From positions 1-64,000 of IMG/VR virus record IMGVR_UViG_3300035698_014118: 64,000 nucleotides of DNA; one strand, given 5' to 3'. Position numbers and translations under genes: made by a program. Positions 1 to 64,000 of this stretch are shown one piece after another (the stretch's first letter is position 1; each line of letters begins with the position of its first letter). The DNA comes from a virus. The notes beneath the pieces are model-generated. The model was not told where the DNA came from and searched no databases. It worked only from the letters and a program-made list of their open reading frames with translations.

Positions 1-131
1 ATTCCGATGATGAATGGGGAAACTTTATTTTCTGTATCAATGTTACTCAATTCATTATAGAAGCTGCGCAAATATTTGGTCTTCCTAACGAAGACTAAAG
101 TGTGTGTATATTATCCATATAATATAATATC

Positions 132-1175
132 ATGTCTAAAAAGAGACCCATGTTACGTCTTACACCTGGAACGATAAATCTCGAAACTAGTGAAATTAAA
201 CAGAAGATTATATTGAAAAACCATCAAAGTCCCGGTGATATCGTTATGTTAACAGCAGCAGTTAGGGATTTATATAAAGCGCATGGGAACAAATTCCAAA
301 TTGGTATCGCCACGACATGCGAAGAAATATGGGAGAACAATCCCTATATAACAAAGTTGAATCCTAAAGACCCAACTGTTAGTGTTATAGAATGCGATTA
401 TCCTTTAATACATAAAAGCAATACATCGGCTTACCATTTCATCCATGGTTTTACCATGTTTTTAGAAGATACTCTAAAATTGAGAATACCTGTAACAGAT
501 TTCAAGGGGGATATACATATATCTGATGCAGAAAAAAGTTGGATATCTCAAACAGAAGAAATGGGAAACAAAGATCATTTTTGGATTATGGTAGCTGGCG
601 GCAAAAGAGATTATACAGCCAAATGGTGGAATCCAAAATATTACCAACAGGTTGTAGATCACTTTAAAGGAAAAATAACTTTTGTTCAATGTGGACAATC
701 ACATCATTGGCATAGGAAATTGAAAGGTGTTATTGATTTAATAGGAAAAACCGACCTGCGACAATTCATTAGATTGATTTACCATTCTATAGGAGTTGTT
801 TGTCCTGTTACATTTGCTATGCATGCGGCTGCGGCTATAGAAATGAAAAAGAATACTCCAAAGCATCGCCCATGTGTCGTTATTGCAGGAGGGAGAGAAC
901 CTTCACAATGGGAAGAATATCCCAATCATAGATATCTTGATACAAATGGAGCATTGAGTTGTTGCGATAATGGTGGATGTTGGGCTTCTAGGTGCCAGAA
1001 AGTAAGCGATGGAGATAAGAAGGATAAAGAAAGTTTATGCGTTTATCCTATTCAGGTAGAAAACAAACTTCGGATACCTAAATGCATGCACATGATAAAG
1101 CCAAAACATGTTATAGAAGCCATAGAAATGTATTATAGCGGCGGAGTATTGGAATACGGAAGTTCTTTGAAATGA
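132..1175 (+). CDS. Glycosyltransferase family 9 (heptosyltransferase-like)
   Basis: SPGDIVMLTAAVRDL N-terminal motif; KWW..Y.QVV; DLIGKTDLRQFIRLI; T.AMHAAAA; typical of GT9. Confidence 0.8.
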   Translation: MSKKRPMLRLTPGTINLETSEIKQKIILKNHQSPGDIVMLTAAVRDLYKAHGNKFQIGIATTCEEIWENNPYITKLNPKDPTVSVIECDYPLIHKSNTSAYHFIHGFTMFLEDTLKLRIPVTDFKGDIHISDAEKSWISQTEEMGNKDHFWIMVAGGKRDYTAKWWNPKYYQQVVDHFKGKITFVQCGQSHHWHRKLKGVIDLIGKTDLRQFIRLIYHSIGVVCPVTFAMHAAAAIEMKKNTPKHRPCVVIAGGREPSQWEEYPNHRYLDTNGALSCCDNGGCWASRCQKVSDGDKKDKESLCVYPIQVENKLRIPKCMHMIKPKHVIEAIEMYYSGGVLEYGSSLK

Positions 1176-2965
1176 AAATAGGTATATTCTCAAAATTCGA
1201 GATGTCCGGAGGTTCTGAATTCAGAGCGGTTTATCTAGCCAATGGTATAGCTAAATATACAGAACATGAATCATATCTTTTATCAGAAAAACAATTTCCT
1301 AATAAAATAGAAAAAACCGCTGATAAAGAAATTTCTTTAGTGAAGAACGTATTTTTACCCAAACCAGAGAACTTGGAAGTTCTTTACGAGATGGATTGCA
1401 TTATTGTAATCAACACTGACTGCAAAAATTTTTCTCATATCGATTATTGGACTGGTAAGTCTCCAAGACATAAATGTAAAGTAGATATGTCTAGAATCAA
1501 AAAGATGGTGTTTCTTTACAACTTTTTGATTAGTCCTAGTATAAATCTTGTTACGATAGAAAAAGAATGTAAAAATATCAACATTCTTGTGACGAACAAA
1601 AAATTCTACAAAGAGATTATAGACCAAAGCAGATATAATTGCATATCTCATATACCAAGAATGATACTTGAAAGTCCTATAGAACCAAGTACTATATCAA
1701 TTGTAAAAACTGATTCCAAGAAGATACGCATAGGTTGTCATGCTAAGGGAGGCGACTCTAAGTGGAATCATGATTTGCCCGAACTTATAAAGAAGATAAA
1801 TAAGTTGCATGGCCCAAAGATATCTTGGGATTTTATGGGCATGAATAGCAAAATGGCAAATCAAATAAAAGCTATTGACAATGTGATTGTTCGTGCAGAA
1901 TTTTCTACGTCGGTAAAAGACTTTTTACAGGGTGTAGATATATTCCTGTTTTTCCCCTCATGGAAACGAGAAGAGCCTTGGTCTAGAGTTGTTGCAGAAG
2001 CAATGACAAGCGGGTGTCCTATTGTATCTACCGACAAAGGTGGAACAAAAGATCAAGTAGTTATTAGGAATAATGGGTTACTCCATAACAACATAGATGG
2101 TATGTCTAGGTCTTTAGACAAATTAATAAAAAACCCAGATATGGTTTCTCGTATGAGGCGAAATAGTATCGTTTATTCTAAATTCTTTTCGTCTGACTGG
2201 GTAGTAAAAAAACTAATAAGATTCATAGGTGAAAATGTCATGAAACCAAAAGAAGATATTAAAACGATCAAAGATCACAACGACGACTGGAAAAAAAGTA
2301 TTAAAAGTAGGTCCGATCAATCCCTAAGAGACCTGTATGACAAATCTGAAGATGAACAAGCTTGGATATCAAAAGGATTCCTGGATTTGTTTACTCATAT
2401 ACTTGATTATGAAGTTTTGGTTTATCTTGGTTCTCCTTTACATAATTTGACATGTTTGGAAATAGGAGTAGGAGGAGGTCGATTATTATTGCCAGCTTCT
2501 TATACCTTCAAAGAAGCGTATGGAGTTGATATACATGGAGATTTAGATAGAACTAAAAAATGGATGTTTAAACATGGAAGAAAAAACTTTGGACTATTTT
2601 CTTCTATGAATGCTAGACCAGATAATTCTATCGATTTTATATATAGTTATATAGTGTTTCAACATTTAATAGATATTGTTCAAGTAGAAAATTATTTTAG
2701 AGATATAAGAAGACTTTTAACTGATAAGGGTTTGGCTGCTATTTGCTATGCTGCTTTAGAAGAAGATTCAAATGATGAAGTTTGGACAAGAGACAAGGAT
2801 CACAACGTGGGAGTTGTTTCTTTAAGAGTAAAACCCGATGTTATAGAAAGAATAGCAAACGAACAAGGTCTAGAAATTGTATATCATAACGTTCCTAGAA
2901 AATACCCGTGGAGCAATTATACTAGAAAAGGTGGTCAAAGTAGAGTCCTATTGAAAAAGAAATGA
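1172..2965 (+). CDS. GT4 glycosyltransferase fused to class I SAM methyltransferase
   Basis: SGGSE N-terminus and EPWSRVVAEAMTSGCPIVSTDKGG (GT4); LEIGVGGGR and DFIYSYIVFQH (MTase). Confidence 0.8.
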   Translation: MKIGIFSKFEMSGGSEFRAVYLANGIAKYTEHESYLLSEKQFPNKIEKTADKEISLVKNVFLPKPENLEVLYEMDCIIVINTDCKNFSHIDYWTGKSPRHKCKVDMSRIKKMVFLYNFLISPSINLVTIEKECKNINILVTNKKFYKEIIDQSRYNCISHIPRMILESPIEPSTISIVKTDSKKIRIGCHAKGGDSKWNHDLPELIKKINKLHGPKISWDFMGMNSKMANQIKAIDNVIVRAEFSTSVKDFLQGVDIFLFFPSWKREEPWSRVVAEAMTSGCPIVSTDKGGTKDQVVIRNNGLLHNNIDGMSRSLDKLIKNPDMVSRMRRNSIVYSKFFSSDWVVKKLIRFIGENVMKPKEDIKTIKDHNDDWKKSIKSRSDQSLRDLYDKSEDEQAWISKGFLDLFTHILDYEVLVYLGSPLHNLTCLEIGVGGGRLLLPASYTFKEAYGVDIHGDLDRTKKWMFKHGRKNFGLFSSMNARPDNSIDFIYSYIVFQHLIDIVQVENYFRDIRRLLTDKGLAAICYAALEEDSNDEVWTRDKDHNVGVVSLRVKPDVIERIANEQGLEIVYHNVPRKYPWSNYTRKGGQSRVLLKKK

Positions 2966-4089
2966 AAAATATAATAGTATGCAATTTGTCTCATGTAAAA
3001 AGATTTGCTGACTACGAAGAGTATATCAAAGCACAGATAGATAATAGTTTAGATTTGGGATGGGAACAAAGCGACATTATTCTAGTTACTAACTTTGATT
3101 ACTCGTACAGAGACGTTGAAGCTTTTGTAACTGAAATGAACTGTGATTTTTGTCTTACAGGCAGTAAAGCATTTGCTGCGGTGAAGTTGTTTAATGAGGG
3201 GATGATTACAGAGAGAGCATGGTTACACGATTTAGATGCTTGGCAACTTTGTAAATTCAATTTTCCTGATATCAATGATATAGGTATGGTTTCTTATATC
3301 AGAAGATGGAATGGTGGTAGTGTATTTTTAAAACCGTCGTCTAAAGATATATTTGAAGCCATTGTCGAAGGCATCAATAAAACTCATTCCAGTAAAGAAG
3401 AACCACTTATTAAAATAGTTTTTAAAAACGATGAATACAAAGATCGTGTAACTACTATAGATCATTCGTTTAATGTAGGTGCTACAGGATTTGAGAAAAG
3501 ATATATCAAAAGCAAAAAACCTATCAAGGTTGTCCATATGCATCCTACAAGAAAAGGTGATTGCGCCAGAAATATAGGTGGTAGAAATAGACTAGCAATT
3601 AGATTAGTAGATGAGAGATTAAAAAATATATTTGTTAAACATTTTGGAGAGAATGTAGCTCCATATGGTCAAGATGCAAAAGTAGAGATTGAATGTTCTC
3701 CTAAAATCAAACTCAAAATAGGAGTTTTGAAAAACGGATCGGAATTTCATACTAATCGCCAAAAATACAAACTTATGAATTGTCCTGATTCACTATTAGG
3801 AAAGAAGTTTTTAAGACTTCCTCACAAGAAACCCTGTCAGCTAACTATTAAAGCAAAAGAATCGGGCATTCTTATTTTAGGGATTTGCAAACAGCATGTA
3901 TTGATAGAGAAAGGCTTGAATGCTTCTGGATGGTATTATATACAACATGCCAAATTAGAAACCAATTATAGAGACGTTAGTAGCTTTTCTCTTTATACAA
4001 GATTAGTAAATAAAGGAAATGTTATAAAATTATCACATGATTATAAAGTAAATCCGATTATCATATCAAACAGGATAGAAGTTATATGA
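2962..4089 (+). CDS. Putative GT-A-like sugar transferase with C-terminal beta-rich domain
   Basis: DxD-like WLHDLDAWQ and WNGGSVF; position within glycosylation cluster. Confidence 0.45.
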   Translation: MKNIIVCNLSHVKRFADYEEYIKAQIDNSLDLGWEQSDIILVTNFDYSYRDVEAFVTEMNCDFCLTGSKAFAAVKLFNEGMITERAWLHDLDAWQLCKFNFPDINDIGMVSYIRRWNGGSVFLKPSSKDIFEAIVEGINKTHSSKEEPLIKIVFKNDEYKDRVTTIDHSFNVGATGFEKRYIKSKKPIKVVHMHPTRKGDCARNIGGRNRLAIRLVDERLKNIFVKHFGENVAPYGQDAKVEIECSPKIKLKIGVLKNGSEFHTNRQKYKLMNCPDSLLGKKFLRLPHKKPCQLTIKAKESGILILGICKQHVLIEKGLNASGWYYIQHAKLETNYRDVSSFSLYTRLVNKGNVIKLSHDYKVNPIIISNRIEVI

Positions 4090-4898
4090 ATGTAGGAAGA
4101 GATATTTGGAAAGGCGAATTTACTAAGACTGTAACTAATAATTACAAAATATCGATATGTACTACATGTATGAATAGATTGCACGATTTGAAGCAGACTT
4201 TACCTATCAATATGAAACTTAATAAACATTATCCAAATCTAGAATTTATAGTATTAGATTATAACTCATCTGATGGACTTGACAGATGGATGAAAAGTAA
4301 ACACGCTCAACCACATATAGAATCTGGTTTACTTGTTTATTATAAGACTACAGAACCGCATGTTTATAGTATGACTCATTCTAGAAATGTTGTTATGAAA
4401 CTTGCTACTGGTGATATAGTAAATAATGTCGATGCTGATTCATATGTTAAATCATTAGTAGATTCACCACAATATTGTTTTGCAGAATATATAAATATGT
4501 TGGCTAATGAAAGACCACAAAAATCTGTATTTGCTAAAGGTAAACAACTCTTACATGGAAGAATAGGATTTTTTAAAAAAGAGTTTGTAGATTTACTTGG
4601 TGGTTATGATGAAGTAATAACTGGTTATGGTTATGACGATTGGGATATTGTTATGAGAGCATCTGCTTTGGGATTTAAATGGATGGTTTATGGTAGTAGG
4701 TATTTATGGAGGATTAGGACTAGATGGGAAGAAAAGATGGAAAATATGTCAGAAGTAAATAAGATAGATAGACAAAAAATAAACAAAAGTATTTCTGATA
4801 AAAACATACAGTCTGGCAAATTAAAAGCTAATATAGGAAGACATTGGGGGAAAGCCACTGTAACCAAGAATTTCAGTAAAGATTTGATTTATATATAA
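4086..4898 (+). CDS. Glycosyltransferase family 2
   Basis: ISICTTCMNR, VLDYNSSDG, NVDAD, GGYDE..GYGYDDWD. Confidence 0.8.
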   Translation: MNVGRDIWKGEFTKTVTNNYKISICTTCMNRLHDLKQTLPINMKLNKHYPNLEFIVLDYNSSDGLDRWMKSKHAQPHIESGLLVYYKTTEPHVYSMTHSRNVVMKLATGDIVNNVDADSYVKSLVDSPQYCFAEYINMLANERPQKSVFAKGKQLLHGRIGFFKKEFVDLLGGYDEVITGYGYDDWDIVMRASALGFKWMVYGSRYLWRIRTRWEEKMENMSEVNKIDRQKINKSISDKNIQSGKLKANIGRHWGKATVTKNFSKDLIYI

Positions 4899-5053
4899 TG
4901 GCTACTATAAAATATCAAGGTAAAAAGCCAAAGGTTCTTCAAAAACGTAAAAGAAATGGACATATGCAATAGTGATGGGTAGGAAAACTTTGTCCTTCTT
5001 GGGAGTTGATATACCCAAAAAAGCTTTCCTCATAGTAATAAGACAAAAAGTTA

Positions 5054-5656
5054 ATGGGATATGACCAAAAATATTATCGTCGTCATAAAGAACAATATGA
5101 TGTTTGGGAGAAAAGACTATCTATAGATTTTTACAGTAGACATGAGATTAAATCTGTTTTAGATATAGGTTGTGGAGTAGGCTCATATTTAATGGGTTTT
5201 AAAGAAAGCGGTATTAGAAAAATAGTTGGAGTTGAGATTAATAAAGATAAAGCGATAGAATTTATTGATCCTGCAATTATTGACAGAATATATCAACTTG
5301 ATGCTACTAAAAAACTTCCTTTCTTCTGTAAATTCGATTGTGTTTGGAGTATTGAGGTCGCTGAACATATTGATCCGTGTGGGACAGATATGTTTGTAGA
5401 AAATCTTATTTCTTTATCTAGGAATTATATAGTATTAAGTGCAGCACCGCCAGGACAAAGAGGAACCAATCATATAAATTGCCGTCCGAAAGATGAATGG
5501 ATTTCTATGATAACATCAAAAGGGTTTTCTTTTCAATATAAAGATATAGAGGCTACTATAAATATTTGGAGTAATTTAGAAGTTCCTATATATATATTAA
5601 ACAATATTATGATCTTTAAAAAGGATTGGGATAAAAATGGAAATATCAGAAAATAA
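5054..5656 (+). CDS. Class I SAM-dependent methyltransferase
   Basis: VLDIGCGVG; SIEVAEHI; SAAPPGQRGTNHINC. Confidence 0.85.
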   Translation: MGYDQKYYRRHKEQYDVWEKRLSIDFYSRHEIKSVLDIGCGVGSYLMGFKESGIRKIVGVEINKDKAIEFIDPAIIDRIYQLDATKKLPFFCKFDCVWSIEVAEHIDPCGTDMFVENLISLSRNYIVLSAAPPGQRGTNHINCRPKDEWISMITSKGFSFQYKDIEATINIWSNLEVPIYILNNIMIFKKDWDKNGNIRK

Positions 5657-6188
5657 GTATAGAAGTGACTTTCTTGAAATTTTGCCTAAAAATTCTATAG
5701 GTGTAGAATTAGGAGTATATAGAGGCCGTTTTTCTAGAAATATAATAAAAATTGTTAAACCAAGTAAATTATATCTTGTAGATTGTTGGTGGACCCTATA
5801 CGGTAAAAAATTTCCTTGGAGAAGTTATTCAGATTCTCCTATAGATGCTTTTCGCATCATGTTAACTAGGTTAGAAAAGTATTTAGTTAGTGAAAGAGAA
5901 ATTGAAATTATGATAGGAGATGGTTTAGATATTTTATCTCGTTTCCCTAACAATTTTTTTGATTGGATATACATAGATACAACTCATCTATATAAACAGA
6001 CTAGATCAGAGCTTATTATAGCCGATTTAAAAGTGAAAACTGACGGTATTATTTGTGGACATGATTATAAACCAAATCCAAAGCATAGGCATTATGGAGT
6101 TTATCAAGCACTTCATGAATTTTTAGACCTGACTAACTATAATTTAGTGAATCTAGATAATTTTTCTCAGTGGGCAATTTCTCGTTGA
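5637..6188 (+). CDS. SAM methyltransferase (Methyltransf_24-like)
   Basis: GVELGVYRG; DWIYIDTTHLY; GIICGHDY. Confidence 0.85.
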   Translation: MEISENKYRSDFLEILPKNSIGVELGVYRGRFSRNIIKIVKPSKLYLVDCWWTLYGKKFPWRSYSDSPIDAFRIMLTRLEKYLVSEREIEIMIGDGLDILSRFPNNFFDWIYIDTTHLYKQTRSELIIADLKVKTDGIICGHDYKPNPKHRHYGVYQALHEFLDLTNYNLVNLDNFSQWAISR

Positions 6189-6295
6189 AATCCGCAAATC
6201 TTTCGGTATACTGAATCATGAGAAAGAGCATACATGTGGAAGGCGTTGATGTAAACTATGTTCATCAAAACAATTCTTAGAAGCTAGGAGAAGAT

Positions 6296-8362
6296 GTGGC
6301 AAAATCGCTTATGTCTAGAAAGAAGCCATCTGTGTCTAAGGCTAAAAGGCTAAGGAATCAAGAGTTACTTGCTCGCATTGAGGGCCGAAGAAATAAACTA
6401 CAAGAAGTAGCAAAAGAACTCAAGAATCATTTCGTTGGTCTTGATGCAATTATTGATAAGATTGTGAAAAATCTAGAAGTCTGGTATGTTATGCCAGAAC
6501 TTATCACTAGACCTGTTGTGATTAATCTTTGGGGAATGACTGGCGTAGGAAAAACCGACCTTGTTAGAAGACTGGTTAAACACCTTGATTTCTCAGACAA
6601 TTTTGTAGAAATTCAACTTACCAATAAAGGTTCTACAATAGATTCATATTCCTCTTCTATTCAGTCCGTTTTAGAATGCTCCAACGTAGAGCCTAATGAA
6701 CCGGGTATTCTTCTTCTTGATGAAATCCAGAGATTTCGTTCCATCAATGAAAATGGACAAGAGATACACGACTATCGTTTTCAAGATGTTTGGATGTTGC
6801 TAAGCGATGGTAGATTCAGTGGGGCATCTGACGGCAAAGAAACTTTGTTGAGAATGCTTTTTGAAAATAAGTATTGGAAAGATGTAAAAGATAACGGCGA
6901 CGATGAAGACGGATTTGATAGTGATGAAGGCGTACGCCCTGATGATGAAGACGAATACAATGACGAAGACGAAGATAAACCAGTAAAAGCTATAAAGAAA
7001 AAGAAGCCCAAAAACAAAAAAGAGAGGATGTATCGCCAAACATACTGGGAGGCTCGTAGACTAAAAACCGTTCTTAAACTGACGGAGCCAGTAGAAAAAA
7101 TCATGATGTGGAACGATGATAAAAAGACTCAAATGCTAATAGAGAAAATAGCAGATCAGTCTACTTATCATGGTGAAAACTATTCTAAACTTTTGGTCTT
7201 CATCTCTGGTAACCTTGATGAAGCATACGAGATGTCTGACTCCGCTGACAATGCAGATATAGATGCAGATGTATTTCATAAGTTCTCTTTGAAAATAAAT
7301 ATGATTTCCATTAAGAAGGCTCTTAGGGAGAGATTCAAGCCAGAACAAATTGCTCGTTTTGGTAATGTTCATATTATCTATCCTTCATTGAGCGAAAAAT
7401 CTTATAGGAATATCATCGACAGAAAAATCAAAGAGTCTGTTAGTAGGATACGGAAAAAATTCGGCGTTAGAATCAAAGTTGATCAAACCATTAAAGATTT
7501 TATATATAGAAACGGTGTCTTTCCCGCTCAAGGAGTAAGACCTCTGTTCTCTACTATATCATCTTATCTGGAAAATGCTTTACCATTCATCGTTCTTAGT
7601 GCTATAGAAAATGATATATATGATGTAATCATTCTATACAAAAATGATCATATTTGCGCAAAAATAGGAACCACTATACATAAGGTTAAATACGAAGAAG
7701 GCGAGCTTGACCAAATCAAAAACAAGCAAGACCCTGATAAAAAGGTCAAGATTTCCGTTCATGAAGCAGGTCACGCTCTGATTTACGCTCTTGTTTTCGG
7801 CACTGTTCCAGTTGAAGTAAAATCAAATGCTACTGTTGGAGAACATCATACTGGATATGTTGGTTCACATTCCATTTTGGAATCTGCTGAACAAATACGT
7901 AACAAAATATCTGTTAGTCTTGCCGGCCGAGCCGCTGAAATACTAGTTTTTGGAAAAGATCATACTGATTTTGGTTCGGAAACAGATTTGTGCTATGCAA
8001 CGGAACTCGCTGTTGGAATGGTTAGACATTTGGGAATGGCCGACACAATCGCTAGAAAACAAAGTGCTTCAATCAATTTGCCAGATACATCAAATTGCAG
8101 TCACGATGTCTCCCATACTGATGCGATTATTGAAAACATCTTACAATCACAAAATCGCAAAGTAGAAGTTATGATCAAAGAACATACTAATCTTTTGAAA
8201 GCTGTTGCAAATATATTGATTGAAAACGGCGTAATGGAACAAAAAGAATTCCAGACCCTTTGCAAAGCTCATGGAATTATCACAAAAATTGTAGATGCAG
8301 AAGATCAAATCGTTACCGATTATAGTAACAAGTATAAAGAATTTTTCAGAAAAGGAGACTAA
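6296..8362 (+). CDS. AAA+ ATPase fused to M41 (FtsH-type) zinc metallopeptidase, no transmembrane anchor
   Basis: Walker A GMTGVGKT; Walker B LLLDE; HEAGH; LAGRAAE; DL..AT..A..MV..LGM. Confidence 0.85.
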   Translation: MAKSLMSRKKPSVSKAKRLRNQELLARIEGRRNKLQEVAKELKNHFVGLDAIIDKIVKNLEVWYVMPELITRPVVINLWGMTGVGKTDLVRRLVKHLDFSDNFVEIQLTNKGSTIDSYSSSIQSVLECSNVEPNEPGILLLDEIQRFRSINENGQEIHDYRFQDVWMLLSDGRFSGASDGKETLLRMLFENKYWKDVKDNGDDEDGFDSDEGVRPDDEDEYNDEDEDKPVKAIKKKKPKNKKERMYRQTYWEARRLKTVLKLTEPVEKIMMWNDDKKTQMLIEKIADQSTYHGENYSKLLVFISGNLDEAYEMSDSADNADIDADVFHKFSLKINMISIKKALRERFKPEQIARFGNVHIIYPSLSEKSYRNIIDRKIKESVSRIRKKFGVRIKVDQTIKDFIYRNGVFPAQGVRPLFSTISSYLENALPFIVLSAIENDIYDVIILYKNDHICAKIGTTIHKVKYEEGELDQIKNKQDPDKKVKISVHEAGHALIYALVFGTVPVEVKSNATVGEHHTGYVGSHSILESAEQIRNKISVSLAGRAAEILVFGKDHTDFGSETDLCYATELAVGMVRHLGMADTIARKQSASINLPDTSNCSHDVSHTDAIIENILQSQNRKVEVMIKEHTNLLKAVANILIENGVMEQKEFQTLCKAHGIITKIVDAEDQIVTDYSNKYKEFFRKGD

Positions 8363-8363
8363 A

Positions 8364-8825
8364 ATGGGAATGACGCTAGCAAAAGCTTTGAAATGTAAGA
8401 ATCGTCTCACGCAGAAAATTGGCAAAGTCAGTGGTGACATTAGTTCGTTTAATAGTCATCCGGCTGAAGCTACTTCTCCTGTTGACGTGAAAGCTCTGTA
8501 CAAAACCAGAAAAGAACTTGTTACAAAGCTATCTGAACTCAAGATTAAAATCATCATAGCGAATAGTGGAATCTGGGAAAGTATTATTCGTATTGCAGAA
8601 GCAAAAGGAGAGATTGTTTTTTGGCAGCGAGTGTCTGTCTTAGATGGTAAAAGCTTCCTTTCTGGCGGATATAGAGACACTGAGCTTCTTGACTATGCAG
8701 CAGAATTCAAGAAGCCAGAAGTAGATGCAATGGTTTCTGAATTGGAAAAAGAAGTAGATGATTTGCAAGAAAGAATTGATGTTTACAATCATACAACTAC
8801 CATAGATTTTGTTATGCCTGACTAA
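8364..8825 (+). CDS. DIP1984-like coiled-coil protein (start moved to ATG 8364, after AGGAG)
   Basis: MTLAKALK.KNRL N-terminus; LQERID.YN.TT.I C-terminus; family recognised from memory. Confidence 0.6.
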   Translation: MGMTLAKALKCKNRLTQKIGKVSGDISSFNSHPAEATSPVDVKALYKTRKELVTKLSELKIKIIIANSGIWESIIRIAEAKGEIVFWQRVSVLDGKSFLSGGYRDTELLDYAAEFKKPEVDAMVSELEKEVDDLQERIDVYNHTTTIDFVMPD

Positions 8826-8845
8826 ATTACTGGTTGGACAAGCGG

Positions 8846-9034
8846 TGCGGGAAGTTGTTGCAAGAGACTTAGAAGAGAGAACACATATCGCCTAACTAGC
8901 GAAAATGACCAGAGTTATTGATCTTGATCTTGTATTAAAAACTCAAAGTTCAACGATTAAAAACTAAAAAGTCAAGACTTAAGACTTATCCCCTGATCTC
9001 TTTACTTTGTTTCTTCAGCACTTCCCGCATTTTT
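8846..9034 (+). ncRNA. Putative structured RNA with internal 7-nt repeats, directly 3' of the DIP1984-like gene
   Basis: tgcgggaagt (8846-8855) pairs perfectly with acttcccgca (9020-9029); the stem extends inward; tandem heptamers at 8937-8987; U-run follows. Confidence 0.6.
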
Positions 9035-9103
9035 ATATATTGAGTGAATAGTTTTTATGTATACTTTTTTAATGTCTTCCGATATTACTTTTAGGAGAGT
9101 AAA

Positions 9104-9526
9104 ATGACTGAACAAGAACAAAAAATAGTTGAAGTTCCCATGCGTAGAAAAGATGTGTTTCAGACAGATGATGGTCGAAGAATCGAAGTATTCACTAAAA
9201 TAGATTCAATACCATATGTAAACAAGTCTGATTCGGTTGAAGAAGAAGCACCTGAATTTCTAGAAGTTGAAGATATCTACATCGGAAAGGTTCAAGTATA
9301 TACTCCAATGGGTCCGCGAGAAGTATCCTTCCGTATTGAAGATGTATCTACTATTAAAGAAGCTTTCGATAAGTATTTTGACTTCGCAAATGTTGCAGTT
9401 GATAATTTGAAGAAGCAACTTGAAGAAGCAGAAGCAAAAGATAACAAGATTATAACTGCTCCTGCTGGCGTGCTGGATGCTTTCGACGTAAATCAAGAAG
9501 AAGGCAGAATTATACAACAGCCATAA
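9104..9526 (+). CDS. Conserved hypothetical acidic protein
   Basis: ORF with AGGAG RBS; YIG.VQVYTPMGP..VSF.IE motif resembles a bacterial hypothetical family. Confidence 0.55.
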   Translation: MTEQEQKIVEVPMRRKDVFQTDDGRRIEVFTKIDSIPYVNKSDSVEEEAPEFLEVEDIYIGKVQVYTPMGPREVSFRIEDVSTIKEAFDKYFDFANVAVDNLKKQLEEAEAKDNKIITAPAGVLDAFDVNQEEGRIIQQP

Positions 9527-9534
9527 GGTGAGTT

Positions 9535-9825
9535 ATGCCAGAAACTATATCTGAAACTTTAGATGTTCTTGATAAGCAGCTTAAGGCGTTTAAAGAAATT
9601 CGTAATCAACTTATTGAGTTGTTTGATGGACATGAAATGCTTTCTGAAATAGATAGAGATTTTAGAATAGTATTTCGTGCCATAGATTTGATATACGAAA
9701 AATCTTCAGAACACGATTTAAATGCTCCATCTATAATTTTACTTGATTCGATGTCTTTATATACTCAGGCAGTTTTGGTTCTAACTAGCAAAATTAAAGA
9801 CAATGGTTTAATTATAGATTTCTAG
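9535..9825 (+). CDS. Hypothetical protein
   Basis: ORF with AGGTGA RBS. Confidence 0.55.
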   Translation: MPETISETLDVLDKQLKAFKEIRNQLIELFDGHEMLSEIDRDFRIVFRAIDLIYEKSSEHDLNAPSIILLDSMSLYTQAVLVLTSKIKDNGLIIDF

Positions 9826-9871
9826 GATTACTGCGCAAGGGCGTAGTACGATTTATAATAAGGAGACTGCT

Positions 9872-10555
9872 ATGCTGGGCATAGAAAATAAACTACATTT
9901 CCCGAAAATTCGCTATTCAGAAACATCTTCAACTGGCGATGGTAAGCCATCTATCGCTACGTACAAATTAGATTGGACTAGACAAGAAAAACTAGTTAAA
10001 GATGATCATGAGTATTGGAATAAAAACTCTTGGCCCAACCTTGATATCCCATTTGTAGGCTCTTTGCCAGAACCATACGACTCTATGGTTAAGTCATTGA
10101 GATTTGGATTGAGAAAATCCTATTTACTTGAAATAAATAGATGCTCTAGAGCCGCTTTAAACGAACTTAATATAAAAAGGTCTATGGATACCAATATCCG
10201 AGATTTTTGCCTTAAACCTGCCGAATCGTTCGTAGAAACAGCATTCAAATTGCTTGCAGACTCTATATATGATACAGAAACTATGTACTATACCAGAGAT
10301 TATGAGAAAAAGGTAATTGCCTTTCATTCTATGTTATATAAATTCTGGTGTTACCAGACAGGTAGAGGACTTATTTTATCACGTTCAGGAGTACACGATT
10401 TAGTATCTAGATATACTGTAACTAAACAGAAAGATGAAGATGTTGTGAAAGTACAAGGTTTTCTAAAAGCATTAAAATCTCATAATAAAAGGTTGCATGA
10501 GTCTTACGATCAGATTAGCGTAGAGTGTCAAAAAGAAATTTCAGAAAAAGAATGA
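9872..10555 (+). CDS. Hypothetical protein
   Basis: 227-aa ORF with AGGAG RBS. Confidence 0.6.
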   Translation: MLGIENKLHFPKIRYSETSSTGDGKPSIATYKLDWTRQEKLVKDDHEYWNKNSWPNLDIPFVGSLPEPYDSMVKSLRFGLRKSYLLEINRCSRAALNELNIKRSMDTNIRDFCLKPAESFVETAFKLLADSIYDTETMYYTRDYEKKVIAFHSMLYKFWCYQTGRGLILSRSGVHDLVSRYTVTKQKDEDVVKVQGFLKALKSHNKRLHESYDQISVECQKEISEKE

Positions 10556-10607
10556 TTTTCTTGTTATAATAGATATACTGTATTACAGCAAGAAAGGCTG
10601 GTGAAAG

Positions 10608-10934
10608 ATGAGTGATAATATTCCCACTTTGAATCCTGAAGACGATTATAAGGTTAAACGAAATAGCAGAAAAGCTGAAGTTACTTTAGCTAGGTGTTTG
10701 CTTCAACCAAATGAAGGTTATGCATTTGGAGGCAGAAAAGAATATTGGCCTAACTCGTTTGGGACGTATATTTATACGTCTAGGATGGTTGAACAAACAA
10801 ATATTACATGGAACGAAGCTGAGGAAATACTCAAAGAGTGGACAAAAAGTGGTTGGTACGGTTACGGCCAAACTCTTAAGACGGGTTGGTTCACTGATAA
10901 AGGCCGAAAAGAATTGTATGCTCTTACACGATGA
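10608..10934 (+). CDS. Hypothetical protein
   Basis: ORF with GGTGA RBS; G.YGYG.TL.TGWFT.KG motif. Confidence 0.55.
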   Translation: MSDNIPTLNPEDDYKVKRNSRKAEVTLARCLLQPNEGYAFGGRKEYWPNSFGTYIYTSRMVEQTNITWNEAEEILKEWTKSGWYGYGQTLKTGWFTDKGRKELYALTR

Positions 10935-11098
10935 GATTGACTGAATATTTCTATTATCTCGAAACAGGATCATTGAAAAACTTTACTCATTTATCTTTTT
11001 CTCCTGCAATGCAAAAGCAGAGAGCACTTACAGGAAAAGAAAAAAGAAAAGAAGCTAAGGAAAAGACGAAACAAATAGATTTGTTTGAAGACCTATAA
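10931..11098 (+). CDS. 55-aa protein absent from the ORF track, with C-terminal QIDLF
   Basis: Hand translation MRLTEYFYYLETGSLKNFTHLSFSPAMQKQRALTGKEKRKEAKEKTKQIDLFEDL; overlaps the upstream stop (ATGA) and the downstream start (TAATG). Confidence 0.6.
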   Translation: MRLTEYFYYLETGSLKNFTHLSFSPAMQKQRALTGKEKRKEAKEKTKQIDLFEDL

Positions 11099-11811
11099 TG
11101 GATAGTAAACTAAGCAAAACACTTCTTAAAAGATTAAGAAATTTTAAAGACAAATCTAGCAAGATGCTAGATGAATCGAGCGCCATTCGTGCTGGAATAC
11201 AGAATGCAATGATGATTTCTGATTTACCAGACGAAGAACGAGATTCTTTAAAAGAAGTATTAGAATTCTTTGAAGACATAAAAGTTGAATTAACATCAAT
11301 AACTGAAGAATCTGAAAATACTGTTCGCATATTTAAGAGTGTAGATAAAGTAAAACTTTTGAGAATAGCTACAGGCGAAACTGTAAGAATCAGACCACTT
11401 AATTTACCTATTCTGTATTATTTTCACATGGACGTAAACAATTTTATATGTATGCAAGATGATGATGAGATTATCCACTATTTAACTAATAATGGAATAA
11501 AATTAAGATCAAGAGTAGCGTTTTACGCATGGAAATCTGATGATAAGGAGGTTGTCTTAGCTACATTGCCAAAAAGTATAGTCGGTGACATATTAAATGT
11601 ATGTAATGGCAGTGCTCCAAATCTTCCTTCTGGCGGTCACGTTCTTTCTATATCAAAAGTTGGCTATGGAATAACTACAAAATACGCTGTTACCGCTGAA
11701 CCTCTTTTAATGAGGGAACAAGAAATAAATATGCTGTTAGAAGATTTACCCTCTATGACAGAAGTTTTAAATCTTAAAGACCTTGATGAAGTAAAACAGT
11801 TATTACCATGA
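11098..11811 (+). CDS. Hypothetical protein; C-terminal half may be gp32-like ssDNA-binding
   Basis: N-terminal coiled coil; GET.RIRPL and LSISKVGYGITTKYAV resemble gp32-like SSB motifs. Confidence 0.35.
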   Translation: MDSKLSKTLLKRLRNFKDKSSKMLDESSAIRAGIQNAMMISDLPDEERDSLKEVLEFFEDIKVELTSITEESENTVRIFKSVDKVKLLRIATGETVRIRPLNLPILYYFHMDVNNFICMQDDDEIIHYLTNNGIKLRSRVAFYAWKSDDKEVVLATLPKSIVGDILNVCNGSAPNLPSGGHVLSISKVGYGITTKYAVTAEPLLMREQEINMLLEDLPSMTEVLNLKDLDEVKQLLP

Positions 11812-12329
11812 AAAGGCTTTTTACAGAAGAACAAGTACAAATCGCAATTAAGTCATTAGCTAGCGGAATTGACGAAAAATTCTGCAAAGACTATTCTGTT
11901 GATTATCTTTCAAGTAAAGAAGTAGTTTTTATCGGCATACTCAAAGGTGGTATAGATTTCATGTTCAAGTTGTTAAAGAATGTGAATATCAGATATACTT
12001 TTGGGTTTTTGTCTATATCGTCTTATGGGAGTGGTCATCGTCCGGGTCAGCCGAAGTTAGAATATGTTGGCATTCCTGATTTAAAGGATAAAGATGTTGT
12101 TATAGTTGATGATATTGTTGATACAGGTAATTCTATAGAATTAGCAAAAAAAATTACCATGTTGTATGAGCCAGCTAGTTTAACAACTGTCACTTTATTG
12201 TTGCGAGAGAATACTCCTAAAGACCCTGATATGTTTGGACTTATAGTGGGAAACGATAGATTCGTTATAGGTTCTGGTATGGGCAATGGAGATTTATATA
12301 GGTACATGAAGGGAATTTGGATCATGTAA
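11808..12329 (+). CDS. hpt: Hypoxanthine phosphoribosyltransferase
   Basis: GILKGG..F; SSYG; PRPP-binding VVIVDDIVDTGNS; FVIG.G. Confidence 0.85.
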   Translation: MKRLFTEEQVQIAIKSLASGIDEKFCKDYSVDYLSSKEVVFIGILKGGIDFMFKLLKNVNIRYTFGFLSISSYGSGHRPGQPKLEYVGIPDLKDKDVVIVDDIVDTGNSIELAKKITMLYEPASLTTVTLLLRENTPKDPDMFGLIVGNDRFVIGSGMGNGDLYRYMKGIWIM

Positions 12330-12347
12330 AATTTATTGATTAATTTC

Positions 12348-12375
12348 TTGACATACTTATTTTACATGGTATATT
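12348..12375 (+). promoter_or_regulatory. Sigma70-like promoter of the vWA gene
   Basis: TTGACA-N16-TATATT in intergenic DNA. Confidence 0.5.
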
Positions 12376-12409
12376 ACTTTGAATCCAGTTAATCCTGAAA
12401 GGAATAACA

Positions 12410-13234
12410 ATGCCAAAAGCAAAGAAACAGAAGCGAAAGATTAATTATTACCTAATTATCCTTGATAAGAGCGGTTCGATGTCATCTGTAGCCACAGATA
12501 CTATCAGCGGTTTTAACGAGCAAGTTCAAACCGTTAAGGATTTGACTCGCAAGCATCCTGATCAAGAGTTTGTTGTCTCTTTGGTCACATTCAACCATGA
12601 AGTTGACTATGTTTTCTTCGGAGCAGAATCAGACGAATTGGACGAAATCAAAGACGATGCATATTCTCCTGATGGAATGACTGCCCTGTATGATGCTGTA
12701 TGCCTTAGCATCAATAAGGTTCGTCATGACATGAAGAAAGAATTGAAAAACGAAGATGTCCATGTCTTCTGCACAATCTTCACGGATGGTTGTGAGAACC
12801 ATTCTGTAGAATTCACTCGCGAGCAGTTTAACGAGTTAACTAAATCTATTGAAACCGACAAGAGTTGGACTTTAACGTATATTGGTGCAAACCATGATGT
12901 CGGTGCAGCCGCTGCTGGAATGGGTATTTCTGCTGGTAATACAGCAGCTTTCTCTCATACTGGCGTTGGAAGCAAAGCAGCAATGCGAGGCGTGAGTGCA
13001 GTTCTTAGACGATCTGCGGAATATCGTAGCGCTGGTTTAGATTCAGACGATGACCGATTTGATTCTATGGTTTCAGACGTTTATGATAAAGCTTATACTG
13101 CCGAAGTTGACAATATGACTATCGGTGGAACAGAAGCAAAACCTGTATGGGATAAAGACAAGTCTTTAGATTGGAAGCCAGAAGACGACGATACCAAGAA
13201 GGCAAAGGCTAAAAACAAAAAGCCAAAGAAGTAA
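12410..13234 (+). CDS. von Willebrand factor A domain protein
   Basis: MIDAS ILDKSGSM; GMTALYDAV; IFTDG.EN.S; YIGAN. Confidence 0.85.
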   Translation: MPKAKKQKRKINYYLIILDKSGSMSSVATDTISGFNEQVQTVKDLTRKHPDQEFVVSLVTFNHEVDYVFFGAESDELDEIKDDAYSPDGMTALYDAVCLSINKVRHDMKKELKNEDVHVFCTIFTDGCENHSVEFTREQFNELTKSIETDKSWTLTYIGANHDVGAAAAGMGISAGNTAAFSHTGVGSKAAMRGVSAVLRRSAEYRSAGLDSDDDRFDSMVSDVYDKAYTAEVDNMTIGGTEAKPVWDKDKSLDWKPEDDDTKKAKAKNKKPKK

Positions 13235-13252
13235 AAAAATAATAGTCTTCGT

Positions 13253-13287
13253 AAAAGGGCGAGATTTTTTTCTCGTCCTTTTTTTTT
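13253..13287 (+). terminator. Rho-independent terminator
   Basis: aaaagggcgaga / tctcgtcctttt stem followed by a T-run. Confidence 0.75.
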
Positions 13288-13354
13288 GAAACCTAAAGGA
13301 GAAATGAACGATATTAAGAAGTATAAATAATCTAAATTGTTTAAAGGCATAAAA

Positions 13355-16273
13355 ATGCGTTTTAATCTCAAAAAGCTATCTCAAGAAAAAACAGTACGAG
13401 GACCAGCAGTTGATGCTGTGATTGATGTCGTCAATGATATGTACGGTAGAGGCGCACCAGTTGTATACGATAATCAAGGATTTAACCAAAACGATTATCC
13501 TAATCCCGATTTACATAGAATAGCTATGATGATGGGTCAAGATGTCCCTATAAGTCTTATAGTAGATACTGTAATGATTTTGAGTAGATATAAAAATACT
13601 CAGATCACTAATTTTGATCAATTAGCTTTTGATGTCCAGCAACTGATTAATCAAGCTTCTGGTATGCAAACTCCTACTTCGCCTTTATCTTCTGCTCAGG
13701 GAACTGTAAATAATGTTGTAACTTTTGTTGGTCAAGAGTACGGCATTCCTATTTTTCATATCCCCGGTCTTGGTAAAAAAACTGTCAAGATTACAAGAGC
13801 TATAAAAACAATTATGTCGGAGAAGGGAGAAGACGCAGGAGATGCATGGAAAAAGTTTTATCGTTCTAAAAAGGGTATAGACTTTTTCAGAGTTGATACA
13901 GAATATCTAGAGATAGTAAAATCTGTTCTTGAAAGTAAAGGTTATGATGTATCTCAAATGGTTGTTAGCGAAAAAGCTGAAGAAGAGTTGAAAAACTTCA
14001 AAAAGATTCATATAATTAGCGAACAAGAATCTGGACAATTAGCAGTAACGATAAAATTCCCATTTGATAAAAACTTGATCGATGCAATTAAGGAATGGAA
14101 GAGTCGAACATACGATGGCGACAATAAGGCTTGGAAAATATTTGATCCTACACCTGATTTCCTTAAAGCATTTGCAGAAGTAGCTAAAGGAAAAGGATTC
14201 GACATAAGCAGTATAGAAGCTTTGATCAAACAAATAGAAGCATCTCAACCACCCTCCGGTGAACTTGATAAAAAGAAAAAAGACCAAGGCGTTGCTTTAA
14301 GGGTCAAAGATGTAGTTGGGGTAACTAATGGTAAGTGGCATCTTGCATTTGGTTTCTATAGAAAAGGGACTGATGAGGGAGAGTATCTTAAAGAAATTAT
14401 CAAATTTTCTTTTCCTATGTATGGAGTAGATAAACAAAGATTTGTTGACAGTGTAGGTGGCGGCAAATTTAAAGAATATCTTGTTAAAGGAACCTATGGA
14501 GATTATAGAAGATTACACGATATTTTTACGACATACGGTTTCGATACTTCAGAATTCGACAGACTTGTTAATGGATTTATAGATAACGATATTGTGCAGA
14601 TAGATAGAATTGAGGGAGACCTCGATGGATATCAAACAGAATATCGTGACGCAAAAGGAAGAATCAGAAAAAGAAATGATCCTGAAGCATTCTATAAAAC
14701 CATTGAAGATACTTATGAAGGTAAAGTAGAAAAAGACGGGAAAATAATTGACTTCAAACTTTATCCTGAACAAAAAGAAGGTGTTGCATTTTTGTATGGA
14801 AGAAAGTCTGCAATTCTTGGAGACGAAACAGGTGTTGGTAAAACAGTACAGATGGTAATAGCTGCCGACATGCGAATGAGACAAGATGGTGGAAGAACTC
14901 TTGTAATAACAGTCAATGATATCGTCCAGCGACAATGGATTGCTGAAATCAAGAGATTTACAGAAACCGAAGAAAGTAGTATTTCCACAGACCCTACTCA
15001 TGGTAAGACATGGACAGTAATGACATATTCTGCTTTTAGCTCTAAAGCATCTAGAGAATACAATGTTTCTACTTTACAAGCACAAATCAAAAGTGGAGAA
15101 ATCGTTTGTTGTCTATTAGATGAAATCGATTCTGTAAAAAATACAGGGTCTCAAAGAACAAAAAGCGTACAAAGTCTTACTCATTTTGAGGAAGAAGACC
15201 AAACATTTGAAATACCATTTGTGTGGGGCGGAACAGCTACGGTTGTTGCCAATAAACCTGTTGATGTATACAACCAGTTAAAAGCTATTAATCATCCATT
15301 AGGACAAGTAAGCTTTATTACATTCGCAAAAGAATTCGGTGGAATGGTTCAGGGAAAATATGGTTGGGAATCAGGAGAACCAGCAGCAGAAATAGAAGCA
15401 GCCAACAAACTCAAAGAATGGCTGATCAATTATGGAGTCTATATACAAAGAACCAAAAAAGATATACGAGAAGATATGCCAGACCAGATTGTTTCAGAAG
15501 AAAACGTTCAACTGGATACTTCTCAACTATATACAAAAGCTCAAGCAAGAATGGCTGGATATAAAGACCCCAATCTTCCTATATCTGCCATGATAGCAAT
15601 GAGAGCAGAGCTTGCAGAAGCAAAAGCTCCTTTAAGTGTACAGAAGCTTATTCCACACCTTAAGGGCGGAAAGAAGGTAGCTGTCTTCACTATGTTCAAG
15701 AATTCCTCATTTGAATTAGTCAGAGGGCTACAGATGGCTCTCGATGCTATCGGTGAAGGCGGTACTGTCGGTGTTATTGCTGGCGGTATGCATAAGAAAA
15801 CAAAAGAAAAAGTTATCACGGACATCAAAAACCCGAATAGTAGTATGAGAGCTATCGTAATTACTATTACTGCTGGTGGAACAGGACTCGATTTCCCCAA
15901 CGTAACTTCTATTACAAGAGTCAATGACTTTGATTGGACTCCAAGAAGCGCAGAACAATCAGAAGGACGGTTCTATAGAATCATTACAGATCATGATGTT
16001 CATACTGTATATACAATTGCAGCGGGAACAGAAGATGAAGATTTTTATAATAGAGTTCAGAATAAAAGAAAACTTGCAAAAATCATTCAAAGACTTACTC
16101 AAAAACAAATGGGTATGATTATGAAGGGTGTTAGACGAGGAAATAAGGATAGGAAAAAAGTTGAAGAAGAACTTGGTAAAGCAATTCTAGAACAGATTAA
16201 ATCTGAACAGACAGATAAAGCGTTCATGGCTAAGAAGTCAAGAGAAATAAGAAATAGGATGAGTGGTTCTTAG
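13355..16273 (+). CDS. SNF2-family helicase/ATPase with N-terminal extension (HARP-like segment)
   Basis: LYPEQKEG; LGDETGVGKT; LDEID; TATVVANKP; GGTGLD; DWTP....QSEGR..R; start set at ATG 13355. Confidence 0.85.
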   Translation: MRFNLKKLSQEKTVRGPAVDAVIDVVNDMYGRGAPVVYDNQGFNQNDYPNPDLHRIAMMMGQDVPISLIVDTVMILSRYKNTQITNFDQLAFDVQQLINQASGMQTPTSPLSSAQGTVNNVVTFVGQEYGIPIFHIPGLGKKTVKITRAIKTIMSEKGEDAGDAWKKFYRSKKGIDFFRVDTEYLEIVKSVLESKGYDVSQMVVSEKAEEELKNFKKIHIISEQESGQLAVTIKFPFDKNLIDAIKEWKSRTYDGDNKAWKIFDPTPDFLKAFAEVAKGKGFDISSIEALIKQIEASQPPSGELDKKKKDQGVALRVKDVVGVTNGKWHLAFGFYRKGTDEGEYLKEIIKFSFPMYGVDKQRFVDSVGGGKFKEYLVKGTYGDYRRLHDIFTTYGFDTSEFDRLVNGFIDNDIVQIDRIEGDLDGYQTEYRDAKGRIRKRNDPEAFYKTIEDTYEGKVEKDGKIIDFKLYPEQKEGVAFLYGRKSAILGDETGVGKTVQMVIAADMRMRQDGGRTLVITVNDIVQRQWIAEIKRFTETEESSISTDPTHGKTWTVMTYSAFSSKASREYNVSTLQAQIKSGEIVCCLLDEIDSVKNTGSQRTKSVQSLTHFEEEDQTFEIPFVWGGTATVVANKPVDVYNQLKAINHPLGQVSFITFAKEFGGMVQGKYGWESGEPAAEIEAANKLKEWLINYGVYIQRTKKDIREDMPDQIVSEENVQLDTSQLYTKAQARMAGYKDPNLPISAMIAMRAELAEAKAPLSVQKLIPHLKGGKKVAVFTMFKNSSFELVRGLQMALDAIGEGGTVGVIAGGMHKKTKEKVITDIKNPNSSMRAIVITITAGGTGLDFPNVTSITRVNDFDWTPRSAEQSEGRFYRIITDHDVHTVYTIAAGTEDEDFYNRVQNKRKLAKIIQRLTQKQMGMIMKGVRRGNKDRKKVEEELGKAILEQIKSEQTDKAFMAKKSREIRNRMSGS

Positions 16274-16277
16274 TAGA

Positions 16278-17033
16278 TTATGTAGAACGCATCATTTCAA
16301 CTAGTTCTACAGAACGATCTCCAACTTGATTGTACCATTTAGAATCTACCATTTCATCTGCTGCTTGTTGGAAATCATTTCTAGCTAAGGCTCGTTTGAA
16401 TTTTCTGAATCCTGCGAATCTATTAGGTCCAAGATTAAACATCATATCTACAATGATATGCTGAACGTTTGAGGGTAGTCTATAAAAGTTTGGTATTTGT
16501 TGTTTGGAATATTTCATAGCTTCTTCTAGGTTAATATGAAAAAGAGTATCTATTTGTTCTGGGGTAAGAACTTGTTTACCGTCTAAAACTGCATTATAAT
16601 TTGCTCCTAAGTCTGTGATGAGTTTTCTTGCATCTGATCTTCTTAGATTAAAGCCTATACCAATTGTAGGGATTTTTTTGGAATCAAAGTATCTGCGATT
16701 TTTATTACCTTCATGTCTTGAGATCATATCACTTAAAGCTTTGTTTTTTTGTTCTTCTGGTGCAAATTTCTTTTTAGTAGGTTCAATTGGTAATTTTGTT
16801 TCAGGTTCAACAACTTTTTCAGAAGGTGCTTGTTCTCTAGTTTCTGTTTGTTGTACTTGCTTTGCTAATTCTTTTTGTGCGGGTACCGGATTCCCATTAT
16901 GTTTGGAAAATAGATTTTGAACATCAAGCTGGGTAAGACCCAACATAAGTATAAGAGAAATGAGAGGAGGAGTTAGAAATGCTTTCCAAGACCATTCGCC
17001 TTGTTTATATTGTTGTGTTCTGTACCAATTCAT
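16278..17033 (-). CDS. T4-type lysozyme (GH24) with N-terminal hydrophobic segment
   Basis: HEG....YFDS..IPTIGIGFNL; DMMFNLG..RF.GF; AADEMVDSKWYNQVG.R. Confidence 0.85.
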   Translation of the reverse strand: MNWYRTQQYKQGEWSWKAFLTPPLISLILMLGLTQLDVQNLFSKHNGNPVPAQKELAKQVQQTETREQAPSEKVVEPETKLPIEPTKKKFAPEEQKNKALSDMISRHEGNKNRRYFDSKKIPTIGIGFNLRRSDARKLITDLGANYNAVLDGKQVLTPEQIDTLFHINLEEAMKYSKQQIPNFYRLPSNVQHIIVDMMFNLGPNRFAGFRKFKRALARNDFQQAADEMVDSKWYNQVGDRSVELVEMMRST

Positions 17034-17112
17034 AAAAAGGAATCCTTGTTTTTCCGATACTATTATATAGTATGTTTCATCAAAAATCCTTTATTAAATA
17101 TAGGAGAAATTA

Positions 17113-17421
17113 ATGCCACTAGATGATGATTTTAAAAAAATAGCTCTTGAATACGGAGAAAAGGTATACAACGAAATCTACGTTTCTATGCAAGACCCTA
17201 CTCAGAGTATCGAGGGTGAAACCCTAAAGGTCTATAACGAGCTAAGAGATTGGGGTTGGCTAGATGAACATCCTGTAGAAGATCAGAATGCTCATATTGT
17301 CTACGTCAAGATGATTGCTATGCAAAAGTATAGACATCTTAGATGGGATAAAGCACATCCGCCTAAGAGAAAACTTACTAAATGGGAAATAGTTACTGGT
17401 CGTCTGGGCGGCAAAAGATAA
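17113..17421 (+). CDS. Hypothetical protein
   Basis: ORF with AGGAG RBS. Confidence 0.6.
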   Translation: MPLDDDFKKIALEYGEKVYNEIYVSMQDPTQSIEGETLKVYNELRDWGWLDEHPVEDQNAHIVYVKMIAMQKYRHLRWDKAHPPKRKLTKWEIVTGRLGGKR

Positions 17422-18606
17422 CTATATCTTCAATATCTTTTTGCAAAGCTCTACTTCTTCGACTTTACCTGTATGCTTACCTACTGAATCAGAAAGCTTG
17501 CAAGTAGAAGTCCAATCCATTCCGAAAGGTTTGGCACCTGTCATCTTGATTACCATGTTAAGCGGCTTGATATCGACATCGTTAGTCAACCAAGTTCCGA
17601 TACCAAATGCTTGACGAATGCTTCCTTGACCACAATTAACAATTTCTTTGATTTTTTCAATGCTGGAAATACCATCGCTATAAATAATGGTCTTTGTGGT
17701 TGGATCAATTCCAAGCTTATTGTAATGACGAATTACCTTAGACGTAAATTCAATGGGATTGCCGCTATCTTGACGAACACCATCGAACAACTTTGCGTAG
17801 AACGAATTGAAAGAGCGAAGGAATACATCTGTAGTAAATGTATCTGGCAGAACGATACCTAATTCTCCCTGGTAAACATCAGTCCAAGCCTTCATACTCG
17901 TAAGGTTAGCCATCTTGTAACCGAATTTGGCAGCATGGAATTGGATGAATTCGTGGGCTTGAGTTCCTTTAGGAATCATATCATTGAGCATTGCAAAATG
18001 TACGTTGCTTGTTCCAACGCAACAGTCAGAACCTCTCAAAGCTTCAATGACTGTTTTCTGGACATTGTAAGAATGTCGTCTACGAGTTCCAAACTCTGAC
18101 AAAAGAATCTTCATAACTTCGAATTCTTTTCTCTTTTTTTCAGTTCTTTTCTTTGCCAAAGAAACTACTACTTCTTTCGACCTATTATCAGCATAGTTGA
18201 AATATGACTCGCTGATAATAGACATAATAGGAACTTCCCAAAGAACGGTTCGATACCAAGGACCAGTAATACTAAGACATAACTGATTCTTTGAATTTAG
18301 CGATGTAGAGATTTCATTCGGCTGGAATCGATATCCTCGCAAAAAGTCCAAATATGTTGCATTTAGATATGGGCAACATGAGCGAAGGAAGTCATATCCT
18401 TGTTTAGTAAGAGACAAATTAGACATGGCGTAAATCTGTTCGCGAATTTCATTTACGATGTCTGCGGTGAACGTATGAGTACCTCGATTGATAAAGGTGT
18501 ATTCCACTTCTGCTTTCGGATACTTTGAAATGATGGCTTGTTGCTGAGTTAGCTTATACAAGTCGGTATCCAAAATACTTGGAATCATGTTATCTGTCGC
18601 GCTCAT
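17422..18606 (-). CDS. pncB: Nicotinate phosphoribosyltransferase
   Basis: LDTDLYK; EFGTRRR; GTSNV; GTQAHE; GVRQDSG; FGIGT; KLSD..GK. Confidence 0.93.
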   Translation of the reverse strand: MSATDNMIPSILDTDLYKLTQQQAIISKYPKAEVEYTFINRGTHTFTADIVNEIREQIYAMSNLSLTKQGYDFLRSCCPYLNATYLDFLRGYRFQPNEISTSLNSKNQLCLSITGPWYRTVLWEVPIMSIISESYFNYADNRSKEVVVSLAKKRTEKKRKEFEVMKILLSEFGTRRRHSYNVQKTVIEALRGSDCCVGTSNVHFAMLNDMIPKGTQAHEFIQFHAAKFGYKMANLTSMKAWTDVYQGELGIVLPDTFTTDVFLRSFNSFYAKLFDGVRQDSGNPIEFTSKVIRHYNKLGIDPTTKTIIYSDGISSIEKIKEIVNCGQGSIRQAFGIGTWLTNDVDIKPLNMVIKMTGAKPFGMDWTSTCKLSDSVGKHTGKVEEVELCKKILKI

Positions 18607-18734
18607 AGGTTCTCCTTTGTGTCTTTTTAGTATTGTGAAAGTTATTCCTGTAATATAACGGGTGTAATGTTTTCCTTTGTCATGACATTATACCTGTTGC
18701 GGCGCAGTATGACAATGAAATAGGAGATTTTTTT

Positions 18735-19559
18735 ATGGATGCTTCTGAAGTGAAAAAGATATGGGACACCTTCTTGGTAAAGAAGGATGAAAAGTCTCGC
18801 AAGAAGCTGTTAGAGCATTACTTTACGTATGTTCAAAAGATTGCCACAAACCTATCTAAGAAGTACAACAATAAGGTATCTTCGGAAGAATTGGCTTCTC
18901 ATGGCATTACTGGACTGTATCGAGCTATCAACTATTATGATGAAGATCGTGGAGTCAAATTTGAGACATATGCTTATTCAAGAATCAAGGGAGCTATGAT
19001 CGATGGAATCAGAAGTGAAGACTGGGTTCCAAGAAGTGTAAGATTACGTCAAACATCAATAGAAAAAGAAAAACTCAAAAAAGAATATGAATTAGGACAC
19101 AGAGTACCAGAAACTGATGTATTAAAGGGGATGGGAATCAAAGAAGCTGAATTCCACAAGAAAAGGAAAAAGTATCGTGCTATTTCCGTGTCTAGTTTAG
19201 AAAATACATTATGTTCTGATATTGATGCAGATGAAAATAAAAAAGACTTTAACAAGTATTTGGCAGATTCAAGCGAAGAAGTTCCGGGTGGAGGGATGAT
19301 TAGAAAGGAATTTCTAAAGAAACTTATGAGCAAAGATTTCAATATGATGGAAAGAAAAATGATTTACTTCCATTACTATGAAAATCTTACTATGAAAGAT
19401 ATAGCAAACAGATTTGATATATCTGAATCGAGAATGAGCCAAATACACCGATCTGTTTTGAAACGGCTCAAGAATAAGATCAAAAACAATCCTGCATATT
19501 TCAGTAAAGATGTATTGTCTCTAGTTAGCACCTGTAATAATAAGGATTCTCTCATATAA
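18735..19559 (+). CDS. fliA: FliA/WhiG (sigma-28) family RNA polymerase sigma factor
   Basis: GVKFETYAYSRIKGAMIDGIR.EDWVPRSVR; region 4 YYENLTMKDIA....ISESRMSQIH. Confidence 0.9.
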   Translation: MDASEVKKIWDTFLVKKDEKSRKKLLEHYFTYVQKIATNLSKKYNNKVSSEELASHGITGLYRAINYYDEDRGVKFETYAYSRIKGAMIDGIRSEDWVPRSVRLRQTSIEKEKLKKEYELGHRVPETDVLKGMGIKEAEFHKKRKKYRAISVSSLENTLCSDIDADENKKDFNKYLADSSEEVPGGGMIRKEFLKKLMSKDFNMMERKMIYFHYYENLTMKDIANRFDISESRMSQIHRSVLKRLKNKIKNNPAYFSKDVLSLVSTCNNKDSLI

Positions 19560-19560
19560 C

Positions 19561-20535
19561 ATGTTCTCTATACTGAAAAAAGGCGAGATAGCTAGTGATG
19601 ATAAATCGTACCTTTCTTTTCCTGATGTTATAAAAGGTAAGAATAATAAAGAAGCATTTTTGATTTATAGAGATGCCAATAATCATCATCCAACTTCTTC
19701 TTGTTTAAGATTTTTGAAATCTATTGACTATGGTAGTTCTTGGCTTGAGACTTTTCATATTAATGCATCTTTGATGAAGCAAGGATATGTATGGAATTGT
19801 CCAAGGTTGTCTTACTTACCTGATGGAAAACTATATATAATTTGTGATATAAAAAATCATATTAAAGAGAGTATGGCTTATTTCAAAATAGTATTTATAG
19901 AAGTTAATTCTGAAGGTAGCGAACATGGAACTGTAGCTTTATCCGGATTAGAGGGTATGGTGCCGGATAAATTCGTATATTTTGGTAACAAGATTACTTG
20001 TGCCGCACATGAACGAGATAAACATTCTGACGAGTTAATCCAAAGGGTTCACTGGTCTAGAGACTATGGCAAAACATTTGTAGACTCTAATTTGCTTGCA
20101 AGACAATCTGGCAAAAACTTCTGTGAAGCATCTTTGGTGAATTTTAGAGAACAATATCTGTTAGCGTATTTGAGAGAAAACTCAAAAAAGAAATCTAACG
20201 TATATTTTACTTCTTCTAACAACGTTATGGAATGGGGAAAACCAACTAAAATTCCTATACATGGACACAGAGTCACAGCTTCTTATCATCAAGGTGATGA
20301 AGTCATTGGGACATTCAGAAATACTAAAGATATGAGTATATCTATCTTTTCACATAATCCATTAGACTCTAGTAAAATAGAGTATCTGAATATAGAAGAA
20401 GAAAAAGAAGAGAATATCTACAACTTTGGTTATTCTGGTTGCTTCCAAATTAAGTCTGGTGTCTTCTTTGTGACGTATTATCTTAAGCAAGATAGGGATC
20501 AACCCTTCATTGGGTATGCTATTGTGAAAAGGTAA
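19561..20535 (+). CDS. BNR/Asp-box beta-propeller (sialidase-like)
   Basis: Asp-boxes SIDYGSSW and SRDYGKTF; YLSFPD; FGYSG. Confidence 0.7.
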   Translation: MFSILKKGEIASDDKSYLSFPDVIKGKNNKEAFLIYRDANNHHPTSSCLRFLKSIDYGSSWLETFHINASLMKQGYVWNCPRLSYLPDGKLYIICDIKNHIKESMAYFKIVFIEVNSEGSEHGTVALSGLEGMVPDKFVYFGNKITCAAHERDKHSDELIQRVHWSRDYGKTFVDSNLLARQSGKNFCEASLVNFREQYLLAYLRENSKKKSNVYFTSSNNVMEWGKPTKIPIHGHRVTASYHQGDEVIGTFRNTKDMSISIFSHNPLDSSKIEYLNIEEEKEENIYNFGYSGCFQIKSGVFFVTYYLKQDRDQPFIGYAIVKR

Positions 20536-20609
20536 ATATTTTCATATTTTTGATGATAAGCACCTGTTCATTGGGTATACTAATCAAGAAGATGCAGAAG
20601 GGAGCAATT

Positions 20610-21245
20610 ATGAATTCGTTAAGAAATATAACTTTGGTGCTGAATAAGAGTTGGTTACCAGTCCGTGTAGAAACGGCCAAGATGTCCATTAATAGAGCTT
20701 TCAACGGTTTTGTTTCAATCGTGGACGAGGAAGACCTACAAGCTTATAGCTGGGAAGATTGGGTTAGCAATTTTAGTCTGCCCAGAGATCAGGATTGGCC
20801 TTACGATACTCTATATGTTAGTGCTTCGCATATTAATATACGTCTGCCTCGTGTAATTATTTTGATCAACTATAACAAGTTGCCAAAAATGAGTATTAGG
20901 CTAACTAAAAAGAATCTACTTATCAGAGACAGATACCGATGTCAGTATACGGGTAGGAAGCTCAGAGCGGATGAAGCTACTGTTGACCACGTTAAACCAA
21001 AAGCGCAAGGTGGAAGACACATATGGCCTAACGTAGTTATCGCTTGCGAAGAGGCTAATTTACGAAAGGCAGATAGAACGCCTGAACAAGCTGGTATGCC
21101 TCTGTTGAAAAAGCCAAAGGCTCCAATCTGGGACCCAGTTTATCCGTCAGTTATGACTGGTGAAGCTCCTGTTTTCTGGAAAAAGTTTATTAAGATGAAT
21201 TATCCAGAAATGAGTGAAGATTCCAATATGTTAAAAGTTGAATGA
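20610..21245 (+). CDS. HNH endonuclease (McrA-like)
   Basis: LVLNKSW.P; RDRYRCQYTG; TVDHVKP...GG...W.NVV.AC...N.RK; start set after GGAG. Confidence 0.85.
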   Translation: MNSLRNITLVLNKSWLPVRVETAKMSINRAFNGFVSIVDEEDLQAYSWEDWVSNFSLPRDQDWPYDTLYVSASHINIRLPRVIILINYNKLPKMSIRLTKKNLLIRDRYRCQYTGRKLRADEATVDHVKPKAQGGRHIWPNVVIACEEANLRKADRTPEQAGMPLLKKPKAPIWDPVYPSVMTGEAPVFWKKFIKMNYPEMSEDSNMLKVE

Positions 21246-21985
21246 TCTATAAAAGGTTAAGACATTACGCAGTAACACAACGTACAACCTTACGATCATG
21301 GTCTATGAGAATGAAGGGTCTTCCCTGTTTTTTAATAGGGAATGGCCCTTCATTGTCAGACCAACCTGTAAGGGGAATTGAGCCTTATTTTTCTATAGGA
21401 GTGAATAGGGCATTCAAACTTATAGACCCAACTATCTTGATGTGGCAGGATATAGAATTATGGATCACTGAGAGAAAATTTCTTAATAAACTTAAAGCTG
21501 TAAAATATTGTAGGGATGTTGCTGATCCAGAAAATATAGCTTATCATTTCAAACTATCTAATGGTGGGTATAAAATCCCGAAAGACCCATTACTATTATG
21601 TGGTAGGGGAAGTACTGGACCCTTGGCATTTCAATTAGCTTGTCTTCTAGGATGCAGTCCGATTATACTTTTGGGGTATGATTGCAAATATAGAGGAAAG
21701 AAAACTGATTTTTGGGGTAAAAACAGATTTCACAAACCACATACGCTGACCAACTGTAGTAGGGGTTTGAAATGGATAAAAGCTACTAGTGATAACAACA
21801 ACATAGAAATTATAAATTGTTCTGATAATGATGTATTTGAAAATCGTTGCTCTTTAGATTCAGCCATTTCTCAAGTAAAAGACAAGTATTCATATGTTGG
21901 AAGGGACATTTTGCTATGTATGTTATTTGGATTGCTATGCGATGCTTCTGATGATCCATCATTAAAACATCGAAAAAAGCCCTAA
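21242..21985 (+). CDS. DUF115/MptE-like (Maf-related) protein
   Basis: CFLIGNGPSL; LACLLGCSPIILLGYD; IINCS. Confidence 0.65.
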   Translation: MIYKRLRHYAVTQRTTLRSWSMRMKGLPCFLIGNGPSLSDQPVRGIEPYFSIGVNRAFKLIDPTILMWQDIELWITERKFLNKLKAVKYCRDVADPENIAYHFKLSNGGYKIPKDPLLLCGRGSTGPLAFQLACLLGCSPIILLGYDCKYRGKKTDFWGKNRFHKPHTLTNCSRGLKWIKATSDNNNIEIINCSDNDVFENRCSLDSAISQVKDKYSYVGRDILLCMLFGLLCDASDDPSLKHRKKP

Positions 21986-22170
21986 AGTTAATCAAGTGAT
22001 TTTTATGTACTTATAATCGTTTTATATTGATTGTAAGTACATTTTTTTGTGCTTGGAAGGCAAGTTCCGACGACGATTTATAACTTTTTTTGCAGATTCT
22101 CGATGAAGATAAAGGAGTGAATTTTGCCGAATTGAATCAAGCCTATAACAACTAGGTACAGGAGAGAATA

Positions 22171-25100
22171 ATGACAGTAAAATTCGGCAAAAGCAAAACT
22201 AGTATCAGTACCATTTCTTATGATGAAGCTTTCAAGGCTTCTTTAGAGTATTTCAAAGGCAACGATCTAGCAGCAAAGGTATTTTTAGACAAATATGCTT
22301 TAAGAAACAAAGAACAAGAATTACTAGAAGCCACTCCAGCGGACTTGCACAAAAGAATAGCTAAAGAATTAAGTCGAATAGAGAAGAAGAAGTTTAAAAA
22401 ACCTCTATCGTTTGATACAATTTATTCGTATTTGGATCATTTCAAAAAGATTATACCTCAAGGTTCTCCTATGTATGGAATAGGAAACACGTTTCAGTAT
22501 GTCACTCTCTCTAATTGTTTTGCTCCAGGAACAAAAATCCTTACTGATATCGGAGTTAAACGTATTGAAAAAGTCAATATTGGGGATAAAGTTATCACCA
22601 AAACTGGAGTGATCCATGCTGTAGAACAAATTCATAATAATGTGGTTAATGACAGACAGCTATATGAAATAAAATGTTACAGAACTCCAACTTTACAAGT
22701 AACGGGTAATCATGAATTTTGGTCTATTACTAAGGAACAACAAGAATGGGGTGAAGAAGTTCAATGGAATTCTATAGACCAATTACGTAAGGGCGATTTC
22801 ATAGCAATTCCATGTAAAAACGAGATAGCCGCCGAGCCAACTATAATTAATGTTCGTAACGAATTTGATCTTTGCGATTTAACAGATACCATAGAATACA
22901 CCTATGCATTATCTGGATGTTATAATCAAGAGAAGATGATAACAACTTCACATTGGATTGGTGGGAATGGTGCCAAGGGTCATAAAGAACATAGACCCAT
23001 TAACGTGAAATGGACGGTAGATAAGGAGTTTTCAAGATTTTTAGGATTATGGTATGGCGACGGGTGTATATTCTGTGAAGGTGGGAGTGGTCATAATCGA
23101 AACAGAATTCGTGGTATTACTTTTACTTTTGGCAGCGACGAAGAAAACTTAATCGAATTTGTTAGTTCATATGGTACAAAACTATTTGGAATCTTACCTG
23201 ATATAAACAATAATTCCGGTATAGATGGAACGGTACAAATCGTTTTTCATTCCTTTTTAATTGGCAAAGTATTCGAGCAAATGTTCGGTCGAGGATGCAG
23301 TGGGAAAAAGATGTATACTCCTGCATTTAAGTGGAGTAATTATCTAATCGAATCTCTTCTCGTTGGTATGATCGAGTCTGATGGTACTGTTACAAAAGAA
23401 GGTCAGGTTAGGATCGTACTAAATAATAGAAATCTTATCGAAAGTTGTTACCATCTGGCGCGTTCTATAGGTTTGCCCGTAGGTATAACTCATGGGATAG
23501 AACCTCACAAATATAGTAGAATTAATTTTCCCCAAAATTCAAGACTACTCAATAATGTGAAAAAAAGTTATAACGATGATAGAATAAAAAAAGCCATATC
23601 TACAAAAGAATCACTTGTTAAGATACTAAAAAAAGATGGTTATCTTTTAGTAAGAATTGATAAGAAGAATAAGATAGAATCTAATCCAACTGATGTAGTT
23701 TATAATTTAGGTATATCCGGAGAACATTCTTACAATGTCGAGGGATTAATATGCAAAAACTGCTATGTTATTGCTTCTCCTGCTGATGCTTATTCTGGAA
23801 TATGTCATGCAGATCAAGAGCTTGTTCAAATTAGTAAAAGACGTGGTGGGGTTGGTCTTGACATCTCAAATCTTCGTCCTGTTGGAACAGCTACGTCGAA
23901 TGCAGCAAAAAGTAGTACTGGCATTCTATCTTTCATGCAAAGATATTCCAATTCTATTCGTGAAGTTGGACAGCATGGAAGAAGAGGAGCTTTGCTTATA
24001 TCGATGAGCGTTCATCATCCTGAAATTCTTAGATTTGCCAAGTCTAAAAGAGATTTGCAGAAAATTACAGGTGCTAACATCTCTATTAAACTTACTGATG
24101 AGTTCCTGGAGGCTGTTAAGAAGAATAAGAAATACGAAGTACGTTGGCCTGTTGATTCTAAGAATCCTACGATTAAACAAGAAATAGATGCAAAAGAAGT
24201 ATGGATGACTATTATAGAGAATGCCCATGCGACCGGCGAACCTGGACTTTTGTTTTGGGATAAAATCATTTCTGAAAGTCCTGCTGATTGTTACGCCGAA
24301 TTCGGATATGCAACAATCAGTACAAATCCGTGTAGTGAATTACCGCTAAGTGCCTATGATTCATGTAGACTTCTAGTATTGAATACATTAACTTATGTGA
24401 AAAATCCGTTTACTAAAGAAGCGGTTTTTGACTACGAAGAATTCTATAAAGATGCACAAATTGCTCAAAGATTAATGGATGATATTTGTGATCTTGAAAT
24501 AGAAAGTGTCATGCGAATTCTTGAAAAGATCAGGAATGATCCTGAGTCAGACGAACTAAAGAATGTTGAACTTAAATTATGGAAGAAAATCAAAAAGAGA
24601 TGTTCCCATGGCAGAAGAACCGGTACAGGCGTAACTGCTGTAGGCGATACGCTTGCTGCTTTGGGTATCAAGTATGGTTCTAGTGACAGCATTAAAACAG
24701 TTGGTGATATATATAAAACTTTGAAACTTGGATGTTATCGAAGTTCTGTAGATATGGCTAAAGAACTTGGCCCATTTAAAGTATGGAATCATAAGCTAGA
24801 AAAACAAAATCCATACTTGCTTCGCATAAAAGAAGAAGATAAGGTGCTGTGGCAAGACATGAAAAAATTTGGCAGAAGAAATATAGCATGTCTAACCACA
24901 GCACCTGCTGGTAGTGTCAGTATCTTAACAGAAACTACATCAGGTATCGAGCCTCTTTTCCAGATGCAATATAAACGTCGTAAAAAAGTCAATCCTAACG
25001 ATAGTGATATTAGAATAGATTTCGTGGACAAGACTGGCGATACATGGCAAGAATTTATTGTGTATCATCCTCAAGTTACAACTTGGACTAAAATAACAGG

Positions 25101-25938
25101 AGAAGAAGATATAACCAAATCTCCTTGGGCAAGTTGTTGTGCACAAGATATTGATTGGCAAAATAGAGTTAAGTTACAAGCAGAAGCTACCAAACATATT
25201 GATCATTCTATATCGTCTACTGTCAATTTGCCTGAAGATGCCACTGTAGAAGATGTTGCTAAGATATACGAAGAAGCATGGAAAGCTGGATGTAAAGGCA
25301 TTACGGTATATCGTGAAAATTCCAGAGCAGGCGTTTTGATTGATAATAAACCAGACAAGAAAAAGAAAGAAGACGACGATTGCATTGATTGCAAAAGACC
25401 TCCAAAAAGAGAGTTTATCGATAAGATCAACAAAAATCATGCTCCTAAGCGACCTAATACGCTGCCATGCAACATATATCACGTAAGTGTTAAAGGCGAA
25501 ACGTATTTTGTTATTGTTGGCTTGTTGGCAGATGAACCATATGAAGTATTCGCTGGCAAAAACGGACAAATTAAAAAGAATGTAAAGAAAGGCGTTGTTA
25601 CTAAAGTAAAAAGAGGTCAATATAAATTAGTATTAGAGGATGGAACAGAGATAGAAAACCTTGGAGATTATTCAAGCGAAAATGAAGAAGCAGTAAACAG
25701 GATGACATCTACTTCTTTGCGTCATGGAGCGGACATATCGTTTGTTGTTCATCAACTTGAAAAGGTCAAAGGCGATTTAATGAGTTTAGCTAAATCTATG
25801 TCTAGAACTCTAAAGAAGTACATAGAAGATGGAACTAGAGTAACAGGGGAAACCTGTGAAGAATGTAAGATGGATAGCCTTGTGCGAGAGCAAGGGTGTG
25901 TAAGTTGCCTAAATTGCGGGTGGAGTCGCTGCTCCTAA
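22171..25938 (+). CDS. nrdJ: Class II (B12-dependent) ribonucleotide reductase with intein
   Basis: PQGSP; RRGGVG; GRRGA; GEPG; TNPCSE; APAG; GIEP; ISSTVN; GCKGITVYR; C-terminal Zn ribbon. Confidence 0.92.
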   Translation: MTVKFGKSKTSISTISYDEAFKASLEYFKGNDLAAKVFLDKYALRNKEQELLEATPADLHKRIAKELSRIEKKKFKKPLSFDTIYSYLDHFKKIIPQGSPMYGIGNTFQYVTLSNCFAPGTKILTDIGVKRIEKVNIGDKVITKTGVIHAVEQIHNNVVNDRQLYEIKCYRTPTLQVTGNHEFWSITKEQQEWGEEVQWNSIDQLRKGDFIAIPCKNEIAAEPTIINVRNEFDLCDLTDTIEYTYALSGCYNQEKMITTSHWIGGNGAKGHKEHRPINVKWTVDKEFSRFLGLWYGDGCIFCEGGSGHNRNRIRGITFTFGSDEENLIEFVSSYGTKLFGILPDINNNSGIDGTVQIVFHSFLIGKVFEQMFGRGCSGKKMYTPAFKWSNYLIESLLVGMIESDGTVTKEGQVRIVLNNRNLIESCYHLARSIGLPVGITHGIEPHKYSRINFPQNSRLLNNVKKSYNDDRIKKAISTKESLVKILKKDGYLLVRIDKKNKIESNPTDVVYNLGISGEHSYNVEGLICKNCYVIASPADAYSGICHADQELVQISKRRGGVGLDISNLRPVGTATSNAAKSSTGILSFMQRYSNSIREVGQHGRRGALLISMSVHHPEILRFAKSKRDLQKITGANISIKLTDEFLEAVKKNKKYEVRWPVDSKNPTIKQEIDAKEVWMTIIENAHATGEPGLLFWDKIISESPADCYAEFGYATISTNPCSELPLSAYDSCRLLVLNTLTYVKNPFTKEAVFDYEEFYKDAQIAQRLMDDICDLEIESVMRILEKIRNDPESDELKNVELKLWKKIKKRCSHGRRTGTGVTAVGDTLAALGIKYGSSDSIKTVGDIYKTLKLGCYRSSVDMAKELGPFKVWNHKLEKQNPYLLRIKEEDKVLWQDMKKFGRRNIACLTTAPAGSVSILTETTSGIEPLFQMQYKRRKKVNPNDSDIRIDFVDKTGDTWQEFIVYHPQVTTWTKITGEEDITKSPWASCCAQDIDWQNRVKLQAEATKHIDHSISSTVNLPEDATVEDVAKIYEEAWKAGCKGITVYRENSRAGVLIDNKPDKKKKEDDDCIDCKRPPKREFIDKINKNHAPKRPNTLPCNIYHVSVKGETYFVIVGLLADEPYEVFAGKNGQIKKNVKKGVVTKVKRGQYKLVLEDGTEIENLGDYSSENEEAVNRMTSTSLRHGADISFVVHQLEKVKGDLMSLAKSMSRTLKKYIEDGTRVTGETCEECKMDSLVREQGCVSCLNCGWSRCS
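22516..23760 (+). mobile_element. Intein (415 aa) with LAGLIDADG homing endonuclease in nrdJ
   Basis: LSN|CFAPGTKILT ... VTGNHEF ... LGLWYGDG, LVGMIESDG ... VYNLGISGEHSYNVEGLICKN|CYV. Confidence 0.9.
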
Positions 25939-26016
25939 TCACATTTATACCAGGATAAATGAAGGAGATATACATTAGATATGTAACCTGTAGATAGAAC
26001 TATAAGGAGATATCTT

Positions 26017-26763
26017 ATGAGAAAATCCAACAGGCTTATAGATTTAACTGGAAAAATCGCAGGTAACTGGATGGTTATTGAAAGAGATACCAAAAACCAT
26101 AAAGGAAATTCGGCGTATTGGGTGTGCAGGTGCAAATGTGGTAATGAAAAAGCATTGCGTTCTGATGTCATACGTAAGCATTTACCTAAATCTTGTGGGT
26201 GTGCTAACTTCCGGGTATCGACAGGAGACAAGATAGGCCATTTAACAGTTGTTGGTCGTGACAATAAACCAATCAGGAATAGAAGCAGAAGTGTATTCTG
26301 GATATGTCAATGTAGTTGTGGAAAACAAATTAGTATATCCTCTGCGGCATTGAAATATGGTTGTAACAGGTCTTGTGGTTGTAAAATGAATAGAGTAGGT
26401 ACAGAACATCCATGTTTTGCTGGATATAAAGAATTACCGAAATCAATCATTGCTCGTGCAAAAAGTGGAGCTAGAATTAGGAACTTGGTATTTGATGTAT
26501 CTGCTAAATATTTATATGAATTATACATTAAACAAAACAAATGTTGTATATTATCTGGATTACCTATAGTTTTTGGTAATAAAAGTCGAGACAAAACAAA
26601 AGCTATAGAATGTACCGCGAGCTTGGACAGAATCGATTCTACTAAGGGGTACATAAAAGGCAACGTTCAGTGGATGCACAAAACAGTAAACCTAATGAAA
26701 AATAAATTAGATCAAGCATATTTTATTGATATGTGCGTACATATATCAAATAAATGCAATTAA
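26017..26763 (+). CDS. Free-standing HNH-type homing endonuclease with Cys-rich repeats
   Basis: Repeated W.C.C.CG ... SCGC; SLDRIDSTKGYIKGNVQW.H..VN.MK. Confidence 0.8.
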   Translation: MRKSNRLIDLTGKIAGNWMVIERDTKNHKGNSAYWVCRCKCGNEKALRSDVIRKHLPKSCGCANFRVSTGDKIGHLTVVGRDNKPIRNRSRSVFWICQCSCGKQISISSAALKYGCNRSCGCKMNRVGTEHPCFAGYKELPKSIIARAKSGARIRNLVFDVSAKYLYELYIKQNKCCILSGLPIVFGNKSRDKTKAIECTASLDRIDSTKGYIKGNVQWMHKTVNLMKNKLDQAYFIDMCVHISNKCN

Positions 26764-26778
26764 GAAAGGAAATGTATA

Positions 26779-27207
26779 TTGAAAATTGAAATTAAGAAGT
26801 TAAGAGAAGATGCTGTTATCCCTAAGTACCAGACTACAGGTGCAGCAGGATTTGATATTCACTCTTTAACAGAAGGTTTTGTAGAAGCAGAAAATAAACT
26901 TATTGTTGATACAGGATTAGCGTTTGCTATTCCCGAAGGTTATGAACTTCAAATACGTCCTAGAAGTGGATTGGCTTTTAAGTATAACATAACAATTATT
27001 AATTCGCCTGGTACGTTAGATTCTGATTATCGCGGCGAGCTGAAAGTTGCTTTATTCAACTTGTCAAAGGTCACACGACTTGAAGTCAAGATGGGTGATC
27101 GAATAGCACAATGCATTGTCAATAAGATAGAGCAAGCTGAAATTCTTGTAGTTAATGAGTTAAGCGAAACAGAAAGAGGCGATAACGGCTTCGGCTCTAC
27201 TGGATAA
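26779..27207 (+). CDS. dut: Trimeric dUTPase
   Basis: AAGFD; IRPRSGLA; PGTLDSDYRGE; GDRIAQ; RG..GFGSTG. Confidence 0.95.
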   Translation: MKIEIKKLREDAVIPKYQTTGAAGFDIHSLTEGFVEAENKLIVDTGLAFAIPEGYELQIRPRSGLAFKYNITIINSPGTLDSDYRGELKVALFNLSKVTRLEVKMGDRIAQCIVNKIEQAEILVVNELSETERGDNGFGSTG

Positions 27208-27229
27208 ATAAAGGTTTTTCAAGGGAACG

Positions 27230-27263
27230 ACGATAGTATGTACGTATACATACTATCGTTTTT
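27230..27263 (+). terminator. Hairpin terminator after dut
   Basis: acgatagtatgta-cgta-tacatactatcgt 13-bp stem followed by tttt. Confidence 0.65.
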
Positions 27264-27283
27264 CATGTACATAGAAGGATAAA

Positions 27284-30200
27284 ATGAGCGCTAAAATATT
27301 CGTAGCTACTAACGGGGACGACGCTGGCGGTGACGGCAGTTTCCAAAATCCTTATAGGACTATTGATAAAGCCAGACAAGCTTTACGCGATGTTGATGAT
27401 AAAACCAATGCAGTTGTCATATTGAGAGAAGGGACATATTACATCAGTAGTACTGTTGAATTTGATTCTGGGGATGCAGGTGTAGAAGATTCACCCATCA
27501 CTTATATGTCTATGGCTGGTGAGACAGCTACCATTAGTGGCGGAAGTATTATCTACGGGACATGGGAAGCTATGGGTAGTGGTATTTACCGTATATCAAC
27601 TACATTATCTTTTAGGCAGTTATATGTAAATGGTCGCAGAGCCACAAGAGCCAAAAGTCCTTATTATTTAATTACAAAATACGAGCCTATTATTGAAGGT
27701 GACGTTGTTACTAACGGTATATCTGGTCGCATTATAGTTCCTCAAGAACAAGTAACAATATATAGTAATCTTATTGGTGTTGAGATGAAGTTAAAAAGAA
27801 AATGGGCACAACATACACTAAGAATAGCTAGTATAGATAACGATGTTCGTGCTGGTGATGTAGTTAGTGATACTTCTAATTATAGAGCTATTAGTTTTGA
27901 AGCTGAAGAAACAGCTATTTTACCAGTATTTAAACTAAGAGCAAATGTAGATTATTACTTCTTTGAACACGCCCAAGAATTTCTTACAGATACAGATGAA
28001 TGGTGGTTAGATGATGCAAATAATTATTTATATTACAAACCAGTTATAGGTGAAACAATAACAGAAAGTGATTTTATAGTTCCTGTTGTAGAAAATCTAA
28101 TTCATTTTAATGGTACTACAAATATTGTTATACAAGGTATAGAGTTCCAACATGCTTCTTGGGAACGTCCTAGTGATGAAGGTTTTCTGGGACAACAGGG
28201 CGGTTTTTACGAGACATCAACTGTCTTCTACGGTGGAGCATTATATGTCCCAGAATCTGCAATACAAATAAATAATTCTACCAATATCAAATTATATAAA
28301 TGTAGAGTAGAACATTGCGGAGGATGTGGTATAGGTTTTGGTAAATATTCTGATGATAATATAATTTCTTGGTGCCATATAGAGGATATATCTTGTATCG
28401 GAATTTGTATTGCGCCATTTACAGATGATGTATCAACAACTTTATTAACGCTGGATAATATTAGTGTAACTAATACAATCGTTAAATATATAGGTAAAAA
28501 CTATTATGGTTCCACTGGTATATTTTGTCCATATACAACTAACACTACAATTAATCATAATGAAATATCATATACTCCTTATACATCTATACACGGTTCA
28601 TTAGGAAATAGCGACGAGGAAAATAATCTTTATGAATATAATCATATTCATCATTTTATGTCTGAAACAGCAGATGGTGCAGCAATGTATTGTTCGGGTG
28701 CAGTGATTTTCGATAATCTTAAATGGAGATATAACTATATCCACGATGTTGTTATTTCTGATTATAGCAGTGCCCCAGGAGGCGCACATGCTGCATGGTA
28801 TTGTGACCAAATTGGTTCTTCTGGTATAGAACTAGCATATTCTATTGCTAATATGAATTATGTTGGGACAGCAAATGTCACTGCATTATGGGCCTATTGG
28901 GCTGGCAACGATGTTCATGATCTTGAATATGATGTAACTGCAAACGAAATTGCTTATAATGCTGGACCTCAATATACTATCATTCGACCGAATGATACTT
29001 ACAGACTTAATTATGGTGAAATTGTTAAGTTTGTTGGCGAAGATGGCGAACAAGCTTATGTTGTTATTAATGGTGTTAAATATACCGTCAAAAATGAAAG
29101 TGGAGTTGCAGTTTGGTATCTAGGAGATGAAAAACAATATACATTTTCTTCTCTTGGAAGTTCATTTACAGGAGATGCTGATGCGCAACCTTATCAAGTA
29201 ACATATGCTGCTGAAGGTAGCTTTATTCTAGAAATATCTACAGCAACTAGTGAATTGGTAAATGGAACGGTTGTCGCATATAGAGAAAATGATTCAGACA
29301 GTGAAGCTTTTGCAGATGAGTATCTTGAAAAATGGGGTTTGGATTCTACTCATAAAATATCAGTCCAATGCAGCACTACCGAAATACTTTCATCTTATTC
29401 TGTATTCTTGTCCGAAGTAGAAAACCCTATTATTGCATCTATAGCTGTGTTGCCATTTACGACATTAGTAATTGTCTTGGGATTCAATGTGCCAGGTGGA
29501 TTTATAGACGATGGAGATATAATTTCATCCACTTCTAGAATATCGCGAATATTAAATGCTTATTCTAAAAAGACTGAAAACTCCATGTTTGATTTGAAAG
29601 ATTTCAAACGATACACGGATATCACTGACAATACAGATAGAGGCTTAATAGTTGGCAGAATAGATGCTCCTACACTATCCGATGCATTGAAAATTATATC
29701 TTTTGGACAAGAACTTAGAAATCAAGCTCAGGTAACAGGAAGATTTTACTTTGATCCATATTCTAATATGTCAGGTTCTCAAGCGAGTTCATACTATGAC
29801 GAGTTAAATAACTTCTCTACAAGAGTTTTACCTTCTTTGAATTTGAAAACATGCTCAACTACGTTCGTAGACCCTTACGTAGATGTAGTTTTGCCTTACC
29901 TGCAACATGATGCTTTTTCTTGGTCATGGTTTACAGATAGAACCGACTTGTCATTTTTCAGAGATACCGATACAGCTAGAGCGTTTTTGTACAATGCAGA
30001 CTATGACGGTGGATATACTTTAAGGTCTACAGAAGAAGGATATTGGGTACCTTTTGCTTTGAGTTCTGGATATGTATCAGCGGCTGGCGCGTTATCTGAT
30101 CCGTCAATAGATGGCTTCTTAAGACCAACGCCATTCTTCATAGCATTACTCCAAGGTGCTACGTTGGGAGAATCTTTCTTGTATTCTACTCCATTCTTAG

Positions 30201-31018
30201 ATTGGACACTAGGATTCTTTGGCGATCCTTTGGTATCGTTTATATTCCCTGGTCGAGCGACATTCACTGAAACTTTAGAAGAACCAGACGAATCGGAATC
30301 TTGGAATGAAATGAATGTAGATTTGGCTAAAGCTATATCCTATTACTACAAACGAGAAAATGATTTTATAGATATTAGAAACAGAATAGTATTTAGCACA
30401 GATGTAGCAACTGAAGTTGATTTACTATATCCTGCACAAGCTTTAGTTTTGAATAATGGATTGGATAAAAGACGCTCTATCTTTGGAAAAATATCTAGTG
30501 ATCTTTTGCAATTTGTTTCTGACAGATTAAGAAATGGTGTAAATGCAGAAGACCCACAGAGTGTAACTATAAACCAGTTCTTGGATTTCTCTGATTACAA
30601 ACTAAGCAGAGTAATCACAGAAAGCTCTCTGTACGATTACGGAGTAGAAGATGTTTATTTGTATGACGAAGGGTACTGGGAATTTGAAATAGATATACTC
30701 AATGATGATGAAGATGTATTTTCCAAATACTTCTTCGAACTAGATGTTTCTCTACAAGCGGACTTTTCTAATATTGTAGTAAGCGTAGATTCGTATGCCG
30801 ATACTACAAATTGGGAATATGAAAAATACGAAAATGAATTTGTTAACATTCCTAGTGATGGAGTGGGTTCTAACTATGCTAGTAGAAGAATAAAGTATAC
30901 AAGCCGACCATCTGATTATCTATTCAGAGGCGAGTTGTATTATTACAGAATTAGGCAAAAAACAACAGAAACTACTTATGGTACTTATAGGTATTTTAAC
31001 CAGATTATTTATACATAA
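27284..31018 (+). CDS. Right-handed beta-helix protein (GH141/pectin-lyase-like) fused to TIGR03790-like domain; probably virion-associated
   Basis: FVATNGDD..GDGS..NPY.TI.KA; FRQLYVNGRRATRA; beta-helix repeats; GRIDAPT and GATLGESF...W....GDPL. Confidence 0.65.
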   Translation: MSAKIFVATNGDDAGGDGSFQNPYRTIDKARQALRDVDDKTNAVVILREGTYYISSTVEFDSGDAGVEDSPITYMSMAGETATISGGSIIYGTWEAMGSGIYRISTTLSFRQLYVNGRRATRAKSPYYLITKYEPIIEGDVVTNGISGRIIVPQEQVTIYSNLIGVEMKLKRKWAQHTLRIASIDNDVRAGDVVSDTSNYRAISFEAEETAILPVFKLRANVDYYFFEHAQEFLTDTDEWWLDDANNYLYYKPVIGETITESDFIVPVVENLIHFNGTTNIVIQGIEFQHASWERPSDEGFLGQQGGFYETSTVFYGGALYVPESAIQINNSTNIKLYKCRVEHCGGCGIGFGKYSDDNIISWCHIEDISCIGICIAPFTDDVSTTLLTLDNISVTNTIVKYIGKNYYGSTGIFCPYTTNTTINHNEISYTPYTSIHGSLGNSDEENNLYEYNHIHHFMSETADGAAMYCSGAVIFDNLKWRYNYIHDVVISDYSSAPGGAHAAWYCDQIGSSGIELAYSIANMNYVGTANVTALWAYWAGNDVHDLEYDVTANEIAYNAGPQYTIIRPNDTYRLNYGEIVKFVGEDGEQAYVVINGVKYTVKNESGVAVWYLGDEKQYTFSSLGSSFTGDADAQPYQVTYAAEGSFILEISTATSELVNGTVVAYRENDSDSEAFADEYLEKWGLDSTHKISVQCSTTEILSSYSVFLSEVENPIIASIAVLPFTTLVIVLGFNVPGGFIDDGDIISSTSRISRILNAYSKKTENSMFDLKDFKRYTDITDNTDRGLIVGRIDAPTLSDALKIISFGQELRNQAQVTGRFYFDPYSNMSGSQASSYYDELNNFSTRVLPSLNLKTCSTTFVDPYVDVVLPYLQHDAFSWSWFTDRTDLSFFRDTDTARAFLYNADYDGGYTLRSTEEGYWVPFALSSGYVSAAGALSDPSIDGFLRPTPFFIALLQGATLGESFLYSTPFLDWTLGFFGDPLVSFIFPGRATFTETLEEPDESESWNEMNVDLAKAISYYYKRENDFIDIRNRIVFSTDVATEVDLLYPAQALVLNNGLDKRRSIFGKISSDLLQFVSDRLRNGVNAEDPQSVTINQFLDFSDYKLSRVITESSLYDYGVEDVYLYDEGYWEFEIDILNDDEDVFSKYFFELDVSLQADFSNIVVSVDSYADTTNWEYEKYENEFVNIPSDGVGSNYASRRIKYTSRPSDYLFRGELYYYRIRQKTTETTYGTYRYFNQIIYT

Positions 31019-31019
31019 T

Positions 31020-32273
31020 ATGACTTCCGAATTAAACAAAAAACTTGAAAACAATAATGTGCAAATTGGACAGAAGTTCGCAGACGTTTCTGATCGTATA
31101 AACATTACTATTGATGAAGATAATATTATACCTAAAGTTGTTATTCCTAATCCTTTATTCCCGCTTGTGCTGTATACTCCTGGATATTGGGCAAGTATGT
31201 ATAGTTTAGATAATGGAGGTTCTATTGCAACCGCACAAGCTTCTCAATATCTTGAAAACTTATTAAATATAGGTGTGACGACAACAATGTTGAATGAATC
31301 GGTAAATGAAGTAATATATGAAGAAGTACTTAATTGGGGAGCAAATTTAATACGTTCATATGATATGACTGTCGGCCTTTTTGTGTATCCTTTTCATCAT
31401 GGATGGAATGGAAATGATTCAATGTCTCCTGACGGTGCAACTTGGGGAGGAGATACTAGTAAACATATGGAAGTCTACCATACTTCATATATTCTTGGAG
31501 CTTCGTACTATAATGCAGTATGCCCTGGTTATAGAGGAACATTATATCAATCTACATTGAATCGTTTGACTGCATATGTAGCAGCATGTAATCCATCTTT
31601 TATATATTCTGATGATGAGTTGTTTAGAGCACCTGGTACTGTTGAAAATTCAGACCCTGGAATTATTGCTACTTGCACTAGATGTGGTTCTGTGGAAAAG
31701 CACACACAAAATCATAAAGATATTGCAACAGCTATGGTAACTATAGCAGCCTCTGCGAGTAACAATCCTGAAGGAGTATGTATGTTTTATGGAGGATATT
31801 ATGGAGGTTTAACATGGCCCTGTGATGTAGGAAGTGCATTTAGTCCTCAAATGTACTATTTATCAGATCCTGCATATTATGCTCCATATGAAAATCCTTT
31901 AGATGCTTTAAGGGAACGATGTCGTAATGGTTTTAGAACTCAATACAGATATCCCTGGATCGGTGTTTCTGGTGCTTTTCCCAGTACAGATTTATATCAA
32001 ATGAAAGCCGGTTTTGACATAGATGTACCTCCAGATGGTACTAGCGGATATTACAAAACTATAAATGATTTTTATGATATATGTACAGTAATAGCAGAAG
32101 AAGGAGCACATGGAATTTACGTATCCCCAGGACCGGCTGGTTTTATATCTTACAAACCAGGATATTCCGAATACTGGGAATCTTATAGATTAAATCTTTT
32201 AAAAACTGCTATAGAAGCATTTAGTAATCACTATAATATTACTTATAGAACTAATATATCAACGCTAATTTAA
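31020..32273 (+). CDS. Hypothetical protein, possibly glycoside-hydrolase-like barrel
   Basis: Long Tyr/Gly-rich ORF; start set at ATG 31020, just after the upstream stop. Confidence 0.45.
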   Translation: MTSELNKKLENNNVQIGQKFADVSDRINITIDEDNIIPKVVIPNPLFPLVLYTPGYWASMYSLDNGGSIATAQASQYLENLLNIGVTTTMLNESVNEVIYEEVLNWGANLIRSYDMTVGLFVYPFHHGWNGNDSMSPDGATWGGDTSKHMEVYHTSYILGASYYNAVCPGYRGTLYQSTLNRLTAYVAACNPSFIYSDDELFRAPGTVENSDPGIIATCTRCGSVEKHTQNHKDIATAMVTIAASASNNPEGVCMFYGGYYGGLTWPCDVGSAFSPQMYYLSDPAYYAPYENPLDALRERCRNGFRTQYRYPWIGVSGAFPSTDLYQMKAGFDIDVPPDGTSGYYKTINDFYDICTVIAEEGAHGIYVSPGPAGFISYKPGYSEYWESYRLNLLKTAIEAFSNHYNITYRTNISTLI

Positions 32274-32343
32274 AAAGTCAAGAAGTTAAATTATCTAAAG
32301 TTTTCTAGAGGTTATATCTGAATAAAACCAGAATGATATTATC

Positions 32344-32610
32344 ATGCTAAGTACAACAGATTATCAATATATAACTGACAAAATTGCTGATGCCCAGCAA
32401 CAAAGCTATAATTCTTTAGAAGCTTTATCTTCTATACTTTTATCTTTGAGTTATTTAACTAGTACTGCTGTTAATTCAATACCAGAAAATTTTACTCTTC
32501 ATACTCAGAATGCTTATAGTTATATAGTAACCTATGACATATTAGATAGCAGATTGATGCATGATATGACAAAAGCTCTTCAGAATCATATTCTTGTTCA
32601 TTGGGATTAA
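32344..32610 (+). CDS. Hypothetical protein
   Basis: 88-aa ORF. Confidence 0.5.
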   Translation: MLSTTDYQYITDKIADAQQQSYNSLEALSSILLSLSYLTSTAVNSIPENFTLHTQNAYSYIVTYDILDSRLMHDMTKALQNHILVHWD

Positions 32611-32657
32611 AATGACTCTATTGAAGGAGTAATGTAGTTATTACATAAGAAACAATT

Positions 32658-34535
32658 ATGCCAAGAAAGAAGTATAAATCTGTACAAGACATGGTAGATA
32701 CCATGAAGCAAACAATACAGCCTGTTGCTTCTAAAGGTCTTCCAGACATTATGACTTTTTGCGAGAGCAAAAATTATCTAGGACTTCCACATCTAACCAA
32801 CCCTATTAATCTTTATCCTGCGCAAAGGATAATTCTAAAAGCTTTCTATAGAGGCTCTATAGGAAATGAGAATATATTTTTGACGGATGAAGAAACAGAG
32901 CTATGTGAACAATGGGGTTTAAATTGTGCAGACAACGGAGATGTTTTAGGGAAATACGAAAATGATGAAATATTTCGTGAACTAGTATTAGTCTGGGGAC
33001 GACGTTCAGGTAAAGACTTTATATCTAGTATCGTAGCTTTGTACGAAGCTGCAAGACTTCTTGAATGCGAAGGTGGTGATCCGTATGCCATCTATAAAAT
33101 ATCTTCAGCTAACCCTATTACAATTCTTACCGTTGCTACTGCTGGCGGTCAGGCTAATATTGCATTTAGAGAAATTAAAGAAAAACTTCTTGGTAGCAAA
33201 TATTTCGCTGATAAGCTTCTAAAAGATGGTATAGGAACTTCTCAAATTTGGCTTATGACACCAAAGGACAAAAAAGACAATGAACTCTTTACTAAGAAGG
33301 GTTTGCCTTTGAAAAAGGGTTCTATCTGTATAGAAGTAGGTCATAGTAACTCTGACTCTTTGTTGGGTAAAGGTATTTTTGTTCTTATTCTTGATGAAGT
33401 TGCAGCTTATAAACAAACAGGAAGTTCTTCTTCAGGCGAACGTATTTATACAGCTTTGACTCCTGCACTTAATACATATATGAGGAGAATACCTGTTCTA
33501 GATAAAAATGGTCAACCTATTTTAGATGAAGATGGAGAAGTTAAAAAAAGAATAATCTATGACAGTAAAATCGTAAGCATCTCTTCTCCTAGAGGTAAAG
33601 AAGGTATATTCTGGAAGTTGTTTACAGAAGACAAAGAAGTTCCTACTAGAATGTCATGTAGGCTACCGACTTGGATCGTTAATCCATTACAGGATAAAGA
33701 AAGGCTTAGAGGAAGTGCTTCTAGCATGACTGAGGAAGAGTTCTATATGGAATATGGTGCTGAGTTCTCAGGTACTGCTGGTGAAAACTTCTTCCCTAAA
33801 GATTCAGTAGAAAAATGCTTCTTAAAAGGAAAAAGATTATCTGAAATAGGAAAACCGGGTTTTGCTTATTTTGCTCATTTGGACCCTGCTAGAACAAGTC
33901 ATAACTATGCATTAGTTGTAGTTCATAGAGAGAATTTTATGAACGAAGAAACAATGAAAACAGATTTCTATATTGTTGTAGATCATATAAAATATTGGCA
34001 TCCTTTACCGGGAAAACCAGTACAAGTTGAAGAAGTTAATGAATATGTTTTGAATCTTAGAAGAAGATTTAATTTAGTTCTAGTTACATACGATCAGTGG
34101 AATTCATCAGAGAGCATAAAGCTGTTAAGAAAACGAGGTATGCCAGCAAAATGTACCCAGTTTAACAAAAACTACAAAATTGCCATTTATGACGAACTTT
34201 ACAATATGGTTGTGGGTGGAAGATTAAAAATACCTTATCATAAACTTATGTCAGATGAGATGGTTCATTTACAAAGAAAATATACGCATAATGGATACAA
34301 GGTTTATCCGATGACAGAGGGAGATGTCAGGACAGATGATTTAGTAGATGCATTAGCTGGTGCATGTTATAACACTGTTAATGCGTATGTCAATAGATTA
34401 CCTACTGGCAAGCTAGTTCATACAGGTATAGTTCCATCAAACAATGAAAGAATGTGGCAGGGGATGCAGGGACCGATTGGATACGGTTCTGGTAAGCAAG
34501 TAGCAAGAAGGCTAGAAAGTAGAAAGCCTTTTTAG
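32658..34535 (+). CDS. terL: Terminase large subunit
   Basis: Walker A WGRRSGKD; Walker B LILDE; ISSPRG; nuclease HLDPA, TYDQW, DDLVDA. Confidence 0.9.
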   Translation: MPRKKYKSVQDMVDTMKQTIQPVASKGLPDIMTFCESKNYLGLPHLTNPINLYPAQRIILKAFYRGSIGNENIFLTDEETELCEQWGLNCADNGDVLGKYENDEIFRELVLVWGRRSGKDFISSIVALYEAARLLECEGGDPYAIYKISSANPITILTVATAGGQANIAFREIKEKLLGSKYFADKLLKDGIGTSQIWLMTPKDKKDNELFTKKGLPLKKGSICIEVGHSNSDSLLGKGIFVLILDEVAAYKQTGSSSSGERIYTALTPALNTYMRRIPVLDKNGQPILDEDGEVKKRIIYDSKIVSISSPRGKEGIFWKLFTEDKEVPTRMSCRLPTWIVNPLQDKERLRGSASSMTEEEFYMEYGAEFSGTAGENFFPKDSVEKCFLKGKRLSEIGKPGFAYFAHLDPARTSHNYALVVVHRENFMNEETMKTDFYIVVDHIKYWHPLPGKPVQVEEVNEYVLNLRRRFNLVLVTYDQWNSSESIKLLRKRGMPAKCTQFNKNYKIAIYDELYNMVVGGRLKIPYHKLMSDEMVHLQRKYTHNGYKVYPMTEGDVRTDDLVDALAGACYNTVNAYVNRLPTGKLVHTGIVPSNNERMWQGMQGPIGYGSGKQVARRLESRKPF

Positions 34536-34606
34536 TTAAAAATAAAGATAGATTTCATAAAGGTTATTGACTAACTGTACAGTAATGTTATGAAAAGGAA
34601 ACCACT

Positions 34607-35683
34607 ATGACCTCAAAATTCAACTTAAACAAAAAGAAAGAAGCTCAGTCAGTTATTCATGAGAAAATGCTCAATACTAACAGAGATAGTCATGATACCA
34701 AAGCTAATGATGATACTGGTAATTTGGATTGGCTATTAAAGGACGTTAGAAAAAATGACGCTGGTGATAAGATTCAAGAAAAACGTCTCGAAGATGTACG
34801 CGTTAGTAATGATAATGACATGATTATAGAGGGCGAACTCAACTCTGAAAAAGGTACTCTTAATAAGTTAAGAGTTAGTGACGATGAGTCTAAACCTCTT
34901 ATGGATTATGCTATTCAATATGATATTGAAAGAGAAAAGGCTTTCAAAGAAGCTGATGATGTTGGCAAGAAGGATAGAGATACATCACTTTGGGACAAAT
35001 ATATTGGTGTTCAGTTGGATAACGAAAAGACTACTATAACCAATAATGTTCAACCAAGTCAGCTTTTATCTAACTATGATAGTAGAGAAGATATGTTTAA
35101 AAAAACCAAATCTAAAAAGGTTGCCCAGCTTATGACATCTTTGATGGATGCCGATGCTATGCTTTACCATATTTTCAGGACTGCATCGTCTGAAGGCAGA
35201 GAACTCGATAGCAATGAAACACATCAAATCCAAGATATTAATAGCGGGAAGATTAGAGTACTTGCTCAACTTGGTGAGGGATTTCCAAACGAAGCGGACT
35301 TTAATCCAGCAGAAAGATTAGAAGAAGATAGGTATGAAGCAACAGCATTGAGGGGAGAACAAGAAGAAGAGGTTGGGGAATCTAGAATATCAGCACTTCC
35401 AGATTGGGCCGAATATATGAAGGTAGATGAAGCGATAGAAACTTTACCTATTACAAATGCTACTAGACAAGAACTTTTAGATGCTATGCCTGATGCGTAT
35501 GCAGATGTTCCTTATTCAGAAACTCCTCCGGAGCCAGATGCAAATCCAGATAAGAAGCTTTCTAGAATTTGGGATGAATTAAGTCAAGCCGCTCAGAATG
35601 ATATTGTTCAGTCCTATGAGAGCGAAAACCTTGAACGAAAACAATGGACTGATCCTGTTGGCGGTCCTTTGCCGAGATTTTAA
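34607..35683 (+). CDS. Acidic head-module protein
   Basis: Starts MTSKFNLNKKKEAQ; internal KVAQ and VLAQ; I.EK.L repeats like those in the protease. Confidence 0.6.
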   Translation: MTSKFNLNKKKEAQSVIHEKMLNTNRDSHDTKANDDTGNLDWLLKDVRKNDAGDKIQEKRLEDVRVSNDNDMIIEGELNSEKGTLNKLRVSDDESKPLMDYAIQYDIEREKAFKEADDVGKKDRDTSLWDKYIGVQLDNEKTTITNNVQPSQLLSNYDSREDMFKKTKSKKVAQLMTSLMDADAMLYHIFRTASSEGRELDSNETHQIQDINSGKIRVLAQLGEGFPNEADFNPAERLEEDRYEATALRGEQEEEVGESRISALPDWAEYMKVDEAIETLPITNATRQELLDAMPDAYADVPYSETPPEPDANPDKKLSRIWDELSQAAQNDIVQSYESENLERKQWTDPVGGPLPRF

Positions 35684-35880
35684 TGAAAAAGATAACAACG
35701 AAACAATTTAAAGCGTCTGAAAATCTGAATGAACGCAAAGTTAGAGTACATACCTATATCGATATATGGGTACCTCGTTCTGGTGACGATTTGGCAGATC
35801 AAGAAGTTGCAAGAAGAAAAGCAGAAGAATACGTCATGGAAATACCAAATGCGTTCATCTCTGATGTGGATGCTTGGTAA
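35683..35880 (+). CDS. Small hypothetical protein
   Basis: TAATG-coupled to the upstream gene. Confidence 0.55.
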   Translation: MKKITTKQFKASENLNERKVRVHTYIDIWVPRSGDDLADQEVARRKAEEYVMEIPNAFISDVDAW

Positions 35881-35884
35881 TAAA

Positions 35885-36406
35885 ATGTCTTATAATCATT
35901 TCAAACATAAATTTGCATATACCTGTCTTCAATGTGGAAGACAGGTTTCTTATGTTATAGCTCATTCTGGATGTCCAGAATGTAGTCATTCTTTATTCAA
36001 AGTAGCTCGTAGAGGGACTGGTTATCCCAACGCATTTACTCCTCCTGATGAAGAAGAATTAAACCCATATAAACATGTTCCTATCATGACTCCGGGTGAT
36101 GAAGATGACGGCGGCGGTTTAGGAACTCGCGTAAGAGGCAAAGGGTTCCCGAAAGGTTGGACGGCAAACGATGAATATGAAGATCAACGCGATGATGATC
36201 TCCCAGAAGCCGATCATATGTTCATGGACGGTCCCCCGTGGGGCGAAGGAGTTAATGATGGTACATTTTATGATCCATCATCAGCACTAAGTAATGAACA
36301 AGCTACATCTGATGAACTATATAGAAAAACTCCTGTCGGTCCACATAATATGCAAAAAAATCGCAATGTTTTCGACAGAGTAAGAAAACAACAGAGAGGA
36401 ACGTAA
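35885..36406 (+). CDS. Zn-ribbon-containing hypothetical protein (start moved to 35885)
   Basis: CLQC...CPEC flanked by KFA and KVA motifs. Confidence 0.55.
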   Translation: MSYNHFKHKFAYTCLQCGRQVSYVIAHSGCPECSHSLFKVARRGTGYPNAFTPPDEEELNPYKHVPIMTPGDEDDGGGLGTRVRGKGFPKGWTANDEYEDQRDDDLPEADHMFMDGPPWGEGVNDGTFYDPSSALSNEQATSDELYRKTPVGPHNMQKNRNVFDRVRKQQRGT

Positions 36407-36407
36407 A

Positions 36408-37157
36408 ATGCCTAAAGTTAAGATTCCATCTACATTCAAAGGTGAGTTTCTATTCCCCGGTTCTGTTAATACCATGTTCGCTGGTCAGGTAAAGACACTA
36501 AGTGACAATGAATTTAATTCTGGCAATATACAACTTGCTATACAGCGAGGATTGCTAGAAGTAGTAGTAGAAGAAAAAGCCCCCAAAAAAAAAGTTAAAA
36601 AAGTAATTGCTGAAGATTTAGTCAAGAAACCGCGAGTTGCAGATGACGATGGTAATGATGTCGATCCAGAATATAAAGAAGACGATCCTATTACAAACAT
36701 GTCAACCTGGGACCCCGCTCAAGGACTTCTTGATAAAGATAAAAGTGGTTCTAAAACCATGAAAAATCTTAAAGCTACTGTAGCAGATTCTACTGTTTCA
36801 GAAGAAATTCAAGCTGGCGAAGTTGATTTCTCTAAAAAGTCGAAAAAGAAGACTACGAAAAAATCTACTGCAAAGAAGAAAGCTTCAAAGAAAAAAGCAA
36901 CTACAAAGAAATCCGCAAAAAAAAAGAATACTAAGTCATTAAGCAAAGCTGCTAAAGCTGTAGCCGAAGTAGCCGAAGGCGCAAAAAAACAAAGAAAGTC
37001 TTTGAATCCTGTTGGAACGAAGCGAAATAATAATGAAAGTTTAATTTCTGGCAATGAACCAGAAGGTATTGGCTTTGTAGATGAAGAACAGGAGAAGGAA
37101 AGGTTACAGAATCATCCTGTATTGCGCGATGCTCAAATGAACGAAGAAGTAGACTAA
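36408..37157 (+). CDS. Hypothetical protein with histone-H1-like Lys-rich segment
   Basis: KKSKKKTTKKSTAKKKASKKKATTKK tract. Confidence 0.6.
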   Translation: MPKVKIPSTFKGEFLFPGSVNTMFAGQVKTLSDNEFNSGNIQLAIQRGLLEVVVEEKAPKKKVKKVIAEDLVKKPRVADDDGNDVDPEYKEDDPITNMSTWDPAQGLLDKDKSGSKTMKNLKATVADSTVSEEIQAGEVDFSKKSKKKTTKKSTAKKKASKKKATTKKSAKKKNTKSLSKAAKAVAEVAEGAKKQRKSLNPVGTKRNNNESLISGNEPEGIGFVDEEQEKERLQNHPVLRDAQMNEEVD

Positions 37158-37175
37158 TGCGTATAGTCGAATATA

Positions 37176-37994
37176 ATGGAAACGATTTGGGAAACATTGC
37201 AGAAAGAGCTTGCCGTTTACGGAATTAAGCTTGTTGATTCCGATCTATGCGAATGTACTAAATCGGGTAAAAAAGTTAAAATGCCGATCCGGTACAAGAT
37301 TCGACTTCTAAACAAATCTATTAGACATAATATCTCTGTTCTTGAAGACTTGATCAATAGTCTTTTAGAGCTTTTAGAAGAACGAGCAGATTGTAACTTC
37401 CCTTCAAACAAAATAGTTGATATCAGGGAAATTAATCTATTTGTAAATTCTATAACAAGCTTTGCTGATTTTGTAAAGTTCATATTAGAACAATATGAAG
37501 AATGCATCACTGGTATAGATATAGAAAAAGCTAAGAGAACTATTCAATTAGCTTTAAACACTGACAGTAAATCATTTCAAAGACTAGCAATCCAATGTGT
37601 ACCTAGTTATAAAATATCTATTGATTGGATTCATAGAGTTGTTTGTCAACTTCATTACATTAAAAAACTGCTTAGGTTTGCATCAACTGGTCAGGAGAAT
37701 GTAAATGGATTACAAACAAAATTTGCTGATGGAGTTCAGGGTCCATGGTCTAATCTTGATTTGCCAAGACAAGAAAGAGAATTTTCATGGACCGATATAG
37801 AAGAAGAAGTAAGAGGCAGAGATCGCGATATCCGCAGACAACGAAGATATAGAATGGGATTAGAAAATTACAATAACGATGGTCGTGTAGGAGACGGGTA
37901 CAATTGGAGAGAAATAAGGAACGAACCGTTTTCATGGAATGACAGAAGTACTGATAGTCCTTATCCTGGCAGGAGTATACTTTCAAAGTATTAA
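37176..37994 (+). CDS. Hypothetical head-module protein
   Basis: 272-aa ORF; QTKFA|DG motif. Confidence 0.6.
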   Translation: METIWETLQKELAVYGIKLVDSDLCECTKSGKKVKMPIRYKIRLLNKSIRHNISVLEDLINSLLELLEERADCNFPSNKIVDIREINLFVNSITSFADFVKFILEQYEECITGIDIEKAKRTIQLALNTDSKSFQRLAIQCVPSYKISIDWIHRVVCQLHYIKKLLRFASTGQENVNGLQTKFADGVQGPWSNLDLPRQEREFSWTDIEEEVRGRDRDIRRQRRYRMGLENYNNDGRVGDGYNWREIRNEPFSWNDRSTDSPYPGRSILSKY

Positions 37995-37999
37995 AAAAA

Positions 38000-38419
38000 A
38001 TGGAAAAAATAAATCAATCAATTGTAGACATTTTTCTACAACACTTAGAGATGGTTAAGAAGAATACGAATAAAAGTGGCGATCTAGGAAATGAAGCCGC
38101 AATGAATTTGTATAAGGTGTGGAAGAATCAAGAAAACAAATTGTCTGATACTATATACAAAAGACCTGTAACTATGTCTCTTGAAGAAATAAATAATCTA
38201 CAAAAAAGTGGACTAGTACGTAATCTCGGAGACAGGTTTGAAGTTACTGCTAAAGGTGCAAAGATAATTAAAATCATGATATTGGGCGATGACGGTTCTG
38301 TCTTTGATAAAAATAAAAGCCAAATAACTTATGCTGAAGCCGTTGCTAATACAAAAGAGCGTTCTATTAAGACATCTAAGAAACAAGAAGATAGCTGGTG
38401 GACGCAAGCTTTAAAATAA
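38000..38419 (+). CDS. Hypothetical protein (winged-helix-like)
   Basis: L.K.GLV......EVT.KG pattern. Confidence 0.55.
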   Translation: MEKINQSIVDIFLQHLEMVKKNTNKSGDLGNEAAMNLYKVWKNQENKLSDTIYKRPVTMSLEEINNLQKSGLVRNLGDRFEVTAKGAKIIKIMILGDDGSVFDKNKSQITYAEAVANTKERSIKTSKKQEDSWWTQALK

Positions 38420-38421
38420 CT

Positions 38422-38826
38422 ATGTCTATAACGATATTACTTTTTGATAAAGAAGAAAACAGTACCAATAAGGTCAAGGTTGAAAAAAAGCTTCTTTGGT
38501 ATGACAATGACTATCACGAAATGCTTACTTTTAAAGGTGGAGCATTAGATTTAGTTCATAAAGTTTTTGATAAAAAGCGTAAAAGGTTTGTTCCTAAAGT
38601 AATAGATATTTTTGAAAATACTAATAGTAGAATTAAAAGTAAGAAAGCTTTGTTGGATTGGTTTGATAAGTATTCTGGATATAACCCAATAAAAGCCTCT
38701 GAAGCAGAACCTACATCAGATGGAGTATTGATATCTTTAGCTGATAATACAACTAGGGATAAAGAAGAAATAGATAATTTTATTTACGAGTTGGAAAGAA
38801 ACAATATCAAGTATAGGATCGAATAA
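38422..38826 (+). CDS. Hypothetical protein
   Basis: ORF, start set after the upstream stop. Confidence 0.55.
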   Translation: MSITILLFDKEENSTNKVKVEKKLLWYDNDYHEMLTFKGGALDLVHKVFDKKRKRFVPKVIDIFENTNSRIKSKKALLDWFDKYSGYNPIKASEAEPTSDGVLISLADNTTRDKEEIDNFIYELERNNIKYRIE

Positions 38827-39191
38827 TGTTATATGTAGAAGTGGCAGAGACACCACATCAACTTGAAACTGGACTTATGTTCAGAACTACATTAGCTGAA
38901 GACAGTGGGATGCTATTTAAGTTTTCTAGACCCGATGTAAGAAACTTTTGGGGTATGAATACTTATATTCCTTTAGACATAGCTTTTGTTTCTGAAGATG
39001 GAAAAATCATTAAGATTGATAGAATATCTCCATTTTCCTCTAGAGCCGTATCCAGTGATTCCGATTGTGTTATAGCTATAGAAGCAAATGAAGGTTTCTT
39101 CATTAAAAATGACATTGGTATAGGCGATGCGATTTCAATAGATAATGATGACATCGGTTCTATTGTTTTGTTTGAAAAAAACAAAGGATAA
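38826..39191 (+). CDS. DUF192 family protein
   Basis: VEVAETP....GLMFR..L....GMLF.F; FWGMNTYIPLDIAF; AIEANEG. Confidence 0.85.
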   Translation: MLYVEVAETPHQLETGLMFRTTLAEDSGMLFKFSRPDVRNFWGMNTYIPLDIAFVSEDGKIIKIDRISPFSSRAVSSDSDCVIAIEANEGFFIKNDIGIGDAISIDNDDIGSIVLFEKNKG

Positions 39192-39218
39192 ACCGGTCTT
39201 TTTTTTTACCTTATACCA

Positions 39219-39737
39219 GTGAAGAATATAGCTACTAAAAAATACGTTAAATGGGTTCAAGCTCAAAGAATCATCGATTGGGATGATCCTGACGCTGGAC
39301 CTGTAAATATAAACGAATTTTTTGTAGATCAAGAAGAAGCTGATCTTCCTGTTATACGAGAAGAAGATTTAGGGCAAATACTTGAAGACGATTTAGAACT
39401 TGGAGAAGAAGCAGTACCTGAAGGTGCACCAGTTACTGACGTAAAACCAGAAGTACCACCAGAAGATAGACCACAATTTAATAATAAGCATGAAGCTTTA
39501 GCTTGGGCCGAAGATAATAATGAGGTTGTTGAAATAAATTATACGACTAAAGGTGGTACTAACTTAATAAGAGAAGTAGAACCTCATGGTAAATTCTATG
39601 CTCATACAACGCATAGAAATATACTTGTAACTTTTGATAGATCGATAAATGCTATAAGGGCATTTATTATTAAAAACGTGAATACTTTGGATTTTACTGG
39701 AAAGAGGTTCCAGAAAAAGTTTGTAGTTAAAAGTTAA
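39219..39737 (+). CDS. Protein with C-terminal WYL-like domain
   Basis: VEINYTTKGG....REVEPH ... AIRAFII..V. Confidence 0.6.
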   Translation: MKNIATKKYVKWVQAQRIIDWDDPDAGPVNINEFFVDQEEADLPVIREEDLGQILEDDLELGEEAVPEGAPVTDVKPEVPPEDRPQFNNKHEALAWAEDNNEVVEINYTTKGGTNLIREVEPHGKFYAHTTHRNILVTFDRSINAIRAFIIKNVNTLDFTGKRFQKKFVVKS

Positions 39738-39747
39738 GGGAGAAGTT

Positions 39748-41205
39748 ATGGAAAATACAATATCGAGTCTAGTACGTCTGGCGGATACGCTAGACCAAAA
39801 AGGCTTTGTCAAAGAAGCCGTTCGTATAGACAACATAGCAACCAATCTCCATAAAGTAAAAGTTGCCCAATACGTAGGCGTTCAAGGATATTGGATAAGA
39901 AACGAAAGATGTTGGAGCAACTGTTACCGAATTAAGAGAGCCAACAAGCCTAGTTTGGCTGCTCAAGAAGTTTGGAGAGAATGTCAAAACGAATACGTTG
40001 ATTCTGTCAATGATGGCGGAACGACAGACTGGGATAAATATGCAAACGAAGAAAACAGTGTTCTACAGAAATTTTCATCTTCTAAAGAAGTTATAGAAGT
40101 AATAGAAGCTGAAGCTAGAGCATTCAGGCAAGAAGTAAATAAGAAGGTTTCTTCTGGTATTAAATTTCCTGTAGCGGTTTATGCTACTATCAATGAAAAC
40201 ATTGAAAAGTATCAAAGTGATATGATGCAAGAAGCATCTGATTTACTTAAAGTTGCTAATTTGGTTAAAGAAGTAGACGAAAATACCTCTAATACTCTTT
40301 CAACTATTTCAACACAGATAACGAAAGAAGCCCAATTTGGTGCTTTGCAACAAGATGGTGGTAAGGGGCTATTCACCGCTCCTTTTGAAGCGTGGCGAGG
40401 TAGAAAAAGTGAAGGAGAGTGGAAAAATCTACTGAGCCGAATTAAAAGAACAACAAAAGCTATTGATGATACTTTTAATAATTTTAGTATCCAGCAGATG
40501 AATACTTTAGCTCAAGAATTAATGAAAGAACAATCTGAATTATCTCAAATTGCAGCTAAAACAAAATCTGATAAGGTTAAGCAACTTGTTCCAACAATGC
40601 GTAATATGATTACGCAATTTTTCAGTGATGCAAAATCGTCTAGAAATCCCAGAGGTTCTTTAAGTAGATTTAAAAACAACATGGATACGATGTTAATGAA
40701 TGCATCAACGATTGATCCTAGCGGGATTGATCCAAATGCACAAGAACAATCTCCTGTTTCTCGCAGACCGGGAGAACGACCTTCTTCTACAGAAGCCCCA
40801 GTAGTAGAAGGACCAGCAGTAGAAGATGCATCGGTAGAAGAGTCCACTGCTACGGATGCAGAATTAACCGATCCTATCAACCAACTTTCTGATGTAAGTA
40901 ATTCAAACTATAATCCAGATTTAGACCCAGAAGTTGAACAAAACATACATGGATGGGAGGGACAAGAATCTGCTGGTGATGTTATAACAGAAGAAGCTAA
41001 AGCAGCATATACTGGTCCTGATGCAGCAGAAACACCAGAAACAGACATATCGGAATTAGCAAGACAAGAAACATTTTTAGAACCTAAGATGATAATGAAT
41101 AAAGTACAAGAGTTAGCTGCTTCAGGCGATCCACAAGTGGCTAAACTTGGTGGCTGGTCTCATGTTATACAGCTACTAAAGAAACTAGATGTTTTGCCTA
41201 AATAA
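39748..41205 (+). CDS. Putative inner-head protein
   Basis: LVRLADTLDQKG..KEA..ID; KVAQ and KEAQ motifs. Confidence 0.6.
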   Translation: MENTISSLVRLADTLDQKGFVKEAVRIDNIATNLHKVKVAQYVGVQGYWIRNERCWSNCYRIKRANKPSLAAQEVWRECQNEYVDSVNDGGTTDWDKYANEENSVLQKFSSSKEVIEVIEAEARAFRQEVNKKVSSGIKFPVAVYATINENIEKYQSDMMQEASDLLKVANLVKEVDENTSNTLSTISTQITKEAQFGALQQDGGKGLFTAPFEAWRGRKSEGEWKNLLSRIKRTTKAIDDTFNNFSIQQMNTLAQELMKEQSELSQIAAKTKSDKVKQLVPTMRNMITQFFSDAKSSRNPRGSLSRFKNNMDTMLMNASTIDPSGIDPNAQEQSPVSRRPGERPSSTEAPVVEGPAVEDASVEESTATDAELTDPINQLSDVSNSNYNPDLDPEVEQNIHGWEGQESAGDVITEEAKAAYTGPDAAETPETDISELARQETFLEPKMIMNKVQELAASGDPQVAKLGGWSHVIQLLKKLDVLPK

Positions 41206-41289
41206 ATAAAGGATATTTGTAGAAACTTAACTAAATAATAGTAATTAAGGAATGCCTTTGGATAAAGGCGGAAATATAGGAGTATTATC

Positions 41290-41868
41290 ATGGTAAAACT
41301 TTACACAGGAAAAATCCCGACAAAGGGAACGAGTTTCGAAGATTTTGTTAAGAAAGTAACTGGCGGAAACGAAGTTAAGACCGCATCTGTTAAAGAGGCA
41401 GAAGTAAAGACGGCTGAAGAGGCAGAAGAAGCAGAAACCAGCGGACAACCACAGGCAGAAGCTAAGTTAGTCAATGTTCCTGATAAGGAAGAGGGCAAAG
41501 CTCAGGATAGTGGTTCTGATAATTCTGAAGGCGAAACCAGCGGACAACCACAGGCAGAAGCAAAGCTAGTTAATACGCCGGAAGTAAAGAAAGACGCTGA
41601 AGTAGAAGACGAAGAGACCAAAGAAGCTAACGCTGACAACTTTGGCGATAAGAAAGCCGAACCGTTTGGCAAGAAGACCGACGACGACGATGACAAGGAT
41701 GATAAAGATGATGACGAAGAGAAGAAAGAAGAGAAGAAAGAAGCCGTATCAAAGCCTGGTTTCGTAAGATTAGCAAAGCTTAATCCACAGACTAAGGGAT
41801 GGCTGAGAGATTACTGGCGTAACATTTATCCGTCAGACTATGTAGATGCAATGCTCGCAGACAAGTAA
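41290..41868 (+). CDS. Acidic, probably abundant head/scaffold-like protein
   Basis: KTAS, KEAE, KTAE, KDAE, KEAN, KEAV motifs; internal repeat. Confidence 0.6.
   Translation: MVKLYTGKIPTKGTSFEDFVKKVTGGNEVKTASVKEAEVKTAEEAEEAETSGQPQAEAKLVNVPDKEEGKAQDSGSDNSEGETSGQPQAEAKLVNTPEVKKDAEVEDEETKEANADNFGDKKAEPFGKKTDDDDDKDDKDDDEEKKEEKKEAVSKPGFVRLAKLNPQTKGWLRDYWRNIYPSDYVDAMLADK
41434..41561 (+). repeat. 29-bp direct repeat encoding ETSGQPQAEA
   Basis: gaaaccagcggacaaccacaggcagaagc at 41434-41462 and 41533-41561. Confidence 0.9.
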
Positions 41869-41897
41869 TCGTTACTTACTATAAAGGATAAAATGTT

Positions 41898-42647
41898 ATG
41901 AGGATTGTACCCTCTGGCCAAAAACGCGAAATGGTGGCTCAGTCTTTTAGTGAGGCTGCACCAGATTTCAATAATGATATCCTTGGCGCACCGACAGGGA
42001 TGGGAGCAGAAGCTCCCTCCCTGCCTGCGCCTAATAATGGAGATCAATCTCTAGACCCAGAATCGTTAGACCCAGAATCGTTAGGTTTAGAAAAAGAAGA
42101 AGAACCTACGCAAAAAGAAGCAGACATAAAAGAATATGTTTTCAAGAAGTTAGAAGCTTTTGGATACCCTCCAAGAAGACTAGAAGAATTCGAAGACGAC
42201 TTCGTAACGGAGAAGATATATCCCGGTGAAGCTAGGGAAGTAGTTATCGTGATGCCAGACAGGTATTACGGTACTAGAAAAAGTATCAGTAGTGGAGACT
42301 TCAAAAAGATTATTCAAGAGATACAAAGTCAGTTCGGATTGTCTTTCGTAGAAGCAGAAAGAAAAGACAAAAGAATTGAAATCAAGTTCTCATCTCAAAC
42401 AGAATCAGATGTAGAAGAAGAACCTGTAGCAGATGAGTTGGATGAGATTTATGGTGGAGGTGCAGGAAAAGGTGGCGGTAAGAAGAAAGCTAAAGGAAAA
42501 CCGAAGCAGATAGACCCTGCTAAAGCTTCTATCGCTGGTGCTGAGGAATCTTCTAAGAAATATGCTGAGCTAAGTAGCCGATTAAACAGTGATGACATTA
42601 GCGACCTTTACCAGAAGCTGAATCCTCAAAAATTAACGGAGAAATAA
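41898..42647 (+). CDS. Hypothetical head-module protein
   Basis: REMVAQ|S and KKYA|E motifs. Confidence 0.6.
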   Translation: MRIVPSGQKREMVAQSFSEAAPDFNNDILGAPTGMGAEAPSLPAPNNGDQSLDPESLDPESLGLEKEEEPTQKEADIKEYVFKKLEAFGYPPRRLEEFEDDFVTEKIYPGEAREVVIVMPDRYYGTRKSISSGDFKKIIQEIQSQFGLSFVEAERKDKRIEIKFSSQTESDVEEEPVADELDEIYGGGAGKGGGKKKAKGKPKQIDPAKASIAGAEESSKKYAELSSRLNSDDISDLYQKLNPQKLTEK

Positions 42648-42648
42648 T

Positions 42649-43299
42649 ATGGTTGACAGGGTATCAAATGAAAAGAGCATTGATTTTCTATCCAAAGCAC
42701 TTGGAGTAGAGAATAAAGAACAGGTTGCGAAACCTGTCGAGAATACCAAGAAAGCTGAAGCAAAACCGATGATAGGACAGCAGAATCTGGACACAAGAAA
42801 TATGGAAGGTAAGGGAGCTAGCGTAAGCTCAGCTACTTCTGGCAAAATTACTAACTATGGTGGTCCCAAAAAGCAAATGCAGTCTGAAACATCAAATAGC
42901 ATTTGGGATTCTAATGCTCTTGGTAAGTTACATGAATCACAGGATAATAAAGAAAAGACAATTAAAGAGAGAGAACAAATAGATCATTTGAAAAAGAGTA
43001 TGAAGCAAGGAAGACTAGATGACATGGTTGAATCTTTGCATAATACTGATACAAGAAAAAGTTCTACAGTTTCTGGTATGGCGGCTCATTCTGGATCGAA
43101 CTATCAGAAGCCTCAGAATGGAATCAGTATATTCGACTCTAATACTGATTTTGAAAGAGTTCCAGAACAGACTCACGGCGAGAAGATAGCAGAAGAAGCC
43201 AGACAACCTAAAGAGAAAGATGATTCTTGGCAGAAAGTATCTACTAAGAGAATGAAAGATTCTATTAACAGCCTATTCGACAATTTGAATAAGGAATAA
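42649..43299 (+). CDS. Hypothetical head-module protein
   Basis: 216-aa ORF with GGAG RBS. Confidence 0.6.
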   Translation: MVDRVSNEKSIDFLSKALGVENKEQVAKPVENTKKAEAKPMIGQQNLDTRNMEGKGASVSSATSGKITNYGGPKKQMQSETSNSIWDSNALGKLHESQDNKEKTIKEREQIDHLKKSMKQGRLDDMVESLHNTDTRKSSTVSGMAAHSGSNYQKPQNGISIFDSNTDFERVPEQTHGEKIAEEARQPKEKDDSWQKVSTKRMKDSINSLFDNLNKE

Positions 43300-43301
43300 T
43301 T

Positions 43302-44621
43302 TTGAATAAACTGTCACAACAATATACTACAGATTTAGATCAGCTTATTGAAGAGTTGAAATTAACAGGTCTTCAGGTACCAAATAATTTTGCAAATATG
43401 CAACCAGCAGAAGTCATGGCTTGGACTGAAGAATTAGCTGCTGATGCAAATACGACTGATGAAGTAGCAAACAAAATTAGAGATTTTTCGAATATACATA
43501 ATCAAGTTGCTCAGCAACAGGCTAATTTTATGGAAGGTGGAGAAACAACTGGTCCGGGTTATACCGGTCCTACTATTGGTTCCACAAAACCGTTTAATTT
43601 CAAAAAAGCTCAGTTGCTGGATGAAATACAAGAAGAACAGATGGGCGACCCATTGGGCGATCCTATGTTAGATGATTCGTTTGATGAAGAATTAGACGTA
43701 GGATTAGATGACGAAGAAATGAAGTTTAAAGATGGATCAGATTTAAAAGATTGGCTAGATCAACAAGAACCTGCTCAAGCTATAGAAAAATTAACAAGTA
43801 TATCTATCGATGAGCCTGTTATAGATACTCATGCGGACAACGATGTAGTTGATCCCATAGAAATAATTAAAGGCGGTATTCAAAGATTTTACTCAGAACC
43901 AGATCATGAGAGGTTAAGAATAGCTATGGAAATTTTCGATATTCTACCGAATTCAGTAAAAGTCCAAGAGTCTGATCAGGAAGCTGTCATTGACGCTCCT
44001 TTCGAGACTCAAGAAATAGAAAATTTTGCGAATGATATTATGAATCGCATAAAGAAAATGGCCGAATCTTCTGTAGAAAAAGAAGTAAAGCCATTTAACA
44101 TGAACAAAACTGCTCAGGCAAAGACCATAGAGAATACAATTATGTATGGTCCTAGCGAAAAAAGAATAGACCCGTTTGCACGACAGCCTGTATCTGATTG
44201 GAATGTTATTGAAAGAAACAAAGGTTTTGGACTAGTAGTTGATGATGTTTGGAATATAGATTGGGAAACAATTTGGCGCGGTACGGTAATGGACAAGTAC
44301 AGTCGTGCATATCGCGATAAAGATGGCAATTGGGTTGGCGGTTATATTCAAAAGAGATTTGAAGTAGATAAATGGATTCCAGAATATAACAATTACCAGT
44401 TGAAGCCGGGCCAGTTAAGAAAACCAAGACTTCCAGAATTAGGCACTATAGAATCGCGTATGGAAGCAATGCGAGAAGGTAAGGGTATTAATAAGCCTGT
44501 TTCGATGTCAACTGGCGAAGAATACAAACCTGTTTCTATAGGCGAGTCGAAAGGTGATTCTTATAACTGGCAGAAATCTAAATTCAATAAGATCACTGGC
44601 GCAAAAAAAAAAGTAACGTAA
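43302..44621 (+). CDS. Head-module protein; probably extended into 44642-45142 by a -1 frameshift
   Basis: KPFNFKKAQ and KPFNMNKTAQ motifs; ends just after an A10 run. Confidence 0.65.
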   Translation: MNKLSQQYTTDLDQLIEELKLTGLQVPNNFANMQPAEVMAWTEELAADANTTDEVANKIRDFSNIHNQVAQQQANFMEGGETTGPGYTGPTIGSTKPFNFKKAQLLDEIQEEQMGDPLGDPMLDDSFDEELDVGLDDEEMKFKDGSDLKDWLDQQEPAQAIEKLTSISIDEPVIDTHADNDVVDPIEIIKGGIQRFYSEPDHERLRIAMEIFDILPNSVKVQESDQEAVIDAPFETQEIENFANDIMNRIKKMAESSVEKEVKPFNMNKTAQAKTIENTIMYGPSEKRIDPFARQPVSDWNVIERNKGFGLVVDDVWNIDWETIWRGTVMDKYSRAYRDKDGNWVGGYIQKRFEVDKWIPEYNNYQLKPGQLRKPRLPELGTIESRMEAMREGKGINKPVSMSTGEEYKPVSIGESKGDSYNWQKSKFNKITGAKKKVT

Positions 44622-44641
44622 AAGAAGCTCAGCTTCGACCT

Positions 44642-45142
44642 ATGGGCGATCCATTTGCAGACAAATCTAGAAAGCCCAAAGGCTCTAAATGGTTAGAACC
44701 TGATCAATCTGTGTCCCCAGACATAGTATGTACTATATGCGGTTCTCAACTACCTTCTATATCTCCCGGTGATGGCAAATGCCCTAATTGTGGTAGCGAC
44801 TACAACGAAAGCAAAAAGATAGTCGGTATCAATAATAAAGCTCCTGATCCAAGAGGGAAGCAGAGAAATCCGTATGGTAATACTAAGCAACTTATTGTTC
44901 CTAATACAGCGTTAGCTGGAACGGATTTTATTTATGATGGAAAATCTGACAAGTTCATGGTTATGTCAGAAATAGATATAGCAGATGGTAAAAAGAAAAA
45001 AGATAAAACTGATGAAAAGAAAAATAAAGTTTTTGAATCAGAAGAGTTCAAACAATTAATAGGACCAAGCGATGACTTGACAAATAATGACGATAATCCA
45101 GATATAGAACAAACCATGAAAGATTTAGCCTTTGATGGTTAA
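44642..45142 (+). CDS. Zn-ribbon protein, likely the C-terminal part of a frameshift fusion
   Basis: CTICG...CPNCG; frame is open upstream through the A10 run and encodes KEAQ. Confidence 0.6.
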   Translation: MGDPFADKSRKPKGSKWLEPDQSVSPDIVCTICGSQLPSISPGDGKCPNCGSDYNESKKIVGINNKAPDPRGKQRNPYGNTKQLIVPNTALAGTDFIYDGKSDKFMVMSEIDIADGKKKKDKTDEKKNKVFESEEFKQLIGPSDDLTNNDDNPDIEQTMKDLAFDG

Positions 45143-45157
45143 TGCGAAAGGTGAATT

Positions 45158-47424
<2,267 letters not shown>

Positions 47425-47425
<1 letters not shown>

Positions 47426-47889
47426 TGGAAGACAAAAAAGCATTTAATTTAAAAAACGCTAGATCGTATACGCCTCCTAAATCACCTGGAAAAAGTAGAA
47501 AAAGAATACGAGACAGAGGTATTCGATGGAAAGAACAATATCATGATCGTTCTTTACCATTAAAGAAACGCTTCGATAAAGCAGTTGGTCCGGGTGCTTA
47601 CCATAGATGGGAAGGACATGATTATACAACTGACTCTGATTATTTTATTGTAGTAGGACCAGCTATACAGAAGTACGGAGATAAATCGTTTTTTGCAGGT
47701 ATTAAAAAATACCCTCCTAAATGGGAACGGAAGAAGACTTATGCCCCTAGCGGAAAATATTTTACCAACATATTGTCTGCTTTAAGCCACGCTAGCAAGA
47801 TGTGGGGGGTAACTTTCCCAGAAGATCAAAAAGACTACTCTACTGAAGAATTAGCCAATGTAGATATTCCTAGACATATGAAAGCATAA
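47425..47889 (+). CDS. Basic hypothetical protein
   Basis: Starts MEDKKAFNLKNARS; TAATG coupling to portal. Confidence 0.65.
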
Positions 47890-47984
47890 TTTAATATGTT
47901 TTAAGAAGGAATCATGTCTTTAAATAAAAATAGCATAACTATACATATAGTATGTTTATTTTATTCAGAAGGGTAATTTTTTAT

Positions 47985-48389
47985 ATGGTAAAAAAAGAAA
48001 TTGAATCTGCTACCGGAAAAATCATTACCCGGCAAACCGGTATCAGTATCGGTATTTTGTTACTTCTGATAATGCCCTTGATTAGTGCTTGTATTTTTAT
48101 AGCTTCTTCTAATCAAAGAATTAAAGTTCTTGAAAATGAAGTTACTGTTTTGAGTACAAAATTAGAAGAACATTCAAAATTAGGAGTTAACGGGATACCT
48201 CACCCTCAAGGGATAAAGGCAGAAATAGAAAAAGTAAGAAACGAATTATATTTAAGAACAAGAAGCAGGTGGACCGATGCAGATGACGAACATTTTATGC
48301 ATATGTACACAAATAAAAATAATCTAGAGATGGTAGAGCACAAAAACATTGTGCCAATTAATGAAAACGGCCCGCGAGGCCGAGATTAA
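47985..48389 (+). CDS. Single-TM protein with coiled coil
   Basis: GISIGILLLLIMPLISACIFIA hydrophobic segment. Confidence 0.55.
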   Translation: MVKKEIESATGKIITRQTGISIGILLLLIMPLISACIFIASSNQRIKVLENEVTVLSTKLEEHSKLGVNGIPHPQGIKAEIEKVRNELYLRTRSRWTDADDEHFMHMYTNKNNLEMVEHKNIVPINENGPRGRD

Positions 48390-48403
48390 CGAGGGTCAAA
48401 TTA

Positions 48404-48604
48404 ATGGGAATCGTTATATTAGCGACAATTTTAGGGACGGGCGCAGGCGTTGTAGGTCTTACTGCATTATCGATGGCCCCTGCCGGGTGTTCTTTATATA
48501 AAATGGTTGGTATGCCAGAATATAAAAACTCCTTACAAAAAGTGTCAGTTATAACTGCTGTTTTAACGACATTAGCAGTGTTGATAACAATTATATTGGT
48601 TTAA
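48404..48604 (+). CDS. Small two-TM membrane protein (holin-like?)
   Basis: Two hydrophobic stretches in 66 aa. Confidence 0.45.
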   Translation: MGIVILATILGTGAGVVGLTALSMAPAGCSLYKMVGMPEYKNSLQKVSVITAVLTTLAVLITIILV

Positions 48605-48620
48605 TTAGTGAGGAAATCGT

Positions 48621-51600
48621 ATGAGTCTTAATAAAACGGCGAGTATGACTTTGATTAATGTACAAGCATTGAACACTCCTGAACAATGGGAAGAATTTAA
48701 TCTTGATAATATCAAAATAGCGTCTGCTCAAGAAAAGGAAGCATTAGGTGGATTTGATATAAAATCTGCCGTTACAGGTCATCCAGATCATTTGTTTGTA
48801 AAAGTTTTTGCTATTAAGAAAGACGAAGTAAATGATAATGGAGATGCTTTCAGCGAAAAAGAACTACTTAAAGCATATCAAAGTTTCGTTGGAGTTCCTA
48901 TCTTTTGTAATCATCAGAATAATGACATTGAAAAAGCTCGCGGCAAAGTAGCTCACTCATGGTATGACAAAAAACAGGGTGGTATTTTTATTATTGCAAG
49001 AGTAGATAAGATTGCATATCCTAAACTTGCTAGAGGTATCGAAGAGGGATATATTACTGGCACTTCTATGGGATGTAGCGTAGAATATTCTGTTTGTTCT
49101 ATCTGTCATCATCGTGCTGCTACAGCAGATCAGTATTGCGAGCATGTTCGCGAAAGAAAAAATAAGAAGTTCAGTGGTAATGTTGAATGTCAGTATGAAT
49201 GCTTATCGGCCAACGATTCTTGTCCAGTTTGCGGTAAAACTCAGGATGAGAAAAAGATAGTTAAACATAATGCATCAACTGTTTTCGAACATAACTTCGA
49301 CTTAAAGTTTATTGAAAACAGTTTTGTTGTTAATCCTGCATGCCACGAATGCGGAGTAACAGAGATACTTAATCTTCCTGCAATAAACAAAAAAGTTGCT
49401 TCATTAAGAGAAACTTTAAAGAAGATTAATGAAACTGCATGTTCAGATGGTACTTGTAAACTTCAGAAAGTAGCAGGAAAACAAGAAGTAGACTATTTAA
49501 ATGATGCAATGGACAAAATAGAAAGAGTTGCTAAGAGCATGATGTCTCAGAAGCATCATGTTTCTATGGAATACGTAAGTGACTTGGTTAAGGCATTGGC
49601 TGATGTTCAAGGAATAACCGATGAATTAGTAGAGATGGGTTACACACAACTTCCTTCTCCTGTAGTAACAGGCGAAGAAGATGTTGATTTATCCAAAGAA
49701 TCTACTGATGAAATTGATCCTCAGCAACTTGGTGAAGCTCCTCAGCAACTTGGTGAAGCTCCTGCACAACCAGTTCAGACTACTGTAAGTCCTGCTGGAA
49801 TTGTTAATGAAAACATTGGAGATGTTGGCTCTATAACAAAACCCAAATATTCATCTAATATAATTGATAAAAAAAAGAAGGAATTCATTACTGCTTCTGA
49901 CAATTTAATAAAAAAGCTAGCATTATTACAGGATAGCATTGTCGCTAAAGAAATCGTGAGTGAACAGCAAACTAACAGCACAGAAAACATATCCGATAAG
50001 GAGTTAGAAATGACAGCGGAAAACGCGGATAAAGTCGGAACTGAACAGGACAACATGGAAAAAACAGCAGAACACAGTACCGAGGTTATTACGGAAAAAC
50101 AATTGCCTAATGCTGAAGGTGCTGGTGAACGTTGGGACGCTGCTCCCGATATCATAACTGAAAAACAGTTGGACAAGCCTACCGCTAATAAAGACCCTAA
50201 CGAAACTACAAGTGATAGCCCACAGCATAGAACAGGCTCTTATGAAGTTATCACTGAAAAGCAGCTTGATAGTATCGCTAGTGGTTATGTTACTAGGTGG
50301 AACGACTGGCCCAATGTTATTACAGAAAAGCAATGGACCGACGTTAGCCGTTGGATTGGTTCTACGCTGAGTAATGATCAGGATACAGTTATTAGCGAAA
50401 AGCAGCTTTCAGATTTCATGTCTCATCATGGCTATTCTTCTCCGACTTTTATTACTGAGAAGCAGCTTAACGGTTCAGACACTGAACAGACTAAGCGATG
50501 GGCCGATGACACTTCTGGAATGATTAAAGCCGCTGAAGATGCCATTTCAGATACTATTGCATATTTCATGAAAACTCCTACTGAAGTTAAAAAGGCAATT
50601 GCTTTTATTCATGAGAATCCTAGAAATCTAGAAAAGGCCGCTTTCCTTACTTTGATCAACTCGCTTCCTCATAAGTCTGATGATAGAAAGAACGCAAAAG
50701 CTAAATACACCTATCTATCTAAAATGGCTCAGCAAGAAGTAGAGGGTCCGGGACTTCTAGATGCTCTTGTAATTAGTATGAGCGACAACTTAAGTAGATT
50801 TAATACTGAAGATTTTATGTCAGCACTAAAGCATGTTTCTTCTAACAAGAAAGCTATGTCTCAGGTTGACAACATTGTTAGAATTAAACTCGCAGGCGAT
50901 CTTGAAGTTGAAGATGTCGTGACTAAGGAAGCTGCTTTTGAATCTGCCATTGCAAATCTTGATAGACCAGAAGATGGAACTTATCAGGTTAATGCAACCA
51001 TTGCAGAAATCGGTAAAAATCCAAAGAATAAATCTGAATTTCTAAATGCACTACATGCATTTGCTGGAAACGTTATTAATGACGATGGTATTAAGACAGC
51101 CATTACTAAGGTTGATTTGGATGAGAAAAAAGGTATTGTTGTTGCAACTCTTAAAAACGTAGAAGCCTTAACACCAGCAGAACAAGCTGCTATCGTTTCT
51201 CGACAAAATAGAAAACCAGTTGAAGAGCAGCGTGAATCCCTTGATGAAGAAGAAATGCTTCTGAATGGTAAGGATTCAATCAAAGGTGCGCCTAGAACTT
51301 ATAGCTCTCGTAAAGAAGCTAGAGAAGGACTTCTAAAATCCGCTCAGATGTTTGGCGGCGAAATGGGCGGTCAGGGCGGCGCATCTCAAGCACCTGGCGC
51401 TGGCGCAAGCCTTCCTCAGCCGCCACAGGATATGGGACAAGCTCCTGTAGAAAGCTTCGAACAGTCTGATCTAGGTGAAGTCGGTATGGACGAATCACTC
51501 CAACCGAAACCACCAGGTTCTTCATGCCCCGTTTGTACATCTGATGATGTAGACATTATAAATGGCGAAGGCAAATGTAATAACTGTGGTGCTGACATTA

Positions 51601-54600
51601 GTTACGAAATTCAGATTAAAGTAAAGAATTGGCCTAACACGATGGAAAGCAACAGAGACAGTTCTGAAGAAGGTGATACTCTTTCCGATGAAGCTAATCT
51701 GGAAGAAGAGGACGCTGGATTCAAGATGCCTGAAGGCGGCGAGCCGATGGCCGCAGCAGCTTCAACTAAAAACGACAAGACAAAGAAAACTGCTTCTGTT
51801 GAAGAATATGAAGTAGATAAATTTGCTGCAACTGTTCTTCTGAAGAAAGACGTTATCACTAAGGTTGCAGAAGCCAAGATTGCTCTTGGTTCAGTTAGCC
51901 CGTTGACTGGTAATACTGAAACAATAGATATCGGTAATGGAAAACATGTATGTTTGGATACTGGTGCTACTTATTCAGTACAGTATGCAGTTAGCAAAGC
52001 CGATCCTAAGAAAGTCTATGCAAGATGGATTTGGGAGCCAAAGACCGCTGATACTTGTTCCAATTGCAGTAGAGCTAAGACTGCTTTTGTTTCTGCTCTA
52101 AAATCTATGGGTTCCAGCGAAAAAGAATTTGACGAGCAAGATATCAAAAGCAAAGCAGAAACTATTTTGGCTATGAGAAAAGCTGGTCATCTTAAAACAA
52201 TCAAAATTGCTGAAAATAAAAATTCTGTTATAGAAGAGTATAAGAAAGCATACAACACTACGACTATGGGAGACAAATTCCCAATCGAATCGTGTAGAGA
52301 AAAGCTTGCAAGACGTTTTGGAGAAAATGCATTGGCTTTAAGCGGTCCTTGCGAAGGTAAACCTCTATATGACTGCGTATGTTCTTCCCTTAAGAGTGCA
52401 GATGTTTATTCTCACGGTCTTGCTATTAAGGTTGCCGAAGTTTGGAAAGACAAAGAAGCTTCTTCAGAATGTATGGAAGATTTCGTTAGACAGGGCTATG
52501 AACTTAAAGAAGCTGCAACTATATGCGAGCTTATGAGAATGAAGTATGCCCAGTTCGATGACGAATTTGCAACCGAATTAGAAGATGCTGTTTCGGACAA
52601 CTTAGATCAAGTAGAAGACGATATCGACGGTCCAGAAGTTAGCCCGTTTGATAATTTGGACGAAGGTGTTGAGGGCGTTGACGAATCAACCGTAACAATC
52701 GAACTTCCTGCTGAGTTGGTCGAACAGTTAGATGCTGCTTTAGATGTAAGTCTTGGTGAAAACCCAGCTATAGAAGATCATCATGAGGATATTGTAGAAG
52801 AAGAAGGCGTAGCCGATATTGCAGAAATCGGTGGAGCCGAAGATGTTGTTGATGACGAACCTGTAGTAGAAGTTGGCGTTGCAGAATTAGGTGAAGAAAA
52901 AGACATGGTTGGCGGCAATCCTGCTGGCGATCTTGGAGGTGCAGGCGGCATGGGTGGCGATGTCAATCCAGCAGCCGGTGGGCAAGTTGCTAATCTTGAA
53001 GGCGGCGATGTACTAGCTCCTGAACTTGGCAGCGATCTTGACAGCGAAGTCGGCGGAGATGTTGACGGTCTTGAAATTGAAGTTGAACTTGGCGGCGAGG
53101 AACTTGGCGGCGATGAACTTGGCGGCGAAGAAGGCGGAAACCAATGTGAAGAATTGGCTAAAAAGGTCTTGTCTGAAGAACTTTCTTTGGCTGATGCTTT
53201 GAACCAAATTCCTGAAGAAGAACAGGACGCATTGTTGGATGCAATAAAAGCTGTTAATAATTGTGAAAAAGAAGAAGGAATTAAAAACGATGTTGTTGAA
53301 ACAGTAGAAGAAGACGCAACGGATGTTGTTGATGAAGGCGAAACCTTCAAAGAAGGTGGCGAAGAAGAAACAGTTAAAGAAGAAGGACCAGTTGTTGAAG
53401 AAGATAAAGATTGTATTGCATCGGAGAATACCGAAATGGTAACAACTCAGACTGAAGAGGAAATGATTATAGAAGCTCAGAAAATGCGAAGAGGAAGAAT
53501 CGGCCATACAGGCGAGATCAACCTCGACCTCTCTGCTGTAATGAATGTTATTAATAAAGAAGCTGGCGAAAAAGAACTGAAACAGGAAAATGCACAAGAT
53601 ACTCCTGATTTGGGCAAAGTAAAAGATACAACTACCATTGGCGACGAAGATGCATTCACTGATGGTGTTGATAGTAAACCAAACGTTCCGTCCGAAAATG
53701 CAACTATGGGACAGGAACCTAGCGATTTAAATCCATCATCTGCTCCGAAAGTAAAGATTCCTGTTGGAAGCGAAAACATGGGACATGAAGAGCTAGAAGG
53801 TGGAGATAATAGAGCAACTGGTGGCGAGCAGGGACAAGGAACATCAAGAGCTGCTAATACTAAAGATAGAATCACTGCTTTGGCAGAAGGAATTCTTCAA
53901 GCACAAGCTAACCAGATTAAAGTAGCAGACGAAAAGAAAGTCGAAAGACATCAGAATCAAGATGACGAAGATGTAAAACCTTATTCTGAAGGCGACGGTT
54001 CTTTCATGGGTAACGAAAAAGAAAGTATTGAATCCGTTCCCGCTGCCGAAGCAAAGCCAAGTCAGGTTCCAACAACTGACAGCGCTTTCATCGGTAATGA
54101 AAAAGAAAGCATTGGCGACAAGCCTTCAGAAAAAGATACGCCAGATATTCCTGCCAAAGATGACAGAATTAAAGGCGAAAAAGATAATGAAAAGATTGCT
54201 CCCGAAAAGGAAGAGCAAGTAACAGGTATCACAGGTACCGGTCAGGGCGGAGTCATCGCTAGTAGCGATGCGGAGTCCAAGGTTCATAAGACCAACGAAG
54301 CAGCTTACAAACTAGCTGGCCGCATGTTGCAAAACAACATGATTGAAGTTGGACAGCTTGAAAGTAAGGTTGCAGAATTGAACAAGTATGAATCTGCCCA
54401 GTTGAAAGATTTGGAAACAGCAATGTTTTCAGGGCAAAAAGGACTCAACGCACCGTCAGACGGCATAGAGCAAGCCGTAATTGTAGGCGAAGTCAGTAGC
54501 GAAAAAGAAGCTCAGAAAAGAAACGAGCATATGATGAAAGATGCTCAGGAAGAGCTTACTGGACAGCTACAAAGTATCTTCAGTCTTGCACAGAAAAACG

Positions 54601-54653
54601 CTCTAGCAGAAGAGGATAATGATATCCAACTCCGTAAAGCATACGGAAGATAA
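48621..54653 (+). CDS. Giant prohead protease/scaffold polyprotein (2010 aa)
   Basis: N-terminal NDNGDAF, IFCNHQN, GTSMGC...CSIC, ENSFV.NPA (phage prohead protease); long acidic regions; directly upstream of decoration and MCP genes. Confidence 0.8.
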   Translation: MSLNKTASMTLINVQALNTPEQWEEFNLDNIKIASAQEKEALGGFDIKSAVTGHPDHLFVKVFAIKKDEVNDNGDAFSEKELLKAYQSFVGVPIFCNHQNNDIEKARGKVAHSWYDKKQGGIFIIARVDKIAYPKLARGIEEGYITGTSMGCSVEYSVCSICHHRAATADQYCEHVRERKNKKFSGNVECQYECLSANDSCPVCGKTQDEKKIVKHNASTVFEHNFDLKFIENSFVVNPACHECGVTEILNLPAINKKVASLRETLKKINETACSDGTCKLQKVAGKQEVDYLNDAMDKIERVAKSMMSQKHHVSMEYVSDLVKALADVQGITDELVEMGYTQLPSPVVTGEEDVDLSKESTDEIDPQQLGEAPQQLGEAPAQPVQTTVSPAGIVNENIGDVGSITKPKYSSNIIDKKKKEFITASDNLIKKLALLQDSIVAKEIVSEQQTNSTENISDKELEMTAENADKVGTEQDNMEKTAEHSTEVITEKQLPNAEGAGERWDAAPDIITEKQLDKPTANKDPNETTSDSPQHRTGSYEVITEKQLDSIASGYVTRWNDWPNVITEKQWTDVSRWIGSTLSNDQDTVISEKQLSDFMSHHGYSSPTFITEKQLNGSDTEQTKRWADDTSGMIKAAEDAISDTIAYFMKTPTEVKKAIAFIHENPRNLEKAAFLTLINSLPHKSDDRKNAKAKYTYLSKMAQQEVEGPGLLDALVISMSDNLSRFNTEDFMSALKHVSSNKKAMSQVDNIVRIKLAGDLEVEDVVTKEAAFESAIANLDRPEDGTYQVNATIAEIGKNPKNKSEFLNALHAFAGNVINDDGIKTAITKVDLDEKKGIVVATLKNVEALTPAEQAAIVSRQNRKPVEEQRESLDEEEMLLNGKDSIKGAPRTYSSRKEAREGLLKSAQMFGGEMGGQGGASQAPGAGASLPQPPQDMGQAPVESFEQSDLGEVGMDESLQPKPPGSSCPVCTSDDVDIINGEGKCNNCGADISYEIQIKVKNWPNTMESNRDSSEEGDTLSDEANLEEEDAGFKMPEGGEPMAAAASTKNDKTKKTASVEEYEVDKFAATVLLKKDVITKVAEAKIALGSVSPLTGNTETIDIGNGKHVCLDTGATYSVQYAVSKADPKKVYARWIWEPKTADTCSNCSRAKTAFVSALKSMGSSEKEFDEQDIKSKAETILAMRKAGHLKTIKIAENKNSVIEEYKKAYNTTTMGDKFPIESCREKLARRFGENALALSGPCEGKPLYDCVCSSLKSADVYSHGLAIKVAEVWKDKEASSECMEDFVRQGYELKEAATICELMRMKYAQFDDEFATELEDAVSDNLDQVEDDIDGPEVSPFDNLDEGVEGVDESTVTIELPAELVEQLDAALDVSLGENPAIEDHHEDIVEEEGVADIAEIGGAEDVVDDEPVVEVGVAELGEEKDMVGGNPAGDLGGAGGMGGDVNPAAGGQVANLEGGDVLAPELGSDLDSEVGGDVDGLEIEVELGGEELGGDELGGEEGGNQCEELAKKVLSEELSLADALNQIPEEEQDALLDAIKAVNNCEKEEGIKNDVVETVEEDATDVVDEGETFKEGGEEETVKEEGPVVEEDKDCIASENTEMVTTQTEEEMIIEAQKMRRGRIGHTGEINLDLSAVMNVINKEAGEKELKQENAQDTPDLGKVKDTTTIGDEDAFTDGVDSKPNVPSENATMGQEPSDLNPSSAPKVKIPVGSENMGHEELEGGDNRATGGEQGQGTSRAANTKDRITALAEGILQAQANQIKVADEKKVERHQNQDDEDVKPYSEGDGSFMGNEKESIESVPAAEAKPSQVPTTDSAFIGNEKESIGDKPSEKDTPDIPAKDDRIKGEKDNEKIAPEKEEQVTGITGTGQGGVIASSDAESKVHKTNEAAYKLAGRMLQNNMIEVGQLESKVAELNKYESAQLKDLETAMFSGQKGLNAPSDGIEQAVIVGEVSSEKEAQKRNEHMMKDAQEELTGQLQSIFSLAQKNALAEEDNDIQLRKAYGR
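49719..49760 (+). repeat. 21-bp tandem duplication (PQQLGEA x2)
   Basis: cctcagcaacttggtgaagct twice. Confidence 0.9.
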
Positions 54654-54669
54654 AAAGGAGTAATGAACA

Positions 54670-55239
54670 ATGGCTCTTATTGAAATTTATCATGTAGTAG
54701 CTGATTACTACCCAGTAGACCCTGATTGGACTAACCCGATTATTGAAGGTATGGCAGTACGTCTTAATGCTGCTGGTTTCGCTCAGGCTTCAACTGGCGC
54801 AGCTAATACACACGATATTGGCCTTGCTGGCGACAGCATGACCACTAACGTTCCCACAGCAGCCAACCCGCATACTCCGTATTCTGCCGCACTGACCGTA
54901 AACTCAGCAGGTAGTCAAGCTTGGACCCAGAACAGAGTTTCTGATGCATTCGATGAGACTTTGGCATCTGCCCAGCTAACTGTTTATAACGGCGGCGGCA
55001 AGTTCGCAACTACAGAATACGAATTGCTCACCGGCGGCGTTCCTATTGCTTATGCAATAGGCGATGCATTGTATGCAAGCGCAAATGGTCGTTTGACCAG
55101 TGTAGCATCTGCAAGCGCTCAGATAATTGCAGACGTTGTTGGCACACCCGGAGCATATCCTAGTGGCGTACCGGGCACTGATACAGCAGATGGCTCGCTG
55201 TCTCTAGGCACGTACCTCACTGTATTGCTGCGTAACTAA
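54670..55239 (+). CDS. Capsid decoration/cement protein
   Basis: Ala/Gly/Thr-rich; Y.IGD.LY....G.LT motif; lies between protease and MCP. Confidence 0.65.
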   Translation: MALIEIYHVVADYYPVDPDWTNPIIEGMAVRLNAAGFAQASTGAANTHDIGLAGDSMTTNVPTAANPHTPYSAALTVNSAGSQAWTQNRVSDAFDETLASAQLTVYNGGGKFATTEYELLTGGVPIAYAIGDALYASANGRLTSVASASAQIIADVVGTPGAYPSGVPGTDTADGSLSLGTYLTVLLRN

Positions 55240-55321
55240 TATAAATGCCTATATCTAATTTATTGTAGGGTTTATCTAATAAATGCCTACAAACTTGGAA
55301 TAGGATAAGGAGAAATTAACA

Positions 55322-56191
55322 ATGGCTATGACAAAGACTCTTACTGACCAACAGAAAGAAGAAGTAATTGCTCAGGCTCTAGAGACCGATGAGGGTAGAG
55401 TAGCCCTAGCTCAGGCTATGGTAGAACCTATCCGTCGTTCCCTAGAATACCAGGCTGTCGGACGTAAGCTTCTGATGGTTGACGAACTGCCGCAGGGCGC
55501 ACTCGCTCGTTACGAGAGAGACGTTGCCGCTATCGCGCATGTAGTTAGCCGTAGAGGTGCCGTACCTGACCAGATTCAGGAAGGCGAAGAAATTCTAGTT
55601 CCGACGTTTGAAATTGCTGCAAACCCAAGCGTACGTTTATCTGAGATCAAGGCACGTAGATTTTATATCGTTGACCGTGCCCAGATCAAAGCTAAAGAAG
55701 CTATCCAGAAAGAAGAAGACACAAACATTTTCAACGCATTGATCGCCGCTGCTAATACCAGAGGTACTCAGATTGTCCAGAACGTTGGAAACCTTACTGT
55801 CAACTCTCTGAACACCGCTTATAGACTTATTGAACAGCATGACCTTGTTTGCACAAAAGTAGTTATGCAGGCCAATAGATTTGCCGATATTCGTTTGTTC
55901 GGTAAAGATTTCTACGACGAAGCAACGCAAAGAGAAATTATCACGACTGGTCTTTATGGACATCTTTGGACCGCTGACCTGCATGTTAGCTCTAGAATGT
56001 CCCCGAACACCGTTCTTTTGGTAGCTTCTCCCGACACAGTTGGTGCTTTCCCGATTCGTCAGGACATCACTGTGCTTCCGGCTGATGATCCCAAGAAGTT
56101 GCGTCTTGGATGGGTAATTTACGAGGAAGTCGGAATCGTTGTAGTTAACGATTACGCTATCTCTCTCATTCAGATCGTTGCTGCTACGTAA
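55322..56191 (+). CDS. Major capsid protein (HK97 fold, no delta domain)
   Basis: Strong RBS; position in module; PTFEIA.NP, I.K.ED..IF, G..G.LW.A.L, GWVIYEEVG; terminator follows. Confidence 0.85.
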   Translation: MAMTKTLTDQQKEEVIAQALETDEGRVALAQAMVEPIRRSLEYQAVGRKLLMVDELPQGALARYERDVAAIAHVVSRRGAVPDQIQEGEEILVPTFEIAANPSVRLSEIKARRFYIVDRAQIKAKEAIQKEEDTNIFNALIAAANTRGTQIVQNVGNLTVNSLNTAYRLIEQHDLVCTKVVMQANRFADIRLFGKDFYDEATQREIITTGLYGHLWTADLHVSSRMSPNTVLLVASPDTVGAFPIRQDITVLPADDPKKLRLGWVIYEEVGIVVVNDYAISLIQIVAAT

Positions 56192-56216
56192 TAGATAGTT
56201 AAAACCTAAAACAACT

Positions 56217-56244
56217 AGGCCGGTAGAAATACCGGCCTTTTGTT
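56217..56244 (+). terminator. Rho-independent terminator after MCP
   Basis: aggccggta-gaaa-taccggcct followed by ttt. Confidence 0.85.
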
Positions 56245-56289
56245 TGTACTTATTGTGAATAGTTCCGATTATATAATAAGCAAAAGGAG

Positions 56290-56649
56290 ATGGACATGGA
56301 TAATAAATCATATGCCTATTCTATATTGGAACTTTTGGGACAAGTCACTCACTGCCAACAAACTGGTAATGGTTTTGAATATAGACTAAATAACTATAGT
56401 TTTATTTTAGATATTAATTTTAATGGATTCTACCAAATAGAAATTATCAATCATGATATTAATAAAAATTCATTTGAGATGGTGTTTGATTTTGAAACAT
56501 CTAAACAAATTAAAGATAAAGCTGAAGATGTATACTGCTCTCTACAAGAACTTATCGAGAGCGAAGAGGAATTACGTATTAAAGATGCGGATAGGGCTTT
56601 AGACATCTTAAGAATAGATATAAACAAAGTTATTTCTGTGATGCTATGA
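56290..56649 (+). CDS. Hypothetical protein
   Basis: ORF with AGGAG RBS. Confidence 0.55.
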   Translation: MDMDNKSYAYSILELLGQVTHCQQTGNGFEYRLNNYSFILDINFNGFYQIEIINHDINKNSFEMVFDFETSKQIKDKAEDVYCSLQELIESEEELRIKDADRALDILRIDINKVISVML

Positions 56650-57065
56650 TGAATGTACACAAAAAGAAAATAGAGTTCAAAAAAGAAGATTTGGTTCCTC
56701 ATAAAGCTGGATATAAAATAATGGTTCTTAGAACTATTGAAGAAGGCGACAGATATTCTATAATAGTACCTGAATTATTCTTTGATAAGTCTGGTAAATT
56801 GGTAACTAAAGAAGAATCTGTAAAACCAACAGGTGCTTTAGAAAAAGAACAGGTGCTAAGCATAATAAAATTGGTTGAGAAGCAGGCACCTGTCAAAAAC
56901 CTATACGTCTATATAGTAAGTAGAGAAGATGAACCTACAGCTTTTGGAATCTGTGCAGATATAAACCCATTAGAGAAATGGAGCTTCACAGAGATGGCTC
57001 TTCCCGGCATGGAAGTGTCTGATATAGAGACGTTTGTGAACGATGAAAAAAATATTAAAAATTAA
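56646..57065 (+). CDS. Hypothetical protein
   Basis: ATGA-coupled ORF. Confidence 0.55.
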   Translation: MMNVHKKKIEFKKEDLVPHKAGYKIMVLRTIEEGDRYSIIVPELFFDKSGKLVTKEESVKPTGALEKEQVLSIIKLVEKQAPVKNLYVYIVSREDEPTAFGICADINPLEKWSFTEMALPGMEVSDIETFVNDEKNIKN

Positions 57066-57310
57066 CAAGGATTTTATTTGAAAGTGATAGAATCAGTGTT
57101 ATAGTAGTAACAGCAACCTTCCCTTCAGGGAAAGAAAGGCGTATAATGTCGAGAACATTTAAACAATCCGACAGTTATCTTTGGCATTCACTGCCATTGC
57201 GCCCCGATTTCCCGACATCGCGACATTGTTAATCGGCTGCTCACAGCAGGTAGAATTAACAAAGTCGCGAAGAATTCCCCTTCTGTGAGTTTAGTCAATA
57301 TGTATATAGC

Positions 57311-57381
57311 GGCGCAGTGACTGAGAGGAAAAGTGACGGTCTGCAAAACCGTAGACGTGGGTTCGAATCCCACCTGTGCCT
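57311..57381 (+). tRNA. tRNA-Cys(GCA)
   Basis: Acceptor ggcgcag/ctgtgcc; acggt-ctGCAaa-accgt; T-loop ttcgaat. Confidence 0.9.
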
Positions 57382-57398
57382 TTGATAATTAAATACGA

Positions 57399-57470
57399 GC
57401 GCCCGAAGCTCAAAAGGTGGAGCATCCGGCTTTTAACCGGAAGGACCGGGTTCGATTCCCAGCGGGCGTA
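57399..57470 (+). tRNA. tRNA-Lys(TTT)
   Basis: gcgcccg/cgggcgt; tccgg-ctTTTaa-ccgga; ttcgatt. Confidence 0.88.
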
Positions 57471-57642
57471 TGCTTCAAAAGGAAGTGTTTGAAGTCGTTG
57501 ATACCGTTTCATGGAAGATTTGAATTAGGCATCTGCGCCGCTGAACTGATATTGTTCAGATGATGTACTAGCTTTTTTATAACTGTATATGGGTTTATTA
57601 ATGTGCGATAACCGGGGAGGGTGTAACTACTCTCCCCGACAT

Positions 57643-57715
57643 ATTCCAGAAGCTCAAAAGGATGGGCGGCGGTTTACGGAACCGCAGGTTGGAGGTTCGA
57701 ATCCTCTCTGGAATA
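57643..57715 (+). tRNA. tRNA-Arg(ACG)
   Basis: attccag/ctggaat; gcggt-ttACGga-accgc; ttcgaat. Confidence 0.88.
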
Positions 57716-57725
57716 GTTTATATAT

Positions 57726-57801
57726 GGTGGGTGTAGCATAATTGGCTAATGCACCGTGTTGTGATCGCGGGGATTTGCGGGTTCGAATCCCGTCGCCCAC
57801 C
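57726..57801 (+). tRNA. tRNA-His(GTG)
   Basis: G-1, gtgggtg/cgcccac, C73; ccgtg-ttGTGat-cgcgg. Confidence 0.88.
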
Positions 57802-57893
57802 CGTAGGAAGGAGACCCGAGAACGACGGTTCAAGGCAGTACGGGAAAACTCAGCCTTCCCTTCTTCTTCGCGACGGTGGAGTGAAGGGAATTA

Positions 57894-57969
57894 CGGAGTG
57901 TAGCTCAGTTTGGCTTAGAGCGCGGCGTTTGGGGCGCTGAGGTCGCAGGTTCGAGTCCTGTCACTCCGA
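57894..57969 (+). tRNA. tRNA-Pro(TGG) copy 1
   Basis: cggagtg/cactccg; cggcg-ttTGGgg-cgctg. Confidence 0.92.
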
Positions 57970-57975
57970 GTTTAA

Positions 57976-58122
57976 CGGTTGATGGAGTAAAAGTTTTGCA
58001 TGATAGACATGAGACAGTCCGCGCGGATAACTCATGGAACACTAGTGAAATTCATGCAAGAAAATTCATCTCGCCAGGCATGGGGCTTGGAGATGGGGGT
58101 GAAAATCCCTCTCAGCCGACCA
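57976..58122 (+). tRNA. tRNA-Pro(TGG)-like with a large structured insertion in the D-loop
   Basis: cggttga/tcagccg-A-CCA; ccagg-caTGGgg-cttgg; ggggg-tgaaaat-ccctc; insert hairpin ttgcatga...tcatgcaa. Confidence 0.7.
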
Positions 58123-58156
58123 TTATTTTTAAAAGAAGTGATTAGAACTTCTATAA

Positions 58157-58230
58157 CAGTGCGTAGCTCAGCTTGGCAGAGCGCCGGTTTTGGGAATCGG
58201 AGGTCGGAGGTTCGAATCCTCTCGCACTGA
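58157..58230 (+). tRNA. tRNA-Pro(TGG) copy 3
   Basis: cagtgcg/cgcactg; ccggt-ttTGGga-atcgg. Confidence 0.92.
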
Positions 58231-58251
58231 GTAAGATTTTTCAAATTCTTG

Positions 58252-58279
58252 TTGAAAGATTCAATTAGCATGTTATAAT
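58252..58279 (+). promoter_or_regulatory. Sigma70-like promoter of the large ncRNA
   Basis: TTGAAA-N16-TATAAT with extended TG. Confidence 0.55.
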
Positions 58280-58339
58280 AGTTGAGTTGGAAGCAAAGCC
58301 CTTGATTAGAAGGGTTTCTTAAATCGCACAAAAGTGAAT

Positions 58340-59245
58340 ATAAGAGTATTCGTTATAGCTTCGGTTGTAACAAATACAAAGGGGCCGTATAGGGTCCATC
58401 AAGAGTAAGGTTGGCGACAACCCCAAAGAATTGTTTGACATACAATTCGCCTTTCAATTATGTTAGGTTCATCTATAAAAGCCTACTCTTCTTGGTTTCC
58501 TGCAACGGGAACTAAGGACGGAAGTTAGGACTGGTGGAAGAGGCAAAATCCTGGGCAACGCTAGGGAGATAAGTCCTGCTCTTAGCAGAGCTACACTGTC
58601 ATGCTAAAACTAATTACGTTTGAGAGAGAAAGGTAGTTACTGAGTTCAAGTACGTTGCTGTATAAGGGCGAAGTAGCAGTTCTAAAGATTTTCGGGTTTG
58701 GCTTATGGAGGTTAAAGCCCATAAGGTAAACACGATTATCTTGAAGAACGGAGGAACCCAATTGGCAGTTGGGCCTCATGAACGGTGAGTGATATTGGCT
58801 ACCTCAAAAGGGTAGTTAATCGCTGAGCCAGCGCGTCGTTCAGTCAACCACCCGTTTAGCTCATTAGTAGAGCGAAACCAATTTAAGGTTTAGGCAGTAG
58901 GTGCAATCCCTGCAACAGGTACCAAAGCAAAAAGGCTGGCTTGGCGCTCGATCAAAGCGGCTTAATTCTGTAGCCTTTCGGGGTAATACAGACGTTTGAG
59001 GCTCGCAAGGCTGATAATGTTGATTCAGGATGACTATGTTAGCGGTTAGCTGCTGCTAATATGGTTGGAAGAATCGAGTAGTCGAGTGTTACAGAGGTAA
59101 TGCCTCCTCTTTAAATTGGGCAGTCGTGAGTTGCTACATCTCGCAAGGGATGTGGATACGTTCTTAACAGTTCGGTAACTATTGCGGTTCGAACTGGTAC
59201 GGGAACTAAAGGCGGCTCTAACATGGGTATAGTCTCAGCCCACGT
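58340..59245 (+). ncRNA. Large structured ncRNA, GOLLD-like (boundaries approximate)
   Basis: About 900 nt with no credible ORF; GC-richer than flanks; many hairpins with GCAA/UUCG-type loops; inside a phage tRNA array; contains an embedded tRNA-like unit. Confidence 0.6.
58850..58924 (+). tRNA. Degenerate tRNA-like element (TTT in loop) embedded in the large ncRNA
   Basis: acccgtt/aacaggt-A-CCA (one mismatch); gctc/gagc D-stem; aaacc-aatttaa-ggttt; gtagg-tgcaatc-cctgc. Confidence 0.6.
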
Positions 59246-59268
59246 TAACTTTTTCTCTGTTGCGATTC

Positions 59269-59341
59269 CAGCCTAAAGTGTTACTTGGCCGCATACCGCG
59301 TTTGGGGCGCGGTGGTTAGGGTTCAAATCCCTATAGGCTGA
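59269..59341 (+). tRNA. tRNA-Pro(TGG) copy 4
   Basis: cagccta/taggctg; ccgcg-ttTGGgg-cgcgg; taggg-ttcaaat-cccta. Confidence 0.85.
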
Positions 59342-59403
59342 TTCATTTCTTCTTCTTCTGGTGTATCCTAATATTTGTAGAATGTTTTCGTTAGGAGAAC
59401 TAG

Positions 59404-59790
59404 ATGAACATCTATGAAAAGCTACAAGAGTTTGACCAACGCATAAAAGAATGCGATGAGACTATCGATAACATGAAGTCTGAACGTAGTCTACTGCTCA
59501 AAGAGAGATCAACATTTTTAAAAGATTATAGACTAAAAGTAGGTTCTAACTCTATATCTTTTAAACCTTCTGGGGAATTTGTAATAAACACTCCTTTTAA
59601 TGGCAGTTCATCGGCATATAGCGGTCATATGAATGCGGTTATAAGACCAGATCAGATCAAAGAATTTTGGAAGACAATGCTTAGATTCTTCGATGATGAT
59701 CCGTCTATAGGAAAGACTAAAATCATTAAGAAAAAGAAGAAGAAATCTGGAAAAGATCAATATCAGTTTATGGATTTGGAAGACGAATAA
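59404..59790 (+). CDS. Hypothetical protein
   Basis: ORF with AGGAG RBS; N-terminal coiled coil. Confidence 0.6.
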   Translation: MNIYEKLQEFDQRIKECDETIDNMKSERSLLLKERSTFLKDYRLKVGSNSISFKPSGEFVINTPFNGSSSAYSGHMNAVIRPDQIKEFWKTMLRFFDDDPSIGKTKIIKKKKKKSGKDQYQFMDLEDE

Positions 59791-59825
59791 GCATGTTCGC
59801 TGTTCGCGAACAACGAACAGCATTT

Positions 59826-59895
59826 ACGTCCGACTGCCTGGGTGTAGCTCAAGATTCCAAATCTTGAAGATGGGGTTCGAATCCTCACGGGCGTG
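59826..59895 (+). tRNA. tRNA-Trp(CCA) with weak or short D-arm
   Basis: acgtccg/cgggcgt; caaga-ttCCAaa-tcttg; tgggg-ttcgaat-cctca. Confidence 0.75.
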
Positions 59896-59932
59896 TTAAA
59901 GGTTTTGTAGTATATATTCCGAATATATAAGT

Positions 59933-60829
59933 ATGAAAGCATTCACATTAGTTGAACTACTTGTAGTAATAGCGATTATCGCTATGTTAGTATCTATGCT
60001 TATCCCAGAATTATCAGCAGCCAAATCTATTGCAAGGTCTACTATATGCAAATCTCATTTGAACCAAATAAGTAATGGATTTAAAGCTCCAAGAGGAAAT
60101 GGAACTTCTAAATCGTTTCCAAATAAAAACTCTTGGCCTTCTATTCCTATGGATGTCTTATCAATCCCTGATATCTATGTATGTCCAGAAGATACAGATG
60201 AAGGACAAGGGACTCTTGTAGCAAACTATTCTCTTCATTATGGACCAGATTGTAACGAATTAGCAGGTTTGGATTTACTTATTGTCCCTGAATCAGATGG
60301 ATTTGGTCATGGAGGCTCTCCTATATGTAAAGTTAGAGATATGGGAGATTGGACGCTTTACATATTTGATGATGGCATGTGTAGAGATTTGGATGATTGG
60401 GCTTTTCGCGTTACAAAAGGTTATCCGCGAACTGCTACTAGAATATTGAATCCAGAAAATACTGATAGTACTCCTAGCGGTGGAAGAAAAGTTTCTATTT
60501 ATTGCAATGGTAAGCCATTACCAGGATGGGAAGATATGAGAGAAACAAGTCTTGTAGGTCAAAGTTTTGTTATGACCGAAGAAGGTACATTGGATTACGG
60601 ATATAACGCTCTTATAAGCGGTTATGAAGTTTCTCCAAAAACAATAGTTGCTCTTGATTATAATTTACGTCTTGCAAACGATGGAGAAGATATGACTTCT
60701 GAATTGCAAAATGGAGCAAGACATCGTGGTAAGCTTAATGTATTATATACAGATGGTTCTGTAACACATTCTCGTCCTAGTCAATTGGACCCTGCTATCA
60801 GCAACAATTCAATTCTTTGGACTCCGTAG
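59933..60829 (+). CDS. Prepilin-type N-terminal methylation protein with H-X9-DG C-terminus (DUF1559-like)
   Basis: [27 protein letters not shown]...C.S.L.QI; [14 protein letters not shown]. Confidence 0.88.
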
Positions 60830-60836
60830 TATTAAT

Positions 60837-60924
60837 GGATTCTGTTCTCTAAACCGGTCTGTAAAACCGGCGAAGTAAAAGAATTAGAGCGGTTCTTCGA
60901 GTGGTTCAACTCCTCCAGAATCCA
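60837..60924 (+). tRNA. D-armless tRNA-Tyr(GTA)-like RNA with long variable arm
   Basis: 8-bp stem ggattctg/cagaatcc-A; ccggt-ctGTAaa-accgg; ttcaact T-loop; no D hairpin. Confidence 0.65.
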
Positions 60925-60985
60925 TTTAAATTTTAGAAGGATGATACTGTTTAATAGGGTAATACTCTACTGTAAGGAGAGTATT

Positions 60986-61375
60986 ATGAATACAAAAGAA
61001 AAAGGTGATAAAGCAGTAGGGGTTGCAATAGCTTACTATAGTATGTCAAACATCGAAGTGCTACTACCGATAGGTGATAAAAAACCGTATGATTTTGTTA
61101 TTGATCGTAAGGGGAAGTTATTGAAGGTTCAATGTAAATTTGCTGGTCAAAAAACTCCCTATGGGATGTACAAGGCTAATCTTAGAGTAAAGGGCGGCAA
61201 TCAGAGTTTTCATACTACCAAATTTTATAAGCCTGGTGATTTTGATTTGTTATTTTGCCTGACAGGGGATGGAAGAATATTCGAAGTACCATCAAAGAAG
61301 ACTAACAAATTAAAGAATGCGATTACTCTTGGCAAAAAATATAAATTGCATCAAAAAAAATTGTTGTTAACATAA
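60986..61375 (+). CDS. PD-(D/E)XK endonuclease of the group I intron-associated type, free-standing
   Basis: MNTKEKGD.A; V..PIGD..PYDFVID..G.L.KVQCK; DFDLLF. Confidence 0.8.
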   Translation: MNTKEKGDKAVGVAIAYYSMSNIEVLLPIGDKKPYDFVIDRKGKLLKVQCKFAGQKTPYGMYKANLRVKGGNQSFHTTKFYKPGDFDLLFCLTGDGRIFEVPSKKTNKLKNAITLGKKYKLHQKKLLLT

Positions 61376-61377
61376 AT

Positions 61378-61464
61378 GGGTAAGCGCCGCAGTTGGAGAG
61401 GCGGGCAAGACTATAAATCTTGTGGCTTAAGCCTGAGTAGGTTCGAATCCTGACGGCCCCGCCA
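61378..61464 (+). tRNA. Chimeric or pseudo tRNA: Tyr-type body with ATA anticodon and mismatched acceptor
   Basis: caaga-ctATAaa-tcttg; long variable arm; gggtaag does not pair with cggcccc-G-CCA. Confidence 0.55.
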
Positions 61465-61466
61465 TT

Positions 61467-64000: not shown

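Follow-up and report, generated by a model that had tools for sequence, protein, structure and literature searches.

A stem-closed RNA with phased triplets lies directly behind a DIP1984-like gene in dozens of phages and some bacteria

The window analysed here is a stretch of 64,000 nucleotides that constitutes the first 64 kb of a 78-kb viral contig in IMG/VR (IMGVR_UViG_3300035698_014118). CheckV estimates the 78-kb record at about 17% of its genome, which makes the source a fragment of a very large phage, and the DNA runs containing the sequence are salt-lake metagenomes, with no RNA-seq run listed among its sources. At positions 8,364 to 9,034, surrounded by genes that all lie on the + strand, a small protein-coding gene is followed by a structured RNA, with the following parts:

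8364..8825, + strand: DIP1984-like gene, an open reading frame for a helical protein of 153 amino acids
8846..9029, + strand: entire structured RNA, read as the 3' UTR of the gene; full-length match to covariance model R3 (76.6 bits, E 1.8e-11)
8846..8880, + strand: 5' arm of the closing helix P1, with a perfect 10-bp start; supported by MFE folds and family covariation
8997..9029, + strand: 3' arm of P1; supported by MFE folds, complementarity and family covariation
8888..8902, + strand: small hairpin P2 of the MFE fold, variable in sequence and length among relatives
8915..8932, + strand: GAU-repeat block, reading UUAUUGAUCUUGAUCUUG; family consensus gau.auuGAU...GAUa.yG
8934..8988, + strand: A-rich loop of YYAA/YAAR units at 7-8-nt spacing, with a conserved two-unit tail that reads UCAAGACUUAAGACUU in the window and UyAAaa.UyAAAAcUC in the family
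9030..9034, + strand: U-run directly after P1 (T5), the likely transcript end in the window phage

The initial annotation had described an RNA whose long stem begins 21 nt after the stop codon, with its first 10 bp perfect, and encloses ttgatc repeats followed by about seven units of 7-8 nt. The stem is indeed found where it was placed: the stop codon ends at 8825 and the stem begins 20-21 nt downstream, positions 8846-8855 are fully complementary to 9020-9029 (10 nt, 100%), and MFE folds extend P1 with bulges to roughly 8845-8880 paired with 8997-9030. The element measures about 185 nt, with P1 enclosing about 115-165 nt. Folding of the + strand reaches -64.2 kcal/mol (z = -4.3), a stability equalled by none of 200 shuffles; the - strand has a z of -1.4. 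TRF recovers the TTGATC repeat (x2.5, at 8918-8932) ahead of the heptamers, scores the heptamer run at 8934-8975 as a 22-nt unit (x1.9), and reports AAGACTT x2.1 at 8974-8988; hence "about seven units" is a fair account of an imperfect array. A scan of the whole 78-kb record with R3 returned a single match, at the gene.

The label "DIP1984-like" given to the protein stands only as a statement of remote homology. NF038048 matches the window protein with E 6e-5 and 23.2 bits over residues 5-68 only, under its curated cut-off of 70, and Pfam, PF20935 included, gave no match to it. Among family representatives, 45 of 52 match NF038048 and 25 of 52 match PF20935 (E < 1e-3). A profile built from six relatives gathered 1908 clusters at 50% identity, each of about 145-165 aa, and the branch to which the window protein belongs is divergent and mostly viral. 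Searches with the window protein found no relative among PDB sequences, nothing significant in PHROGs and no match in PADLOC; among INPHARED phages there was one protein match (LR756511) and no DNA match. The structural comparison is what extends the relationship. An AF2 model computed with the family alignment (pLDDT 96.5) predicts a helix at 5-29, a second at 42-89, a beta hairpin at 95-111 and a last helix at 117-144. Its top Foldseek match is 3KDQ (TM 0.63-0.66, probability 1.00), a C. diphtheriae protein of unknown function and the only standout structural match: the VIA match to 3KDQ_A has a Z of 12.8 and an rmsd of 3.2 Å over 142 of 152 aligned residues, and the next match falls to Z 8.5. 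The BFVD and ESM Atlas neighbours comprise uncharacterised phage proteins together with entries named "putative septicolysin", the label often attached to DIP1984/DUF6847 proteins (NF038048, PF20935, 3KDQ). The window protein thus agrees with this family in length (about 150 aa) and fold, and differs from it in a sequence score of 23 bits under the cut-off of 70, in giving no Pfam match and in its place on a divergent, mostly viral branch. On the strength of the model, it appears to be a remote DIP1984/DUF6847 homologue that shares the fold over its whole length. Its layout comprises a basic N-terminal helix, a long helix, the beta hairpin and an acidic C-terminal helix; the family median segment charges are +5 for H1 and -7 for H3, and the whole protein is near neutral (family median pI 6.4). 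No recognised RNA-binding domain was found in the DIP1984-like protein.

A scan of IMG/VR yielded 80 loci with homologues at 26-41% identity, of which 57 remained after duplicate flanks were removed. Boundary heuristics based on RNAduplex and MFE proved too greedy, and covariance models were used instead: a first model, R1, was seeded on the A3 alignment of a single subgroup and refined in two further rounds to R2 and R3. Of 58 non-redundant viral sources, counting the window, 52 have an R3 match behind the homologous gene, as do 7 of 26 genome or metagenome-assembled genome (MAG) loci. A cultured bacterium with the pair is Arcicella aurantiaca DSM 22214 (L098), to which R3 gives a partial match at E 0.2. 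In R3-positive loci the element always lies in sense orientation just after the gene, and the 535 kb searched on both strands contained only two off-target matches, both weak. The six viral sources missed by R3 are GC-rich or divergent, and the same design can be recognised in them by eye, as in one (L003) whose units read CUCAAAA, UGUAAGC, CUCAAGC and UACAAAA in succession; the stem and repeats thus accompany the homologous genes throughout the viral set. Each of five phage genomes of 160-304 kb carries exactly one R3 match, located at the gene, and LR756511, a phage of 595 kb, shows the same RNA plan. In most loci 200-450 nt separate the gene from the next sense-strand ORF. The plan common to these flanks comprises a closing helix starting from the stop codon, a variable hairpin, three GAU triplets, the A-rich units (CAAAAYU or UCAAGAU, for example, with UUAAAACUUAAAACUC as the last) and the 3' arm. 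No other neighbouring gene is conserved; 18 of 54 loci share the next-best cluster. A stem-closed RNA, there with 7-nt CUCAGAC units whose triplet is CAG where the window has CAA, also lies behind a canonical DUF6847 gene of a verrucomicrobial genome (L112), which suggests that the pairing predates the viral branch. Gene and RNA are therefore a conserved pair found in dozens of phages and in some bacteria, and the RNA is a real, conserved, sense-strand element exclusive to the 3' flank of this gene.

The 3' flanks of the homologues also provide comparative evidence for the stem. In alignment A7, made with R3 and comprising 61 rows, standard pairs fill 85.1% of cells across the three P1 segments, as opposed to 38-49% in controls in which the 3' partners were slid by 1-3 columns. 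Two-sided changes occur in all 23 P1 pairs, and P1 has a covariation score of 0.563, the slid controls scoring 0.07-0.12. These alignments were fitted to the model structure, so the pairing values are somewhat inflated. P1 behaves alike in A6 (41 rows), where the small hairpin P2 is 94% paired, and the equivalent of P2 in the A3 subgroup stays paired through two-sided changes. A MAFFT alignment of one subgroup, made from sequence only, retains eight pairs despite two-sided changes. G-U and U-G pairs number 103 as against 40 A-C and C-A pairs, an excess that assigns the helix to the sense strand.

The combination of direct repeats with an inverted repeat in an intergenic position could also suggest an element that acts at the DNA level and is bound by the protein, such as origin iterons, a centromere or a site for packaging. 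The 103 to 40 ratio just given confines the helix to one strand, in keeping with the z of -4.3 for the + strand against -1.4 for the - strand; moreover, the element lies inside a transcription unit, ahead of the terminator, and its 7-nt phase does not match the pitch of duplex DNA. With the strand asymmetry contradicting it, we regard such a DNA element as barely credible.

The best-conserved part of the RNA is the sequence of the interior, not the stem. In most relatives the loop interior is no more stable than its shuffles, and a scan of all column pairs within it revealed no stacked covarying helix. Its consensus reads gau.auuGAU...GAUa.yG ... aAayUcAarauUcAa .... UCAAaa ... UyAAaa.UyAAAAcUC. 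Over 59 related RNAs, the distance between YYAA motifs is 7 nt in 36% of cases and 8 nt in 13%, where shuffles give about 4% for either; that between GAU triplets is 6-7 nt in 46%, again with about 4% in shuffles. This loop sequence is kept across proteins that are about 30% identical and across GC contents of 22-67%. GC-rich relatives from MAGs of Planctomycetota and Verrucomicrobiota retain the three GAU triplets and CAA-type heptamers in very different surroundings, one example being GAUGCCGAUGCCGAUCG followed by UCAAAAC...UCAAGCU.CUCAAAC. For one subgroup RNAalifold predicted that the GAU block pairs with the UCAA units in an internal helix, which was rejected: the columns concerned barely vary, there is no family-wide covarying stack, the interior is no more stable than shuffles, and the GC-rich relatives retain GAU and CAA without complementarity. 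A resemblance of the heptamers to anticodon or T loops was dismissed as numerology.

The initial annotation knew of no described function for such an arrangement. No Rfam family matches the element. A search of Rfam 15 at its position gave nothing at gathering score and, at E <= 10, only chance-level noise. RAGATH-27 (RF03100) has no match at E <= 10 in positions 8000-9800 of the window, nor does it match any of 22 related loci at E <= 1 or phage T5; in a profile search run without a positive control, a DIP1984-like protein was likewise not found in T5. Our literature searches on RAGATH-27 and the pair returned no functional description, and those on DIP1984, DUF6847, 3KDQ and septicolysin with RtcB returned annotation labels and nothing functional. 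The RNA and its association with the gene are thus uncatalogued, and we found no description of them in the literature searched.

Three known systems offer points of comparison. In the trp leader, TRAP recognises short triplets at fixed spacing in single-stranded RNA. The HutP hexamer reads three XAG motifs with 4-nt spacers, that is with a period of 7, on each face, and its target RNA begins just after the hutP stop codon (PMC2425495). The RNA described here resembles these targets in presenting triplets at a fixed short spacing in single-stranded RNA (GAU at 6-7 nt, YYAA at 7 nt), and resembles that of HutP further in lying directly behind the partner gene. The proteins are distinct, the window protein being a helical bundle with a hairpin that has no HutP or TRAP match in Pfam, NCBIfam or fold. 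The pair departs from HutP also in the identity of the triplets, in the placement of its repeats, which occupy a loop within a closed, free-standing structure instead of a terminator stem, and in that neither ligand sensing nor a downstream operon is evident at the pair. Judged by these comparisons, it may work like HutP and would not be a member of the HutP family.

The third system is that of Ro60 (Rsr) with Y RNA or YrlA, in which a noncoding RNA closed by a stem between its 5' and 3' ends is encoded beside the protein, in bacteria within rsr-yrlA-rtcBA operons. Here the likeness consists of the end-to-end closing stem, the adjacent partner gene and the presence, in some genomes, of RtcB or tRNA genes nearby. 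The differences are that the phage RNA has no match to the Y RNA or YrlA families of Rfam, no accompanying TROVE-domain protein and no tRNA-like domain, and that its conserved part is the loop and not the stem.

The gap between stop codon and element has a median of 4 nt and is at most 12 nt in 36 of 48 cases, leaving no room for a promoter, and no promoter-like site between gene and RNA rises above chance. A separate hairpin with a U-run follows within 70 nt of the element in 29 of 47 relatives. The short gap, the terminators behind the element and the lack of a promoter together identify the RNA as the gene's 3' UTR. A U-run stands directly behind the closing helix in the window and five relatives; a terminator scan of the window nevertheless called no + strand terminator there, since the loop exceeds the limit of such a simple scan. 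P1 was considered as an intrinsic terminator in its own right and rejected, as the sequence within it runs to about 115-165 nt and most relatives have a terminator of their own behind the element. The earlier judgement that the loop is far too large for a plain terminator is thereby borne out.

This arrangement calls for consideration of a purely cis-acting 3' UTR that would form no functional particle. It could shield the 3' end of the mRNA, terminate transcription as a large or regulated terminator, or provide an operator for autoregulation; in one variant, HutP-like control would govern read-through into downstream genes. Such an element would be expected to lie between stop codon and terminator, as this one does, and the U-run directly behind P1 in the window and five relatives, together with the like position of the HutP target behind hutP, fits it. 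The co-location of gene and RNA is equally expected from it. Yet in the 29 of 47 relatives with a separate canonical terminator P1 is not the terminator, and with the repeats placed in the loop rather than the stem, binding would not open a terminator as it does in HutP. Furthermore, a stabilising hairpin needs neither a conserved loop of about 100 nt nor triplets phased at 7 nt across 22-67% GC, and the downstream genes, which read-through would control, are not conserved. We therefore regard a purely cis-acting role as rather unlikely, though it deserves to be taken seriously.

The explanation that we prefer, tentatively and at somewhat less than even confidence, is that the gene and its 3' UTR specify a dedicated ribonucleoprotein, in which an oligomer of the protein would read the spaced triplets in a geometry like that of HutP. 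It takes up one option of the initial annotation, a TRAP-like oligomer binding one repeat per subunit, for which the evidence is circumstantial. What leads to this explanation is the one-to-one linkage of gene and RNA, the conserved single-stranded loop with its phased triplets and the basic, conserved helix of the protein; from these we infer binding, its stoichiometry and a biological role for the pair. According to this proposal, a single transcription unit, running from the gene through the structured 3' UTR to the terminator, would encode both partners of the complex. P1 would close the RNA and display a largely unstructured loop of about 100 nt, offering three GAU triplets 6-7 nt apart and then five to eight YYAA or CAA units about 7 nt apart. 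The DIP1984-like protein would oligomerise, the beta hairpin and terminal strands being the likely interface, and its basic conserved N-terminal helix (AKALKxKN) would read the spaced triplets, one motif per subunit, with HutP on XAG-N4 repeats as the geometric model. With a median of 4 nt between stop codon and P1, the base of the helix would be melted by the terminating ribosome, and loading of the newly made protein in cis could thereby be favoured. Against the proposal stand the near-neutral charge of the protein as a whole and its lack of a recognised RNA-binding domain.

The same conserved loop might instead belong to a trans-acting RNA that hitch-hikes on the transcript, either as a sponge or decoy occupying some host or phage factor (an RNase, RNA chaperone or anticodon nuclease, for instance) or as a base-pairing sRNA; the protein would then have a role apart from it or that of a chaperone. 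Like sponge RNAs, the loop is A-rich, single-stranded and multi-copy; its sequence motifs are kept while the stems drift; and several loci lie in tRNA arrays or beside RNA-repair genes. The strict one-to-one linkage to the gene across phages, bacteria and MAGs is hard to explain under this proposal without a direct functional tie between the two, and no candidate target complementarity was identified. We consider it improbable.

A small gene paired with a repeat-bearing RNA also recalls type III toxin-antitoxin or abortive infection systems, in which the RNA would neutralise the protein, and the initial annotation had raised an RNA-antitoxin-like module as one of its two options. That option is not upheld. 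The protein has the all-helical DIP1984 fold and not that of a ToxN/AbiQ-like endoRNase, PADLOC gives no match, the RNA lies downstream of the gene, and the units found by TRF are of 6, 7 and 22 nt only, rather than the 30-40-nt tandem units of such antitoxins; moreover, the module occurs mostly in large phages of lytic type. Contradicted by both fold and gene order, a toxin-antitoxin role is very improbable.

The genomic neighbourhood suggests where a ribonucleoprotein of this kind might act. In 18 loci of the largest phage group, the gene immediately downstream of the RNA encodes a HAD_SAK_2 domain (PF18143, E 2e-20), labelled "HAD domain in Swiss Army Knife RNA repair proteins". In two lineages there is an RNA ligase (PF09414) upstream, and RtcB adjoins the pair in 4 of the 26 genome or MAG loci. 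Of 57 viral loci, 9 have tRNA genes no more than 3 kb away, and three of the nine are placed inside tRNA arrays. With an RNA ligase, a HAD phosphatase, RtcB or tRNA arrays nearby in several lineages, the complex may act in RNA repair or in tRNA-related stress, a suggestion that we regard as the weakest step of our proposal. The 18 HAD_SAK_2 loci come from one related phage group and so represent few independent events, and RtcB, RNA ligase and HAD_SAK_2 are all absent from the 78-kb record of the window, itself about 17% of the genome. For these reasons the RNA-repair theme is a recurring hint and not a rule.

Taken to its furthest extent, the argument would make DIP1984/DUF6847 proteins and their RNAs an unrecognised and widespread ribonucleoprotein of phages, bacteria and plasmids, in which an oligomer assembled on triplets phased at 7 nt would, together with RNA ligases (RtcB or Rnl-type) and phosphatases, repair or protect tRNAs and other RNAs in the conflict between phage and host. 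We put this forward as a speculative and, on balance, doubtful generalisation. The DIP1984 family is large (1908 clusters in the branch searched) and has had a crystal structure since 2009 and no function, and papers on clinical plasmids still use the annotation label "septicolysin" for it. An obligatory conserved RNA partner, if this is what the RNA proves to be, would open the family to biochemical tests for the first time, namely for binding of this RNA by way of its triplets, and a confirmed partner would add a new RNA family to the RNA biology of phages and bacteria. Should the RNA-repair and tRNA context hold, the conflict between phage and host over RNA damage would gain a new component in this pair. 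At about 650 bp, the module is small enough for direct tests by co-expression.

Further along the window there are a tRNA array and a GOLLD RNA; tRNA and GOLLD are the only Rfam families that reach gathering score within it.

In the flavophage-like group, the pair, that is the gene for the DIP1984/DUF6847-like protein together with the structured RNA 3' of it, has on its flanks a HAD phosphatase of the RNA-repair type (PF18143) and an RNA ligase (3758-4441 and 150-1283 in L046, a locus of this group). This ligase matches PF09414 and PF21189 and carries the PHA02142 OB domain. An RNA ligase also lies directly upstream of the pair (1736-2731) in a second lineage, represented by locus L067. A further instance of the pair is found on a contig binned with a bacterial genome:

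L102 (G005:C22 2782-4035 and 18440-19932): pair on a contig of 78 kb assigned to a Bifidobacterium MAG by binning

As tRNA genes surround the pair at this locus and the RtcB directly downstream of it is matched in several pieces, these features suggest that the contig is that of a phage, with a split or intein-bearing RtcB. In contrast to the lytic large-phage setting of the pair elsewhere, its setting in locus L012 is temperate or integrative, because an integrase of phage type lies on one side of it there and an HTH-plus-M78 (IrrE-like) regulator on the other (1381-2427 and 3705-4820, both on the minus strand). Among 14 named control genomes, a DUF6847 match was obtained only in Deinococcus radiodurans. 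The Ro60-Y RNA system is known from Deinococcus radiodurans.

The spacing between the homologous gene and its partner RNA is altered in the 595-kb phage LR756511, where the stop codon and the RNA are separated by 132 nt as against about 4 nt otherwise, because a putative short ORF intervenes between them:

L001 (the LR756511 locus) 3493-3579: putative 28-codon ORF, lysine/proline-rich (MAKGKTPKKEPKK...)

Four further features were delineated in the window itself:

6296-8362, plus strand: 688-aa fusion protein gene, immediate upstream neighbor of the gene starting at 8364
11808-12329, plus strand: 173-aa ORF with a phosphoribosyltransferase signature, VVIVDDIVDTGNS (translation only)
58780-59241, plus strand: GOLLD RNA (RF02032); bit score 183.7, gathering cut-off 150
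58850-58924: predicted tRNA-Lys inside the GOLLD RNA

The stop codon of the fusion gene is separated by 1 nt from the start of the 153-aa protein gene, and in its product an AAA+ ATPase is joined to a ClpB D2-small domain and an M41 peptidase of the FtsH type, along with an insert that is acidic and rich in lysine; in PADLOC it matched DolB and PDC-M37B weakly, via the ATPase part. The GOLLD RNA, which lies inside an array of ten tRNA genes (57311-61547), marks the contig as that of a large phage bearing big structured RNAs. Judging from the signature in the 173-aa ORF, this phage also seems to carry a gene for a phosphoribosyltransferase of the purine or pyrimidine type.
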